Virus record (IMG/VR): IMGVR_UViG_3300001784_000008
Strand: one strand, 5' to 3'
Source: an uncultured virus (IMG/VR IMGVR_UViG_3300001784_000008)
Taxonomy: Duplodnaviria; Heunggongvirae; Uroviricota; Caudoviricetes
DNA: 64,000 nt
Made by a program: the position numbers and the translations under genes. The notes under the pieces were generated by a model. That model ran no database searches and was not told where the DNA came from. It was given only the letters and a program-made list of their open reading frames with translations. Of this stretch, positions 1 through 64,000 are shown piece by piece; the stretch's first letter is position 1, and every line of letters begins with the position of its first letter.

Positions 1-255
1 GGGCTGGCTGCCGCAGTGATTGCTGCTATCGCTGGCGCATTCGGGTTAGGTCATTCACGCGGCATAAGCAAAGCTGAAGCGAAAGCAGACCAGCAGCGCA
101 CTGAAGACAAGGCCGCTGCTACTGAAGCAGTAGCCGAACGCCGGGTAGAAGCAACGAAAGAGGCCAGCAATGTACAGCAGACTGTTAACCATATGCCTGA
201 TGACGATGTTGATCGCGAGCTGCGTGACACGTGGAAGCGTCCCGGTGGTGGTTGA
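1..255 (+). CDS. Inner-membrane spanin-like (Rz-like) protein, 5' truncated by window
   Basis: Near-identical to 44364-44639, which follows the endolysin; N-terminal hydrophobic segment then helical region. Confidence 0.7.
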   Translation, partial: GLAAAVIAAIAGAFGLGHSRGISKAEAKADQQRTEDKAAATEAVAERRVEATKEASNVQQTVNHMPDDDVDRELRDTWKRPGGG

Positions 256-388
256 TACTGCCTGTGACTGGGTAAAGCCAATCTACCTTACTGATCACGA
301 CATCGATGTTATGGACCGCCAGACGAAGAAAGACATTCTGGCGCATAACAAAGCGTGGCAGGCGAACTGTCAGAAGGTGAGCCAATGA
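170..388 (+). CDS. Outer-membrane spanin lipoprotein (Rz1-like)
   Basis: Signal peptide with lipobox LIAS-C, overlapping the Rz-like gene in another frame. Confidence 0.7.
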   Translation: MYSRLLTICLMTMLIASCVTRGSVPVVVDTACDWVKPIYLTDHDIDVMDRQTKKDILAHNKAWQANCQKVSQ

Positions 389-585
389 GTTACACGCGAT
401 GTACCTTTTGCGGTTCAGGCCTACACACCCGTGATAATTGCCCGCATACATGGAGTGGCAGCGCTCGCCGGGTAAATCTTCGCTGTAGCTACTGCGGTGT
501 AACTGGTCACAATTCTACTGCCTGCCCGCATAATGCCAGCAGCGCGAACCGTCGTCGTCTGAATAACGATTTCTATCTCGATTAA
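385..585 (+). CDS. Small protein with two CCHC zinc knuckles (66 aa)
   Basis: ATG overlaps spanin stop (ATGA); C-TF-C-GSGL-H-TRDN-C and C-SY-C-GVTG-H-NSTA-C; paralogue at 44769. Confidence 0.85.
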   Translation: MSYTRCTFCGSGLHTRDNCPHTWSGSARRVNLRCSYCGVTGHNSTACPHNASSANRRRLNNDFYLD

Positions 586-699
586 GGATTAGAAGCATGA
601 ATTGAGCTAAATCGCAGGACTGAAATGACCTAATAACAGTAGGCTTATTTTACTTTACGACATAGACTCAACGTTACCTATTTCCTGCGGAGCAACACA

Positions 700-951
700 A
701 TGCTTGAGGGAAGGTTGGAGACTATGCACAGTGGAACGCCCTGCTTCGCGGTGTATGGTAAGGAAGAGTTCATAAATAGCCTTATTGATTACATCAGGAG
801 CAGTACGAAGTATCCAGCCGAAATTCGTATCATTGGCGGGTTGGATGTGATGGGGCGAATGAAAATCATCATTACAGGTAAGTATATAGACGAAATGTCG
901 CTGGATGATTTTCAGTCAATAATGCTGAAAAGCTACACACATAACGATTAA
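700..951 (+). CDS. Hypothetical moron protein
   Basis: GGAG RBS, 83-aa ORF, followed directly by a terminator. Confidence 0.6.
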   Translation: MLEGRLETMHSGTPCFAVYGKEEFINSLIDYIRSSTKYPAEIRIIGGLDVMGRMKIIITGKYIDEMSLDDFQSIMLKSYTHND

Positions 952-960
952 CTCCTCCCA

Positions 961-982
961 ACCGCCTTCGGGCGGTTTTTTT
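961..982 (+). terminator. Rho-independent terminator
   Basis: ACCGCC-TTCG-GGCGGT plus T run. Confidence 0.85.
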
Positions 983-1036
983 ATTGCCTTTACCATAGGC
1001 TGCTCTATTGTAAGGGTATTAAGTTACGGAGTTTAT

Positions 1037-1191
1037 ATGCAGGTCACTATTGATGGTGTCCCGTTTGTGCCTGTCTGCGCTTCAGCATCACGGATTGTAA
1101 TCACAACCCAAACCGGACCGACGTTCTAGTGCGCGCTGGAACAGCATCAGAAGCATACACCTGCCGGTGCACTGATGGTGGTTATCGATGA
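1037..1191 (+). pseudogene. 5' remnant of a phage GT2-type glycosyltransferase
   Basis: Starts MQVTIDGVPFVPVCASASRI, frameshifts, then EQHQKHTPAGALMVVIDD (GT-A VVIDD motif); family call from recall. Confidence 0.55.
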
Positions 1192-1300
1192 TGTGACTGG
1201 GTAAAGCCAATCTACCTGACTGATCACGACATCGACGTTATGAACGGTCAGACGCAGAAAGACATCCTGGCGCATAACAAAGCGCGGCAGGCGAACTGCC
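1192..1300 (+). repeat. Diverged duplicate of o-spanin 3' half (263-370)
   Basis: TGTGACTGGGTAAAGCCAATCTACCT...GGCGAACTG shared with 263-369. Confidence 0.9.
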
Positions 1301-1494
1301 AAAAACAAAACGGAAGCTCGCAATAGTGGGCTTTAATTTTCAAAAAAGAGTTCACTGAATTGATTTTTATTGCGATTATTTTGATGCTGCGAGCAGTTTA
1401 TGGGCTAAGTGATTTAGTGCTTTGATGAAGGTCTTTTCGGTTAAAAAGTAACCGGTCGTGGTATGATAACCCTTATTCTTAGAGGGGGTATATT

Positions 1495-1659
1495 ATGTCA
1501 TTCTTCGATTATGCACTTAAACGTGTTGAAGCAGCGACCAAAACAACAGTGACTTGTCCGATATGCGGACATAACTCTAATCATCCGACAACAAAGGTAC
1601 GCCAGGAACAGCCCTTGCTCTGTCCTCGATGTAAATCATTGTTTGTCATTCATCGATAA
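1495..1659 (+). CDS. YnfU-like zinc-ribbon small protein (54 aa, below ORF track cut-off)
   Basis: MSFFDYALKRVEAATKTTVTCPICGH...LCPRCKSLFVIHR; two CxxC; RBS GAGGGGG; terminator follows. Confidence 0.75.
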   Translation: MSFFDYALKRVEAATKTTVTCPICGHNSNHPTTKVRQEQPLLCPRCKSLFVIHR

Positions 1660-1680
1660 TATTCTGAACTGCTGAATGTA

Positions 1681-1702
1681 ACCGCCTCAGGGCGGTTTTT
1701 TT
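1681..1702 (+). terminator. Rho-independent terminator
   Basis: ACCGCC-TCAG-GGCGGT plus T run. Confidence 0.85.
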
Positions 1703-1715
1703 GTTGTCATCACCA

Positions 1716-1760
1716 TGAGCATTATCACAGGCATTCACTGAGTGCCTGTGATAATGCTCA
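1716..1760. repeat. 18-bp-arm inverted repeat
   Basis: TGAGCATTATCACAGGCA ... TGCCTGTGATAATGCTCA. Confidence 0.85.
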
Positions 1761-1774
1761 ACATGGGAGGGATT

Positions 1775-2020
1775 ATGGCAAAGCTAACTGTAACGCTGAA
1801 GCGCCTTGAGGAGTGGAAAGATGGAATTGTTTACGGAACGGAAGTAACTTTTAGGGCTATTCAGTCAGGGATGGTGCTGGTTGAAGATACAGTGTCGGGC
1901 AAGTGCTCTTCCTCTTATAGTCGAAGCTATGTTGTGGAGAAAGGGACGGGCGATATTGTTATTGAACACAGCCGGCCAGACCTTCATTACCTAAGCATTA
2001 CCGCAAGCCTTGAGAGCTAA
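1775..2020 (+). CDS. Hypothetical protein
   Basis: GGAGGG RBS before ATG 1775. Confidence 0.6.
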   Translation: MAKLTVTLKRLEEWKDGIVYGTEVTFRAIQSGMVLVEDTVSGKCSSSYSRSYVVEKGTGDIVIEHSRPDLHYLSITASLES

Positions 2021-2078
2021 TATTTATTTTGTTGCCTGCTTTGAATAGTATGCCTCTGGGTACCCAAAGGAGGCATAT

Positions 2079-2282
2079 ATGTTTGTTGCAGAAGGATTGA
2101 AACCTGATATTGATAATGACGGTTGGGTTAAAGGCTGGGGTGTAGTTCGTAATGCCCCTTGGCACCTTGCAGGTGTTTATGCGACGAAAGACGTTGCAGA
2201 GACAAAAGCAGGGATGTTGGGCGATGGCTATGAAGCGCGGTATGGCTCCCACAAACTGGGGAGTGACGACTTTATATCCTGA
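2079..2282 (+). CDS. Hypothetical protein
   Basis: AGGAGG RBS; terminator at 2312-2340. Confidence 0.7.
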   Translation: MFVAEGLKPDIDNDGWVKGWGVVRNAPWHLAGVYATKDVAETKAGMLGDGYEARYGSHKLGSDDFIS

Positions 2283-2311
2283 ACCAGTCAATAGCCGAAC
2301 ATCATATCCTG

Positions 2312-2340
2312 AGCCACTGGCATTCGCTGGTGGCTTTTTT
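2312..2340 (+). terminator. Rho-independent terminator
   Basis: AGCCAC...GTGGCT plus T run. Confidence 0.75.
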
Positions 2341-2398
2341 ATGCACGCTTCACATAACACTCCTAATCAAATACTAATGATAATCAATGTTATTTGAT

Positions 2399-2592
2399 GG
2401 GTCCTCCCGGCGGGGTGGCCTGCCACGGGGCGGCGTCCGCGCAGATTCTCGCTATTTATGAAAATTTTCTGGTTTTTGCCGTTTCCGTTCTTCTTCCTGT
2501 TATCTCTCTGTTTTTACTTGAAACACCCCCTCAAAAGAAAGGAAACGATCAGGCCTTAAAAACGGTAATTTTCCATTTATCGTTTCCTTTCT
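2399..2592 (+). other. Lambda-type cos site (cosQ, cosN, cosB)
   Basis: cosQ GGGTCCT 2399-2405; cosN GGGCGGCGTCCG 2428-2439; lambda-like CGCTATTTATGAAAATTTTC and R-site-like CGTTTCC/GGAAACG motifs before nu1. Confidence 0.9.
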
Positions 2593-2614
2593 CTGTTTTT
2601 CGCCCGGAGTGAGC

Positions 2615-3160
2615 ATGGAAGTTAACAAAAAACGGTTATCTGAGATTTTCGGTGTCAGTGTTCGCACTATTCAGAACTGGCAGGATCAGGGAATGCCCGT
2701 TGCTCGTGGAGGCGGTAAGGGGAATGAGGTTCTCTACGATTCTGCAGCCACGATCGAATGGTACAGTGCCCGTGATGCGGCGATTGAGAATGAAAAACTG
2801 CGGAAAGAGGTTGAGGATCTGCGCATTGCTTCAGAGTCAGACCTCCATCCCGGAACGATTGAATATGAACGTCATCGCCTGACCCGGGCACAGGCCGACG
2901 CTCAGGAACTTAAAAATGCAAAAGAGTCCGCTGAAGTGGTGGAGACCGCATTCTGCACGTTCGTGCTGTCGCGGATAGCCGGAGAAATTGCCAGTATTCT
3001 CGATGGGATCCCTCTGTCGGTTCAGCGGCGGTTCCCGGAGCTGGAGAACCGACATATTGATTTCCTCAAGAAGGACATCATTAAGGCCATGAACAAAGCA
3101 GCTGCGCTGGATGAAATTATACCGGGGTTGCTGAGTGAATATATCGAACAGTCAGGTTAA
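2615..3160 (+). CDS. nu1: Terminase small subunit
   Basis: MEVNKKRLSEIFGVSVRTIQNWQDQGMPV closely matches lambda Nu1. Confidence 0.95.
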   Translation: MEVNKKRLSEIFGVSVRTIQNWQDQGMPVARGGGKGNEVLYDSAATIEWYSARDAAIENEKLRKEVEDLRIASESDLHPGTIEYERHRLTRAQADAQELKNAKESAEVVETAFCTFVLSRIAGEIASILDGIPLSVQRRFPELENRHIDFLKKDIIKAMNKAAALDEIIPGLLSEYIEQSG

Positions 3161-5057
3161 GGGGCTGCGGCACTCTGCTAGCGCGGGGCTCCGTTCGCTG
3201 TACCGGCCAGAGCCGCAAACAGCTGTTGAATGGGCAGACGATAACTACTATCTCCCGAAAGAGTCTGCCTACCAGGAAGGCCGCTGGGAAACTCTGCCAT
3301 TTCAGCGGGCAATAATGAACGCGATGGGCAACGACTATATCCGGGAAGTGAATGTCGTGAAGTCTGCCCGCGTTGGCTATTCAAAAATGCTGCTCGGGGT
3401 GTATGCATATTTCATTCAGCATAAACAGCGCAACTCCCTTATCTGGTTACCAACTGACGGCGATGCTGAAAACTTCATGAAGTCTCATGTCGAACCCACA
3501 ATCCGTGATATTCCAACGCTGCTATCCCTTGCTCCCTGGTATGGCAAAAAGCACCGTGACAACACGCTCAGTATGAAGCGTTTCTCTAATGGGCGCGGAT
3601 TCTGGTGCCTCGGTGGAAAGGCTGCGAAAAACTACCGCGAGAAATCCGTCGATGTGGCGGGCTATGACGAGCTGGCGGCCTTTGATGAAGATATAGAGAA
3701 AGAGGGATCCCCGACATTTCTTGGAGATAAGCGCATTGAAGGGTCTGTCTGGCCCAAGTCTATTCGCGGATCAACACCGAAAGTCAGAGGAACCTGCCAG
3801 ATTGAGCGTGCTGCGAAGGAATCTCAGCACTTTTTGCGGTTCCACGTTCCCTGCCCACATTGTGGGGAAGAGCAGTACCTGAAATTTGGTGATAAAGAGA
3901 CCCCGTTCGGGTTTAAGTGGACGCCTGGTGATCCTGCCAGTGTATTTTACCTTTGCGAGCATAATGCCTGTGTAATTAAGCAGCAGGAGCTTGATTTTTC
4001 TGAAGCCCGTTATATTTGCGAAGAAACGGGCATCTGGACACGGGACGGGCTGAACTGGTTCTCATCATCTGGTACTGAAATTGATCCCCCGGATAGCGTC
4101 ACCTTTCATATCTGGACAGCATATAGTCCATTCACTACCTGGGTACAAATCGTCAAAGACTGGAGCAAAACCAAAGGGGATACCGGCAAGCGTAAAACCT
4201 TTGTGAATACCACACTTGGCGAGACCTGGGAGCCGAAAATTGGTGATCGGCCGGATGCGGAAGTCATGGCCGAACGTAAAGAACATTTCGGCGCTGCATT
4301 ACCAGAACGGGTGGTCTACCTTACGGCAGGGATCGACTCACAGCTTGACCGTTATGAAATGCGTGTCTGGGGCTGGGGACCGGGTGAGGAAAGCTGGCTT
4401 ATCGACAAAATCATCATTATGGGCCGCCATGATGATGAAGCGACGCTTCTCAGGGTAGACGATGCGATCAATAAAACCTATTCAAGGCTGAATGGTGTGG
4501 AAATGCTCATTTCCCGTATCTGTTGGGATATCGGTGGTATTGATCCGACGATTGTTTATAACCGCTCGAAAAAGCATGGTTTGTTTCGTGTGATCCCTGT
4601 TAAAGGCGCATCTGTTTACGGTAAACCCGTAGCAAACATGCCCCGCAAGCGTAACAAGAACGGCGTTTATCTGACTGAAGTGGGTACTGATACTGCGAAA
4701 GAGCAGATTTATAACCGTTTCACGCTGGTGGCTGAAGGTAATGAACCCCTTGCGGGTGCGGTTCACTTCCCGAATAACCCTGAAATCTACGATTTAGCCG
4801 AGGCTCAGCAACTGACTGCTGAAGAGCAGGTTGAGAAGTGGGTAGACGGTAAGAAAAAAATCGTCTGGGACAGCAAAAAGCGCCGAAATGAGGCGCTTGA
4901 CTGCTTTGTCTATGCACTGGCGGCTCTGCGGATAAGTATCTCCCGCTGGCAACTCAATCTGGATTCTCTTCTGGTCAGTCTGATGGAAGAGGACAGTGGT
5001 CGTAAAAATAACAAAACTCTGGCGGATTACGCCAGGGCATTAGCGGGAGATGAATAA
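3135..5057 (+). CDS. A: Terminase large subunit gpA
   Basis: [11 protein letters not shown]alker A, YDE Walker B, lambda gpA-like, GTG start. Confidence 0.95.
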
Positions 5058-5263
5058 TGGCGACACAGGCTGACCTGGAGGCTGCACGTACTGCGCTGCA
5101 TGACCTTATGATGGGAAAGCGCGTGGCAACAGTACAAAAAGACGGTCGGAGGGTAGAATTTACGGCTACCTCAGTCAGCGAACTTAAAAAGTACATTGCT
5201 GATCTTGAATCTCAGGTCGGTACCACTTCACGACGCCGGGGGCCGGCAGGGTTTTATGTATGA
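5057..5263 (+). CDS. W: Head completion protein gpW
   Basis: [37 protein letters not shown]. Confidence 0.95.
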
Positions 5264-6852
5264 AAATACCATCATTAGTGGGGCCTGACGGTAAAACATC
5301 CCTTCGGGAATACGCCGGATATCATGGCGGAGGTGGAGGTTTTGGTGGACAGTTACGGGCATGGAACCCGCCAAGTGAAAGCGCAGATGCGGCGCTTCTG
5401 CCCAACTTTTCTTGCGGTAATGCACGGGCTGACGATCTGGTACGAAATAATGGCTATGCGGCAAACGCCGTTCAGCTTCATCAGGATCATATTGTCGGGT
5501 CTTTTTTCAGACTCAGTTACCGACCGAGCTGGCGTTATCTTGGCATTAATGAGGAGGATTCACGAGCGTTCTCGCGGGATGTGGAAGCTGCCTGGAATGA
5601 GTATGCCGAGGATGATTTTTGTGGGATTGATGCCGAGCGCAAGCGAACGTTTACGATGATGATCCGTGAAGGTGTTGCCATGCATGCGTTTAACGGCGAA
5701 TTATGCATGCAGGCGACATGGGACAGTGATTCAACGCGGCTTTTCCGGACCCAGTTCAAAATGGTCAGTCCGAAACGCATCAGTAATCCAAACAATATCG
5801 GTGATTCCCGTAGCTGTCGTGCCGGCGTAAAAATCAATGATAGTGGTGCTGCGCTGGGGTATTACGTCAGTGACGACGGCTATCCGGGATGGATGGCACA
5901 AAACTGGACCTATATACCACGGGAACTGCCAGGGGGAAGACCCTCTTTTATCCATGTTTTTGAACCACTGGAGGATGGTCAAACCCGGGGGGCGAATGTG
6001 TTTTACAGCGTGATGGAGCAGATGAAAATGCTCGATACGCTGCAAAATACCCAGCTCCAGAGCGCGATAGTGAAAGCTATGTATGCAGCCACCATCGAGA
6101 GTGAACTGGATACCCAGACGGCGATGGACTTTATTCTTGGCGCTGACAATAAAGAGCAACAAAGCAAACTGACGGGCTGGTTGGGTGAAATGGCATCATA
6201 TTACTCCGCCGCACCGGTTCGCCTCGGTGGCGCAAAAGTCCCACACCTGATGCCAGGGGATTCCCTGAACCTTCAGTCAGCGCAGGATACCGACAACGGC
6301 TATTCAACGTTCGAACAATCCCTGCTGCGTTATATTTCCGCAGGGTTGGGCGTGTCGTATGAGCAGCTTTCACGAAACTATTCTCAGATGAGTTACTCGA
6401 CTGCGCGTGCAAGCGCTAATGAGTCCTGGGCGTACTTCATGGGGCGTCGAAAGTTTGTGGCATCCAGACAGGCCTGCCAGATGTTTCTGTGCTGGCTTGA
6501 AGAGGCCATTGTACGTCGCGTGGTCATCCTTCCTTCAAAAGCCCGATTCAGCTTCCCGGAAGCGAGAACAGCCTGGGGCAATGCCAACTGGATCGGCTCA
6601 GGCCGAATGGCAATTGACGGGCTGAAAGAGGTGCAGGAAGCCGTCATGCTCATCGAAGCGGGCCTCAGCACGTATGAGAAAGAGTGTGCTAAACGCGGAG
6701 AAGATTATCAGGAGGTTTTTGCCCAGCAGGTACGGGAAACTATGGAGCGTCGTGCTGCGGGTCTGAAACCACCGGCATGGGCAGCTGCCGCTTTTGAGGC
6801 AGGTGTAAAAAAATCAAACGAGGAGGAGCAAAATGGCGCACGAGCTGCGTAA
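5260..6852 (+). CDS. B: Portal protein gpB
   Basis: [32 protein letters not shown]; lambda portal-like; synteny. Confidence 0.95.
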
Positions 6853-8194
6853 TCTCCCGCATATTGCCAGCATGGCCTTTAATGAGCCGTTGATGATTGA
6901 ACCCGCCTATGCGCGGGTTTTCTTTTGCGCGCTGGCAGGTCAGATGGGTATTACACGTCTGACAGATACGATGTCTGGCATAACGCTTGGTGCCGATCAG
7001 ATTGCTGAACCGCTGGCGCTGTTTGGCGACGATGAAGACATGGCCCCCCAGCCATCACGCAGTTATCAGGTGACGAACGGCATCGCGGTGCTGCCTGTTT
7101 CCGGCACGCTGGTCAGTAAAACCCGGTCGCTGCAGCCTTATTCCGGCATGACGGGCTACAACGGGATCATCGCTCGCCTGCAGCAGGCGATCAGTGACCC
7201 CGGTGTCGACGGCATTCTGCTTGATATGGATACGCCGGGCGGAATGGTGTCCGGGGCGTTTGACTGTGCCGACATTATTGCCCGTATGCGCGATATCAAA
7301 CCCATCTGGGCGCTGGCAAATGACATGAACTGCAGTGCAGGGCAGCTTATTGCCAGCTCGGCATCGCGACGGCTTGTGACGCAAACGGCCAGAACCGGAT
7401 CCATTGGCGTCATGATGGCGCACAGCAACTATGGTACCGCTCTAAAAACTAACGGCGTTGAGGTAACGCTGATTTATAGCGGCGATCACAAGGTTGACGG
7501 CAACCCTTACGCAAAGCTACCGGCAGACGTTCGCGCTGATTTTCAGACGCGTATCGATGCCACCCGTCTGATGTTTGCCGAAAAGGTTTCCGCTTATACC
7601 GGCATGTCCGTGCAGGCCGTGCTGGACACCGAAGCAGCTGTATTCTCCGGCCAGGAGTCCGTGGATAACGGGCTGGCGGATGAACTTGTTAACAACACTG
7701 ACGCGCTGAATGTCATGCGCGATGCACTTAACAAACGAAAAATGATGACTCCCGGAGGGAATATGACTCAAACCACGGCATCCGCTGCTACCACTCAGCC
7801 ATCAGCAACAACGGCTGAAACTCAGCCTGCCCAGACTACCGCATCGACCGGGCAAGTCACCACAGTTGAAGTGGCAACGGCTACCGCTACCGCTACAGCT
7901 CCTGTAGATGTGAGTGCTCAGGTCTCAGCAGCCGTCGCTGCAGAGAATGGTCGCATTATGGGGATCCTGAATTGCGAAGAGGCGAAGGGACGAGAATCCC
8001 AGGCGCGCGCACTGGCTGAAACGCCGGGAATGACGGTTGAGAGCGCACAGCGCATTCTGGCTGCTGCCCCGCAAAGTGCTCAGGCGCGCACCGATACCGC
8101 TCTGGATCGTCTGATGGAAACTGCACCTGGCGCGTTGTCAGCAGGCAGCGCATCAGCTGAAGCCGGCGACGATTTGTTAAATACCCCTGTTTAA
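6833..8194 (+). CDS. C: S49 head maturation protease gpC
   Basis: LLDMDTPGG, NCSAGQLIAS, TGSIGV motifs. Confidence 0.95.
   Translation: MAHELRNLPHIASMAFNEPLMIEPAYARVFFCALAGQMGITRLTDTMSGITLGADQIAEPLALFGDDEDMAPQPSRSYQVTNGIAVLPVSGTLVSKTRSLQPYSGMTGYNGIIARLQQAISDPGVDGILLDMDTPGGMVSGAFDCADIIARMRDIKPIWALANDMNCSAGQLIASSASRRLVTQTARTGSIGVMMAHSNYGTALKTNGVEVTLIYSGDHKVDGNPYAKLPADVRADFQTRIDATRLMFAEKVSAYTGMSVQAVLDTEAAVFSGQESVDNGLADELVNNTDALNVMRDALNKRKMMTPGGNMTQTTASAATTQPSATTAETQPAQTTASTGQVTTVEVATATATATAPVDVSAQVSAAVAAENGRIMGILNCEEAKGRESQARALAETPGMTVESAQRILAAAPQSAQARTDTALDRLMETAPGALSAGSASAEAGDDLLNTPV
7763..8194 (+). CDS. nu3: Nested in-frame scaffold protein (Nu3-like)
   Basis: GGAGGG RBS then in-frame ATG inside C, as in lambda. 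Confidence 0.75.
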   Translation: MTQTTASAATTQPSATTAETQPAQTTASTGQVTTVEVATATATATAPVDVSAQVSAAVAAENGRIMGILNCEEAKGRESQARALAETPGMTVESAQRILAAAPQSAQARTDTALDRLMETAPGALSAGSASAEAGDDLLNTPV

Positions 8195-8203
8195 GAGGCT
8201 ATC

Positions 8204-8536
8204 ATGGCAATTACTGAAGTTTTCACACATAACCAGCCGCTCGGTAACAGCGACCCGGCGCACACCGCGTATGGTCCTGGTGAACTGACGGCATCTACGC
8301 CAGCAATGACGCCGATCATGCTGGATGCCACTTCCGGCAAGCTGACCATCTGGGACGGCACTCACGCCGGCACAGCCGTGGGAATTCTGGCTGTTGCCGC
8401 AGACCAGAACAGTGCAGAGCTGGCATTTTATAAATCGGGTTCTTTCCGCCTTGAAGATGTGCTCTGGCCATCAGCGGTTACCGACGAAAATATCAAGCGT
8501 AACGCGTTCGCCGGCACAGCTATCAGCATCGTTTAA
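8204..8536 (+). CDS. D: Head decoration protein gpD
   Basis: [16 protein letters not shown] motifs. Confidence 0.95.
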
Positions 8537-8603
8537 TCCACTTTTTTACAACCATCATCATTCATAAAAGCCGCATATGCGGCTTTTTTTACGGGAAAAA
8601 TCT

Positions 8604-9629
8604 ATGTCCGTTTATACCACTGCTCAGCTGCTGGCGGTCAATGAGAAGAAATTCAAATTCGATCCGCTCTTCATGCGCATCTTTTTCCGCGAAACCTATC
8701 CCTTCAATACAGAGAAGGTCTACCTGTCGCAAATTCCTGGCATGGTCAATATGGCGCTGTACGTCTCGCCAATCGTCTCAGGCAAAGTAATCCGCTCCCG
8801 TGGCGGCAGCACATCGGAATTCACACCGGGGTATGTGAAGCCTAAGCACGAAGTTAACCCGCAGATGACCCTTCGCCGCCTGCCGGATGAAGATCCACAG
8901 AACCTGGCAGACCCTGCCTATCGCCGTCGTCGCATCATCCTTCAGAACATGAAAGATGAAGAACTGGCGATTGCGCAGGTAGAAGAGAAGCAGGCCGTTG
9001 CAGCCGTCCTCAGTGGTAAATACACCATGACAGGGGAAGCGTTTGAGCCGGTTGAAGTTGATATGGGCCGCAGCGCCGGCAACAACATCACTCAGGCAGG
9101 CGCGGCAGCGTGGTCAACCCGCGACAAAGAAACGTATGACCCGACCGATGACATTGAAGCGTACGCGCTCAACGCCAGCGGCGTGGTCAATATCATCGTG
9201 TTCGATCCGAAGGGCTGGGCGTTATTCCGTTCCTTCAAGGCAGTCAAGGAGAAGCTGGATACGCGCCGTGGCTCCAGCTCAGAGCTGGAAACTGCCGTGA
9301 AAGACCTCGGCATGGCAGTCTCCTACAAAGGTATGTATGGCGATGTGGCCATCGTGGTGTACTCCGGCCAGTACATCGAAAACGACGCCAAAAAGAACTA
9401 TCTGCCTGACCTGACGATGGTGCTGGGGAACACCCAGGCCCGTGGCCTTCGTACCTATGGCTGCATTCTTGATGCCGATGCCCAGCGCGAAGGTATTAAC
9501 GCCTCGACACGCTACCCGAAAAACTGGGTGCAGACAGGTGATCCGGCGCGCGAGTTCACCATGATTCAGTCAGCCCCGCTGATGCTGCTGCCAGACCCGG
9601 ACGCGTTCGTGTCCGTCAAGCTGGCATAA
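8604..9629 (+). CDS. E: Major capsid protein gpE
   Basis: MSVYTTAQLLAVNEKKFKFDPLF, lambda gpE-like. Confidence 0.95.
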   Translation: MSVYTTAQLLAVNEKKFKFDPLFMRIFFRETYPFNTEKVYLSQIPGMVNMALYVSPIVSGKVIRSRGGSTSEFTPGYVKPKHEVNPQMTLRRLPDEDPQNLADPAYRRRRIILQNMKDEELAIAQVEEKQAVAAVLSGKYTMTGEAFEPVEVDMGRSAGNNITQAGAAAWSTRDKETYDPTDDIEAYALNASGVVNIIVFDPKGWALFRSFKAVKEKLDTRRGSSSELETAVKDLGMAVSYKGMYGDVAIVVYSGQYIENDAKKNYLPDLTMVLGNTQARGLRTYGCILDADAQREGINASTRYPKNWVQTGDPAREFTMIQSAPLMLLPDPDAFVSVKLA

Positions 9630-9675
9630 CTTCCCCCCAGTGGCCCTGTCGGGCCACATTTCTGGAGTATTTTCC

Positions 9676-10083
9676 ATGACAGAGAAAGAAAAACTGATCG
9701 CTCGTCTTAATGAGCTTGGTGTGAAGTTAAATCGTGAAGTCAGCACCAGCGGCACTGTTCAGGAGCTTACGATGCGTATTGCTGAACTTGAAGAGGAGCT
9801 GGATGGTGACACCGTGACGGTTGGTAGCGTTCTGAACTCTTCCGTAATCACTGGCAGCGAAGAGGACGGTAATAAAAGCGAAAATACCCCGGTCAATCTT
9901 ATCGTCACAACCACTACATCCGGTGAACTGGTATCAGTTGAAACACTGGCCACCCTGCATATCGATGCCCTGCATGCCACGCGGAACGAACCGGTGTCGA
10001 TTGTTGAACCCGGTGCGATTATCCGCGTATCCGAAAAGGATGCAGACGAGCTGATCGCGAAGGGGCTGGCTCGCGAAGTCTGA
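9676..10083 (+). CDS. FI: DNA packaging protein FI
   Basis: LIARLNELG...MRIAELEEELD and LHIDALHAT; synteny. Confidence 0.85.
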   Translation: MTEKEKLIARLNELGVKLNREVSTSGTVQELTMRIAELEEELDGDTVTVGSVLNSSVITGSEEDGNKSENTPVNLIVTTTTSGELVSVETLATLHIDALHATRNEPVSIVEPGAIIRVSEKDADELIAKGLAREV

Positions 10084-10093
10084 CGGGGGTCGC

Positions 10094-10447
10094 ATGGCTG
10101 ATTTCGATAACCTCTTTGACGAGGCCATATCGCGCGCGGATACCACTATACGCGGCGTGATGGGCATCGAGATAAAGATAACATCAGGCGTGTTATCAGG
10201 CGGAAACCTCAACGGCGTATTCGATGATCCAGAAAACATTGGTTATGCCGGTGCGGGGATCCGTGTTGAAGGTACCAGTCCTACCCTGTTTGTGGAGACC
10301 GCCACGGTCAGACAGTTACAGCGTATGGACACGCTGACGATTAACGGGCGGCCATTCTGGGTTGAACGTATTGGCCCGGATGACTGTGGCTCCTGTCATA
10401 TCTGGCTGAGTAACGGCTCTCCACCTGCATCTTCGCGCCGCCGTTAA
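10094..10447 (+). CDS. FII: Head-tail joining protein FII
   Basis: MADFDNLFDEAISRAD. Confidence 0.92.
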   Translation: MADFDNLFDEAISRADTTIRGVMGIEIKITSGVLSGGNLNGVFDDPENIGYAGAGIRVEGTSPTLFVETATVRQLQRMDTLTINGRPFWVERIGPDDCGSCHIWLSNGSPPASSRRR

Positions 10448-10456
10448 GGAGCGCCT

Positions 10457-11011
10457 ATGTCCATAAAAGGTCTTGAACAGGCTATAGAAAACCTTAACAG
10501 CATCAGTAAAACGGCTGTCCCACGCGCATCGGCACAGGCCGTTAACCGCGTGGCAAACAGGGCCGTCAGCCGCAGTGTGGCCGTCGTCTCAAAAGATACC
10601 CGCGTACCGCGAAAACTGGTAAAGCAACGCGCCAGGGTGAAGCGTGCGACGGTTAATAAACCCCGTGCGCTTATCCGTGTTAACCGTGGCAATTTACCGG
10701 CCATAAAACTCGGTACCGCCAGCGTGCGACTTTCCCGCAGAAAACGGGACAAGAAAGGGGCTAACAGCGTTTTGCGCATCGGGCCTTTCCGTTTTCCGGG
10801 CGGTTTTATCCAGCAACTTAAAAATGGTCGCTGGCATGTCATGAGGCGAACGTCAAAACCCCGTTACCCCATTGAAGTGGTCAGCATCCCTCTGGCAGCA
10901 CCATTGACTTCGGCATTTAAAGAGGAACTGCCGAAGCTCATGGAGTCAGATATGCCCAAAGAACTCCGGGCATCCCTTACCAACCAACTCAGGTTAATTC
11001 TTACACGATGA
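10457..11011 (+). CDS. Z: Minor tail protein Z
   Basis: MSIKGLEQAIENL, VNRGNLPAIKLG. Confidence 0.92.
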   Translation: MSIKGLEQAIENLNSISKTAVPRASAQAVNRVANRAVSRSVAVVSKDTRVPRKLVKQRARVKRATVNKPRALIRVNRGNLPAIKLGTASVRLSRRKRDKKGANSVLRIGPFRFPGGFIQQLKNGRWHVMRRTSKPRYPIEVVSIPLAAPLTSAFKEELPKLMESDMPKELRASLTNQLRLILTR

Positions 11012-11406
11012 AACACAGCGATATCCGCAAGGTGATTATTGACGCGCTGGAAAGCGCGATTGGTACTGACGTCATTTATTTTGACGGCAGACCTGCAGTG
11101 CTCGAAGAGGGTGATTTTCCGGCTGTTGCCGTCTACCTGACCGATGCGGAATACACCGGGGAAGAGCTGGATGCCGATAGCTGGCAGGCCACTCTGCATA
11201 TCGAAGTCTTCCTCGCGGCTCAGGTACCTGATTCTGAGCTGGATGACTGGATGGAGACGCGAGTGTACCCGGTTCTTGCAGAGGTTCCGGGGCTTGAATC
11301 CCTTATCAACACAATGGTTCAGCAGGGTTACGACTACCAGCGCGATGACGATATGGCGCTGTGGAGTTCTGCCGACCTGAAATATTCCATTACTTACGAA
11401 ATGTGA
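11008..11406 (+). CDS. U: Tail terminator protein U
   Basis: [22 protein letters not shown]. Confidence 0.92.
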
Positions 11407-11413
11407 GGACCCT

Positions 11414-12151
11414 ATGGCCACACCAAATCCGCTGGCACCGACAAAAGGTGCCGGTACCACTCTCTGGGTTTACGCCGGAACCGGCGATCCCTACGCCAAT
11501 CCGCTTTCAGACGTTGACTGGTTGCGTCTGGCAAAAATTAAAGACCTGCAGCCCGGTGAACTGACCGCTGAATCAGAAGATGACACCTACATCGATGATA
11601 AGAATGCCGACTGGACATCAACGATGCAGGGGCAGAAATCAGCCGGTGAAACCAACCTGACGCTGGCATGGATGCCGGGGGATTCCGGTCAGCAGGACCT
11701 GGTGAAATGGTTCGATGAAGGCACCGTGAAAGGATATAAAATCAAATATCCGAATGGTGTTGTCGATGTCTTTAAAGGCTGGGTAAGCAGCCTGGGTAAG
11801 ACGGTTTCATCCAAAGAGGTTATGACCCGCACGGTAAAAATCACCAATAATGGCAAACCATCGCTGGCAGAAGACAGCGGCACACCGCCGATTGCCGTCA
11901 CGGGGATCAGCCTGGATAAATCTACCGCAGCTGTGGCGGTTGCTGCCACGACGCAACTGGCGGTATCTGTCCTGCCGACAAGTGCTTCAGACACATCCTT
12001 CCGTGTCGCCAGCTCTGATCCTTCCAAAGCAACGGTCACCGTCAGCGGTAATACCCTGACCATCACCGGCGTGGCGGCAGGTACCGTCGAAATCATCGTC
12101 ATGAGCAATGACGGTAACTTTGTGGCGATCTGCAAAGTCACTGTTTCCTGA
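11414..12151 (+). CDS. V: Major tail tube protein V with Ig-like C-terminus
   Basis: [27 protein letters not shown]. Confidence 0.93.
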
Positions 12152-12186
12152 TAACCGGGGCGTGAGCCCCGTTCCCCGGAGTAATT

Positions 12187-12606
12187 ATGTTTCTAAAAAG
12201 CGAACTGCTTGAAAGTAATGGCAGCAGTGTCACATTGTTCCAGCTGTCGGCGCTGCAGCGTATTGAACACCTCGAATATCTGAAGCAGCTGGAAGCAGTT
12301 GAAGAGGGCGATTTTCAGGCGGCCATTGCACTCACCGTGAAGAGCGGGGCATACCTCGTGGCGATGTCGCTCTGGCACGACCACGCACTGAAAGGCTCGG
12401 GAGAAAACGCGGTGGCGGAAGTCGTGAAGATTCAGGATGAAGTCATGCAGTCATGGCCGACTGAACTCATTGCCGAAGCAGAATATAAGGTAAAACTCCT
12501 GTCCGGCATGATTGCGCCTGTAACTGATGAACCGACAGAGCAAGACGAAGAGCGTAATGATCCTGCAGAACCCGTGACTGCGGAAAAGCCCTCGCCAGTG
12601 AGCTGA
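12187..12606 (+). CDS. G: Tail assembly chaperone G
   Basis: MFLKSE...LSALQRIEHL; synteny. Confidence 0.9.
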   Translation: MFLKSELLESNGSSVTLFQLSALQRIEHLEYLKQLEAVEEGDFQAAIALTVKSGAYLVAMSLWHDHALKGSGENAVAEVVKIQDEVMQSWPTELIAEAEYKVKLLSGMIAPVTDEPTEQDEERNDPAEPVTAEKPSPVS

Positions 12607-12935
12607 AATTTGCCATGAAACTGGCGCGTGAGTTCGGTCGCCCTGACTGGCGCGCCATGCTTGCTGGCATGACTTCAACAGAATACGGCGACTGGAAAAT
12701 ATTCTACCGGGACAATTTCTTTCATGATGTGCAGCTGGATGCTCACTTCTCCAGCCTGCTCTACACCATCTCAACCCTGTTTTTTGCCGATCCGGAATTA
12801 TCCCCGGACAGTTTCAGCATTCTTTCCCCTGAACCGGAATCCATCGACATCGATGATCCGGATGACGATACGCTGATGGCGAAGGCTGAAGGTATTTCAG
12901 GAGGCGTGCGCTATGGCCCAGACGGCAGTCGGTGA
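12582..12935 (+). CDS. T: Tail assembly chaperone T (via -1 frameshift from G)
   Basis: GGAAAAG at 12582-12588; -1 frame open into MKLAREFGRPDWRAMLAGM. Confidence 0.85.
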   Translation, partial: GKALASELKFAMKLAREFGRPDWRAMLAGMTSTEYGDWKIFYRDNFFHDVQLDAHFSSLLYTISTLFFADPELSPDSFSILSPEPESIDIDDPDDDTLMAKAEGISGGVRYGPDGSR

Positions 12936-15429
12936 TCTGGTCGTTAACCTTGACGTTAACTCGACGAAATTTAACGAGCAGCTCAACTACGTCAAAAAAG
13001 AATTAAAACAGACCGGCAATGCGGCAAATGACGAAGCTTTACGGATCCAGCAGTCCTTCAGCCGCCAGGAGAATGCCGCGCGTAAGGCGGGTATTTCTGT
13101 CGGTCAGTATACCCAGGCGATGCGTATGCTTCCGGCGCAGTTTACCGATGTGGCGACGCAGCTGGCGGGCGGCCAGAACCCCTGGCTGATTCTGCTTCAG
13201 CAGGGCGGGCAGGTTAAGGATTCCTTTGGCGGGATTATTCCAACATTTCGGGCGCTGATGGGGACAATTTCCCCCATGATGCTTGGCATTGGAGCATTGT
13301 CCGTCGCAACGGGTGCGCTGTTTTACGCATGGTACCATGGCTCTTCCACACTGTCTGATTTCAACAAAACGCTGGTATTGTCAGGGAACACTGCCGGGTT
13401 GACTGCCGACCGCATGCTGGTACTGGCACGAAACGGCCAGGCAGCGGGGCTGACGTTCAATCAGACCAGCGAAGCCCTGAGCGAGCTTATCAACGCGGGG
13501 GTGGGCGCGGGTTCACGCTTTGATGAAATGAGCCAGGCGGTGGCGCGATTTACTGATGCCTCCGGCGTGCCGGTGGAGAAAGTCGCAGCCGCATACGGCA
13601 AGCTCACTACTGACCCTACATCTGGCCTGATCGCGATGGCTCAGCAGTTCCACAACGTTACGGCCGAACAGATTGCCCATGTGGCACAGCTGCAGCGTGC
13701 GGGTGACGAGGCTGGCGCACTGCAGGCGGCTAACGAGGCTGCTACTGCCGGATTCAACGATCAGACCAAAGCCATCCGCGACAATATGGGGTCGATTGAA
13801 TCTTCAGCTGATTCCCTGAAGCGCGCCTTCAAGTCAATGTGGGATGCCGCACTTGATATTGGCAGACCTGACACTGCCCAGGAGATGGTGGCAAAAGCCG
13901 AAGCCGCATTTAAAAAGGCTGATGAAATCTGGAACCTGCGTAAAAATGATGGCTATGTAAATTCGCAGGCTCGAGATCTCTACTGGAATGATCGCGAGGT
14001 GGCGAGAGCTGAGCTTGAAAAAGCCAAGCGTCAGGCCGGAATTGAGAAGGAAAAGCAGGAGAATGCTTCGCGCGAAGCAACGCTTGAATCTGACCGTCAG
14101 AAGTATGCCGCGCAGGCGCAGGCGAACTATGCCAAAACCCAGACTGCCCTTGAGAAATACACGGCCAGGCAGAGCGAGCTCAATAAGGCTCTGAAAGAGG
14201 GGCGGATCCTCCAGGCTGACTACAACATCAACCTGGCCGCCGCGAAAAAAGAGTACGAAGACACCCTCAAAAAACCGAAGAAAACCCCTGCAGTCAGGAC
14301 ACCTGCCGGTACCCGTGCAACCGATACGGCCAGCGCCCAGACGATGGAGCTGGAAGCGCAGCTGCGTACCCTGCAGGAGCATAAGGGGATCAATGACACT
14401 ATCAGCCAGCAGCGTCAGGAGCTGTGGCGTCAGCAGTCCCGTTTTACGGTTCTGGAAGAGGCCGCGAAGACCCGGACGCTTTCTGCAGAGGAAAAATCCC
14501 TGCTAGCCAGCAAAAGTGAAGTGCTCTTCCGGGCTGAACTGAATGCAAAACTCGGCGATCAGATAGTGGCTCAGGAGCGACTAAACCGCCTGCAGGATAC
14601 CTCCCAGAAATATGTTACGCAGATTGGCGAGAAAACCCGTGCGCTGAAGGACGGCGGGGCAATGAGTAGTCGTGCTGCGCAACGCCAGAATGAAGAAGCT
14701 CAGCTTCGCCAGGGCTGGATGAATGCCGGTGGATCAGAAACCGATCAGGGCTATCAGAACGAACTGGCTGCGCTCAAAAACTACTACGCTGAGCAGGATA
14801 ATCTGCGCGGAGACTGGCTGTCTGGTGCAAAATCAGCCTGGGCCGACTATGCCGACTCCGCTGCTGATGCCTATGGCCAGATGAAGTCGTTTGCCACCAG
14901 TACGTTTGATGGTATCGGGCAGAACATGGCGGATATGCTCACTACCGGAAAGGCAAACTGGGCTGATTTTACCCGGTCAACATTATCGATGCTGACGCAA
15001 ATCCTGATGAAGCAGGCAATGTCAGGTCTGGTGAGCTCGGCTACATCGGCGTTGGGATTTTCCGGGGGCGGGTTTACCGGTTCAGGCGGGAAATATGAGC
15101 CTGCAGGTGTTGTTCACCGTGGTGAATTTGTCTTCACCAAAGAGGCAACCAGCCGGATTGGCGTCAGGAACCTTTACGGGATGATGAAAGGCTACGCCAC
15201 TGGCGGTCTTGTTGGGGGCAATGGTACAGGGCCAGCTGCAGCACCTTTCGGTGTCAGAGTGTATGCGCCCGTGACGGTCGAGAATGCCTCCGGGGGATCG
15301 CAGCAGCAAAATGACGGTGACAGGCTGGGTAAGGCGTACCAGCAGGTGATTAACAAATCTGTCAATGATGGTATCGCTCAGGCAATCCGGCCAGGTGGGC
15401 TCATCTGGAATGCGACCAATCGCAGGTAA
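12913..15429 (+). CDS. H: Tail tape measure protein H
   Basis: VGDLVVNL, LPAQFTDVATQLAGGQNP; 838 aa. Confidence 0.95.
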   Translation: MAQTAVGDLVVNLDVNSTKFNEQLNYVKKELKQTGNAANDEALRIQQSFSRQENAARKAGISVGQYTQAMRMLPAQFTDVATQLAGGQNPWLILLQQGGQVKDSFGGIIPTFRALMGTISPMMLGIGALSVATGALFYAWYHGSSTLSDFNKTLVLSGNTAGLTADRMLVLARNGQAAGLTFNQTSEALSELINAGVGAGSRFDEMSQAVARFTDASGVPVEKVAAAYGKLTTDPTSGLIAMAQQFHNVTAEQIAHVAQLQRAGDEAGALQAANEAATAGFNDQTKAIRDNMGSIESSADSLKRAFKSMWDAALDIGRPDTAQEMVAKAEAAFKKADEIWNLRKNDGYVNSQARDLYWNDREVARAELEKAKRQAGIEKEKQENASREATLESDRQKYAAQAQANYAKTQTALEKYTARQSELNKALKEGRILQADYNINLAAAKKEYEDTLKKPKKTPAVRTPAGTRATDTASAQTMELEAQLRTLQEHKGINDTISQQRQELWRQQSRFTVLEEAAKTRTLSAEEKSLLASKSEVLFRAELNAKLGDQIVAQERLNRLQDTSQKYVTQIGEKTRALKDGGAMSSRAAQRQNEEAQLRQGWMNAGGSETDQGYQNELAALKNYYAEQDNLRGDWLSGAKSAWADYADSAADAYGQMKSFATSTFDGIGQNMADMLTTGKANWADFTRSTLSMLTQILMKQAMSGLVSSATSALGFSGGGFTGSGGKYEPAGVVHRGEFVFTKEATSRIGVRNLYGMMKGYATGGLVGGNGTGPAAAPFGVRVYAPVTVENASGGSQQQNDGDRLGKAYQQVINKSVNDGIAQAIRPGGLIWNATNRR

Positions 15430-15434
15430 CCGTT

Positions 15435-15782
15435 ATGACGATAGAGACATTTTCGTGGGGCATTAAGGCATCGAGTCAACCCTCCCTCGGCAGTAAAGAC
15501 ACAGTGAGAAAGGCTCAGTTTGGTGATGGATACGCCCAGGTGAGCGGTTCAGGTCTGAATGACGAAATGCTTACCTATGAGTTTTCATATTCAGGAGATC
15601 CGCACACAGCGAACCAGATTCATGCTTTCCTTCGTCGGCACAAAGTGAAGTCATTTATTTTCACTCCACCTTTCAGTGATACCGCGCTGTGGCGTGTTGA
15701 GGCTGACACCCTCAAAAAAGTGGTTAAAAACGTAAAAGTGGTAACCGTAACGGCAACGTTTGAACAGGCATTTGCACCATGA
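15435..15782 (+). CDS. M: Minor tail protein M
   Basis: VRKAQFGDGYAQ; synteny. Confidence 0.9.
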   Translation: MTIETFSWGIKASSQPSLGSKDTVRKAQFGDGYAQVSGSGLNDEMLTYEFSYSGDPHTANQIHAFLRRHKVKSFIFTPPFSDTALWRVEADTLKKVVKNVKVVTVTATFEQAFAP

Positions 15783-16534
15783 GTCTTCATGCTGATTATC
15801 AAAAACTTGAGCCGGGCAATGAAGTCCGGCTTTTTTCTGTCGATGGCACGGTATTCGGCATGTCGGATGTGCTCTGCTTCCACACACATAATATCGCACA
15901 CACACCTGAAGAAATTGAAGCCGCTGGCGGGGATGAGAATAAACTTCCGGCGAAATCCATCTGGTGGCAGGGGCAGGAATACAAAGCCTGGCCGTGTCAG
16001 GTTGAAGGTATTGAGGCGACCACGGACGGTACCAGCCCGCAGCCTAAACTGACGGTGGCTAACCTGGACAGCTCAATCACGGCGCTCTGTCTTGCGTATG
16101 ACGATCTGCTGCAGGCCAAAGTCAGTATCCATGACACTCTGGCGCGGTATCTGGATGCCCGAAATTTTCCCCAGGGTAACCCATCAGCTGATCCCACTCA
16201 GGAAAAGCTGAAGGTCTTTTACATCGATGCAAAAAGCAGTGAAAACAACGAGGTTGTGGAATTCACACTTTCCAGCCCGATGGATCTGCAGGGGCTGATG
16301 ATTCCGACGCGCCAGCTGCATTCGCTGTGTACCTGGTGCATCCGGAACAAGTACCGTACCGGTGATGGCTGTGATTATGCCGGCACGCGCTATTTCGATA
16401 AGCACAATAATCCGGTCGATGATCCGTCGCTCGACGAATGTAACGGCACGCTGACGGCCTGCAAGCTCCGGCATGGAGACGGCAACGAGCTGCCGTTCGG
16501 CGGCTTCCCCGGAACATCCCTTATCAGGAGCTGA
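15779..16534 (+). CDS. L: Minor tail protein L
   Basis: C-terminal Cys cluster and FGGFPG. Confidence 0.93.
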   Translation: MSLHADYQKLEPGNEVRLFSVDGTVFGMSDVLCFHTHNIAHTPEEIEAAGGDENKLPAKSIWWQGQEYKAWPCQVEGIEATTDGTSPQPKLTVANLDSSITALCLAYDDLLQAKVSIHDTLARYLDARNFPQGNPSADPTQEKLKVFYIDAKSSENNEVVEFTLSSPMDLQGLMIPTRQLHSLCTWCIRNKYRTGDGCDYAGTRYFDKHNNPVDDPSLDECNGTLTACKLRHGDGNELPFGGFPGTSLIRS

Positions 16535-16535
16535 T

Positions 16536-17246
16536 ATGCGCCAGAAAACCATTGATGCCATCACGGCTCACGCCGCTGCGGAATATCCGCGTGAGTGCTG
16601 CGGGGTAGTGGCTCAGAAAAGCCGGGTTGAGCGCTATTTTCCCTGCCGCAACCTGTCAGCAGAGCCGACTGAACATTTTCACCTGTCACCCGAAGATTAC
16701 GCCACGGCGGAGGACTGGGGGACGGTGACAGCGATAGTTCACAGCCATCCGGATGCGACGACACAGCCGAGCGAGCTGGACAAAGCCCAGTGCGATGCCA
16801 CGCTGCTGCCCTGGCATATTGTGAGCTGGCCAGAGGGGGATTTACGCACTATTCAGCCGCGCGGCGAACTTCCGCTGCTGGAACGCCCATTTGTGCTCGG
16901 CCATTTCGACTGCTGGGGACTGGTGATGAGCTACTTCCGGCAGACGCATGACATCGAGCTGCACGATTACCGGGTTGATTATCCGTGGTGGGAAGATAAC
17001 TATCCGGACAACTTCTACCAGGACTGCTGGTATGAGTGTGGTTTTCGGGAGTTCACCGGCGCACCACAGTCAGGCGATATGGTCATCATGCAGGTGCAGT
17101 CGAAGAAGTGGAACCATGCGGGGATCCTGTTGGAAGGTAACATGCTTCTCCATCATCTGTACGGTCATCTGAGCCAGCGAGTGCCTTACGGTGGGTACTG
17201 GCAGGATAGAACGATGAAAGTTCTTCGCTATAAGTCTCTGTGCTAA
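16536..17246 (+). CDS. K: Tail assembly protein K (JAB plus NlpC/P60)
   Basis: YPRECCG, VHSHP, DCWGL, NHAGI. Confidence 0.93.
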   Translation: MRQKTIDAITAHAAAEYPRECCGVVAQKSRVERYFPCRNLSAEPTEHFHLSPEDYATAEDWGTVTAIVHSHPDATTQPSELDKAQCDATLLPWHIVSWPEGDLRTIQPRGELPLLERPFVLGHFDCWGLVMSYFRQTHDIELHDYRVDYPWWEDNYPDNFYQDCWYECGFREFTGAPQSGDMVIMQVQSKKWNHAGILLEGNMLLHHLYGHLSQRVPYGGYWQDRTMKVLRYKSLC

Positions 17247-17275
17247 CCTTTACTAAATTTCAAAGGAGCATGAAA

Positions 17276-17608
17276 ATGAAAAAGATATTCTTAGCGCTTA
17301 TTTTTGGCTTGGCGGGCTGCTCTGTGAGTTCTCTCGAATCGCAAAAACCTATTCTTTCCGAGCACTCGGCTAAAAATGTAGATCAGGTTAATAGATGCCT
17401 TGCACCAAAATGGGTCGAACTTCGTTCGTCCAGTACCAGTATTCCAACTGAGTCAGGTTATAAAATAACAGCATCAGATGATATCTTCGGTGCGCTGTCA
17501 GTAGTGAATATTGATAAATCTATTAATGGTGGCAGCGATATTAAGGTATATGCCGTTGCAAAAGGTTGGAATGACCACTGGGCAAATGCTGCCAGATCCT
17601 GTATTTAA
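17276..17608 (+). CDS. Moron lipoprotein between K and I
   Basis: AAGGAG RBS; MKKIFLALIFGLAG-C lipobox; AT-rich; terminator at ~17630-17652. Confidence 0.8.
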   Translation: MKKIFLALIFGLAGCSVSSLESQKPILSEHSAKNVDQVNRCLAPKWVELRSSSTSIPTESGYKITASDDIFGALSVVNIDKSINGGSDIKVYAVAKGWNDHWANAARSCI

Positions 17609-17664
17609 ATATCCACATAAATATTTAACAAGCCACCTCTAGGTGGCTTTTTCATGGGGGAAAT

Positions 17665-18264
17665 ATGACAGAGGTGATGACCAGAATAGAACTTGGCGGC
17701 GTATTGGGGAAAACCTATGGAAAGGTTCATCATCGTTTAATAAGCACTACAGCAGAGGCAATTAACTCCCTTACAAAAACGATTGATGGATTAGAAAAGT
17801 TCTTAATCACGAGTAAAGCCAGAGGGCTTACCTACGCGGTATTTAAAGATAAGAAAAATATTGGACAGGATGATTTCGGATTTCCTGTTACGGGCGAGGT
17901 TATTCGCATCATACCAGTAGTTATTGGTAGTAAAAAAGCAGGGGTACTTCAGACGATTCTTGGTGCTGTCCTTGTCGTTGTTGGTGTGGCAATCGGATAT
18001 TTCTCAGGTGGAGCACTATCCGTAGCTGGATATGGTGCTGCAAAATTAGGCGCAGCCATGATGCTGGGTGGCGTTGTCCAGATGCTTTCCCCTCAACCAT
18101 CAGGTCTTTCCAGCAAACAAAGTGCAGATAACCGTGCTTCATACGCGTTCGGTGGGGTAACAAACACTGCTGCACAGGGATATCCGGTACCGCTACTTTA
18201 CGGGCGCAGGCTTATCGGCGGCGCAATCATCTCCGCAGGGATCTACGTCGAAGACCAACAGTAA
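17665..18264 (+). CDS. I: Tail assembly protein I
   Basis: VIRIIPVVIGSK, GYPVPLLYG. Confidence 0.92.
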   Translation: MTEVMTRIELGGVLGKTYGKVHHRLISTTAEAINSLTKTIDGLEKFLITSKARGLTYAVFKDKKNIGQDDFGFPVTGEVIRIIPVVIGSKKAGVLQTILGAVLVVVGVAIGYFSGGALSVAGYGAAKLGAAMMLGGVVQMLSPQPSGLSSKQSADNRASYAFGGVTNTAAQGYPVPLLYGRRLIGGAIISAGIYVEDQQ

Positions 18265-18314
18265 TTTTCCTCTTCTTTCAGGCCACCTTTCGGTGGTTTT
18301 TTTATGGGCGCAAT

Positions 18315-21300
18315 ATGGCAACTGAAACCATTATTAAAGGCCGCAAGGGCGGCAGTTCCAGCGCACGAACCCCAACAGAGCAGCCAGATGATCTGCAGTC
18401 TGTTGCGAAGGCAAAAATACTTATTGCACTGGGAGAGGGGGAATTTGCTGGAAAACTTACAGCGCGTGATATTTACCTGGACGGCACGCCGCTGGAAAAC
18501 TCGGATGGCTCGCAGAACTTCAGTGGTGTAGCGTGGGAGTTTCGACCGGGAAATCAGGCGCAAAAATACATTCAGGGTATTCCAGGTACTGAGAACGAAA
18601 TTAACGTCGGGACTGAAGTTTCGAGTGATACGGCCTGGACTCATACTTTTACCAATACGCAGCTCTCAGCAGTTCGTCTGCGCCTGAAGTGGCCATCGCT
18701 GTTCGAGCAGAAAAACAACGGCGATCTGGTTGGTTATTCTATTAACTATGCCATTGAGCTGCAGACCGATGGCGGCTCCTGGCAGACGGTGTTGAATACT
18801 AACGTTACCGGCAAAACGACGTCCGGTTACGAGCGCAGCCACCGCATAGACTTGCCTCAGGCTGGAAGCACCTGGACGGTGCGACTGCGCAAACTGACTA
18901 AAGATGCCAACAGCGCGAAAATTGGCGATACGATGACGCTCCAGAGCTACACCGAAGTCATCGACGCGAAGCTGCGTTATCCAAATACTGCTCTGCTGTA
19001 CATCGAATTTGACTCAAGCCAGTTCAACGGCTCTATCCCGCAAATATCATGCGAACCGCGAGGTCGCGTTATCCGCGTACCGGATACTTACGACCCGGAA
19101 ACCCGCACCTATAGCGGCACCTGGACGGGAGCGTTTAAGTGGGCGTGGACGGATAACCCTACATGGATTTTTTACGATCTGGTGGTCACTGACCGTTTCG
19201 GCCTGGGTGATCGGCTCACAGCAGCCAACATAGATAAGTGGACGCTTTATCAGGTCGCACAATACTGCGATCAGGCTGTGCCAGATGGTAAAGGCGGCAA
19301 CGGTACTGAGCCACGCTATATCTGCAATGTATACGTCCAGGAAAGAAACGATGCCTATACGGTTCTGCGGGATTTCGCAGCCATCTTCAGGGGGATGACA
19401 TACTGGGGCGGTGATCAGATTGTTGCGCTGGCGGATATGCCCCGCGATGTTGATTATAGCTACACTCGTGCAAACGTTATTGACGGTCGCTTTAACTATG
19501 CGAGCAGCACATCTAAAACACGATATACCTCCGCGCTGGTATCGTGGTCTGATCCGGATAATGCCTACGCAGATGCGATGGAGCCAGTTTTTGAACAGGC
19601 ACTTGTGGCACGCTACCGCGGATTTAACCAGCTCGAAATGACGGCCATCGGCTGCACCCGACAGTCGGAGGCTAACAGGAAAGGGCGCTGGGGGATTCTG
19701 ACCAACAATAAGGATCGTGTGGTTTCGTTCGATGTCGGGCTTGACGGTAACATACCGCAGCCAGGTTACATCATCGCCGTTGCAGATGAACTCCTTTCCG
19801 GCAAAGCAATGGGAGGCCGCATCAGCGCGGTTAACGGTCGCGTTATTACCCTTGATCGTGATTCCTCTGCAGCTGCAGGTCATCGTCTTATGGTTAACCT
19901 GCCATCCGGTGCATCGCAGAGCCGGACGATACAGAGCGTCAACGGTCGGGCTATAACAGTGTCCACGGCATACAGTGAGATACCAGAGGCAGAGGCGGTC
20001 TGGGTGGTGGAGTCTGATGAACTCTATGCTCAGCAGTACCGTGTTGTCAGTGTGTCTGACAATAACAATGGCACATTCTCTATCGCTGCGGCATACCACG
20101 ACCCTGACAAATATGCGCGGATTGATACCGGCGCGATTATCGACCAGCGGCCAATAAGTGTTATCCCGCCAGGGAACCAGGCACCGCCGGATAACATCGT
20201 GATCAACTCGTTCTCTGTCGTTCAGCAGAACATCAGCGTTGAGACTATGCGCGTCAGCTGGGATCAGGCTCAAAATGCCATAGCCTATGAGGCACAGTGG
20301 CGTCGCAATGACGGGAACTGGGTAAATGTGCCGCGCAGCTCTACCACATCCTTCGATATTCCTGGCATTTATGCAGGACGATATCTGGTACGCGTGCGAG
20401 CCATTAACGCTGCTGAAATTTCATCCGGATGGGGTTATTCAGAAGAGAAAACGTTAACCGGAAAAGTGGGAAATCCGCCGAAGCCGGTGAGCTTTATCGC
20501 TTCGGAAAACGTGGTATTTGGTATCGATCTGAACTGGGCGTTCCCGGCGAATACGGACGATACGCTGAAGACGGAAATTCAGTACAGCCTGACGGGGACG
20601 GAGGGCGATGCGATACTGCTGGCCGATGTACCATACCCACAACGTAAATATCAGCAGATGGGGCTTAAGGCGGGACAGATTTTCTGGTACCGCGCGCAGC
20701 TGGTTGACCGAACCGGTAATGAATCGGGGTATACCGACTTTGTACGGGGTCAGGCCAGCATCGATGTTTCTGATATCACTGATGCCATCCTGGAGGATAT
20801 GAAGGGGTCTGAGACATTCAAAGACCTGATCGAGAACGCTGTGGACAGCAATGAAAAAATTGCTGATATGGCGGATGACATCAAAAGTCATGCCGATGAG
20901 CTGGAGAAGCAGGCGCAAGAGATACAGGAGAATGCTGACGGTCTGGCGCAGGCTGCTGTAAAAATCGATGAGATTTCCGTTTCGATGGACGGCATGACAG
21001 GAGGCGTGAAGAACTCGGCAATTGCGATAATCCAGAACGGGCTGGCGCAGGTAGCCACGCGCAAAAGGCTGTCGGCTACGGTCGCAGGGAACAGCGCGCA
21101 GCTGGATCGCATCGACGAAGTGATCGTCAACGAAAAGGAGGCAACGGCACGCGCATTACTGAGCCTGCAGACGAACGTCAACGGTAACACGGCATCCATC
21201 AACAGCCTGAGCCAGACAGTTTCGAATTATCAGCAGGCCACGGCCACGCAGATAAACGCCATCACAGCGACCGTTAACGGACACACAGCTGCGATAACCA

Positions 21301-22124
21301 CGAACGCCCAGGCAATTGCGAACGTAAACGGCGAACTCAGTGCGATGTACAACATCAAGGTTGCAGTCGATGCAAATGGTCGACAGTACGCAGCCGGGAT
21401 GGGTATAGGCGTTGAGAACACGCCAGCGGGTATGCAGTCGCAGGTGATTTTCCTGGCTGACCGTTTCGCAGTTATGACCCAGGCAGGAAGCGATGTTACG
21501 CTCCCATTCGTTATTCAGAACGGGCAGACGATTATCCGGGATACGGTGATTGGTGACGGTACGATCGGTAACAGCAAAATCGGTAACTATATCCAGTCCT
21601 CAACCTGGGACGGGACTGGCAATGTTGGATGGCACATCAATAAATCAGGTTATGCAGTGTTCAATAACGTCACCGTACGTGGAACTGTTTATGCAACAAG
21701 CGGAAGCTTCAAAGGTACTGTAGAAGCAACCAGTTTTGTCGGTGATATAGCAAACGTGGGAATTGGCAGTGACGCCGTTATTTCTGGAGGAGGGAACGCA
21801 TCAAGAACAATTACTTTTACCGATTCGTCTTCATCATTATTAGGGAAGTCAGCACTCCTTGAGGCACTTATTTTCGTTTCTTCTTTATCTGGCACAACTA
21901 CCGTAAATATAACCCTCAATATCAATGGCAGCATTCGTGATTTTGGAACAATCAATGTACCTGCCGGAACAGGTGGTCTTTGGATAACGGTAAGGCATGC
22001 GGTGAGTAACATAACATCCAGTACAGTAACCGGAACTATTACAGTCGTAGGAACAGGAACGGCGGGTAAAACTATTTCTTCACCCACTTTGACAATAACG
22101 CGAGGAACAGGCTCTTTCGTCTGA
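18315..22124 (+). CDS. J: Central tail fibre / host specificity protein J
   Basis: IKGRKGG start, GEGE, AWTDNP, FnIII and coiled-coil regions; 1269 aa. Confidence 0.95.
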   Translation: MATETIIKGRKGGSSSARTPTEQPDDLQSVAKAKILIALGEGEFAGKLTARDIYLDGTPLENSDGSQNFSGVAWEFRPGNQAQKYIQGIPGTENEINVGTEVSSDTAWTHTFTNTQLSAVRLRLKWPSLFEQKNNGDLVGYSINYAIELQTDGGSWQTVLNTNVTGKTTSGYERSHRIDLPQAGSTWTVRLRKLTKDANSAKIGDTMTLQSYTEVIDAKLRYPNTALLYIEFDSSQFNGSIPQISCEPRGRVIRVPDTYDPETRTYSGTWTGAFKWAWTDNPTWIFYDLVVTDRFGLGDRLTAANIDKWTLYQVAQYCDQAVPDGKGGNGTEPRYICNVYVQERNDAYTVLRDFAAIFRGMTYWGGDQIVALADMPRDVDYSYTRANVIDGRFNYASSTSKTRYTSALVSWSDPDNAYADAMEPVFEQALVARYRGFNQLEMTAIGCTRQSEANRKGRWGILTNNKDRVVSFDVGLDGNIPQPGYIIAVADELLSGKAMGGRISAVNGRVITLDRDSSAAAGHRLMVNLPSGASQSRTIQSVNGRAITVSTAYSEIPEAEAVWVVESDELYAQQYRVVSVSDNNNGTFSIAAAYHDPDKYARIDTGAIIDQRPISVIPPGNQAPPDNIVINSFSVVQQNISVETMRVSWDQAQNAIAYEAQWRRNDGNWVNVPRSSTTSFDIPGIYAGRYLVRVRAINAAEISSGWGYSEEKTLTGKVGNPPKPVSFIASENVVFGIDLNWAFPANTDDTLKTEIQYSLTGTEGDAILLADVPYPQRKYQQMGLKAGQIFWYRAQLVDRTGNESGYTDFVRGQASIDVSDITDAILEDMKGSETFKDLIENAVDSNEKIADMADDIKSHADELEKQAQEIQENADGLAQAAVKIDEISVSMDGMTGGVKNSAIAIIQNGLAQVATRKRLSATVAGNSAQLDRIDEVIVNEKEATARALLSLQTNVNGNTASINSLSQTVSNYQQATATQINAITATVNGHTAAITTNAQAIANVNGELSAMYNIKVAVDANGRQYAAGMGIGVENTPAGMQSQVIFLADRFAVMTQAGSDVTLPFVIQNGQTIIRDTVIGDGTIGNSKIGNYIQSSTWDGTGNVGWHINKSGYAVFNNVTVRGTVYATSGSFKGTVEATSFVGDIANVGIGSDAVISGGGNASRTITFTDSSSSLLGKSALLEALIFVSSLSGTTTVNITLNINGSIRDFGTINVPAGTGGLWITVRHAVSNITSSTVTGTITVVGTGTAGKTISSPTLTITRGTGSFV

Positions 22125-22184
22125 CGCAGATTTTTAATCTCACTTATAACCCGCTCTGCGGGTTTTTTATTGCCAGGAGAAAAT

Positions 22185-23444
22185 ATGCTTTATAACTCTG
22201 GAACCATCGCAATTAACGGAAACACCGCAACTGGTACTGGCTCGAACTGGACGGCACCTGCCAGCCAGGTTCGTGCTGGCCAGACGATCATCGTCCTGTC
22301 TACTCCGGTTCAAATTTTCCAGATTTCAAGCGTGGACAGTGCAACATCGCTGACAGTAACGCCAGCTGCGTCGCCAGCGCTCAGCGGCCAGAAATACGGG
22401 ATCCTCATTTCTGATAATGTCTCTATCGACGGACTTGCGCAGGCGATGTCGCAGCTCATCAAAGAGTATGACGAGAACATTGGCGCGTGGGAGACGTTCG
22501 CCACTACATCAGCCAATCAGAGCATCACCGTGACAATCAACGGCATCGCCGTAACCATCCCCGCCATCGGTAAACTGGCTCAGAAAGGGACCAATGGTGC
22601 GCTGCCTGTAGACCAGGGTGGAACCGGCGCGACGACTGAGGAAGAGAGTCGCAAAAACCTCGGTTTGGGAAGTGCAGCAACCAAAAATACTGGTACTGAT
22701 ACAGGTGAAGTACCGTTACTTGGCACACTGGGTTTTGGCTTTGCTCAAACGGTCGATGGCTACAACCAATACTTTGATCGCGCGATTTTTCTTGCGACTA
22801 ACTCTCCACAGTCGTGGTTCCCCGGAAGCCAACAGGGAACAATCATCAATATAGCCTATCCTTCGAACACGAAGTTTGTTTCTCGCTGGATGGGTGACAC
22901 GAGCGGCAGAGCTTTTTTCCAGTCTGTGGTTAATGGGGCATATAGCAACGCAGCAGAAATTTGCATGATAGGTAAGAGTGTCACAGTAGATGGAAATGGA
23001 TTTATCAAGAAAGCATCACCCATAGTTAACATTTTCATGGACGGAACCTCAGAGACAAATGCTGAATCTGAAGGTTGTGTTGTTACCCGTACTTCAGTGG
23101 GGGAGTATCTGATTGAAGGCTGCACTGGGCTGAATGCTGATGCTGCATGGGGCGGCATTGATGGTGGTTTTGAGATCCCAACAGACAGGAATAAGCAGCC
23201 GCTGGTATGGCTTGATTACGAAGTTTATGCTGACGGTTCTGTGCTTGTTAAGACGTTCCACCGTACCCATTCAGACGCACCAAAGTTCGCGCAAAACCTC
23301 ATTGATGGATTTTCTGACCGTGACCCAATTGATATCCCGACTGACCAGTTCATCAGTGTTCGTGTTGAAATGCCAGCCGATTCGTTGTTCAACAAAAAAA
23401 TGCGTGTAGCCGAGATAGCCCTAGTTAATAAAGGCGATGAATAA
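22185..23444 (+). CDS. Side tail fibre protein
   Basis: After J; GGAG RBS; GGTGATT...RKNLGLG fibre motif; VDGNGFIKKASP C-terminal domain. Confidence 0.85.
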   Translation: MLYNSGTIAINGNTATGTGSNWTAPASQVRAGQTIIVLSTPVQIFQISSVDSATSLTVTPAASPALSGQKYGILISDNVSIDGLAQAMSQLIKEYDENIGAWETFATTSANQSITVTINGIAVTIPAIGKLAQKGTNGALPVDQGGTGATTEEESRKNLGLGSAATKNTGTDTGEVPLLGTLGFGFAQTVDGYNQYFDRAIFLATNSPQSWFPGSQQGTIINIAYPSNTKFVSRWMGDTSGRAFFQSVVNGAYSNAAEICMIGKSVTVDGNGFIKKASPIVNIFMDGTSETNAESEGCVVTRTSVGEYLIEGCTGLNADAAWGGIDGGFEIPTDRNKQPLVWLDYEVYADGSVLVKTFHRTHSDAPKFAQNLIDGFSDRDPIDIPTDQFISVRVEMPADSLFNKKMRVAEIALVNKGDE

Positions 23445-23446
23445 AG

Positions 23447-24181
23447 GTCGGTTTGAGCGCATTCTTGACTCTTGAAGACCAGAGTACTGTCTATGGCCCT
23501 GCACGGGAGCAGGCAATTATGATTCGCAAAAACGAGTGGGTAGCCTGTACGAACATTGGAGCCATAAGACCAAAGACAGCGCGTTTTGTATCCGGTGAAA
23601 ACCCGACCAGTCTTGACTGGAAAAACAGCACAGGTTTTATCACTGGTCAGGTTGAGGGTGGAGCGGTCGGAGCATGGATGGACATTACCTCTGCCGATGA
23701 AGGCGCGCGGATGCAGTTAATTGGATTTTATGGAGATAACAATGGCAAGCATGGGTTCGGTTACAAGGTCTACAACCCAAACTCTCAGTCCTGGTACAAT
23801 TTCGCAGTTGCGCGGGATACAAACAACACGACTATTGATAGTAACGGATTTATAAAAGCCGCCTCGCCAATCGTTAACATTTTCAGAGACGGAACCTCAG
23901 AGACAAATGCCGAATCTGAAGGTTGCGTTGTTACCCGTACTTCAGTGGGGGAGTATCTGATTGAAGGTTGCACGGGGCTAAATGCTGATGCGGCATGGGG
24001 CGGCACAGATGGTGGCTTTGAAATCCCTCTGGACAGAAACAAGCAGCCTCGTATCTGGCTTGACTACACAGTTAATGCCGATAGCTTTGTTTCAGTTCGC
24101 GTGGAAATGCCGGTCGATTCTTTGTTCAACCAAAAAATGCGTCCTACTGAGAAAACACCGCATGCTGGAGAAGGCGAATAA
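23447..24181 (+). pseudogene. Silent alternative tail-fibre C-terminal cassette
   Basis: No fibre N-terminus; begins GTC GGT TTG in the same phase as CTC GGT TTG in the upstream gene; shares ASPIVNIF...GGFEIP domain; carries an internal in-frame deletion. Confidence 0.75.
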
Positions 24182-24478
24182 ATGTCGTAACGCAGTTACA
24201 CCGTTGAGTTTTTTGGCTATCGTTTGCAGGCGATTAAAGAGTTGAATGCTAAAGTTGAAGCTTTTTCTCAGAACAAATAAGTGTAAATGAGTTGGTTNGT
24301 GGTNNNGTTAATAATAAACGTAAGCATGCATGTTAGATNGGANGNATTTGATTAGTATAGGTTGATATGGNCNNCTAAAAAAAGCCTACGTTAAGCAGGC
24401 GATAATAATGATGCATAGTTATTATAGTAATGCTGTTGTAAATCGGTTTTCTANAGNAANNGCTTAAAAGTTAGAATN

Positions 24479-24706
24479 TTANAAATATTTTNTTGCTGCA
24501 TCAAATATTTCCTCTGAAGTAAGTTCTCGATCTGATGCGACATAGATAATTTCATGGTCTCCTGTTAATGATGGAAAGCCAGCAGACATTATCTGAAGAT
24601 TAATTTCTTCTCCATTTGGATACTCTTCACGTATTGATGTAACACCCTTAAGTACTGTGATAACTTTGCTCGGTTTTCCATTAAAAAAAACGATCACTGT
24701 TTTCAT
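24479..24706 (-). CDS. Hypothetical AT-rich protein
   Basis: 75-aa ORF, 3' end contains Ns. Confidence 0.55.
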   Translation of the reverse strand: MKTVIVFFNGKPSKVITVLKGVTSIREEYPNGEEINLQIMSAGFPSLTGDHEIIYVASDRELTSEEIFDAAXKYX

Positions 24707-24854
24707 ATATCACCATGTATTTGTTCGTGATTTTTCAATCTAAGACTATCAGAAAGAGTTTGCTTTATAGATTTTTTTGTCTCTTCCGAAATTAAAGCAA
24801 GCAATGTCTTGCCTTAACGTGTACTGTGGCAGTCCATTTAAACAGGAGATGCCT

Positions 24855-25019
24855 ATGTCTGGACGTAAAAACACTCAATTCCGCCGAAATTATTTAGTTA
24901 AATGCCCTTGTCCAAACTGCTCTAAAGATTCTGAGCACAGTTACAATCGCATACAAAAAGGGGCCCAACTGGTCTGCCCTTACTGCAGCGCTTTGTTTAA
25001 ATCAACTCAACGCTTCTAA
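24855..25019 (+). CDS. ynfU: YnfU-family zinc-binding protein
   Basis: MSGRKNTQFRRNYLVKCPCPNC...CPYC resembles E. coli Qin YnfU; AGGAG RBS. Confidence 0.75.
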   Translation: MSGRKNTQFRRNYLVKCPCPNCSKDSEHSYNRIQKGAQLVCPYCSALFKSTQRF

Positions 25020-25274
25020 AGACATTCTCTTACAAAAAATTTAAAAAGTGATGCTTTTGGAGGCTGCCTAACCTCTTACGCACTTTAATATTTTACAAGC
25101 AGTTAGCTTCTGCTTTGAGACTGTTCGTGCAGCAGTCCTGCACTTCATCACATCGGTCAGCAAACTCGTTCGAAAGAAAAAATATGCTGGCCTGTTGGAA
25201 TGACACTCAGTTACCTTATCAAGAGCCCGTCTACTCAGTAAAAACGTCATCGTTATCGCGGGCCAATGATAATA

Positions 25275-25493
25275 TTACTTATCGCAGAGCGTTACGTTGG
25301 CTGCAGCAGGGCCTTTATTACCTGCCATAATAGCAAATTCGACTTTTTGACCTTCAAAAAGTGTTTTGAAACTCTCTCCCTGTAGGGCAGAAAAGTGAAC
25401 AAAAACATCTTTACTTCCATCAAGCGGGGAGATGAACCCAAAACCCTTATCTTCGTTATACCACTTGACCAGACCTAAGATCTTAGATGACAT
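25275..25493 (-). CDS. Cold-shock protein (CspA/B/G/I-type)
   Basis: [15 protein letters not shown] (RNP1), DVFVHFSAL (RNP2). Confidence 0.95.
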
Positions 25494-25655
25494 AAAACAC
25501 TCCATTTGATGACTATCAAAGTAACAAAATTATGATAAGAAACGTATATCAGAATACGTATGAACTCAAAAGGAGGGGATATCAAAGATAGCGCCTTGTT
25601 ATGAGGACTGCTTGTGAAATGTTACATTTGATATTTGTATCAAACTAACTAAATC

Positions 25656-25684
25656 ATTAAGGCATGGACTGGGCCAATAAGCAA
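25656..25684 (-). promoter_or_regulatory. cspA-like sigma70 promoter with long 5' UTR
   Basis: TTGCTT-17 bp-CTTAAT about 160 nt upstream of the csp ATG. Confidence 0.6.
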
Positions 25685-25779
25685 ATTTTATTTTAGCCAT
25701 CTGGGTGGCCACTTAATGATGATTAGCTAAAAAAATAATTTCCTGTATAGTCGAAGTTCGATTACTACAAGGAAATTAT

Positions 25780-25992
25780 TTGTCTCGTAAAATGACAGGA
25801 ATTGTCAAAAGTTTTGACTCCAAGAGTGGAAAAGGTTTCATCATCCCATCAGATGGCCGAAAAGATGTTTTCCTACATATCTCTGCATTAAATAACAGCG
25901 AAAACCAATCGTTAAGACCAGGTGTTCGCGTTGAATTTTATCGCATAAATGGGCTCAGTGGTCCGATGGCGGCAAACATATTTCTTTCTTAA
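25780..25992 (+). CDS. Cold-shock-like protein, CspF/CspH type
   Basis: TTG start [30 protein letters not shown]; divergent from csp as in cspB/cspF. Confidence 0.9.
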
Positions 25993-25998
25993 AAATAC

Positions 25999-26102
25999 GA
26001 CGGGTATGAAATTAGCTTGAAAAAAGTGCAAGTCCTGAAAGGGGTTGCAATTGCAACCCCTTTCAGGACTTGCACTTTTTTCAAGCTAATTTCATACCCG
26101 TC
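25999..26102. repeat. Perfect 104-bp palindrome without spacer
   Basis: 52-bp arms checked base by base; centre GGGGTTGCAA|TTGCAACCCC. Confidence 0.97.
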
Positions 26103-26159
26103 ATATTTCTTTCTTAAAAATACGATTGATATGGCACTAGATTGAAAAAAGTACAAGTC

Positions 26160-26848
26160 CTAAAAAGTATTGGATTGGATATCTATTGATTCTATTAATT
26201 TTCCCCCTTGATTTTTTACATTCCCCAGAGCATGTGTAACTGCGTGCCTGATAAACTTCTCCGCAGTCGCAGAACCGTCGGTTGCTATCTCTTGAGCTTC
26301 TTTCCCTCCAACATACTGTCGCATCCATTCACGGGTAGTTTCAGGTGACATAACAAGTGGGCACCGATCGCGAATATCAGCCAGGCCCTTATCAGCTGCA
26401 GACGTTACAATGAGAAAACCCTCTGTATCATCGCCGCACTCGAACCTTGTACTGCCGATAGCAGCCATGAATATGGGTCGACCATCTGTCTGGTGGATGA
26501 AGTACGGCTGTTTTTTGTCGCCTTCTTTCTTCCACTCGAACCACCCATCTGCGAAACAGATCGCCCGTCCGTGCTGCCATAACGATTTAAACATGTGACT
26601 TGTGGCCGCCGTCTCGATGCGCGCGTTAATAAGTGGCGGTTTGTCCCACCATCCTGGAGCGTAACCCCAAAAAACCGGATCAAGATGCAGCTGCTCGTCG
26701 CGTTCGCTCAACAGCAGGACTTTGGTACCTGGTGCCACGTTGTAACGTCCAATCGGCTCCGGGTCATAGGCGATGTCGCGATCGGCTTCATCGGACAGAT
26801 ATGCCAGATATTCTTCACGGGTTGGGCTTGTGCAAAACGTCCACACAT
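26160..26848 (-). pseudogene. SRAP (YedK/HMCES-family) gene with 5' frameshift
   Basis: ATG 26848 gives MCGRFAQAQ, one base out of frame with the body (YNVAPG, INARIET, ADGWFEW). Confidence 0.85.
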
Positions 26849-27010
26849 AGAAACCTCCAGCCAGATGTCAGACTGAAAGTATAGGGCAGGGAGAAAAAAC
26901 AGGTGCGCACCGAAAGTCTATGATTTTGAAACAGGAGCATGATGATGGAAGTCAGCGAGGCGGTAAAGCACGGCGTTTCGAAACGGGAAGGAGCTACGCA
27001 AAAGTGTGAA

Positions 27011-27170
27011 TTTTGGGGGCAAATTTGGGGGCGAAATCGTGCTGGGGGCGCGTTTTGGGGCATTATATTGGCCTTTATTGTCCGATAATGTCCGAATGAT
27101 GATTCTCATAACTCACTGATATATAAATAAGTTATTGTTTTAACAGTGGTCGTGATTTTTACAAAACAGT
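27011..27170. repeat. Att-arm-like repeat cluster
   Basis: Four TGGGG(G)C repeats, two TGTCCGA repeats, AT-rich tract at the end of phage 1 cargo. Confidence 0.5.
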
Positions 27171-27176
27171 CTAACG

Positions 27177-27617
27177 CTAATTGTAGTAATGCACCCCATT
27201 GATAACTCTCGGTTCTTTTACATAGCCATTACCTTCCAGAATTATTTTTTGAGAACCGCTTTGTGCTCCACCGTAAACCCCACGAAGAACCATAATCCCA
27301 TTATTGTTTAAGGTACCCATAAGCAAGCCGGACTCTTCGATGACTAGTGTTGCCTCACGAGAGATGGATACAGTACCATACGCGTTACCTTCTATGATAA
27401 CAGTCGCTCCAGATGAGATGGAAATGGTACCATGTTGCGACCCCAAAATTCTTACTGTTGCGTTAGCTGAAACTGACAACGTGCCATGAAGTGAGCCAGT
27501 TATTGTCAATTTCCCACTGATAACTTTAACTGTACCTCGGTGTTCGACAGCTAATACTGTATTTTCAGTAATTATTGTCTGAGGCACTTTTTGACCATTT
27601 ATGATGTCATAGTTCAT
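27177..27617 (-). CDS. Beta-helix repeat (bactofilin-like) hypothetical protein
   Basis: Roughly 18-aa repeats G-x-x-x-G-T-[LIV]-S-[VI]-S-x-x-A-T-[VL]; GGAGGG RBS. Confidence 0.65.
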   Translation of the reverse strand: MNYDIINGQKVPQTIITENTVLAVEHRGTVKVISGKLTITGSLHGTLSVSANATVRILGSQHGTISISSGATVIIEGNAYGTVSISREATLVIEESGLLMGTLNNNGIMVLRGVYGGAQSGSQKIILEGNGYVKEPRVINGVHYYN

Positions 27618-27686
27618 AATTTACCCTCCATGTTCTGATAATTAACAGCTTAATCTATGTTAAGCTGATTTTATGATCAATAGCTG

Positions 27687-27926
27687 CTAATCAGCAACCA
27701 GCCACATATCGGCCTCTTCAAACATTTCCTCCAGCATGCGGTTCAGTTTTTCCCGATCGCTTTTGCTGGCATCACTATTCAGACCGTTTGCCTGCATCGG
27801 CTTCACCTTCACTTCGGCATCAGGGAAAATCTGGTGTACCCGCTTCGTCAGCTCAGCCAGGATGATCTCTCTGGCTCCTGTCAGCCCATCTACATTTCTT
27901 TTGTCATAAACAAGTTCTACAAACAT
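27687..27926 (-). CDS. DinI/MsgA-family protein
   Basis: MFVELVYDKRNV...ELTKRVHQIFPDAEVKVKP...EEMFEEADMW. Confidence 0.9.
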   Translation of the reverse strand: MFVELVYDKRNVDGLTGAREIILAELTKRVHQIFPDAEVKVKPMQANGLNSDASKSDREKLNRMLEEMFEEADMWLVAD

Positions 27927-27982
27927 AACCACTCCTTAGGTATGAAAATGTCTCTGCTTGATCTACGCTCATAAAAATACTA

Positions 27983-27998
27983 CTGTATATGTATACAG
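27983..27998. promoter_or_regulatory. LexA (SOS) box
   Basis: CTGTATATGTATACAG between divergent dinI-like and umuD-like genes. Confidence 0.9.
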
Positions 27999-28024
27999 TC
28001 AATTGTTGCTTTAGGAAGCCGATT

Positions 28025-28264
28025 ATGCCTCGTCAAACAGATATTCGTGCAGCTTTTTTTACGGCTATACAAATGAACCCAAATGGGTATAAGTATCTGC
28101 ATACAGACGATTTTATTAACGCTTTGCGAGCTAGAAACTGGTACTTCACACAGCATGATGCTAACCAGTGGATCGAACGCTACCAGCCTGACTTTGCTGA
28201 TAAGACTACAGACGAAAGCAATAACCGCTACTGGATCTTGCGTAACATGGGGAGGGTTCATTAA
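28025..28264 (+). CDS. Small SOS-linked hypothetical protein
   Basis: MPRQTDIRAAF; stop overlaps the next start (TAATG). Confidence 0.7.
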   Translation: MPRQTDIRAAFFTAIQMNPNGYKYLHTDDFINALRARNWYFTQHDANQWIERYQPDFADKTTDESNNRYWILRNMGRVH

Positions 28265-28563
28265 TGGGATTTGCATCACCTGCGGCAGACTACGCCGAGC
28301 GCCCGTTATCCCCAACGGTTCTCTGCAACATTGGTTCAGAGAGCAGGGTTCTTGAAACTGATGTTGGGTTTGCAGTCGTAGAGCCTGCCACGAAAATAAA
28401 GTCCGGCGATATACTGCTGATCCTGAGTGACGGACATACGCAATTTGCCAAACTTATGGGTAAGACACTCATCACTGATGACGGTGAAGCGATAGAGGGA
28501 ATTGTGCTGGAAGAGGTAGAGGTACTAGGCCGGGTAACATTCTTCATCAACCGTGCTAAATAG
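28264..28563 (+). CDS. UmuD/HumD-like protein
   Basis: MGFASPAADY N-terminus, VLGRVTFFI C-terminus. Confidence 0.7.
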   Translation: MGFASPAADYAERPLSPTVLCNIGSESRVLETDVGFAVVEPATKIKSGDILLILSDGHTQFAKLMGKTLITDDGEAIEGIVLEEVEVLGRVTFFINRAK

Positions 28564-28637
28564 GATAATTGCCCAGTAATCTAGGTAGGTATCACCACCA
28601 TTTCACCATAGTTTCACCATTAGGAAATTATCATCAT

Positions 28638-28667
28638 AAAAAAACCAGCCATAAGAGGCTGGTTTTT
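28638..28667. terminator. Bidirectional terminator
   Basis: A run-CCAGCC-loop-GGCTGG-T run. Confidence 0.8.
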
Positions 28668-28678
28668 AATATGTTTTT

Positions 28679-28744
28679 TGGTCGGCACGAGAGGATTTGA
28701 ACCTCCGACCCCCGACACCCCATGACACCGCGCTACCAGGCTGC
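28679..28744 (-). other. att core: 3' part of tRNA-Pro(GGG), 5' part degenerate
   Basis: 28679-28726 is the reverse complement of GTCATGGGGTGTCGGGGGTCGGAGGTTCAAATCCTCTCGTGCCGACCA; no acceptor-stem 5' strand; adjacent to integrase. Confidence 0.9.
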
Positions 28745-28779
28745 ACTCCCGCATGGTTTCTGGCTTGCAGCTAATTTAA

Positions 28780-28795
28780 CTGTATAAACAAACAG
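28780..28795. promoter_or_regulatory. LexA-box-like site in att arm
   Basis: CTGTATAAACAAACAG. Confidence 0.6.
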
Positions 28796-28857
28796 TGTGT
28801 TTTATGCATTTTACGCGCTATATACATCAATGAGTTAAGGGGTGGTTTCACCATTTC

Positions 28858-30036
28858 TTACCCTGCCTTTATCTCACCATGAGGAACCATAACCCAGTCG
28901 ATATGATTACTTGTATAGATCTTCGTTGATTTAGCATCGCTGTGTGCCATCCTGGCCTGAGGGTCGATTCCCTGACTATCAAATAGGTGTGCAGCAAGAG
29001 CCCTTATCTCGTGAAATGTTGGCCGTTCTTCCATTGGCAAATGGTCACATAACCCAAGCTTGTCACGTAGGGCGGAGAACGAACGGCTTAGATAATCTGG
29101 CGCTACTTGGGTAGGGTGCGAAACCTCTTTACTGCGTTTGTTATTTCTCTCCGGTATACGGTGCACAACGTAAGGGCTTGCGACACTATCTCTGCTGTCT
29201 TCAATAATTCTTTTCAACTCCTCCCCAATAGGGATCGCTACGTGTGATGCCTCTTTCTTCTGCACCTTTTGCCGGTGGATATATAACGTTCCGTAGATAC
29301 CATTTTCAGGATGTTCAACCCATACACATCCACACACTCCGTTTTTTGGTTCTTTAATTGAATATTTAATTCTGGAAACCTCAAGGCGTGCATGTGTTGT
29401 TTGAAGCGCCAGATCCATTGCAGTTCTTAACCATGTTTCAGCTGCATTTCTAATAGCAATAAAAATATCGAATGCAAGGCGCTTACGTTTCTTCTCATCA
29501 ACCCTTCGCATTTTTTTACGGCTTGCCGGGTTATCCATCATTAACGATTCATCTACTGCGTATGAGAATAGTTTTTTTAGAAAACTGACTTTGCGGTTCT
29601 GAACGTTAGCGGATGAGTCGGAATGGTACCGGTTAATAAACTGGTTAACATGCTCAAGTTCAATGTCACAGGAAGAGATATCAACGAAATATTCTTTCAC
29701 CCTGATCGCGTCATTACGCCAGTCTTCCAGGGTGCTTTGTGATGGTTTTTCATCTGCAATAGCGCGAGACATTATTCTGTCAACATGCTCTGCAAACGGT
29801 TTAGCTTCACCATTAAAGCCGCCAGAGTCCCGGATTAAGCTCTCAACAGATGGTGCTGTCTCTGGGCGCATTCTCAGGTTGTACTCTTTTGCTATAGCTA
29901 TGGCCATAACACGGTCGGTACCAATACTTTTACGTTTCCCAGTTATGAGGGTAAAGCGATACTGACCCGTAGCTTTATCGAAAAGCAGGAAGTCAGGGAG
30001 ATTTCTATTCTCCCTTTTACGTGGTCTTGCGGCCAT
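28858..30036 (-). CDS. int: Tyrosine integrase
   Basis: MAARPRK arm-binding N-terminus; R (THAR), HEIR, H (AHS), Y (KIY). Confidence 0.95.
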   Translation of the reverse strand: MAARPRKRENRNLPDFLLFDKATGQYRFTLITGKRKSIGTDRVMAIAIAKEYNLRMRPETAPSVESLIRDSGGFNGEAKPFAEHVDRIMSRAIADEKPSQSTLEDWRNDAIRVKEYFVDISSCDIELEHVNQFINRYHSDSSANVQNRKVSFLKKLFSYAVDESLMMDNPASRKKMRRVDEKKRKRLAFDIFIAIRNAAETWLRTAMDLALQTTHARLEVSRIKYSIKEPKNGVCGCVWVEHPENGIYGTLYIHRQKVQKKEASHVAIPIGEELKRIIEDSRDSVASPYVVHRIPERNNKRSKEVSHPTQVAPDYLSRSFSALRDKLGLCDHLPMEERPTFHEIRALAAHLFDSQGIDPQARMAHSDAKSTKIYTSNHIDWVMVPHGEIKAG

Positions 30037-30037
30037 G

Positions 30038-30247
30038 TTAATCCTCTTGAATTAACCGACGAACCATCTCACTGACCATTGAATCAACTCCCCACTTTTC
30101 CGAAGAGCTGACCAGGATCGCGCCATCAACTATACGGCCCTGAAGTTTGCCGTTTTCTATCCAGCGCTTGATAGTTCTATTATCTGGTAATGAGCCTGCT
30201 TCAAACTCTCGTTTTTTCCACTGGCTCGCCTTCATCAACTTGGCCAT
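30038..30247 (-). CDS. xis: Excisionase-like protein
   Basis: Small basic wHTH-like (RTIKRWIENGKL) directly upstream of int. Confidence 0.75.
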   Translation of the reverse strand: MAKLMKASQWKKREFEAGSLPDNRTIKRWIENGKLQGRIVDGAILVSSSEKWGVDSMVSEMVRRLIQED

Positions 30248-30282
30248 GCGTTTCTCTCCACTTAACCGGCTGCACCCGGTAT

Positions 30283-30549
30283 TTATTTATAGAACACACA
30301 CGATGAACACCCACCTCTGAGTCCATCATTGCATGTGAGACATCTTTTTGTTTCAGTACGGTAAAGCTGGTTGACCATTTCCTTAGGCATAAGAACCGGC
30401 ATCGGCACGCGGATAACCAGCTTACGGAGCCTGTCTATTTCGACTGCGTGCTCCATCGCGATATCTTTCCAGTCCTGCGCTTCTGCTTTCCACCATGCTA
30501 AATCGACTTTGTGGCGGCGCGAGCGACGCTGTTTGAGTTTACTGGTCAT
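30283..30549 (-). CDS. Eaa-like early hypothetical protein
   Basis: VIRVPMPVL, C-terminal CxxC pairs; part of coupled early-left run. Confidence 0.65.
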   Translation of the reverse strand: MTSKLKQRRSRRHKVDLAWWKAEAQDWKDIAMEHAVEIDRLRKLVIRVPMPVLMPKEMVNQLYRTETKRCLTCNDGLRGGCSSCVFYK

Positions 30550-30854
30550 GGTTGTGCCCAGTTATCTTCGATTGCCACCCCCAGACGATGAAGCCAGTCT
30601 GCAAGTTTCAACATAGACTCTCTGTCGCTCAGCCCACTGGGGAAATCGTCCAGTGCGACTACAGGTTTAAATGCTCCATGACGGTCGCGCTCTACGGTAA
30701 CGTATTGTTCCAGGGTTGTTTTGCTAACGCTGGATGTGTGCCTTACGAGATACTTTGAGGACCTGTCATGCGCACCGGGGTCATATTTGTACTCAACAAG
30801 TGTCATGCTGCTGCGCCGTGAGTCTATGCCGAGGAAGTCGAGCAAGTTAGCCAT
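30546..30854 (-). CDS. Hypothetical early protein
   Basis: GGAG RBS; overlaps neighbour. Confidence 0.65.
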   Translation of the reverse strand: MANLLDFLGIDSRRSSMTLVEYKYDPGAHDRSSKYLVRHTSSVSKTTLEQYVTVERDRHGAFKPVVALDDFPSGLSDRESMLKLADWLHRLGVAIEDNWAQP

Positions 30855-30855
30855 A

Positions 30856-31386
30856 TCACTCTCCTTTACCGGCTGCGGCGGCGCGTTCAGCTTCGCTTTG
30901 TTCCCAGAACCAGCGGTGAAGGTTCATGAGTTCTTCGTCGAGAGGAGCGTATTTACGGTCAAAGTAGGCCTGGGCATCTTTCTCCGATTCGTCAGGCAGT
31001 TCGCCTGGACCAAACAGCGTGTTATAAATCCATGCCAGGCCATTTTTAGCGTCGCCAGTACCCTGCCATTCGATGATTGCAGCCTGCATTACCAGAATGT
31101 TTTTGCCGATTAACAGGTCCAGTTCTTTGTAGCGATTGCGGATATATGCATTGTCGCTCTCCAGCTCAGCAATCTGCTTATCTTTGGCTTCCAGCTCATC
31201 CAGCAGCGCCAGCACGGTTTCCGGTCCAGTGAGAAGATTGAATGCATTCGCAGCGTCAACATCACCATCGACGTTCAGCAGCGCCTCATCAAACAACTCA
31301 TCGTTTGGCATCATCAGCAGGCGTTTCATCGCTGGTAATGCCTTCTCCGCCGCCTCGCGTAATGCGCGTTTGTCGATGTTGCTCAT
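30856..31386 (-). CDS. Ead/Ea22-like protein
   Basis: MSNIDKRALREAAEKA...PETVLALLDELE. Confidence 0.8.
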   Translation of the reverse strand: MSNIDKRALREAAEKALPAMKRLLMMPNDELFDEALLNVDGDVDAANAFNLLTGPETVLALLDELEAKDKQIAELESDNAYIRNRYKELDLLIGKNILVMQAAIIEWQGTGDAKNGLAWIYNTLFGPGELPDESEKDAQAYFDRKYAPLDEELMNLHRWFWEQSEAERAAAAGKGE

Positions 31387-31619
31387 TTTTTAAGCTCCAT
31401 ATCCGTAGTTATGGCCCGTACAATCGGCTCACCAACAAACCGCATATCTCTTCCTCCTAACGCACCACTGATTCGACGCTTTGCCTCAACAAGTGCCTGG
31501 CGATACACCTGATCAATCTGGCAATCAGGCCCCCAAGAGCCAACATTTGAAATCTGGATAGTGAGCGTTACCGTCGCTCCAGTGGTCGTTCTTACTTTTG
31601 GTTTGTCGATGTTGCTCAT
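31383..31619 (-). CDS. Hypothetical early protein with duplicated MSNIDK start
   Basis: Flanked by 20-bp direct repeat; ATGA overlap with the next gene. Confidence 0.6.
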   Translation of the reverse strand: MSNIDKPKVRTTTGATVTLTIQISNVGSWGPDCQIDQVYRQALVEAKRRISGALGGRDMRFVGEPIVRAITTDMELKK

Positions 31620-31626
31620 TGGGCGG

Positions 31627-31971
31627 CTAGTCATTCCAGGCCTCCAACTCGTTCTGAATCTCTTCGTCGATTTCCTCTGTTGTGACTAAACAGCAGAGGT
31701 GCGCGTAGGCCTTACGTTTGTACTCTTCGCGATGCTTGCTATACCACTCTGCAAATTCAGGTGACCAGCCATAGGTTGAACCGGTCCTATCCATTCGCGC
31801 CATATCTTCAGCAGTGCGTTCAATCATGCAATCTGCGGTTGTCAGAGCGCATTCACGGATATAGCCGCGCAGGTCACGCTTACGCCAGTACGGACTGTAT
31901 TTAGAATCGCAGCGGCCTTTAAATTCAACTTCCCAGCGACGAATGCAACGTGAATTAAGTGACTTGCTCAT
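31627..31971 (-). CDS. Hypothetical early protein
   Basis: AGGAG RBS; ATGA overlap. Confidence 0.7.
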   Translation of the reverse strand: MSKSLNSRCIRRWEVEFKGRCDSKYSPYWRKRDLRGYIRECALTTADCMIERTAEDMARMDRTGSTYGWSPEFAEWYSKHREEYKRKAYAHLCCLVTTEEIDEEIQNELEAWND

Positions 31972-32429
31972 GACTGCACTCCTTTGCGAATTTGGTCGGC
32001 GAACTCACGCACACTGGTTTCACTGGCGCTGATGTTCATGCCAGATAAGTGATCTGCAAACATCTCCACACCGCTGGCCCGCACTTCAGCCAGGAAAGCG
32101 TCAGTCGCTGGGGTTTCAGGTTCGATGGCTTCAAGTACGGCACGAATAACATCGGTATCGTTCTCCACCCATGACCATTCGCTTGTCTCATTCCAGTCGT
32201 GGTCCATGATGGCTGTTTCAGTGAATGCTTCGACTGCCGCGTCTGGGATTACCTCAGGATTTAATGCAGCCTTCAGCCCCGCATTCTCCGCAGCCAGCGC
32301 CGCGCATCTGGCTTCTGATTCAGCCAATTTATTGCGCAGACCATCAGCACAGTCATGCGCGCCGCTGCGACCTCTCTGAAAAGAAAATCCACAGTCGCAA
32401 TAAAAAACATTATTTTTTTCGGTAATCAT
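31968..32429 (-). CDS. Ead/Eae-like early protein
   Basis: LAAENAGLK and ETPATDAFLAEVRASGVEMFA motifs. Confidence 0.75.
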   Translation of the reverse strand: MITEKNNVFYCDCGFSFQRGRSGAHDCADGLRNKLAESEARCAALAAENAGLKAALNPEVIPDAAVEAFTETAIMDHDWNETSEWSWVENDTDVIRAVLEAIEPETPATDAFLAEVRASGVEMFADHLSGMNISASETSVREFADQIRKGVQS

Positions 32430-33253
32430 GATGTTTCTCCATGACGCTGTGCGGCGATAGCTTTGTGCTCATCGATAATTTGAAGGACTTCTGCATGGGC
32501 CAAACCTTCGAGAGAGATAACGCCTGTGTCACTTATCCCGGCCAGGCTAATCAGTTCAACAAGGCGACGCGCTTTCTTAACGCTAATTTCTGGCGCTATA
32601 ACGCTGCGGGTAACTTTCTTCTTACCTTTGGCAGCAGCAGAAGCTTTATCTTTCTGAAGAACCTCACCGGCCTTTTCGCCGAACTCTTTTACCCGGTCCA
32701 CAGCTACATCTACTGACACGGTACCGGACTTAACTTCCCGCTGTACATCGTGGTTAGCGGTGCTTAGTAGCAGAAGTTTTTCAACAGTCGGCACAGATTT
32801 GTTGACCAGTTTTGCGATCTCGCTGGTGGTCTGGTTGAAGGCGTTATGCAGCTCCTGAATAACTGCTGCCTGTTCCATATCGGAGAGTGGCAGCTGGTTA
32901 TTACTGGTCATGATGCGATCCAGGCGCTGAACATCGTTACCGTTGAACGGCATGATGTGAATGCGGTCCACTGGCTTTCCAGCTTCAGCACAGCGTGCAT
33001 AGCAGCGACGACGGCGGTGACCTTCAACAACCCACACGCCACCCTCATCGCGAGCGATAACTTCCAGCGGGGGAACAGAACCACCGTTCACCAGATAGTT
33101 GAACAGGTCATCATCTGCCTGGCGGGTGCGTTCGTCGTCCTCACGCTTGTTAAAACCTTCACGAACGTGGATATCGGAAAGAGCGATAAACATCCCGGTA
33201 TCGGTACGCTTAATCAGGCCTGACGTGGTCATTTTCTTGAATGAGTTAGCCAT
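32426..33253 (-). CDS. ParB/Srx-like domain protein
   Basis: VREGFNKR, VPPLEV, VVEGHRR; HTH TSEIAKLVNKSV. Confidence 0.8.
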   Translation of the reverse strand: MANSFKKMTTSGLIKRTDTGMFIALSDIHVREGFNKREDDERTRQADDDLFNYLVNGGSVPPLEVIARDEGGVWVVEGHRRRRCYARCAEAGKPVDRIHIMPFNGNDVQRLDRIMTSNNQLPLSDMEQAAVIQELHNAFNQTTSEIAKLVNKSVPTVEKLLLLSTANHDVQREVKSGTVSVDVAVDRVKEFGEKAGEVLQKDKASAAAKGKKKVTRSVIAPEISVKKARRLVELISLAGISDTGVISLEGLAHAEVLQIIDEHKAIAAQRHGETS

Positions 33254-33612
33254 TAGAGAGTGACCTCATTATTCAGGGAAATGACGACACGAGGCAGCTC
33301 ACGGAGTTCTCGCTGAGCTTCCAGCAGGTGCATGTTGGTAGGCGTTTTGGTGTGGCGCTCTTCGATGCGGTAACACTCTTTGGCCCAGCTGGCAACATCA
33401 TCACGCAGTGTGACGTTCTGCTCAGCCAGTTCTTTACGTTGAGCCAACGCTTCACACAGCGCAACGCTGGTAACATCAAGGCGTGTAGCCAGTTCGTTAA
33501 CCATCCAGCCGTAAGCGGCAGGAAGGAGAGGGACGGCCTTACGAGCTGCGTCAATAAGCTGCTCTCTGGTCATGCGTGGTTGTAACTCGGTGACGTTCTG
33601 TGTGTTCGTCAT
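33253..33612 (-). CDS. Hypothetical early protein
   Basis: MTNTQNVTELQPRMTREQL; GGAG RBS; TAATG coupling. Confidence 0.7.
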   Translation of the reverse strand: MTNTQNVTELQPRMTREQLIDAARKAVPLLPAAYGWMVNELATRLDVTSVALCEALAQRKELAEQNVTLRDDVASWAKECYRIEERHTKTPTNMHLLEAQRELRELPRVVISLNNEVTL

Positions 33613-33670
33613 GGATAGTTTCTCCGTGTTATATGCGCTCTGCACAGCGCTAAATTCTTGGCCTTACAAC

Positions 33671-33926
33671 TTAGAAGAGGCCACCTTGGTCTTTAGGGGA
33701 GGTTCGTTTCCGCCTGGTAACTTCAGCCTTTGAAACCTGTTTGTCTGCCCAGGCTTTTGCGTGCCTCATTACATCGTCGAAAATCGCACCCTTCTTACTG
33801 GCCTGTGACATGCGCTTATATAAATCAAGTGCTTGCCATGCCCCCCCCCTGAGCCACCGAAGAGGAAAAGCCTTGCTTAATCAGCTGTTCCCTCACGTTT
33901 TTCTCAATAAATTCGAGGTGGTTCAT
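33671..33926 (-). pseudogene. 84-aa ORF broken by a G9 tract
   Basis: GGAGG RBS, MNHLEFIEKN...AQGG; removing one G restores AWQALDLYKRMSQASKKG...GGLF*. Confidence 0.7.
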
Positions 33927-34574
33927 CAATCCTCCAGTGGAAATATCCGCTGAATTTTGGTTGCACTAATCCCTCGCCAGATGACGACAAAAAATAAAGG
34001 GATTTCGTTTTAGTAAGCACCCAACCAGGGCACTTAGTGAAACGGGCGGCTGCAACCGCCTGTTAGCTTCTCCACAATTGGGAGCGCGTTCACCTGAGTT
34101 GATTTAACGACTGCGGCCTCTCAGAAAAAAATGCCGAACGCGCTTTCAGTTGTGTAAAATGGGCGGTCGACATTAAGGACATTCACAACTGCCGACCGCC
34201 AAGACTACACACAGCATCTGGTACAGCTACTNCNGGTNTACCACGNTGGCTACGTGATTAGGNNGTNGCCGGTAACNAGCCGGNGATTTCCNGCCTNTTC
34301 TTTGCTTCAGGTGCCNGGCTGGAAATNTNNTNCNNCNACGGAAAGAGCACTGCCTGAGATGGATATTNNNGCCCAGGTGTGAAACGCAANCANCAGTGCT
34401 NTTACCTGTTATGGCCTCGTCTCTTCCGAGGTGTCACACCGTATCGCCGCGATGGTGAATCGCTGGTTCGTGCATATGAAACGAGGCTTGCACATTCCGG
34501 CTACCCGCTGGATCGGGATACTGCCTAAGGAATCCCCGGACCGCTGCGGCACATGTGCCATATGCCGGTGAACT

Positions 34575-34618
34575 AAATATGTACCAATAGTTCAATAATG
34601 TAAAGTACCAAAAGTACA
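34575..34618 (-). promoter_or_regulatory. pL-like promoter with operator repeats
   Basis: TTTACA-17 bp-CATATT on minus strand; TGTAC-N5-GTTCA and AGTAC-N5-GTACA match oR repeats. Confidence 0.65.
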
Positions 34619-34754
34619 CTCAATGTGTAAAACAACGCAACGTATTGTAAATTAACATGTTTTATTTATTTAAATACAAATGATGCGATTTAAAAACACC
34701 ACAAAGAGGAATGGGCATGGAATGTGATGAACTGCAGATGATCGGGTAGCCTTC

Positions 34755-34922
34755 ATGGCTGGAGAAGTTGGGTGTGTGGTGTTCGAGCTGGTTTACAATG
34801 GGATTGAAATCAACAAGGACAACATCGTGGGATTTCTGGAAGGGAAGCGTAAAGCTGTCGGGAACGTGATTCACAAGGGATTATTACGGGATGCTGCTGA
34901 GTACGTGCGGAAAGGGCAATAA
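34755..34922 (+). CDS. Small hypothetical protein, possibly 5'-frameshifted
   Basis: MAGEVGCVVFELVYNGIEINKDNIVGFLEGKRKAVGNVIHKGLLRDAAEYVRKGQ*. Confidence 0.45.
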   Translation: MAGEVGCVVFELVYNGIEINKDNIVGFLEGKRKAVGNVIHKGLLRDAAEYVRKGQ

Positions 34923-34944
34923 AAAACCCGGTACAATGGCCGGG
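34921..34944 (-). terminator. Terminator closing the cI-linked transcript
   Basis: CCCGG-CCATTGTA-CCGGG-T run on minus strand. Confidence 0.7.
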
Positions 34945-35256
34945 CTATTTAATGAAATATCTTGAGAAGACAGCTATCAGAACGGTTATGACCAATGCGG
35001 TTATGATCTTCCAGGTCTGTGCATTAAGCTCTTTATGAAGTTCAGTCTTAACAGATTGTATGTCTTCTTTGGTGGCAAGTTTATCTTTAATGATTGCAAC
35101 ATCAGTAACGAGTGTCGCAACCTTACCTTCAAGTTCTTTCACTCTTTGCAGCATATCGTCACCTCCGCCATCGCCTCCGCCATAGTTATTAGTATGGTGC
35201 ATGGAGTTAGCGTCTTCAACGGGTTTCTTTGTCAAGATATTTACTGGTTGGGCCAT
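34945..35256 (-). CDS. Coiled-coil protein with C-terminal membrane anchor (DUF1640-like)
   Basis: RVKELEGKV...LATKEDI...ELHKELNAQTWK plus hydrophobic tail. Confidence 0.7.
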   Translation of the reverse strand: MAQPVNILTKKPVEDANSMHHTNNYGGGDGGGDDMLQRVKELEGKVATLVTDVAIIKDKLATKEDIQSVKTELHKELNAQTWKIITALVITVLIAVFSRYFIK

Positions 35257-35258
35257 TG

Positions 35259-35720
35259 TTAATCCGTCTTACTCATTTCAGTAGGTAGCCAATTCTTAGC
35301 TAAAACGAAATGGCATTCATGCTGGTCAAGTAGCTCCCTGTCAGCGTCAGTAGCACCCCCCGTATAGAGCAGCACTCTAATCGTGTATAGGCCTTCTTCT
35401 TGAACATCGATGGCAGAAATCAGTGTTATGGTTGTTGAGATAAAATCATCTCTATCGGAAACAGCCGGAGATAATAACCTGGAATCAACAGCTGGCCTGT
35501 TATCGGGTATTAAAGATATTCCATCGAATATCACATCAACGTCGAAGCTGTAACTTCTTATAGTGTTAAGGATTAGTCCAGCAGATACGTAGAAAGAAAG
35601 CTTGCTCGGAAGCTCGGCTACCTGCATTCCTATCTCAGGAATGAATGGCCCGTTGGCAGAAAGTCCAGGCTTTAAAAAAGTCGGGTAGGCGAATGATATT
35701 TTCGGATAGTCTTGCTTCAT
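35259..35720 (-). CDS. Hypothetical protein downstream of cI
   Basis: 153-aa ORF 24 bp after cI stop; beta-rich pattern. Confidence 0.7.
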   Translation of the reverse strand: MKQDYPKISFAYPTFLKPGLSANGPFIPEIGMQVAELPSKLSFYVSAGLILNTIRSYSFDVDVIFDGISLIPDNRPAVDSRLLSPAVSDRDDFISTTITLISAIDVQEEGLYTIRVLLYTGGATDADRELLDQHECHFVLAKNWLPTEMSKTD

Positions 35721-35744
35721 TATTCGCTTCCTACTCAGGTTTTA

Positions 35745-36452
35745 TTAAAGCTTGTTATAAGCTATCGACTCGTGGATCAGAGCCTTGCCCATGATATACA
35801 GCTGATCCTGTGTCTCTTCAGTCACATACCAATCTTTGTATGCAGGGTTATCTGATAGCACAGCCAGCTGTAAGCCCTGCATCTGCAACCGTTTTACGTG
35901 GAAGTGTTGGCCGAACACAAACGCATAAACGCCATCCACCTTAAAGTTTCTTACTGAGACGTCGAAGAATAGACGGTCACCAGACCGTATCGTTGGATTC
36001 ATACTGTCCCCATCCACCGTCATTACCTTCACATCATCCTGAGAGCGATTGCCGAATAGTGATCGGGCGTGCTCGGTGGTGAACTCAATAGCATGCAGAA
36101 CTTCTACAAACTCAGAAATCATGAACGAGCCTGGCCCTGCACTAACAGTCAGGTCAAGAACGTCGACGCGGTAAACATCATTGGCAATGCTGGCTTGTCT
36201 TTTGATAATTCCATCCTCAGAAGAGTCACCCAACAGGTAAGTTGCAGACGTGCCGAGAAAAGCTGCTAATTCCTGCAACTTTCCACGCCTTGGTATTGCT
36301 TCCCCGTTAAACCATTTGCTCACAGCTTTAGGTGTTAGCTTCATTTTCTTGGCAATTTCTGCCTGTCGACCATGAACCTGAAAACCAGCTTTTTCACAGG
36401 CCAGCGCTAGCCTTTTGGAGAAGTCTTGTCGCGCTTTTTCCTCATGAACCAT
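35745..36452 (-). CDS. cI: CI-like repressor (HTH plus S24 peptidase)
   Basis: QAEIAKKMKLTPKAVSKWFNG; SAG cleavage site; GDSM; VKRL. Confidence 0.93.
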   Translation of the reverse strand: MVHEEKARQDFSKRLALACEKAGFQVHGRQAEIAKKMKLTPKAVSKWFNGEAIPRRGKLQELAAFLGTSATYLLGDSSEDGIIKRQASIANDVYRVDVLDLTVSAGPGSFMISEFVEVLHAIEFTTEHARSLFGNRSQDDVKVMTVDGDSMNPTIRSGDRLFFDVSVRNFKVDGVYAFVFGQHFHVKRLQMQGLQLAVLSDNPAYKDWYVTEETQDQLYIMGKALIHESIAYNKL

Positions 36453-36516
36453 GAGTTCAATAATAGGTGTACTTGCGTGAACTATCAGTTCCGTCATAAT
36501 ATGTACTTTAAGTTCA
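36445..36516. promoter_or_regulatory. oR-like operator triplet and pR
   Basis: TGAAC-CATGA-GTTCA, TGAAC-TATCA-GTTCC, TGTAC-TTTAA-GTTCA; TTGCGT...CATAAT. Confidence 0.75.
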
Positions 36517-36531
36517 TAAAGTGAGGTTCAT

Positions 36532-36783
36532 ATGCAAGAGGAAAAACTCCCAACTCTTACGGAAGCCATCAAGGAGATTGGTGTCATTACGATCTCTTCT
36601 GCTTGCGGATGCAGCGCTCGTTCCATCTACAAATGGATGAAAAAAGGTAGCCTACCTCGTACAGATTTTACTGGCGAGACCAATTACGCGGAAAAAATCG
36701 CTTTAGCCTCCAAGGGAAAATTCTCAAAGGAATTAATCAAAGCGATCAGTCGTCCCCAAAAGGCTACAGATTCAGCTGCTTGA
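36532..36783 (+). CDS. cro: Cro-like regulator
   Basis: Divergent from cI; ARSIYKWMKKGSLPRTDFTGETNYA. Confidence 0.85.
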   Translation: MQEEKLPTLTEAIKEIGVITISSACGCSARSIYKWMKKGSLPRTDFTGETNYAEKIALASKGKFSKELIKAISRPQKATDSAA

Positions 36784-36808
36784 AAGTAACTACAAAAGGG
36801 AAATCAAC

Positions 36809-37279
36809 ATGGTAGAGGCAAGTCTGAAAGAAGTAGTTAAAGCGATGTGCAAAGCATACCCAGGAGGCCGTGAGGCTATGGCTGGTGCTATTGGCATGTC
36901 CGTAACTCAGTTCAATAACAACCTGTACGAAAAGAACGGATGTCGCTTCTTTGAAGTGAACGAGTTGGAAGCGATGGAGGATATTTCAAACACCTCACTC
37001 CTGGCTGATTACTTTGCCCATCGTCGTGGCGCTCTGCTGGTGGACGTTCCGCAACTGGAAGACCTCGATCGCGTTGACCTGTTTACCCGTGCAATGAGAA
37101 CTGCCGCTGCGCGTGGACGCGTAGACATGATTATCCAGAAAGCGCTTGAGGATGGAGTAATCGAATCATATGAAGCTGAAGAAATTAATGAGTATCACCG
37201 CCGTCACCTGGCAGCGCGTGAAGAAGAAATCCGCGCGATTGTCGCGCTGTTTAGCCGTAAGAAAAGCCAAAAAAAGTGA
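36809..37279 (+). CDS. YmfL-family (CII-position) regulator
   Basis: AMCKAYPGGREAMAGA, FNNNLYEKNG. Confidence 0.75.
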   Translation: MVEASLKEVVKAMCKAYPGGREAMAGAIGMSVTQFNNNLYEKNGCRFFEVNELEAMEDISNTSLLADYFAHRRGALLVDVPQLEDLDRVDLFTRAMRTAAARGRVDMIIQKALEDGVIESYEAEEINEYHRRHLAAREEEIRAIVALFSRKKSQKK

Positions 37280-37340
37280 CGCCCGCGAGTGTGCAGCTCC
37301 GGGCGTCTTGGCGTGTCGTATTCAGTGGAGAAACTAACGC

Positions 37341-37679
37341 ATGAACAGTTTAAACCGATTGAGACCAGCGAAGCAATTCAGATGCCTTCCACTGGTGGGA
37401 AAAGACTCCCCGTTCGGCTATGTGGAGAGATTAAACGACCAGGCTGAAGCGAACAACTACCAGTCTGAGAACGCGATGGTAGAGGCTTTTGCTCTGATGA
37501 ACGAGAAGGGGCGTGAGGAATGGCTGAAGTTGACCGGTGATTCAGAGACCACAGAGGAATCACAGTCCACGTCATCAGATGGGAGCCCGAGACTCGACGC
37601 GTTATATACCTTCGCGAAGGGTACGATCATGAGTGCTTCAGCCCTCTTGAACAATTCCAGCGTAAATTTACAGAGTTAA
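37341..37679 (+). CDS. Hypothetical protein
   Basis: GGAG RBS; overlaps DUF4222-like frame. Confidence 0.5.
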   Translation: MNSLNRLRPAKQFRCLPLVGKDSPFGYVERLNDQAEANNYQSENAMVEAFALMNEKGREEWLKLTGDSETTEESQSTSSDGSPRLDALYTFAKGTIMSASALLNNSSVNLQS

Positions 37680-37699
37680 AGGACGACCATGAGCACTAA
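37520..37699 (+). pseudogene. DUF4222-like gene with nonsense codon
   Basis: MAEVDR*FRDHRGITVHVIRWEPETRRVIYLREGYDHECFSPLEQFQRKF; TGA at 37538-37540. Confidence 0.65.
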
Positions 37700-38549
37700 A
37701 TTAACCGGTTACGTTTGGGACGCTTGTGCTTCTTCAGGCATGAAGTTGTCCAGCGTTGCCATCATGGCGCGTCTGGCAGACTTCAGCAGTGATGAAGGAG
37801 TAAGTTGGCCTTCTATCGAGACTATTGCACGTCAGATTGGTGCGGGACCAAGCACTGTAAGAACTGCTATTGCCAAGCTTGAGGCTGATGGCTGGCTGAC
37901 ACGAACCTCCAGACGCAAAGGTAACCGAAACGGGTCGAATATTTACCGACTGAATGTTACGAAGCTCCAAAAAGCCGCACTTTCTCACCTGTCAGAATCT
38001 GACACGTCAAAATTTGATGCGTCGGAAAACAGTAATAACGGCAGTTTTCACCCGCCAGAATCTGGTGGGGATCCGTCAGTAAAATCAACTACTGATCCAT
38101 CAGATAAAAAACCTTCTTGTCAGGTTGCCCCGCAACCCGACGATAAGCGTGATGACCAGAAGCCTGATCCTGATGTTTTGCTGACAGACAATTCAAAACT
38201 GGTGCTTAAACATCTCAACCTGGTGAGTGGTTCTCGCTTCCAGAATTGCTCTGCATCTCTGGATAACATCCGCGCAAGACTTCGCGAAGGGTTCACCCTG
38301 GAAGAACTCATGCTGGTGGTCGACTACAAGCACGAGCACTGGAAAGGCTTGAAGGATTACCAGTACATGCGTCCAAAGACTCTGTTCATCCCCGGAAAAT
38401 TTCCGAGCTACCTGCAGGTTGCTACTCGCTGGGATGCGAAGGGTAGGCCACAGCGCGAGGACTGGGATGCAGCCCGCAAGAAAAATTCCCTCACCTTCGG
38501 TGGCCCAGACAAAGCAATTCCAGCAGGTTTCAGAGGAGCTAAACCATGA
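37689..38549 (+). CDS. Replication initiator (N-terminal HTH, conserved phage C-terminal domain)
   Basis: ARLADFSSDEGVSWPSIETIARQ; YMRPKTLF; position after CII-like gene. Confidence 0.85.
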   Translation: MSTKLTGYVWDACASSGMKLSSVAIMARLADFSSDEGVSWPSIETIARQIGAGPSTVRTAIAKLEADGWLTRTSRRKGNRNGSNIYRLNVTKLQKAALSHLSESDTSKFDASENSNNGSFHPPESGGDPSVKSTTDPSDKKPSCQVAPQPDDKRDDQKPDPDVLLTDNSKLVLKHLNLVSGSRFQNCSASLDNIRARLREGFTLEELMLVVDYKHEHWKGLKDYQYMRPKTLFIPGKFPSYLQVATRWDAKGRPQREDWDAARKKNSLTFGGPDKAIPAGFRGAKP

Positions 38550-39040
38550 GTTTTCTGAAAACAATTCAGCTGTTCGTGGCCAATAACCCTGGACTGACGA
38601 ACAAAGAGATCGCCGCAGCACTGCCGGAGTACGAATTACACAGTGTTCAGCGTGCGGTATGCCGCCTGGTTATGCTTCATCGCGCTGAACGCAAAGGCGA
38701 ACGTCACAACTTCCGTTACTACGCAAAAGCACCAACAGGACCGATTGGGCCAGTTATCCCGCGCGAGGTGGTCGAAAAATCTGAAATTATCCCTGAGCCA
38801 AACCAGGAAACCGTACCAAACCCGGCTGTCGTTGCGATGATGGATAAGGCGCAGGATCTGTTTGATAAAGGGCTTTTTCTGCGCGCTGCAACCGTACTCA
38901 TGGACGCATTCAACAGGTCAAAGAACGAAGGTATGCGGGAGAAGATTCTGGCAGAGCGACAGCGGTGCCTGAACATGGTACCGAAGGTTAAGGTTCCAAA
39001 TGATGGATGGTGTCTGGCTGGCCGAGCGAGGAACGTCTGA
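38546..39040 (+). CDS. wHTH plus PerC-like regulator
   Basis: NPGLTNKEIA; AQDLFDKGLFLRAA. Confidence 0.65.
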   Translation: MSFLKTIQLFVANNPGLTNKEIAAALPEYELHSVQRAVCRLVMLHRAERKGERHNFRYYAKAPTGPIGPVIPREVVEKSEIIPEPNQETVPNPAVVAMMDKAQDLFDKGLFLRAATVLMDAFNRSKNEGMREKILAERQRCLNMVPKVKVPNDGWCLAGRARNV

Positions 39041-39699
39041 TGAAATATTCACTGATTTACGCTGATCCTGCATGGAGCTATGACAACAAGGCCAGCAATG
39101 GAGCAGCAGAAGACCACTACGACACGATGAAGCTTATCGACATGAAGCGTCTTCCTGTTTGGGATCTTGCTGCCGATGATGCTGTTCTGGCTATGTGGTT
39201 CACCGGCAAGCATACCAGAGAGGCTATTGAACTGGCTGAAGCATGGGGCTTTAAGGTTAGAACCATGAAGGGTTTTACCTGGGTGAAGCTCAACGCGCAG
39301 GCAGAACAGCACATCAACAAAGCGCTTCAGGCTGGTGGAGTAGAGGACTTTTACGACTTCCTCGAACTGCTGAATACCCAAACCCGTATGAATGGCGGGA
39401 ACTACACCCGAGCAAACACCGAAGATCTGTTGATCGCCACCAGGGGAAATGGACTGGAACGCCAGTGCGCCAGCATCAAGCAGGTTATCTACAGCCCGCT
39501 CGGCGATCACAGCCAGAAGCCTGCAGAGGCCCGCTTCCGTCTGGAGAGGCTTTACGGTGACGTTCCGCGCATCGAACTGTTCAGCCGTTGTGGTGCGCCA
39601 GGCTGGGATCACTGGGGAAACCAGGCAGAGGTACCAGCAGTTGAGTTGATTCCTGGCACTGTTGTTCAAGTTATTAATACGCAGGAGCGCGCAGCATGA
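39040..39699 (+). CDS. MT-A70-family adenine methyltransferase
   Basis: IYADPAW, EAWGF, HSQKP, RIELFSR, WGNQ. Confidence 0.9.
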   Translation: MKYSLIYADPAWSYDNKASNGAAEDHYDTMKLIDMKRLPVWDLAADDAVLAMWFTGKHTREAIELAEAWGFKVRTMKGFTWVKLNAQAEQHINKALQAGGVEDFYDFLELLNTQTRMNGGNYTRANTEDLLIATRGNGLERQCASIKQVIYSPLGDHSQKPAEARFRLERLYGDVPRIELFSRCGAPGWDHWGNQAEVPAVELIPGTVVQVINTQERAA

Positions 39700-39923
39700 A
39701 AAAACTCTCTACCGAGCATGAGAACGCTGTCCGTGATGTTGCACGTCAATGCAATGATGCAATTAAAAAAGTCATGAAGCAGAAGCCAAAGCCAAGCTGG
39801 AATGTTGTGGTACCGCCGATCCTGAAGGAATATCACGAGAAGGTTAAACCGATGGGCGTAAGCCTGGTGATGTTCAACAGCGTAATCGGACGCCTGAATG
39901 GGCGCTATGGAGTCGAGTCATGA
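39696..39923 (+). CDS. Hypothetical protein
   Basis: ATGA overlaps at both ends. Confidence 0.7.
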   Translation: MKKLSTEHENAVRDVARQCNDAIKKVMKQKPKPSWNVVVPPILKEYHEKVKPMGVSLVMFNSVIGRLNGRYGVES

Positions 39924-40309
39924 AACTTGTTCTCCCGTTCCCTCCGAGCGTAAACACCTACTGGCGGGCCCCGAACAAGGGGCCGTTAAAAGGCCGCCAT
40001 CTTATCAGCGAGAAAGGCAGGGCATACCAGAGCGCTGCATGTGCAGCGATTATCGAACAGTTGCGTTGTCTTCCAAAGCCCTCATCCTCTCCGGCTGCTG
40101 TGGAGATCCTTCTCTATCCGCCAGATGAACGCCGCCGCGACATCGACAACTACAACAAGGCTCTGTTTGACGCACTTACTCATGCTGGCATCTGGGAGGA
40201 TGACAGCCAGGTACAGAGAATGCTGGTGGAGTGGGGGCCGAAAGTACCAGGTGGTCGCGTAGAGATATCGATCAAGAAACATGAACCTTTGGCGGGTGCA
40301 GCCGCCTGA
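39920..40309 (+). CDS. rusA: RusA Holliday junction resolvase
   Basis: PFPPSVNTYWR, RDIDNYNKALFDAL, DDSQV. Confidence 0.95.
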   Translation: MKLVLPFPPSVNTYWRAPNKGPLKGRHLISEKGRAYQSAACAAIIEQLRCLPKPSSSPAAVEILLYPPDERRRDIDNYNKALFDALTHAGIWEDDSQVQRMLVEWGPKVPGGRVEISIKKHEPLAGAAA

Positions 40310-40324
40310 TAAGTGGATAAGAGC

Positions 40325-41050
40325 ATGAATCAGATGAATATCACCGTAATGTGTCCGACGCACCATGCCGCCGCGATGGGTCAGCAGATAACTATGTCCA
40401 GCCGTGAGATTGCAGAACTGGTCGACTCACGTCACAGCAATGTCTGTGTGACCATTGAGCGCCTGATGAATTCTGGAGTCATAGGGGGGTATGCTGCAAT
40501 GCAGTACACCCATCCACAGAACCAGCAGGTTTACCACTACTACGAAGTGAATAAGCGAGACAGCTACGTGATTGTCGCGCAGCTGTGTCCTGAGTTTACC
40601 GCCCGTCTTGTTGACCGTTGGCAGGAACTGGAGATCGGGGCCGGGATGGTGGTACCCCAAACGCTCCCTGAAGCACTCCGCCTCGCAGCCGACCTTGCCG
40701 AACAGAAGCAGCGCCTGAGTGAAGAGCTGGCAATTGCCGCGCCAAAGGCTGAATTTGTTGATCGCTACGTCAAAGCCACTGGCTCGATGACATTCAGGCA
40801 GGTTGCCAAGCTCCTGAACGCCAAAGAACCCGAGTTCGCGATGTTCCTCATTGAGAACGGCATCATGTACCGGTTAAACCGCGTGCTTACCCCGAAGAGT
40901 AAACACATTGAAGTGGGCCGCTTTGAAGTTAAGACGGGAACCACTAACCAGACCAACTACGCATTCAATCAGTCTCGCTTCACTGCAAAGGGTGTGCGCT
41001 GGATTGGCGGCCTGTGGGCAGAGCATATCGCTAAGGGGCAAATTGCGTGA
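40325..41050 (+). CDS. Rha/KilAC antirepressor-like protein
   Basis: MSSREIAEL, ARLVDRWQELE, PQTLPEALRLAADL, TAKGVRW. Confidence 0.9.
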   Translation: MNQMNITVMCPTHHAAAMGQQITMSSREIAELVDSRHSNVCVTIERLMNSGVIGGYAAMQYTHPQNQQVYHYYEVNKRDSYVIVAQLCPEFTARLVDRWQELEIGAGMVVPQTLPEALRLAADLAEQKQRLSEELAIAAPKAEFVDRYVKATGSMTFRQVAKLLNAKEPEFAMFLIENGIMYRLNRVLTPKSKHIEVGRFEVKTGTTNQTNYAFNQSRFTAKGVRWIGGLWAEHIAKGQIA

Positions 41051-42036
41051 GAGCCATACTGACACCTGAAGTTGCGCCAATGTCTGGGGTGGTGTTGTTC
41101 CGTCCAGGTAACGAACTGCTGTGGTTGTTTCGTCGTGGCCGGGTGGTGATTGAAACGCCATCCGAAGCAATCCAGCATCTACCATCTGGGCTGATTCCTG
41201 AAGCCCACCAGCCGCTGACAGATGATGTCAGTATGCAGGTTATTTTCGTGAACGAGAGGGTTATAAATCGTGCTGGTGGCCTCAGTGGTCTTGATGCCTG
41301 GCTGGAAAGGAAATTCGAATGTCAGTGGCCTCATACAGACTGGCACGCAAGAGACTTCACCGTNATGCGGCANGCCCCCGGCAGCATTCGCCTTTGCTGG
41401 GGGTGTGATAACCAATTACGTGAACAAACTACTGAAAGACTGGCAGGAATTGCCATGCATAACCTGGTAAAATGGCTACTCGAAAGGGTGAACATTATGC
41501 TGGGCTTTGGCGCAGACCACACCCTGACTCTCCCAGAGTTCTGCTGGTGGATGGTACGTAACGATCTGGCTGACCTTATTCCTGAATCAGTGGCCAATAA
41601 AGCGCTCAGGATTAAGCCAGAGGAGCACAGTTCCGTAATGCGGGAAAGCGACATTGTCCCTTCATTACCCGCGACTGAAATCCTCCAGGAGAAGGCGAAG
41701 AAGATAGTCTCGGTGAAGGTTGATCCTGAATCACCAGAATCTTTCATGCTTAGGCCAAAGCACCGCCGCTTGGTGAACGAGAAGTATACCCGCTGGGTTA
41801 AGTCGCAGCAGTGCAGTTGCTGCAATAACCCGGCAGATGACCCCCACCACCTGATAGGCCACGGGCAAGGTGGAATGGGTACTAAAGCGCACGACTTGTT
41901 TGTGATGCCGCTGTGCAGAGCACATCACGATGAGTTGCACGCTGATCCTGTGGCATTTGAAGCGAAATACGGCGACCAGTTAACGCTGCTGTTTCGGGTT
42001 TTAGATCGTGCGCTAGCAATCGGCGTACTGGCGTAA
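41047..42036 (+). CDS. DUF968 (YdfU-like) protein
   Basis: DDPHHLIGHGQGGMGTKAHD, PLCRAHHDELH. Confidence 0.88.
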   Translation: MRAILTPEVAPMSGVVLFRPGNELLWLFRRGRVVIETPSEAIQHLPSGLIPEAHQPLTDDVSMQVIFVNERVINRAGGLSGLDAWLERKFECQWPHTDWHARDFTXMRXAPGSIRLCWGCDNQLREQTTERLAGIAMHNLVKWLLERVNIMLGFGADHTLTLPEFCWWMVRNDLADLIPESVANKALRIKPEEHSSVMRESDIVPSLPATEILQEKAKKIVSVKVDPESPESFMLRPKHRRLVNEKYTRWVKSQQCSCCNNPADDPHHLIGHGQGGMGTKAHDLFVMPLCRAHHDELHADPVAFEAKYGDQLTLLFRVLDRALAIGVLA

Positions 42037-42048
42037 GTGGAGACGCTC

Positions 42049-42879
42049 ATGGACCTTGATAACGTTGTTAAATTTTTCGCCCCGAAAGGAATGCATATTT
42101 CCGATAGTGTTCGCGCTACTGCCAGTGAACAACTTACGGTAACTGATGTTATGGCGGCGCTTGGNATGACTCAGGCAGACGCTGGTATTGGGCTTGCCAT
42201 GTATCTTGGTAAGGCNGGGGTAAGTAAGCAGGACAGAGANNCATCGATAAGNTGGCTTGCTGAATACGCCAAAGAATCCGCGCCTTTTGCAGTTCGCCGT
42301 CTCTCCGGTAAGAAATTCCCTCTNTGTATGCTCATCCTGGCTAANTTCGCCTATAACGACTATGCATCGTCAGCTGCTGATTTATTTGATTGTTCTAAAT
42401 GCAATGGCAAAGGGNTCATTGAAAAAGTNGGNACGGTAACGAAAAGNCATTACACNATGAGNCTTCCTCAATGGGCTAANGACCTNAGGCAGTCCCCATC
42501 AGNTTTCGAAAAGAAGCGGGAAGTTAAGAATGTTGAGCAATCACTCTGTGGTAAATGCCACGGCACTGGAAAGCTNAGTAAGCGTTGCCAGTGTGGAGGG
42601 ACCGGGAAAACACTGGACCGCAAAGCAACTGATCTTCAGGGTGTGCCAGTTTATAAGGAATGCAAGCGTTGTGAAGGTCGCGGTTACAGCAGNCCAAAAT
42701 CCTCTGTTGCTTACCGGGGTATATTCTCAGAACTCNCAAGCCTTCCTGATCGCACCTGGCGCTATAGCTGGAAACCATTNTATGAGAAGCTCGTTTCGCG
42801 CTGCTTCCAGGAAGAAAGNTATTCGAATACACAATTGAAAAAAGTTACCAGAANCGAAANTTTGACGGANATCGCGTAA
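42049..42879 (+). CDS. Q: Late antiterminator Q (contains Ns)
   Basis: VKFFAPKG, LTVTDVMAA, CxxCxGxG repeats; precedes late promoter and lysis genes. Confidence 0.85.
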   Translation: MDLDNVVKFFAPKGMHISDSVRATASEQLTVTDVMAALXMTQADAGIGLAMYLGKXGVSKQDRXXSIXWLAEYAKESAPFAVRRLSGKKFPXCMLILAXFAYNDYASSAADLFDCSKCNGKGXIEKXXTVTKXHYXMXLPQWAXDXRQSPSXFEKKREVKNVEQSLCGKCHGTGKXSKRCQCGGTGKTLDRKATDLQGVPVYKECKRCEGRGYSXPKSSVAYRGIFSELXSLPDRTWRYSWKPXYEKLVSRCFQEEXYSNTQLKKVTRXEXLTXIA

Positions 42880-42895
42880 TTTAACGTCACGTTAC

Positions 42896-42924
42896 TTGCA
42901 ATGTTGCCGTTTTTGATGTAATTT
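42896..42924 (+). promoter_or_regulatory. pR'-like late promoter
   Basis: TTGCAA-17 bp-TAATTT after Q, followed by terminators. Confidence 0.55.
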
Positions 42925-42970
42925 GACACTAACGATGGGCATTGTATGTTCACGGTTAGAAAGAAAATAT

Positions 42971-42996
42971 AAAAAACCTCGCTACGGCGGGGTTTT
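42971..42996 (+). terminator. tR'-like terminator
   Basis: AAAACCTCGC-TACG-GCGGGGTTTT. Confidence 0.75.
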
Positions 42997-43078
42997 GTTG
43001 TTTCTAAGGGCTGCCTATTGGCGGCCTTTTTTTGTTTCCCCTCGTTCTGAGAGGACTCACGGCAAAAGAGGGGGCTAA

Positions 43079-43474
43079 ATGTCCGATCCTGTTTCTGGCA
43101 CTACGGTAGCTGCTAGTGGTCTGATGGGGGCCAGTATGTTTGGCCTGGCAACCGGCATTGATTACGGTGTGGTTTTTGGTGCTTTTGCTGGCGCGGTGTT
43201 CTACGTCGCTACGGCGGTTAACATCAGCCGCCTGAAGCTGGTGGGCTACTTCATCACATCATTCATCTTCGGCGTAATTGGCGCGCCTCTACTCGGTTCT
43301 TACTTCTCCAAATGGACGGGGTATAGCGACAGGCCGCTTGATGCGCTTGGTGCGGTAATCGTAGCCGCAGTAGCGATTAAGCTGCTGACGTTCTTCAACA
43401 GTCAGGATTTGGGTAGCCTGTTTGGAATGCTTTCACGCTTACGTGGAGGAGGGACAAGCAATGGTAACAAGTGA
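43079..43474 (+). CDS. Putative holin
   Basis: Several TM segments, GVVFGAFAGAVFYV. Confidence 0.8.
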   Translation: MSDPVSGTTVAASGLMGASMFGLATGIDYGVVFGAFAGAVFYVATAVNISRLKLVGYFITSFIFGVIGAPLLGSYFSKWTGYSDRPLDALGAVIVAAVAIKLLTFFNSQDLGSLFGMLSRLRGGGTSNGNK

Positions 43475-43742
43475 TCCGAGTGCAACGTTCAATGCCATCA
43501 TCTGCGGGATCATCGTTATTGCCCTGATGCTCTACCAGCGCGGTGGGGCGAGACACCGCCCGCTAATATCGCTGATGGCTTACTTCACGGTGCTGGTTTA
43601 CGCCAGCGTTCCTTTCCGTTACCTGTTCGGCCTGTATCACGAATCACACTGGGTTGTAGTACTGGCGAACATCCTTATTTGCGCTGCCGTTCTCTGGGCT
43701 CGGGGAAACGTAGCGCGTCTGGTTGATGTACTGAGGCACTAA
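43461..43742 (+). CDS. Phage holin-family protein
   Basis: TM segments, GARHRP and ARGNVARL. Confidence 0.8.
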   Translation: MVTSDPSATFNAIICGIIVIALMLYQRGGARHRPLISLMAYFTVLVYASVPFRYLFGLYHESHWVVVLANILICAAVLWARGNVARLVDVLRH

Positions 43743-44356
43743 TGAACCAAACACAATTTCAAAAGGCGGCTGATGTAAGCGCCGGGTTAGCTGCGCGCTG
43801 GTTTTCACATCTGGATGCCGCAATGAAGGAGTTCGGTATCACAGCGGTTAACGATCAGGCCATGTTCATTGCACAGGTAGGGCATGAGTCTGCTGGCTTT
43901 ACCTCGTTGGTAGAGAACTTCAACTACTCGGTAGACGGGCTGAAGAAAACCTTTGGTAAACGCTTGACGCCGTATCAGTGTGAAATGCTGGGGCGTGTGG
44001 ATGGTAAGCAGGTCGCCCATCAGCCGCAAATAGCCAATCTGGTTTACGGTGACCGCATGGGTAATAACAGCCAGGGTGATGGCTGGAAATATCGTGGTCG
44101 TGGCCTGCTGCAAATCACTGGTCGTGAGAACTACACCAAATGCGGTACAGCGCTGAAGCTTGACCTTGTCAGTACACCGGAACTGTTAGCGCAGGAGCAA
44201 CACACGGCCCGCTCTGCAGCATGGTATTTCACGCTGAGTGGTTGTCTCCTGTATTCGGGGGATGTCGAACGCGTCACGCAGATCATCAATGGTGGACAAA
44301 ACGGTATTAAAGACCGCCGTGAACGTTACGCCAAAGCAAAAGCCGCACTGGTGTGA
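43742..44356 (+). CDS. GH19 endolysin
   Basis: FIAQVGHESAGF, YRGRGLLQITGRENY, INGG. Confidence 0.93.
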   Translation: MNQTQFQKAADVSAGLAARWFSHLDAAMKEFGITAVNDQAMFIAQVGHESAGFTSLVENFNYSVDGLKKTFGKRLTPYQCEMLGRVDGKQVAHQPQIANLVYGDRMGNNSQGDGWKYRGRGLLQITGRENYTKCGTALKLDLVSTPELLAQEQHTARSAAWYFTLSGCLLYSGDVERVTQIINGGQNGIKDRRERYAKAKAALV

Positions 44357-44363
44357 GGAGTCT

Positions 44364-44639
44364 ATGGGACTTGAAATGATTATTGGGCTGGCTGCCGCAG
44401 TGATTGCTGCTATCGCTGGCGCATTCGGGTTAGGTCATTCACGCGGCATAAGCAAAGCTGAAGCGAAAGCAGACCAGCAGCGCACTGAAGACAAGGCCGC
44501 TGCTACTGAAGCAGTAGCCGAACGCCGGGTAGAAGCAACGAAAGAGGCCAGCAATGTACAGCAGACTGTTAACCATATGCCTGATGACGATGTTGATCGC
44601 GAGCTGCGTGACTCGTGGGAGCGCCCCAGTGGTAGTTGA
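44364..44639 (+). CDS. Inner-membrane spanin-like protein
   Basis: GAGGAG RBS; N-terminal TM; follows endolysin. Confidence 0.7.
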   Translation: MGLEMIIGLAAAVIAAIAGAFGLGHSRGISKAEAKADQQRTEDKAAATEAVAERRVEATKEASNVQQTVNHMPDDDVDRELRDSWERPSGS

Positions 44640-44772
44640 TACCGCCTGTGACTGGGTAAGGCCAATATACCTTACTGATCACGACATCGATGTTATGGAC
44701 CGCCAGACGAAGAAAGACATCCTGACGCATAACAAAGCGTGGCATGCGAACTGCCAGAAGGTGAGCCTATGA
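44554..44772 (+). CDS. Outer-membrane spanin lipoprotein
   Basis: LIAS-C lipobox; overlapping frame. Confidence 0.7.
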   Translation: MYSRLLTICLMTMLIASCVTRGSAPVVVDTACDWVRPIYLTDHDIDVMDRQTKKDILTHNKAWHANCQKVSL

Positions 44773-44969
44773 GTTACACGCGATGTTCTTTCTGCGGTTC
44801 TGGTTTACATACCCGTGATAATTGCCCCCATACATGGAGTGGCAGCGCTCGCCGGGTAAATCTGCGCTGTAGCTACTGCGGCGCAACTGGTCACAATTCT
44901 AACGCCTGTCCACACAACGCCAGCAGCGCGATCCGTCGTCGTCTGAATGACGATTTCTATCTTGATTGA
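44769..44969 (+). CDS. Double CCHC zinc-knuckle protein
   Basis: C-SF-C-GSGL-H-TRDN-C and C-SY-C-GATG-H-NSNA-C. Confidence 0.85.
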   Translation: MSYTRCSFCGSGLHTRDNCPHTWSGSARRVNLRCSYCGATGHNSNACPHNASSAIRRRLNDDFYLD

Positions 44970-44978
44970 GGAAAAACA

Positions 44979-45179
44979 ATGACTTTATTAGTACTAACAG
45001 CTGAACAGATCAAAGCGCTCGCTGAGTTTGCCGAATCAGAAGGTCAGGCTTCGTATACGATCACCCATACCACAATCCCAGCATTTGAAGATGAAGGTGG
45101 TGAGGTTGTGCCGGAATACACAGGATTGGTTGCCTACTCTGGCTCAGAAGAGCACGGTGTTCTGCAGTTGGAAGATTAA
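44979..45179 (+). CDS. Hypothetical acidic protein
   Basis: GAGG RBS, 66 aa. Confidence 0.65.
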   Translation: MTLLVLTAEQIKALAEFAESEGQASYTITHTTIPAFEDEGGEVVPEYTGLVAYSGSEEHGVLQLED

Positions 45180-45181
45180 CT

Positions 45182-45532
45182 ATGCCTGCGCTAATTCCTC
45201 GTGCGTGTAGGAAGCGTGGCTGCCCAGGCACAACCACTGACCGCTCTGGTTATTGTGAGAAGCACCGTAATGAAGGCTGGCAACAGCACCAGCAGGGTAA
45301 GAGCCGTCATGAGCGAGGGTATGGCAGTAAGTGGGACATCATCCGCGCACGTATATTGTCACGTGATAAACACATCTGTCAGAACTGCTTGCGTAATAAT
45401 CTCGTGGCACCTGCAAAGACGGTTGACCATATCAAGGCGAAGGCACACGGCGGCACTGATGATGACTCTAACCTCGAAAGCCTCTGCTGGCCCTGCCATC
45501 GCACCAAGACAGGTCGCGAACGCATCAAATGA
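45182..45532 (+). CDS. Packaging-associated HNH endonuclease
   Basis: ERGYG, VDHIK...GGTDDDSNLESLCWPCH; precedes terminase. Confidence 0.93.
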   Translation: MPALIPRACRKRGCPGTTTDRSGYCEKHRNEGWQQHQQGKSRHERGYGSKWDIIRARILSRDKHICQNCLRNNLVAPAKTVDHIKAKAHGGTDDDSNLESLCWPCHRTKTGRERIK

Positions 45533-45604
45533 TACTGATTACCATTACGTCATAAATGATTGCAAATGCAACTATTTGCATTCAAATGATATCAATTATC
45601 ATTT
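45527..45604. promoter_or_regulatory. Tandem Fur-box-like palindromes
   Basis: AAATGATACTGATTACCATTA (45527) and AAATGATATCAATTATCATTT (45584). Confidence 0.5.
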
Positions 45605-45724
45605 ATGGAGGGGGGGATTAAATCCCTGCAACCTGCCGCCACTGTAGCCTGCTGCCCAAAGGACCGCCGCCTCAGTCNNTTTTTTATACCNGCGAAAAAT
45701 GAAATTTAACCAGGAGTATCGCTT

Positions 45725-46219
45725 ATGGCTGGAACGGCGGGGCGTTCCGGGCGTCGACCCAAGCCAACGGCACGCAAGGAGTTGGCCGGGAACCCCGGCA
45801 AGCGAGCCCTGAATAAAGAAGAACCAGTATTCACACCCATCAAGGGAGTTGAACCACCTGACTGGTTTACCGAAGAGGAGCTTCCGTTAGCGTCCATCAT
45901 GTGGGAGCTGACGACTAAAGAATTATGCGGTCAGGGCTTACTTTGCGTTACCGATCTTGCTGTGCTGGAACGCTGGTGCATTGCCTATGAATTCTGGCGA
46001 AGGGCAGTAAAGAATATTGCAGTTGATGGGCTTTCCATCACTGGCGCGATGGGTGGGAAAATTAAGAACCCTGAACTCACGGCTAAAAAAGAACAGGAAT
46101 CGGAAATGAGTTCTACTGGTTCAATGCTGGGACTTGACCCCAGCAGTCGCCAGCGCCTTGTTGGTCTGGCCGGGAAGAAGAAAAACGAAAACCCATTCCT
46201 GAAGATGATCACGCCATGA
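45725..46219 (+). CDS. Terminase small subunit, P27 family
   Basis: [30 protein letters not shown]. Confidence 0.93.
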
Positions 46220-47946
46220 GCCGAAAATCCTATCCTAACGTTAACGCCGCAAATCAGTATGCAAGGCATGTTGTCGCCGGAAAGATTCCGGCATGCCAGT
46301 ATGTTATTGATGCCTGCCAGCGACACATCGACGATTTGTCAAAATCGCAGGGAAAGAAATTTCGATACCGCTTTGATAAAGATTTTGCCGAACGAGCCGC
46401 ACGGTTTATCCAACTCCTCCCACATACCAAGGGAGAGTGGGCATTCAAACGGATGCCGATCACGCTGGAACCGTGGCAGCTTTTTATTGTTTGCTGCTCC
46501 TTTGGGTGGGTTCATAAAGGTACCAGGCTACGTCGCTTTAGGGAGGTTTATACTGAAATCCCCCGCAAAAACGGTAAGTCAGCAATAAGTGCCGGTGTGG
46601 CGCTTTTTTGTTTCACCTGTGATGGTGAATTTGGTGCTGAGGTGTATTCAGGTGCAACCACTGAAAAGCAAGCATGGGAAGTCTTTCGCCCTGCAAGACT
46701 AATGTGCAAGCGAACTCCACTGTTAACTGAAGCATTCGGGATCGAGGTTAATGCTAAGAACCTCAGTCGCCCTGAAGATGGGGCCAGATTTGAACCGTTG
46801 ATAGGCAATCCTGGCGACGGTCAGTCACCGCACTGTGCGATCGTTGATGAGTACCATGAGCATGAAAGTGATGCGCTTTATACAACAATGATCACCGGCA
46901 TGGGTGCCCGCAGGCAGCCAGTGATGTGGGCTATAACAACTGCGGGTTATAACATTGAAGGCCCTTGCTACGATAAACGTCGTGAAGTTATCGAAATGCT
47001 TAACGGAACGGTGCCGAATGATGAACTTTTTGGTGTTATTTACACTGTTGATGACGGTGATGACTGGACTGATCCTGCAGTTCTTCACAAGGCAAACCCC
47101 AATATGGGGGTATCTGTATATGCTGATTTCCTTTTGAGCCAGCAAAACAGGGCTAAAAATAATCCCAGAATGGCCGGTATATTCAAAACGAAACACCTGA
47201 ATATCTGGGTTGCTGCACGCGCTGCTTATTTCAACCTATTAAGCTGGCGAAACTGTGAAGATCAGACACTCACTATTGAGCAGTTTGAAGGTCAGCCCTG
47301 TATTCTGTCTTTCGACCTAGCTCGCAAGCTGGATATGAACTCTAAGGTTAGGTTATTTACCCGAGAAATAGAAGGTAAGCGGCATTATTACTGTATATCT
47401 CCACGGTTTTATGTCCCTTATGACACAGTTTACAGCAATGATGTTGATGATCATCGTACTGCTGAACGATATCGTAAATGGGTGGATGCCGGGTATATCA
47501 CCGTCACCGAAGGCGCGGAGATCGATTACCGCGTAATACTGGAAGATGCCAAGCGTGACAATCAGCAAACGCCTGTTGAACAGAGTCCGATTGACCCACA
47601 TGGCGCAACAAATCTTTCTCATCAACTTGCTGACGAACAGCTTAATCCGATAACCATTATTCAGAACTACACCAACATGTCAGACCCGATGAAAGAGCTT
47701 GAGGCTGCTGTAGAGTCAGGGCGATTCCATCATGATGGTAATCCGATAATGACCTGGTGTATTTCAAACGTGGTTGGTAAGCACCTGCCGGGGAATGATG
47801 ATGTTGTTCGGCCGATTAAAGAGCAGAACGAAAATAAAATTGATGGGGCTGTTGCGCTAATTATGGCAATTGGACGAGCAATGTTATTTGAAAAGGAAGA
47901 CACCCTTTCAAATCATCTCGAAAGCTACGGTGTGCGCTCACTGTAA
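46216..47946 (+). CDS. Terminase large subunit
   Basis: [23 protein letters not shown]. Confidence 0.95.
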
Positions 47947-47955
47947 GAGGCAATT

Positions 47956-48141
47956 ATGATCCTGATGATACTCGCACCACTCGTTGGTGTGCTGGGGGCT
48001 ATTTTGCTCTCGTTCGGTGCCTGGGTAATTTACCATCCTGCAGGCTATATCACTGGCGGAATTCTGTGTCTGCTCTGGTCATGGCTGGTATCTCACTCTC
48101 TTTCCGGTAACCGGAAAACTGAGCCAGGGGGAACTGACTGA
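47956..48141 (+). CDS. Small membrane protein between terL and portal
   Basis: Two hydrophobic segments; TGATG coupling to portal. Confidence 0.7.
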   Translation: MILMILAPLVGVLGAILLSFGAWVIYHPAGYITGGILCLLWSWLVSHSLSGNRKTEPGGTD

Positions 48142-49370
48142 TGTTTTTCCCTGGAATGTTTACGAAAAGTACCGCATCCGTTACTACGCCAGCAGAACTT
48201 GCAGAAGCCGTTGGGATGACTTACGACACCTACACAGGTAAACGCGTCAGTAGCCAGAAAGCCATGCGGCTTACAGCAGTGTTTGGTTGCATCCGGGTTC
48301 TGGCTGAGTCGATGGGCATGCTTCCCTGTAACCTTTACAAGGTCACCGGGAACAGTAAGCAAAAAGCGACTTCTGAGAGGCTGCACAAATTACTGACGAT
48401 GAAGCCAAATGACTACATGACCCCCCAGGAGTTCTGGGAACTGGTCGTTGTCTGCCTTTGCCTTCGCGGTAATTTTTACGCCTATAAGGTAAAGGCGCTT
48501 GGTGAGGTAGTTGAACTTCTTCCGATTGATCCTGGGTGCGTTGAACCGAAGCTTAACAGTCAGTGGCAACCTGTATACCAGGTGACGTTTCCTGATGGTT
48601 CGACAGATGTACTGGGGCAGGATGATATCTGGCACGTCAGGACACTGACCTTTGACGGGCTGGTAGGCCTGAACCCAATTGCATACGCAAGAGAAGCAAT
48701 CTCTCTGGGAATGGCAACGGAGGAGCACGGTGCACGGTTATTCTCAAACGGAGCCGTTACCTCTGGTGTTTTGCGCACGGAACAAACGCTGACAGATGCA
48801 GCGTATGCAAGGCTGAAGAAAGATTTTGAGGATCGCCATCTTGGGCTAAGTAATGCTCACCGCCCGATGATTCTTGAAATGGGGCTCGACTGGAAGTCGA
48901 TGGCGCTCAATTCGGAAGATAGCCAGTTTCTTGAGACCAGAAAATTTCAGTTGGAGGAGATCTGCCGTTTATTCAGGGTACCGATGCATATGGTGCAGAA
49001 CACCGATCGCGCCACCTTCAGCAATATAGAAAACCTGGGCATTGGGTTTATCAACTATTCCCTCGTGCCGTACATGACCCGCATTGAGCAGCGAATCAAC
49101 ATAGGTCTGGTGAAAGATTCAAAGCAGGGTACCTATTATGCAAAATTTAATGCAGGTGCTCTGCTGCGTGGCGATATGAAGTCACGATTTGAGTCATATG
49201 CCACGGGAATTAACTGGGGCATCTACTCACCAAATGATTGCCGAGAACTGGAAGAACTCAACCCACGCTCTGGCGGTGATGTTTACCTTACTCCGATGAA
49301 CATGACAACGAAGCCGTCGGACAACAGCAAGAACAAAACAACCGAGGAAATATATGATGCCGATGACTAA
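48141..49370 (+). CDS. HK97-family portal
   Basis: AVFGCIRVLAES, GNFYA, ICRLFRVP. Confidence 0.95.
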   Translation: MFFPGMFTKSTASVTTPAELAEAVGMTYDTYTGKRVSSQKAMRLTAVFGCIRVLAESMGMLPCNLYKVTGNSKQKATSERLHKLLTMKPNDYMTPQEFWELVVVCLCLRGNFYAYKVKALGEVVELLPIDPGCVEPKLNSQWQPVYQVTFPDGSTDVLGQDDIWHVRTLTFDGLVGLNPIAYAREAISLGMATEEHGARLFSNGAVTSGVLRTEQTLTDAAYARLKKDFEDRHLGLSNAHRPMILEMGLDWKSMALNSEDSQFLETRKFQLEEICRLFRVPMHMVQNTDRATFSNIENLGIGFINYSLVPYMTRIEQRINIGLVKDSKQGTYYAKFNAGALLRGDMKSRFESYATGINWGIYSPNDCRELEELNPRSGGDVYLTPMNMTTKPSDNSKNKTTEEIYDADD

Positions 49371-50010
49371 ACAGCGGCTGGATATTCCGCTGAAGCTTAA
49401 GTCTGTCAGTGACAGCGGGGAGTTTGAAGGCTATGGCTCAGTTTTTGGTGTCAAGGACAGCTTCGACGATGTGGTTGTTCCCGGCGCATTCAGTAAATCA
49501 CTTCAGTCATGGCAGGAAAAAAACTCGCTTCCGGCCATGCTCTGGCAGCATCAGATGGATGAACCCATCGGGGTGTATACCGAAATGAAAGAGGATGAGG
49601 TCGGCTTATATGTCAAAGGCCGATTGTTGATTGACGACGATCCTCTCGCAAAGCGAGCACATGCCCACATGAAGGCCGGTTCTTTAACCGGCCTTTCTAT
49701 TGGCTACATGCTGAAAGACTGGGAATACGACAGAACGAAAGAAGTTTTTCTTCTTAAGGAGATCGACCTCTGGGAAGTCAGTCCGGTGACATTCCCGTCC
49801 AATGATGAAGCGCGTATCAGTGATGTTAAAAGCGCTGTTGCTCGTGGTGAAACACCGTCACAGAAATGTATTGAACGAGTCCTGCGCGATGTTGGGCTCT
49901 CACGCACCCAGGCCAAAGCATTCATGGCCGGGGGCTATGGCTCACTATCCCAGCGTGATGCTGGTGACGTGGTGAGCGCACTGGATGCACTGAAAAACAT
50001 CAAATTTTAA
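49363..50010 (+). CDS. HK97-family prohead protease
   Basis: FEGYGSVF, LWQH, GLSIGY, EVSPVTFPSN. Confidence 0.95.
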   Translation: MTKQRLDIPLKLKSVSDSGEFEGYGSVFGVKDSFDDVVVPGAFSKSLQSWQEKNSLPAMLWQHQMDEPIGVYTEMKEDEVGLYVKGRLLIDDDPLAKRAHAHMKAGSLTGLSIGYMLKDWEYDRTKEVFLLKEIDLWEVSPVTFPSNDEARISDVKSAVARGETPSQKCIERVLRDVGLSRTQAKAFMAGGYGSLSQRDAGDVVSALDALKNIKF

Positions 50011-50024
50011 TCAGGAGTTGAATT

Positions 50025-51233
50025 ATGACAGTCGAAATTAAAGACGTTGAGCAGGTCGCGCAGGATTTGCAGCAAAAATTCGATGATTTTAAAGCGAAAA
50101 ATGATAAGCGCATTGACGCTATCGAATCTGAAAAAGGCAAGCTGGCCGGAGAAGTTGAAACACTTAACGGCAAGCTGACCGAGCTTGATCAGCTTAAAAC
50201 CGCGCTGGAAGATGAGCTTAAACAGCTTAAACGTCCCGCTGGTGGCACTCAAAGCAAGGCCGCAAGCGAGCACAAAACCGCTTTCATCGACTTTATGCGC
50301 AAGGGTAAGGATGATGGACTTCGCGACCTGGAACGTAAAGCCTTGCAGGTAGGTGTTGATGAAGACGGCGGTTTCGCTGTTCCGGAAGAGCTTGACCGCG
50401 CCATTCTTGATCTTCTGAAAGACGAAGTGGTTATGCGCCAGGAAGCGACGACTATCACAGTCGGCGGCGCAAACTATAAAAAACTGGTTAACCTCGGTGG
50501 GTCCGCTTCAGGTTGGGTAGGTGAAACTGATGCGCGCCCTGCGACTAATGCCTCCAAACTCGGTCAGATTGAGCCTTTTATGGGGGAAATCTACGGCAAC
50601 CCGCAAGCCACTCAAACGATGCTGGATGACGCATTCTTCAATGTTGAAGACTGGATCAACAGCGAACTGGCGATTGAGTTTGCAGAGCAGGAAGAGATCG
50701 CCTTCACCAGCGGTAACGGGAACAAGAAACCAAAAGGTTTTCTGGCCTATGCATCATCACTGGATGATGATAAAACCCGCGCGTTCGGCACTCTTCAGCA
50801 CATTCTCTCAGGCGCTACCGCTGGTTTGACTGCTGATGCGATCATCAAGCTGGTTTACACCCTGCGAAAAGTACACCGTAACGGCGCTAAGTTCATGATG
50901 AACAACAGCAGTCTGTTCGCTGCTCGAATCCTGAAAGATTCTGAAGGCAACTATCTGTGGCGTCCAGGTCTTGAGCTTGGTCAGCCTTCGACTCTGGTCG
51001 GGTATGGCGTGGCTGAGAACGAACAAATGCCTGACATTGCGGCCGATGCTAAAGCAATTGCATTCGGTAACTTCAAACGTGGTTATACCATTGTTGATCG
51101 TATTGGCACGCGCATTCTCCGCGACCCGTACACCAATAAGCCATTTGTCGGCTTTTACACTACCAAGCGCACTGGTGGGATGCTGGCTGATTCCCAGGCG
51201 ATTAAATTGCTCCAGATTGGTTCCGGAGCTTAA
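50025..51233 (+). CDS. HK97-family major capsid protein
   Basis: Coiled-coil delta domain, DGGFAVPEE, GNKKPKG. Confidence 0.95.
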   Translation: MTVEIKDVEQVAQDLQQKFDDFKAKNDKRIDAIESEKGKLAGEVETLNGKLTELDQLKTALEDELKQLKRPAGGTQSKAASEHKTAFIDFMRKGKDDGLRDLERKALQVGVDEDGGFAVPEELDRAILDLLKDEVVMRQEATTITVGGANYKKLVNLGGSASGWVGETDARPATNASKLGQIEPFMGEIYGNPQATQTMLDDAFFNVEDWINSELAIEFAEQEEIAFTSGNGNKKPKGFLAYASSLDDDKTRAFGTLQHILSGATAGLTADAIIKLVYTLRKVHRNGAKFMMNNSSLFAARILKDSEGNYLWRPGLELGQPSTLVGYGVAENEQMPDIAADAKAIAFGNFKRGYTIVDRIGTRILRDPYTNKPFVGFYTTKRTGGMLADSQAIKLLQIGSGA

Positions 51234-51276
51234 TTAATCACGGGGGCGACAGCCCCCATTTTTACAGGATTAAGTT

Positions 51277-51615
51277 ATGTTAATACTTAAAAAGAATGTG
51301 AAGTGGTCCCCTGATGGCTGTCGCGTGGAAGTTGTTGCTGCTGGTTCTTATCAGGATGGCGAGTTGCCAGATCGCTTTTTAGTTATTGCGGAAGAGCTGG
51401 GCGTCATTGATACAGTTGAAGGTGGTGAAAAAAAACCTGATGCTGATCAGCAGCCAGAGCCAGCCAGAGCAGCCAGAGCAGCCAGAGCAGCCAGAGCAGC
51501 CAGAGCAGCCAGAGCAGCCAGAGCAGGCCAGAGCAGCAGAGCAGCCAGAGCAGCCAGAGCAGCCAGAGCAGCCAGAGCAGCCAGAGCAGCCAGCTCCACA
51601 GAAATCAAAAAATAA
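51277..51615 (+). CDS. Small head-region protein with (QPE)n tail; frame uncertain
   Basis: MLILKKNVKWSPDG then 9-bp repeat array with indels. Confidence 0.6.
   Translation: MLILKKNVKWSPDGCRVEVVAAGSYQDGELPDRFLVIAEELGVIDTVEGGEKKPDADQQPEPARAARAARAARAARAARAARAGQSSRAARAARAARAARAARAASSTEIKK
51451..51592 (+). repeat. Tandem repeat (CAGCCAGAG)n, about 15 units
   Basis: Direct count; three single-base interruptions. Confidence 0.95.
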
Positions 51616-51651
51616 ACCCGCTGTTAGCGGGTTTTTTGTATGGAGCAAAGC

Positions 51652-51972
51652 ATGTTTTCCAACTGTTCCAGAACTCAGGCTTCAGTGTCGAATTGATAGC
51701 GATGATTCGACTGAAGATCAGATGCTATCCCTTTACCTCAAAGCCTCAGGGAAGCATTCCGAAATCATTGTTAATCGCCGCCTCTATGAGAATGAAGTGC
51801 CCGCAGAAGACCCTGATTGGTTTGCTGGTAACTGATGATATTGGCTTTAATGCTTCTGGTTTCGCATTGGTATGAAAACCGTGAGCCAGTAAATATCGGG
51901 AATATCACAACCACATTGCCATTCGGGATTGAGGCAATTCTCAAGCCATACCGGATAAGGCCTGGTACGTAG
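51652..51972 (+). pseudogene. Head-tail connector (gp6-like), frameshifted as assembled
   Basis: Fragments ELRLQCRID, NRRLY and LLVSHWYENRE do not lie in a single frame. Confidence 0.75.
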
Positions 51973-51980
51973 GAGGGGAT

Positions 51981-52319
51981 ATGCAGGCTGGAAGACTACG
52001 GCATCTCATTACCATCCAGAACTTCACGACAACGCGGGATTCTTCCGGGCAACCGGTAGAGGAATGGGTAGACGGAGCGGACTCCCGAGCCGAAGTTAAA
52101 GGTATAAGTGGGCGTGAGCTGGTGGCTGCTGGTGCTGAAACAGCGGAGGCGACGGTGCGGGTCTGGATGCGGTATCGCCGTGATGTATCGGCAGCATCCC
52201 GCATTCTGGTGAAGACGGGACCGTTTAAAGGGTTAACCCTGAATGTAGTTGGGCCACCGATACCTGATGCTAAAGGTGTTCTGCTTGAGGTTCTCTGTAA
52301 GTTGGGGGTGGAAAAGTGA
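51981..52319 (+). CDS. Head closure / head-tail adaptor
   Basis: MQAGRLRHLITIQ, ISGRE. Confidence 0.9.
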   Translation: MQAGRLRHLITIQNFTTTRDSSGQPVEEWVDGADSRAEVKGISGRELVAAGAETAEATVRVWMRYRRDVSAASRILVKTGPFKGLTLNVVGPPIPDAKGVLLEVLCKLGVEK

Positions 52320-52765
52320 TCGGCATTAATCTCGATTTTTCCGGTCTTAATGAGATAGCCAAAGACCTGGAGGCTCTTAGCCGAGCAGAAAATAATAAAG
52401 TCCTTCGTGATGCAACCAGAGCTGGTGCAGAAGTACTGAAGGAAGAGGTGATCGCCAGAGCGCCGGTACGCACAGGTAAACTGAAAAAAAATGTGGTTGT
52501 GGTTACCCAGAAGAGCCGACGACGAGGCGATATTTCTTCTGGCGTTCACATTCGTGGTGTTAATCCCAATACGGGTAACAGCGACAATACAATGAAGGCC
52601 AACAACCCGCGCAATGCCTTTTACTGGCGTTTTGTGGAGATGGGCACTGCAAACATGCCACCACATCCTTTTATCAGACCTGCCTTTGATGTTCGGCAGG
52701 AGCAAGCAACGGAAGTGGCTATGAAGCGAATGAATCAGGCTATTGATGAGGCATTAAGCAAATGA
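52316..52765 (+). CDS. HK97 gp10-like tail component
   Basis: APVRTGKL, FYWRFVEMGT, PFIRPAFD. Confidence 0.9.
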   Translation: MIGINLDFSGLNEIAKDLEALSRAENNKVLRDATRAGAEVLKEEVIARAPVRTGKLKKNVVVVTQKSRRRGDISSGVHIRGVNPNTGNSDNTMKANNPRNAFYWRFVEMGTANMPPHPFIRPAFDVRQEQATEVAMKRMNQAIDEALSK

Positions 52766-53109
52766 CGGAAGATGATCTCTATCCATTACTTGCAACGCTT
52801 GCTGGTGGGCAGGTTTATCCCTATGTCGCGCCGCTCGGCAAAGACGGTAAGCCGTCAATTTCACCACCCTGGGTTATTTTTTCCATTATCTCTGATGTTT
52901 CTGCTGACGTTCTGTGTGGTCAGGCAGAATCAGGTATCTCTGTTCAGGTTGACGTGTACTCCAGCAAGGTGAAGGAAGCACGAGAAATACGGGATATGGC
53001 GCTTGAGGCCATTAAGATTCTTAAGCCAGAAAGTGTAATCAGAACGCCTGGATATGAGCCGGAGCTTCGCTACCACCGGGCAACACTGGAATTTCAGGTT
53101 ACCGTTTAA
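52762..53109 (+). CDS. Tail completion protein (DUF3168-like)
   Basis: GGQVYPYVAP, VQVDVYS. Confidence 0.85.
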   Translation: MTEDDLYPLLATLAGGQVYPYVAPLGKDGKPSISPPWVIFSIISDVSADVLCGQAESGISVQVDVYSSKVKEAREIRDMALEAIKILKPESVIRTPGYEPELRYHRATLEFQVTV

Positions 53110-53162
53110 TCCCACCACCAACATCAGGCCGCTTATGCGGTCTTTTTTTATCTGGAGAAATC

Positions 53163-53633
53163 ATGACCAGTAAGTATGAAGTCACTAAGGGGATGACATT
53201 TGCCGTCTCCGCCGCGCCAGTCTCTGCCGAAGATTTCAATTCCGCTACTTTCCCGGCAGCCGGTGTTACATGGCTGGAAGCAGCTTGTGCAACGAAGGAA
53301 ATCACCTATACCGGTGGTCAGAAAGGCGATATCGACGTTACCACACTGTGCTCGCTTGAGCAGGAGCAAACCAACGGACTTGCCGCCCCTGCTGAAATGA
53401 GCATTAATCGTAACTGGGTTGGTGATGAAGAGGCGCAGGAAGCACTTCAGACCGCTTATGAAAATGACGAACTTCGGGCCCTTCGTGTCAAGTTCCCATC
53501 AGGCAACGGTTTTTATGTGCTGGTAGAAGTTCGCCAGAGCTCATGGTCGGCTTCAACTTCTTCAGTTGTCGGTGCTACCTATTCGCTGAGGGTCCGTGGC
53601 AAACCAAAACGTATTTCTGCGTCTGGCTCCTGA
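53163..53633 (+). CDS. Major tail tube protein
   Basis: GGQKGDIDVTTLCS, VKFPSG. Confidence 0.88.
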   Translation: MTSKYEVTKGMTFAVSAAPVSAEDFNSATFPAAGVTWLEAACATKEITYTGGQKGDIDVTTLCSLEQEQTNGLAAPAEMSINRNWVGDEEAQEALQTAYENDELRALRVKFPSGNGFYVLVEVRQSSWSASTSSVVGATYSLRVRGKPKRISASGS

Positions 53634-53682
53634 GCGGCTTCGGCCGCTTTTTTATTTCCCCCAGTAATAAGAGAAGATTGAA

Positions 53683-54084
53683 ATGGATCAAAGGACATCA
53701 CTGAACTCACTCCGCAACATGGCGCTTACTGCATCGAAAGCCTACAGAACAAAACCTGGCGTTTCGGTTCCCGAATGGGATGGTGTGAAAGTCACACTAC
53801 GCGAACCATCTGGCGATGCCTGGGTAAAATTTCGGGAAATCGTGAACCCTCAGATCCCCGAAGGGGAAGAACCACCTCAACTGACCGAATCGCAGAAGTT
53901 TTTGCGAAACAAAGAAGCTGATGTCGTCCTGTTTATTGACGTTCTATTAGATGAGAACGGAGAGCGGGTTTTCACTGACGACGATCTGGAACAGGTTTCT
54001 AAAATTTACGGGCCAGTTCATACACGCCTGCTTGGCCAGGCGCTCGGGCTTGGGATGAGCCAGGAAGAAGCGGGAAAGCCGTAA
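53683..54084 (+). CDS. Tail assembly chaperone (G-like)
   Basis: VPEWDGVKVTLREPS; ends at GGGAAAG slippery site. Confidence 0.88.
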   Translation: MDQRTSLNSLRNMALTASKAYRTKPGVSVPEWDGVKVTLREPSGDAWVKFREIVNPQIPEGEEPPQLTESQKFLRNKEADVVLFIDVLLDENGERVFTDDDLEQVSKIYGPVHTRLLGQALGLGMSQEEAGKP

Positions 54085-54371
54085 AGCAGCCGCTGACCTT
54101 CTTCCTGATGTCGCTTGCGCTCCGGNTGGGGCGCACGCTTCATGAGCTGCGCCAGACCATTACAGCCAGCGAACTCAAAATGTGGATAGAGTTTGACCGC
54201 ATCAGCCCTATTGGCGACTGGAGAACGGATATCCAGGCGGCGCAAATATCCGTTGCGATGCTTAATTCTCAGGGTGGGAAATTCACTATTCCTGACGTGA
54301 TGCTGAAGTGGGGAGAGCAGGAGGAAGGCTCTGAAGTTTCTGAGCTTGAAGAATGGATTTCCAGTCTTTGA
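54075..54371 (+). CDS. Tail assembly chaperone extension (T-like, -1 frameshift)
   Basis: GGGAAAG 54072-54078 identical to lambda site; -1 frame open into LALRxGRTL. Confidence 0.85.
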   Translation, partial: KAVKQPLTFFLMSLALRXGRTLHELRQTITASELKMWIEFDRISPIGDWRTDIQAAQISVAMLNSQGGKFTIPDVMLKWGEQEEGSEVSELEEWISSL

Positions 54372-54405
54372 CGCCCGCGGCTGCGGGCTTTTTTATGGGT
54401 GAAAT

Positions 54406-57400
54406 ATGGCAACGCTGCGCGAGCTGATAATCAAAATTTCCGCGAACTCTTCTTCTTTCCAGTCAGAGATCAGTCGGGCATCCAGGATGGGAACGGATTA
54501 CTACCGCACTATGGAGCAGGGCGGGAAAAAGGCCGCAGCGGCCACGCGCGAAACTCAGCGCTCCCTTGCGGATCTGAACTCTCAACTTGCAACAGTTAAG
54601 TCGTCTGCTGCTGGTCTGATCGGAACTTGGGCGGGTGTTTTTGCAACGCATCAACTCATTGCTTATGCGGATACATGGAATCAGTTGAATGGTCGCCTTC
54701 GTCTGGCGTCCTCTTCTAGTGAGGATTACGCTGAGTCACAGCGGGTTTTGATGCAGCTCAGCCAGCGCACCGGGACATCGCTTGAAGCGAACAGTAACCT
54801 TTACAGCCGTATCGCTCAGTCGCTCCGGGATGCCGGTTATGCTTCATCAGACGTAGCAAAGGTGACGGAAACTGTTGCAACTTCACTGAAGTTATCTGGA
54901 GCCAGCACTGAGGAGGCCAGCTCTGTTATTACTCAGCTTAGTCAGGCTCTTGGTTCTGGTGTGCTGCGAGGGGAGGAGTTTAACGCCATTATGGAAAGTG
55001 GCGGAAGACTGGCCAAACTTCTTGCTGATGGTCTTGGTACGACTGTCGGCGGTTTGCGAAATATGGCAAACAACGGAGAACTGACCACAGATAAGATCAT
55101 CCCACTACTGACTAATGTTGAAATTCTCCGCAAAGAATTCGACACCCTTCCGGCCTCAATAAGTGGTTCGTCGCAAAAAGTACAAAACGCCTTTCTTGCC
55201 TGGGTTGGTGGGGCGAATGATGCTGTTGGTGCATCTTCCGCGCTTTCCGGTGTACTGGATGGTCTGGCGAACAATATAGATGATGTGGCAAATACGGCTG
55301 GGCTTCTTGTAGGTGTTGGTCTTGCCCGTTACTTTGGCAATATGGTAGGCAGCATTGGCCTGTCAACGCGCGCAGTAATTGCGAATACATCTGCAGAAGT
55401 GGCCCTGGCACAGGCTCAGGTTCGAGGCGCGCAGGTTAGTGTTGCTGCTGGACGTCAGGCAGTTTACCGAGCTCAGCAGGCGCGGGCGGCAGCAACCAGT
55501 CTTGAAGCACAAATTTTGGCAGAGCGTAATCTGGCAGCAGCGCAGGCTTCGCTGAATACCGCCCTTGCTGGCAGGTCATCAGCAGTTAATAACCTCACCA
55601 GTACAGCTTCGGTTATGTCACGTCTTGGTAGTGGAGTGCTGGGTATTCTTGGCGGCTGGCCTGGCGTTATTATTGGTGCCGGTGCGGCCATGTATGGCCT
55701 GTATCAGCACACCCAGCAGGTTCACCGTGAAGCAGTGGGCTTTGCCAACAATCTCGACGAGATAAACACCAAACTACAGCAAATGTCAGTGCTGGGGCTT
55801 CGCTCGACAGCCGCTGATGCCCGTACATCACTACAGGCTCAAAAGCAGGATTTAGCTGATCTCGATTCTCAGATTGCAAAAGTAAAGGATAGCCTGAAAG
55901 CGGTTGACCAAATCCAGCAGGATTACAATCGTCACCCAACGTTGACCCTGATTAATACCTTCATGGATCAGGCCGACATCACGGCAAAAAATGTTGAGTT
56001 AACTGATAAGCTGAACCAGCTTGAGTATCAGCGTGAACAGGCTGCCTCAAAGGTTGAACAAACACAGAAGTTGGTGAACGAAGCCAGCGACATGGCAACG
56101 CAAAAGGCTATCGAACAGGCAGGTGCCGTCTCAATTTTGAAAGGTGCGTATGACCTGCTTAACCGCTCAATGTCAGCGACCGCAGGCGCGAAGCCTCCAC
56201 AGTATGCCGGTCCTGTTGTTTCATTGGCGAACGCAACACCTCAGCAGCAAACCGCACTGGAGCGCTCACGCCGCGATAATGAGTTGGCCAGCTTAAGTGG
56301 TTTAGAGAAACTCCATCAGCAGCACGTCTACGAAGCTGAAGATCTGAAGCTGACTGGAGCGCTTTATACCAAGTACATCTACAACAAGGATCAGGCTGCC
56401 AAAAAGGATGCAGCAGCATCTGAGGCAAAAAAAACCTCTACCGCTGCATCGAATGCGCAGAGTAAAGCCGAGCGCGAAGCTGCAAGCACTGCCGAACAGT
56501 ATTCCCGCAAGATGGCAGACCTCAGCGTTGCTATTGATGTGCAGCGAGTACGGGCAACTGAGGGTGAAAAAGCCTCAGAGCTTTATGCCGCTTCGCATCA
56601 GGCCGGTACTAAATGGACTGATGAACAACGACGCGCGATTCAGGCGTCATCAGCAGAGCTGGCAAAGTGGAATCAACTGGCTGATGAAAACGTCCGCAAA
56701 CAGCGTGAGCAGGCCGATGCCCTGAAGGATTTGACTGAAGCGGCCAGAAAGTTCAGGGATGAAGCAACCCTGACGACTGAAACCGCAGGCATGAGTGATC
56801 GCCAGCGCAGCCGGTTCGACGAGATGCAACAGATTGACCGCGTTTTTGCTAAAACGGACGGCGGCACCGAAGCCATAGCACAGCGCGCCGCTGCCCTTGA
56901 TGCTCTGGATAAGAAATACAAGGCTATAGCCGCAGCTGAAGCGGATTGGATGTCAGGAGTATCACGCGGCTATGCCAACTGGTTCGATGAAATCAGTAAC
57001 GTATCCGGTACGGTTTCTGACGGGGTGAAAACCACACTCGACAGCGCGTTTGGTAACGTCACCTCAATGCTCGAAGGTAATAAAGTCAGCTGGAAAGCCT
57101 GGGGCGTCTCCGTGCTGCAGATCATCGAAAAGGTGGCCCTGCAGATGGCGGTCGTCAGCGCTATGGGTGGCGGTTCTTCAGGCTCTGGCATTCTTGGTTC
57201 ACTGGTTGGCGGAGTTGCCAGCTATTTCGGCGGCGGAGCAGCAGGCGCAGCGGCCAGTACGGGCACTGCGGTTTCTAACTATGGCACTAACTTCCAGTTT
57301 AACGCTAAAGGTGGCGTTTACGACTCACCATCCCTGAGTGCTTTCAGTAATGGGATCGTCAGAAACCCTACCATGTTTGCTTTCGCAAAAGGCGGGGCCG

Positions 57401-57690
57401 GAATCATGGGTGAAGCTGGGCCGGAGGCAATCATGCCGCTGACCCGCGCGCCGGATGGTTCTCTCGGTGTCCGTGCTGTCGGCGGCGGTGGCGGCCAGGC
57501 GACTTCTTCCGCCCCTCAGGTCTATATCAACATCGATGGGAACGGCAACACGTCAACCCAAACCTCAGCGGGCCTGGAGCAATTCGGTGCGGAGATCGGC
57601 AAGTTTGTGGATCAGCGGTACAAACAGAATCTCATGCGTGATATCCGCCCCGGCGGTGATATCTGGAATGCGACACGAGGAGGCCGCTAA
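54406..57690 (+). CDS. Tail tape measure protein
   Basis: MATLRELIIKISA, QLSQALGSGVLRGEEFN, MGEAGPEAIMPL; 1094 aa. Confidence 0.95.
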   Translation: MATLRELIIKISANSSSFQSEISRASRMGTDYYRTMEQGGKKAAAATRETQRSLADLNSQLATVKSSAAGLIGTWAGVFATHQLIAYADTWNQLNGRLRLASSSSEDYAESQRVLMQLSQRTGTSLEANSNLYSRIAQSLRDAGYASSDVAKVTETVATSLKLSGASTEEASSVITQLSQALGSGVLRGEEFNAIMESGGRLAKLLADGLGTTVGGLRNMANNGELTTDKIIPLLTNVEILRKEFDTLPASISGSSQKVQNAFLAWVGGANDAVGASSALSGVLDGLANNIDDVANTAGLLVGVGLARYFGNMVGSIGLSTRAVIANTSAEVALAQAQVRGAQVSVAAGRQAVYRAQQARAAATSLEAQILAERNLAAAQASLNTALAGRSSAVNNLTSTASVMSRLGSGVLGILGGWPGVIIGAGAAMYGLYQHTQQVHREAVGFANNLDEINTKLQQMSVLGLRSTAADARTSLQAQKQDLADLDSQIAKVKDSLKAVDQIQQDYNRHPTLTLINTFMDQADITAKNVELTDKLNQLEYQREQAASKVEQTQKLVNEASDMATQKAIEQAGAVSILKGAYDLLNRSMSATAGAKPPQYAGPVVSLANATPQQQTALERSRRDNELASLSGLEKLHQQHVYEAEDLKLTGALYTKYIYNKDQAAKKDAAASEAKKTSTAASNAQSKAEREAASTAEQYSRKMADLSVAIDVQRVRATEGEKASELYAASHQAGTKWTDEQRRAIQASSAELAKWNQLADENVRKQREQADALKDLTEAARKFRDEATLTTETAGMSDRQRSRFDEMQQIDRVFAKTDGGTEAIAQRAAALDALDKKYKAIAAAEADWMSGVSRGYANWFDEISNVSGTVSDGVKTTLDSAFGNVTSMLEGNKVSWKAWGVSVLQIIEKVALQMAVVSAMGGGSSGSGILGSLVGGVASYFGGGAAGAAASTGTAVSNYGTNFQFNAKGGVYDSPSLSAFSNGIVRNPTMFAFAKGGAGIMGEAGPEAIMPLTRAPDGSLGVRAVGGGGGQATSSAPQVYINIDGNGNTSTQTSAGLEQFGAEIGKFVDQRYKQNLMRDIRPGGDIWNATRGGR

Positions 57691-57692
57691 CA

Positions 57693-58031
57693 ATGGCTAT
57701 CGAAACTTTCACCTGGTGCCCACGGATTAACGCTGAGGCTGATACAAATTTCCGCGTCAGGAAAGCGAAGTTTGGCGATGGATATGAGCAGGTTTCCGGG
57801 GATGGATTAAACCCCAAAAGCCAGCAATGGACGCTCAATTTCACTGGTAATGAAGCCTACATTTTAGCCATCAGAAACTTCCTCGACAGGCATAAAGGAA
57901 CGAAAGCCTTTCAGTGGAAGCCCCCGCTTGAGCCTTTGGGTATGTATCGTTGTGAAACGTATAAACCCACCGGGCTGGGGGCGGGAAAATTTAATCTTGA
58001 AGTAACATTTATACAGGCATTCCGACCATGA
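57693..58031 (+). CDS. M: Minor tail protein M
   Basis: VRKAKFGDGYEQ. Confidence 0.9.
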   Translation: MAIETFTWCPRINAEADTNFRVRKAKFGDGYEQVSGDGLNPKSQQWTLNFTGNEAYILAIRNFLDRHKGTKAFQWKPPLEPLGMYRCETYKPTGLGAGKFNLEVTFIQAFRP

Positions 58032-58783
58032 GTCTTTCCGCAGATTTTCAGAAGCTTGAACCTGGCGATGTGGTCAGGCTTTTCGCCGTGGATGGCACGG
58101 CATTTGGTACCGGTGAAGTGCTGCGATTTCACAGTTACAGTCTCGCGCATACTGAAGCTGAAATTCTCGCAGCTGGCGGTGATGAAAATAAACTGCCTGC
58201 AAAATCAATCTGGTGGCAGGGTGAGGAGTACAAAGCCTGGCCATGCCAGATTGAGGGGATTGAAGCATCTACCAGTGGAAGCAGCGCGCAGCCAAAATTA
58301 TCGGTGGCTAATCTTGACAGCTCTATCACTGCGCTTTGCCTGGCATACGATGACATGCTACAGGCAAAAGTCAGTATCCACGACACGCTGGCGCAGTATC
58401 TGGATGCCAGAAACTATCCGGAAGGTAATCCCTCAGCTGATCCGACACAGGAAAAACTGAAGGTCTTTTATATCGATGCTAAAGCTACTGAAACGAATGA
58501 GGTGGTTGAGTTCACGCTTTCCAGCCCTATGGATTTGCAGGGGCTTATGATCCCCACGCGGCAACTTCATTCGCTTTGCACCTGGTGTATTCGCAATAAA
58601 TACCGCACCGGCGATGGCTGCGACTATGCGGGTACTCGCTATTTTGACAAAAACAATAATCCGGTGAGCGACCCTTCACTGGATGAATGCAACGGAACAC
58701 TTTCTGCCTGCAAACTGCGTCATGGTGAAGGTAATGAGCTTCCATTCGGAGGCTTCCCCGGAACGTCATTAATCAGGAGCTGA
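58028..58783 (+). CDS. L: Minor tail protein L
   Basis: Close paralogue of 15779-16534. Confidence 0.93.
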   Translation: MSLSADFQKLEPGDVVRLFAVDGTAFGTGEVLRFHSYSLAHTEAEILAAGGDENKLPAKSIWWQGEEYKAWPCQIEGIEASTSGSSAQPKLSVANLDSSITALCLAYDDMLQAKVSIHDTLAQYLDARNYPEGNPSADPTQEKLKVFYIDAKATETNEVVEFTLSSPMDLQGLMIPTRQLHSLCTWCIRNKYRTGDGCDYAGTRYFDKNNNPVSDPSLDECNGTLSACKLRHGEGNELPFGGFPGTSLIRS

Positions 58784-58784
58784 T

Positions 58785-59495
58785 ATGCGTCAGAAAACAA
58801 TTGATGCGATCATGGCGCACGCCGCAGCGGAATATCCTCGCGAGTGCTGCGGCGTGGTGGCGCAGAAAAGCCGGGTCGAGAAATATTTCCCCTGTCGCAA
58901 CCTGTCATCAGAACCGACTGAACACTTTCACCTTTCACCGCAAGATTATGCTGCAGCAGAGGACTGGGGAACGGTGATCGCTATCGTTCACAGTCACCCT
59001 GACGCCACGACGCAACCGAGCGAACTGGACAAAGCGCAATGTGATGCCACGTTGCTGCCTTGGCACATTGTCAGCTGGCCGGAAGGAGACTTGCGCACCA
59101 TTCAGCCGCGTGGAGAACTACCACTACTTGAGCGTCCGTTCGTGCTTGGTCATTTCGACTGCTGGGGGCTGGTTATGAGCTATTTCAGGCAGAACCACGG
59201 TATCGAGTTGAAAGATTACCGGGTCGATTATCCCTGGTGGGAAAACGACTATCCGGACAACTTTTACCAGGATTGCTGGTATGAATGCGGTTTCCGTGAA
59301 TTCGACGGGCCACCGAAACCCGGCGATATGGTGATCATGCAGGTCCAGGCTGATAAGTGGAATCACGCGGGAATTCTGCTGGAGGGTAATATGCTGCTGC
59401 ACCATCTTTATGGACACCTGAGTCAGCGCGTGCCGTATGGTGGCTACTGGCAGGAACGGACGATGAAGATTCTTAGGTATCATAATTTTATTTAA
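58785..59495 (+). CDS. K: Tail assembly protein K
   Basis: Close paralogue of 16536-17246. Confidence 0.93.
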   Translation: MRQKTIDAIMAHAAAEYPRECCGVVAQKSRVEKYFPCRNLSSEPTEHFHLSPQDYAAAEDWGTVIAIVHSHPDATTQPSELDKAQCDATLLPWHIVSWPEGDLRTIQPRGELPLLERPFVLGHFDCWGLVMSYFRQNHGIELKDYRVDYPWWENDYPDNFYQDCWYECGFREFDGPPKPGDMVIMQVQADKWNHAGILLEGNMLLHHLYGHLSQRVPYGGYWQERTMKILRYHNFI

Positions 59496-59542
59496 CAGAC
59501 CGTTACTGTTAATATCGTTCCGTACACAGCAAGGAGAACGAT

Positions 59543-59767
59543 ATGTATACAGTTGGTTTTGGTTGGGTCTTTATAGGTATTTTCATCGGTTTACTTCTCT
59601 GGTTCTTCATCAATCGTGCAAGTGTCAGAGCGAACAGACAGGTTGAATTACTTGAATCCATTGACCAGAAATTATCGAAAATATTAGATCCAAACTTCGA
59701 TATAAATAATAAAGACCAGTCGAAAGAGAATTATCTTGAAGATGCAAGGAAAAAGGCTGGGCTTTAA
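59543..59767 (+). CDS. YebO-like membrane moron
   Basis: TM then WFFINRASVRANRQVELL; terminator 59779-59803. Confidence 0.75.
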   Translation: MYTVGFGWVFIGIFIGLLLWFFINRASVRANRQVELLESIDQKLSKILDPNFDINNKDQSKENYLEDARKKAGL

Positions 59768-59819
59768 GAGCTACTAATAAACCTCGCTACGGCGGGGTTT
59801 TTTATTGCCTGGAGAAAAC

Positions 59820-60398
59820 ATGCAAGAAGTCATGATGCAAATTGAACTCAGCGGAGTTCTTGGTAAAACATTTGGTAAAACTCATCATCGATTAATCAGC
59901 ACTACTCATGAAGCATGTAGAGCCTTAGCTGCGACCATCAATGGTTTTGAACAGTTCATGAACACCAGTAAGCAACGCGGCTTAACCTATGCTATCTTTT
60001 GCGGAAATAAAAATATAGGCGAAGATAATTTAGGGTTTCCTGTTACCGGGGATGTAATTCGAATTGTTCCGGTGATTATCGGGAGTAAAAAGGCTGGTTT
60101 GCTACAGACAATCCTTGGTGCAGTGTTGGTTGTGGTTGGAACTATTACTTCCCCGTATGGTGGTGGCGTATTGATTGCACCTGGGGTTGCCCTTATGGCT
60201 GGTGGTGTTATCCAGATGCTTTCACCGCAGGCTGCCGGACTTTCCAGCAAACAAAGTGCAGATAACCGTGCCTCTTATGCGTTCGGTGGAGTAACCAACA
60301 CTGCTGCACAGGGCTACCCGGTACCGCTTCTTTATGGCCGCAGGCGGATAGGCGGCGCGATTATTTCTGCCGGAATTTATGTCGAAGATCAGCAGTAG
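59820..60398 (+). CDS. I: Tail assembly protein I
   Basis: Paralogue of 17665-18264. Confidence 0.92.
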   Translation: MQEVMMQIELSGVLGKTFGKTHHRLISTTHEACRALAATINGFEQFMNTSKQRGLTYAIFCGNKNIGEDNLGFPVTGDVIRIVPVIIGSKKAGLLQTILGAVLVVVGTITSPYGGGVLIAPGVALMAGGVIQMLSPQAAGLSSKQSADNRASYAFGGVTNTAAQGYPVPLLYGRRRIGGAIISAGIYVEDQQ

Positions 60399-60451
60399 AT
60401 AAAAAACCTTTTTTCAGGCCACCGTCGGGTAGCTTTTTTTATGGGCGCAAT

Positions 60452-63400
60452 ATGGCTACAGAAAAAGTGTTAAAGGGCCGCAAGGGCGGCAGCTCCAGTT
60501 CCCGCACTCCTACCGAACAGCCTGATGATCTGCAATCTGTCGCGAAGGCCAAAATTCTAGTTGCGCTTGGGGAAGGGGAGTTTTCAGGACAGCTAACCGG
60601 CAAAGATATCTACCTTGACGGAACGGCCCTGGAGAACGCTGACGGCTCACAAAACTTCAGCGGCGTGACGTGGGAGTTTCGCGCGGGAACTCAGGCACAA
60701 AAATATATTCAGGGTATTCCCGGTACCGAAAACGAAATCAGCGTGGGAACCGAGGTTTCAAGCGCTACAGCCTGGACGCGCACGTTTACCAATACGCAGC
60801 TTTCAGCGGTTCGTCTGCGCCTGAAATGGCCCTCGCTGTTCAAACAGGAGGATGACGGCGATCTGGTTGGTAATTCTGTCAATTATGCCATTGACATACA
60901 GACTGACGGCGGCACATGGACGACGGTGTTAAACACCAGTGTTACAGGTAAAACCACGTCCGGTTATGAGCGTAGCCACCGAATCTATTTACCTCAGGCT
61001 GGCAGCACCTGGACGATACGCCTGCGCAAGATTACCGCTGATGCAAACAGCGCAAAAATTGGCGACACCATGACGTTGCAGAGCTTCACAGAAGTGATCG
61101 ACGCCAAGTTGCGCTACCCCAATACCGCGCTGTTATACATTGAATTCGACTCCAGTCAGTTTAATGGCTCTATCCCCCAGATTTCCTGCGAGCCGCGTGG
61201 CCGTGTCATTCGTGTGCCTGATGTTTATGATCCTGACACGAGGACTTACAGCGGCACCTGGACCGGGGCGTTTAAGTGGGCGTGGACGGATAACCCGGCA
61301 TGGATTTTTTACGATCTGGTGGTATCTGACCGCTTCGGTCTGGGTGATCGGCTCACAGCAGCAAACATAGATAAGTGGACGCTTTATCAGGTTGCCCAGT
61401 ATTGCGATCAGCAGGTGCCTGACGGCAAAGGTGGCAGTGGTACAGAACCACGCTATACCTGTAACGTTTACATTCAGGAACGGAACGAAGCCTACACCGT
61501 ATTGCGTGATTTTGCTGCTATCTTCCGTGGCATGACGTACTGGGGCGGTGATCAGATTGTGGCCCTGGCTGACATGCCGCGCGATGTTGATTACAGCTAT
61601 ACGCGAGCTAATGTTGTTGATGGTCGCTTCACTTATTCGAGCAGCACGACGAAAACACGCTACACCACAGCCCTGGTGTCATGGTCCGATCCGGGTAATG
61701 CCTACGCCGACGCGATGGAGCCAGTATTTGAGCAGGCACTGGTTGCGCGGTACGGTTTCAATCAGCTGGAAATGACGGCTATCGGATGCACCCGGCAATC
61801 AGAAGCAAACCGAAAAGGCCGCTGGGGCATCCTCACCAACAATAAAGACCGCGTTATTTCGTTCGATGTCGGCCTGGACGGAAATATTCCGCAACCTGGC
61901 TACATCATCGCCGTGGCAGACGAACTGCTGTCAGGAAAGGTTATGGGCGGTCGCATCAGCGCCGTTAACGGTCGCGTTATCAAACTTGACCGCGTGGCAG
62001 ATGCAGCAGCCGGTGATCGCCTTATTCTCAACCTGCCTTCCGGCGCATCACAGAGCCGAACCATTCAGGCAGTGAACGGGGAATCAGTCACAGTCACCAC
62101 GGCATACAGTGAGACGCCACAGGCCGAAGCTGTTTGGGTGGTTGAATCGGACGGGCTCTACGCGCAGCAGTATCGGGTTGTCAGCGTCTCCGATAACGAT
62201 GATGGCACTTTCTCGATTACCGGCGCATGGCATGACCCGGATAAATATGCCCGTATCGATACCGGAGCCATCATTGACCAGCGGCCGGTGAGTGTGATCC
62301 CTCCGGGTAACCAGTCGCCGCCTGCCAACATCGTGATCAGCTCGTTTTCTGTGGTTCAGCAAAATATCAGCGTTGAAACGATGCGCGTGAGCTGGGACCA
62401 GGCGCAGAACGCTATCGCCTATGAAGCTCAGTGGCGACGTAATGACGGGAACTGGGTGAACGTGCCGCGTAGCTCCACCGCATCCTTCGATGTACCTGGG
62501 ATTTATGCTGGTCGATATCTGGTACGCGTCCGCGCCATTAACGCCGCTGAGATTTCCTCAGGGTGGGGCTATTCAGAAGAGAAAACGCTGACAGGTAAAG
62601 TGGGTAATCCACCAAAACCGGTTGGCTTTACTGCATCAGAAAACGTTGTGTTTGGTATCGAGCTGAACTGGGGATTCCCGGCGAACACCGATGACACGCT
62701 GAAGACGGAAATTCAGTACAGCCTGACGGGGACTGAGGGCGATGCGATACTGCTGGCCGATGTGCCTTACCCGCAGCGCAAATATCAGCAGATGGGTCTG
62801 AAGGCAGGGCAGATATTCTGGTACCGCACGCAGCTGGTTGACCGAACCGGTAATGAATCGGGGTATACCGACTTTGTACGGGGGCAGGCCAGCATCGATG
62901 TTTCTGATATCACTGATGCCATCCTGGAGGATATGAAGGGGTCTGAGACATTTAAAGACCTGATCGAGAACGCTGTGGACAGCAATGAAAAAATTGCTGA
63001 TATGGCGGATGACATAAAAAGTCATGCCGATGAGCTGGAGAAGCAGGCACTGGCTATTGCAGATAACGCGCAGAAGACAGGCCAGCTTCAACAGTCTGTT
63101 TCGTCTCTGGACACGAAAGTCGATGGCGTGTCATCCAGTGTAAGCCAACTCTCGCAGTCTGTGGCCACGGCAGACGCTGCGCTTGGTCAGAGGATAGACA
63201 ACATCAGCGTGTCTATGGATGGTATGACGGGAGGCGTGAAGAACTCGGCAATTGCGATTATTCAGAATGGACTGGCACAGGTGACTTCCCGCCGCTCACA
63301 AACCGTGACGAATGCCAGTAACAGCGCCAGTATAGACCGTGTCGATACTACGATTGCTGATGCCAGCCAGGCGGTTGCCAGCGCGCTGGTCACTCTTGAT

Positions 63401-64000
63401 GCGTCTTCCGGTGGCAATATCTCCAATTCCACCAACCTCACTGAAACGTTGGCTGACTTCACCCAGGCGACAGCAACGCAAATAAACTCGCTTAAAGTCA
63501 CGGTAAACGGGCAGTCCGCGGCAATCGTCACGAATGCTCAGGTGTCGGCAGATATCAATAATAACCTGAATGCGATGTACAGCATCAAGGTTGCTGTTGA
63601 TTCTAATGGTAACCAGTACGCGGCAGGGATGGGGATTGGTGTTCAGAATACGCCTGCGGGTATGCAGTCGCAGGTACTCTTCCTGGCTGACCGCTTCGCT
63701 GTGATGACCCAGGCCGGTGGAGCGGTGACTCTGCCGTTTGTTATCCAGAACGGACAGACGTTTATCCGCGACACCTTTATCCAGGATGGGACAATCGCTA
63801 ACGCGAAGATCGGAAGTTACATTCAGTCCTCAACCTGGGATGGCTCGGGGAATGTTGGCTGGCATATCAATAAATCCGGTTATGCCGTTTTCAATAACAT
63901 CACCGTGCGTGGAACTGTATATGCCACTAACGGCAGCTTCAAAGGGTCAGTCGAGGCGACCACTTTTGTCGGTGACATTGCAAACGTCGGGATTGGAAGT
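60452..64000 (+). CDS. J: Host specificity protein J, 3' truncated by window (not in ORF track)
   Basis: ATG GCT ACA GAA AAA GTG TTA AAG GGC CGC AAG GGC GGC; collinear with J at 18315 and in frame at the last codons (VGIGS). Confidence 0.92.
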   Translation, partial: MATEKVLKGRKGGSSSSRTPTEQPDDLQSVAKAKILVALGEGEFSGQLTGKDIYLDGTALENADGSQNFSGVTWEFRAGTQAQKYIQGIPGTENEISVGTEVSSATAWTRTFTNTQLSAVRLRLKWPSLFKQEDDGDLVGNSVNYAIDIQTDGGTWTTVLNTSVTGKTTSGYERSHRIYLPQAGSTWTIRLRKITADANSAKIGDTMTLQSFTEVIDAKLRYPNTALLYIEFDSSQFNGSIPQISCEPRGRVIRVPDVYDPDTRTYSGTWTGAFKWAWTDNPAWIFYDLVVSDRFGLGDRLTAANIDKWTLYQVAQYCDQQVPDGKGGSGTEPRYTCNVYIQERNEAYTVLRDFAAIFRGMTYWGGDQIVALADMPRDVDYSYTRANVVDGRFTYSSSTTKTRYTTALVSWSDPGNAYADAMEPVFEQALVARYGFNQLEMTAIGCTRQSEANRKGRWGILTNNKDRVISFDVGLDGNIPQPGYIIAVADELLSGKVMGGRISAVNGRVIKLDRVADAAAGDRLILNLPSGASQSRTIQAVNGESVTVTTAYSETPQAEAVWVVESDGLYAQQYRVVSVSDNDDGTFSITGAWHDPDKYARIDTGAIIDQRPVSVIPPGNQSPPANIVISSFSVVQQNISVETMRVSWDQAQNAIAYEAQWRRNDGNWVNVPRSSTASFDVPGIYAGRYLVRVRAINAAEISSGWGYSEEKTLTGKVGNPPKPVGFTASENVVFGIELNWGFPANTDDTLKTEIQYSLTGTEGDAILLADVPYPQRKYQQMGLKAGQIFWYRTQLVDRTGNESGYTDFVRGQASIDVSDITDAILEDMKGSETFKDLIENAVDSNEKIADMADDIKSHADELEKQALAIADNAQKTGQLQQSVSSLDTKVDGVSSSVSQLSQSVATADAALGQRIDNISVSMDGMTGGVKNSAIAIIQNGLAQVTSRRSQTVTNASNSASIDRVDTTIADASQAVASALVTLDASSGGNISNSTNLTETLADFTQATATQINSLKVTVNGQSAAIVTNAQVSADINNNLNAMYSIKVAVDSNGNQYAAGMGIGVQNTPAGMQSQVLFLADRFAVMTQAGGAVTLPFVIQNGQTFIRDTFIQDGTIANAKIGSYIQSSTWDGSGNVGWHINKSGYAVFNNITVRGTVYATNGSFKGSVEATTFVGDIANVGIGS

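Follow-up and report, generated by a model that had tools for sequence, protein, structure and literature searches.

A double CCHC zinc-knuckle protein of tailed phages: a small optional gene under purifying selection, with a possible role in counter-defence

Zinc knuckles of the CCHC type are a hallmark of retroelements and of eukaryotic RNA metabolism, and they are rare in bacteria and their phages. The retroviral nucleocapsid (NC) proteins (HIV NCp7, RSV NC; PF00098) are small basic proteins with two C-X2-C-X4-H-X4-C motifs. In HIV NC, Phe16 and Trp37, which stand right after the first cysteine, stack on guanine, and knuckles can form single-base pockets (PMC7601788, available part). Air2, a eukaryotic five-knuckle subunit with flexible linkers, binds RNA through knuckles 2–4 and the protein Trf4 through linker 4 (IWRxY) and knuckle 5 (PMC3384339, available part). 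With regard to genomic behaviour, the closest described case is anti-Tab of Pseudomonas phage JBD26, a small, non-essential counter-defence gene that overlaps a late-operon gene and is expressed from the late message (PMC10884400, available part).

The nearest named homologue of the protein described here, and the only named one, is Gp64 of phage phiKO2 (YP_006644.1), with 76% identity across all 66 residues. It belongs to the same family and has both knuckles intact; an Agrobacterium member is also labelled Gp64. In contrast to the genes described below, the gene for Gp64 is the last one in phiKO2; it lies 74 nt past gp63, and no spanin precedes it. The original genome paper may mention the knuckle motif. 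The phiKO2 record assigns no function to Gp64, in agreement with the first-pass annotation, which knew of no described function for this protein. A literature search (mostly open-access, titles and abstract openings) found no paper on the double-knuckle family, and the available part of PMC7614390 contains nothing on it.

The window, by which we mean the whole 64-kb stretch of DNA that was analysed, contains two such genes, one in each of two prophages, in the following setting:

1..255, + strand: Rz-like i-spanin of prophage 1 (phrog_1026), 3' part, running off the window start
170..388, + strand: Rz-like spanin of the lipoprotein (o-spanin) type, 72 aa (phrog_1275, E 4e-34); its TGA overlaps the ATG of copy 1
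385..585, + strand: double CCHC zinc-knuckle gene, copy 1 (66 aa; phiKO2 Gp64 family; translation and motif scan)
400-441 and 484-525, + strand: the two knuckles of copy 1, separated by a 14-residue linker; an acidic-aromatic C-terminal tail is present
within 700..977, + strand: 83-aa ORF without a family match, 3' of copy 1, with a terminator-like hairpin at 960-977
1192..1304, + strand: 3' part of a second o-spanin, a 91% identical direct repeat of 263-375
43079..44772, + strand: lysis cassette of prophage 2 (two holins, GH19 endolysin, i-spanin, o-spanin)
44364-44639, + strand: i-spanin of prophage 2
44554-44772, + strand: o-spanin of prophage 2, overlapping copy 2
44769..44969, + strand: double CCHC zinc-knuckle gene, copy 2 (protein 92% identical to copy 1; knuckle starts at 44784 and 44868)
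44979..45532, + strand: small gene (phrog_9518) and HNH endonuclease (phrog_144), 3' of copy 2

Translation confirmed the basic protein that had been reported on the first pass: each copy is a 66-aa ORF with two exact C-X2-C-X4-H-X4-C motifs, and each starts on the stop codon of an o-spanin. In copy 1, the start codon (ATG, 385-387) and the stop codon of the 72-aa spanin ORF (TGA, 386-388) overlap to give ATGA, with the stretch AAGGTGAG just 5' of it; the same ATGA overlap is present at copy 2. The protein has 8 K+R, 3 D+E and a pI of 9.2, and its sequence has no membrane or signal segment. A search of all six frames of the 64 kb revealed no further motif of this form besides these four, where residue frequencies would predict 0.09 single motifs and 6e-6 close pairs by chance.

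The ORF is a real protein-coding gene under strong purifying selection. As first described, the second copy retains all eight ligands despite mostly synonymous changes: the copies differ at 20 of 198 nt, with 15 synonymous and 5 non-synonymous differences that alter five residues (dS 0.45, dN 0.033). The same pattern extends to 90 distinct alleles drawn from 94 non-redundant close loci, in which median dN/dS is 0.072 and every pair falls below 0.5 (1085 of 4005 pairs, dS 0.05-1.5). Variation at third codon positions reaches 0.36, versus 0.10 and 0.09 at the other two, and both motifs are kept in 88 of the 90 alleles. An artefact of an overlapping frame was rejected: not one of the 90 alleles has an open reading frame in either of the remaining forward frames, and selection on codons is strong.

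The gene had initially been presented as coupled to the lysis cassette "in both phages". Two copies are indeed present, but neither is independent of the other. Locus L003 has the same sequence as copy 1 and reaches beyond the 5' end of the window; over 2928 nt (L003 1-2928) it is 97.9% identical to window 42045-44972, and identity is 100% in 17 successive 100-nt bins (about 1.7 kb); inside the window, the shared lysis module is represented by 1-200 in prophage 1 and 44385-44584 in prophage 2. Directly past the stop of the knuckle gene, identity between the two loci drops to 23%, and the packaging modules differ: prophage 1 has a phrog_57/15 terminase and prophage 2 a phrog_83/9 terminase plus HNH (small subunit at 45725, after the HNH), which we take to be lambda-type and HK97-type, respectively. 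"Both phages" is therefore one lysis module placed before two packaging modules, which could reflect a recent exchange between the prophages or a collapse in assembly. The window copies are thus non-independent witnesses of any link to lysis.

The surroundings of copy 1 show several further features. The 113-nt direct repeat (263-375/1192-1304) flanks the knuckle gene, the 83-aa ORF and the terminator, and the continuation of the second o-spanin repeat resembles the knuckle-less end of phage mEp390 (87% over 149 nt), which suggests a mosaic of two lysis-end alleles. Between them, at about 1035-1193, lies what is left of the 5' end of a prophage glycosyltransferase gene (72-78% identity to L019:6606-6772, phrog_1579, and to mEp390 gp54), which ends abruptly at the spanin repeat. 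Further along the lysis-to-terminase interval, a small zinc-binding protein of the YnfU family is encoded at 1495-1659 (NF038384, E 1e-20) and is followed by a terminator-like hairpin of its own at 1680-1697. A 22-bp inverted repeat, 95% complementary with a 1-nt spacer, is found at 1716-1760, between the YnfU-like gene and a phrog_2571 fragment.

A profile search against 1.84 billion representatives returned 501 matches. Among the best 150 of these, 98 are at most 135 aa long, a few of them being fragments and at least one (P0151) a knuckle protein from outside the family; the longer ones are multi-knuckle repeat proteins matched on the motif. Two exact motifs occur in 85 of the 98 short matches from the best 150, and a 14-residue linker in 77 of those 85, so that the conservation of Cys and His positions holds well beyond the close alleles. 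The family spans about 95 clusters at 50% identity and has a consensus that occurs twice in tandem, C-[TS]-[YF]-C-G-S-x-x-H-x4-C-P-[KH]-T-W-x-G-x3-R; its median net charge is +5 (96 members), and 89 of 96 members have an Asp among their six C-terminal residues. Neither copy matched any Pfam, PHROG, NCBIfam or PADLOC model at its cut-off or with a strong E-value. For the window copies, the best PHROG E-value was 0.003 and the best NCBIfam E-value 0.009, the latter far under cut-off, and PADLOC gave no match for either copy and a best E of 0.008 for one of 12 proteins. An atlas search with the relative P0003 gave a top match at 0.97 with 136 members, probably its own cluster; all others scored below 0.9, and these knuckle proteins are leads only.

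Named hosts include the Enterobacterales Enterobacter, Klebsiella, Serratia, Pantoea, Citrobacter, Leclercia and E. coli, as well as Pseudomonas aeruginosa, Ralstonia, Agrobacterium, Sphingomonas and Aurantimonas, among them several Alphaproteobacteria. The gene was found in 10 of 50,697 phage records, compared with 122 that carry the window spanin and 187 that carry the window HNH. A DNA search detected it in 6 of 5426 E. coli genomes, and none of 400 sampled genomes of the phylum had it, the centre genome apart. It is present in 178 of 72,556 plasmid records, 172 of them from Klebsiella; from their size and phage matches, we infer that the Klebsiella records are N15-like phage-plasmids.

Several members lack a gene annotation, for example at L002 ~3992-4190 (Pseudomonas phage RSP) and L274:2501-2700 (an E. 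coli RefSeq record). In L039, 11 nt past the family gene, a second and different double-CCHC-knuckle ORF of 69 aa (4213-4422) has no PHROG or Pfam match. In L186, a decayed half copy (3691-3816) lies 1.2 kb 5' of the intact gene, which fits a gene gained in a second slot and lost from the first.

The first-pass annotation called the knuckles "retroviral-nucleocapsid-type". This stands for the ligand spacing, as it does for the paired motifs, the small basic protein and weak matches to the NC structures 2EC7 and 2IHX (E 0.02-0.03), but not for the features specific to NC. Both copies fell short of Pfam zf-CCHC (PF00098), the profile by which the assignment was to be verified, with 14.4 and 15.8 bits against a cut-off of 20.8. 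Among 87 two-motif members, an aromatic residue right after the first cysteine, the position that is aromatic in an alignment with HIV-2 NC, occurs in only 2% and 1% of the two knuckles, and instead lies one place later in 94% and 97%. The linker is also longer than that of NC, and the phage knuckle protein is a stand-alone ORF among the genes of dsDNA tailed phages and not a domain of a Gag polyprotein. A search for fusions among 8000 scored longer candidates gave two matches, neither of them Gag. One resembles an over-long start; in the other, P0256 from Ralstonia, a phrog_6128 protein truncated after its residue 321 (the profile has 1200 aa) continues in frame into a complete double knuckle, a fusion that is probably accidental.

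The closest profile is that of Air2 knuckle 4. Of 96 members, 54 match AIR2-like_ZnK4 (PF21759) at E 0.01 or better, which makes it the commonest Pfam match in the family (zf-CCHC, 4 of 96); the window copies score 16.1 and 13.9 bits against a cut-off of 27, and the best relative reaches E 1e-7. The best PDB sequence match is also Air2 (E 6.5e-4), followed by NC proteins and TUT4/7, and a weak resemblance to Lin28 knuckles reaches E 0.01 or better in 14 of the 96. In sequence alignments, yeast Air2 (PDB 2LLI, 3NYB) shares C-P-x-x-W after the knuckle, and its knuckles 2–4 likewise lack the aromatic after the first cysteine and have a small residue there; the C-P-x-T-W of the family aligns to the start of Air2 linker 4. 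Unlike Air2, the phage protein stands alone with two knuckles and a fixed 14-residue linker that is predicted to be helical, and a resemblance in sequence does not imply descent from Air2. Since Air2 knuckles bind RNA and the linker binds Trf4, the resemblance supports nucleic-acid binding and protein binding alike. The label "Nanos-type domain", given automatically to one member in UniRef, was set aside, with no Pfam or fold match behind it.

AlphaFold2 models place a helix after each knuckle, both in copy 1 (pLDDT 77, pTM 0.54, 96 rows) and in the relative P0028 (pLDDT 90, pTM 0.68, 18 rows), and the protein is predicted to be a two-zinc knuckle-plus-helix repeat. An interleaved arrangement of the ligands may exist instead of one knuckle per motif. 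With these two models, Foldseek gave no significant match (E above 0.001) and another fold search no Z of 2 or more; such absences show neither a new fold nor a different one. The weak rows are knuckle proteins (T. brucei RNase D, Air2, Lin28A, CLIP-170 and HIV NC), and local superpositions on known knuckles, 0.6 A over 18 residues (for Lin28, E 6) and 0.9 A over 17, are weak matches at E 6-9. In sum, the ligand spacing is that of known zf-CCHC proteins and the NC-specific tests failed; the fixed linker, repeat consensus and tail are the family's own.

The genomic positions of the family are diverse. Among the 94 close loci, the upstream ORF is a terminase-linked HNH in 53 (all with ATGA, just before the terminase small subunit), a spanin of one of three families in 25, another gene in 13 (among them L263, apparently a spanin region that the script overlooked) and was not found in three; the ATGA overlap occurs in 74 of the 91 loci with an upstream ORF. 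The distant set comprised 87 non-redundant viral loci, reduced to 69 independent contexts, with ORFs called by a simple script and 395 of 873 representative neighbours scanned against PHROGs. Here, a lysis gene lies within 1.5 kb in seven contexts, 16 are between morphogenesis genes, 14 have a structural gene on one side, nine are near terminase, 18 fall among replication or other genes and five have no label; no partner gene recurs across the 69. Late contexts make up 46 of the 64 labelled ones; as a raw count, in which long structural genes gain a label more readily, this may barely exceed the late fraction of the genome and does not establish enrichment in late operons. The 18 contexts with replication or other genes indicate that late timing is not universal. 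On a protein tree of 73 rows, which has few columns and many open forks, the four context labels require 28 changes, and the lysis label requires nine for 11 rows (shuffled mean 10.4; 47 of 500 shuffles as low).

The clearest case of insertion comes from a comparison of a P. aeruginosa prophage (L094) with phage D3: an exact 208-nt insert, the ORF plus one base, lies between the Ad1 stop and the Hc1 start, two head-tail connector genes. Similarly, in mEp390, two holins and an endolysin accompany a spanin of 94% identity, behind which stands another small gene and no knuckle gene. These empty sites show that the gene is optional, and it would be read from the operon it has entered; the extent of the D3-type insert indicates that it has no promoter of its own where this can be checked. 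Upstream of copy 1, no promoter-like site was found (two sites in 1-2700, both inside the gene; 4.5 expected by chance). A classical moron carries its own promoter and terminator and is expressed from the prophage; the knuckle gene resembles it as a single gene added relative to the sister phage D3, but differs in that the D3-type insert carries neither element of its own. Transposon-like movement was considered and is unsupported, with flanking direct repeats of at least 8 nt in only 6 of 47 members (a raw count, uncorrected for chance). The knuckle gene is thus an optional insert at many genome positions and not part of the lysis machinery, and the earlier suggestion that its coupling to lysis was a clue to function did not hold in the neighbourhood survey, where the gene follows a spanin in 25 of 94 close loci and lies near a lysis gene in 7 of 69 distant contexts.

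Our tentative reading, plausible rather than probable as a whole, is that a promoterless accessory gene encodes a basic two-zinc protein that binds single-stranded nucleic acid and gives a host-dependent, probably counter-defence, benefit. Its first step, a protein-coding gene under strong purifying selection, is the result given above. In the second, the bare ORF would move between phages and slot between existing genes, often with start/stop overlap, as seen at one empty site and supposed for the remaining positions; so it would be expressed from whichever lytic operon it entered. Its place in the window, after the spanin and ahead of the packaging genes, would put it at the far end of the late transcript. 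The protein is most likely made from lytic transcripts, and translational coupling would place its synthesis during lytic growth. The predicted product is two knuckle-plus-helix repeats around two Zn ions, whose basic surface, with its conserved Tyr/Phe, Trp and Arg, would bind unpaired RNA or DNA. By analogy with Air2 knuckles 2–4, we consider such binding somewhat probable; weighing against it are the missing guanine-stacking aromatic of NC, the sub-threshold zf-CCHC scores, the lack of a significant structural match and the fact that knuckles also bind proteins. The last and weakest step is that the protein would act in trans on something of the host, because any position works, there is no fixed partner and most sister phages lack the gene. 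It would cover or remodel single-stranded nucleic acid during lytic growth, and most likely a defence that senses or cuts nucleic acid would thereby be blunted in some hosts.

For such genomic behaviour, anti-Tab offers a precedent in its overlap-coupled position, with the difference that it travels with its target gene tab whereas the knuckle gene has no fixed partner (PMC10884400, available part). In RNA runs, only small shares of the knuckle-gene region were covered. In run X4, one contig spans the whole gene of a relative at about 85% identity, although contigs cannot show transcription; X7 covers part of a relative's gene and X1 and X6 barely or not at all, with DNA carry-over possible. 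NAR688 carries a homologue, and nine phage proteins are reported in its lysogen proteome (PMC12042878, available part).

As an unlikely alternative, the knuckle pair could be a scaffold that inhibits a host or prophage protein, again in counter-defence, with the C-terminal aromatic-x-x-Asp tail in the docking surface. The absence of the NC-type aromatic, the near-constant Asp of the tail, the CLIP-170 knuckle among the weak fold matches and a fixed linker with a pTM of 0.68, suggestive of one compact surface, would all suit such a role, as would the alignment of C-P-x-T-W to the start of the Air2 linker which, with knuckle 5, contacts Trf4 (PMC3384339, available part). However, the family is strongly basic, no partner gene recurs as tab does for anti-Tab, and for hosts that range from Enterobacterales to Alphaproteobacteria, a target of conserved chemistry, for example nucleic acid, is at least as good a fit as one protein.

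The HNH-linked positions raise another, improbable, explanation, in which the protein helps packaging or cohesive ends as an annealing chaperone or as a cofactor of HNH/terminase at cos. The 53 ATGA-coupled loci before the terminase small subunit fit this, together with the terminal position in phiKO2 and the nine distant contexts near terminase, but prophage 1 has a different terminase family and no HNH beside the knuckle gene, most phage records with the HNH lack the gene (187 versus 10 records), and it also occurs among tail, connector and replication genes. The interval from lysis genes to terminase is a known sink for accessory genes. A prediction of the knuckle protein in complex with the prophage 2 HNH and four Zn gave a score of 0.01 and a mark of 0.32, which speaks neither for nor against.

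Mu Com, a small zinc protein, switches on the translation of a single mRNA, and a similar sequence-specific, RNA-binding regulator of phage gene expression would be compatible with a small, basic protein with two predicted zincs and a weak resemblance to Lin28 knuckles. We judge this distinctly improbable: the 80-nt flanks of 47 divergent members (immediate flanks only) share no 7-mer, the best word occurring in 6 of 47, and there is no constant neighbour as a candidate target.

Known sponge proteins are small, position-independent and patchily distributed, as is this family, but they are oligomers with deep pockets. It is very unlikely that the knuckle protein is such a sponge, with its pockets and aromatics binding a small nucleotide messenger of a defence system, cyclic or otherwise; single-base pockets are within the repertoire of knuckles (PMC7601788, available part), but sequence and fold searches gave no similarity to any solved sponge structure. 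Finally, a regulator of lysis acting with the holin-endolysin-spanin cassette, suggested by the ATGA coupling to the o-spanin in both window copies, the three spanin families and the seven distant contexts, is extremely unlikely, given that the window copies are one shared module, most members lie away from lysis genes, the lysis label changes on the tree about as often as in shuffles, mEp390 has a related cassette without the gene and the protein has no membrane or signal segment.

Nucleic-acid binding or counter-defence thus remains our best guess as to what the protein would do. In its strongest form, which is possible but doubtful, a widespread, unmodelled family of tailed-phage proteins would turn a knuckle pair of eukaryotic or retroviral style against bacterial immunity while the phage grows lytically. 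With a new fold, a tandem of knuckle and helix, the protein would stand alone and bind single-stranded nucleic acid or a nucleotide signal, and its gene would spread as a bare ORF into any lytic operon. Against counter-defence, no known anti-defence neighbourhood was found around family members and no PADLOC family matches.

More generally, the family comprises dozens of divergent branches under strong purifying selection, for which there is no curated model. Annotation often misses the gene, with no CDS in the E. coli RefSeq record that was checked and none in phage RSP, and the gene is common on Klebsiella plasmid records of phage-plasmid size. The D3-type pair, with and without a clean insert, makes its function directly testable. 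If the counter-defence role is true, a new class would be added; if the protein is a nucleic-acid chaperone, dsDNA phages would possess a nucleocapsid-like activity.
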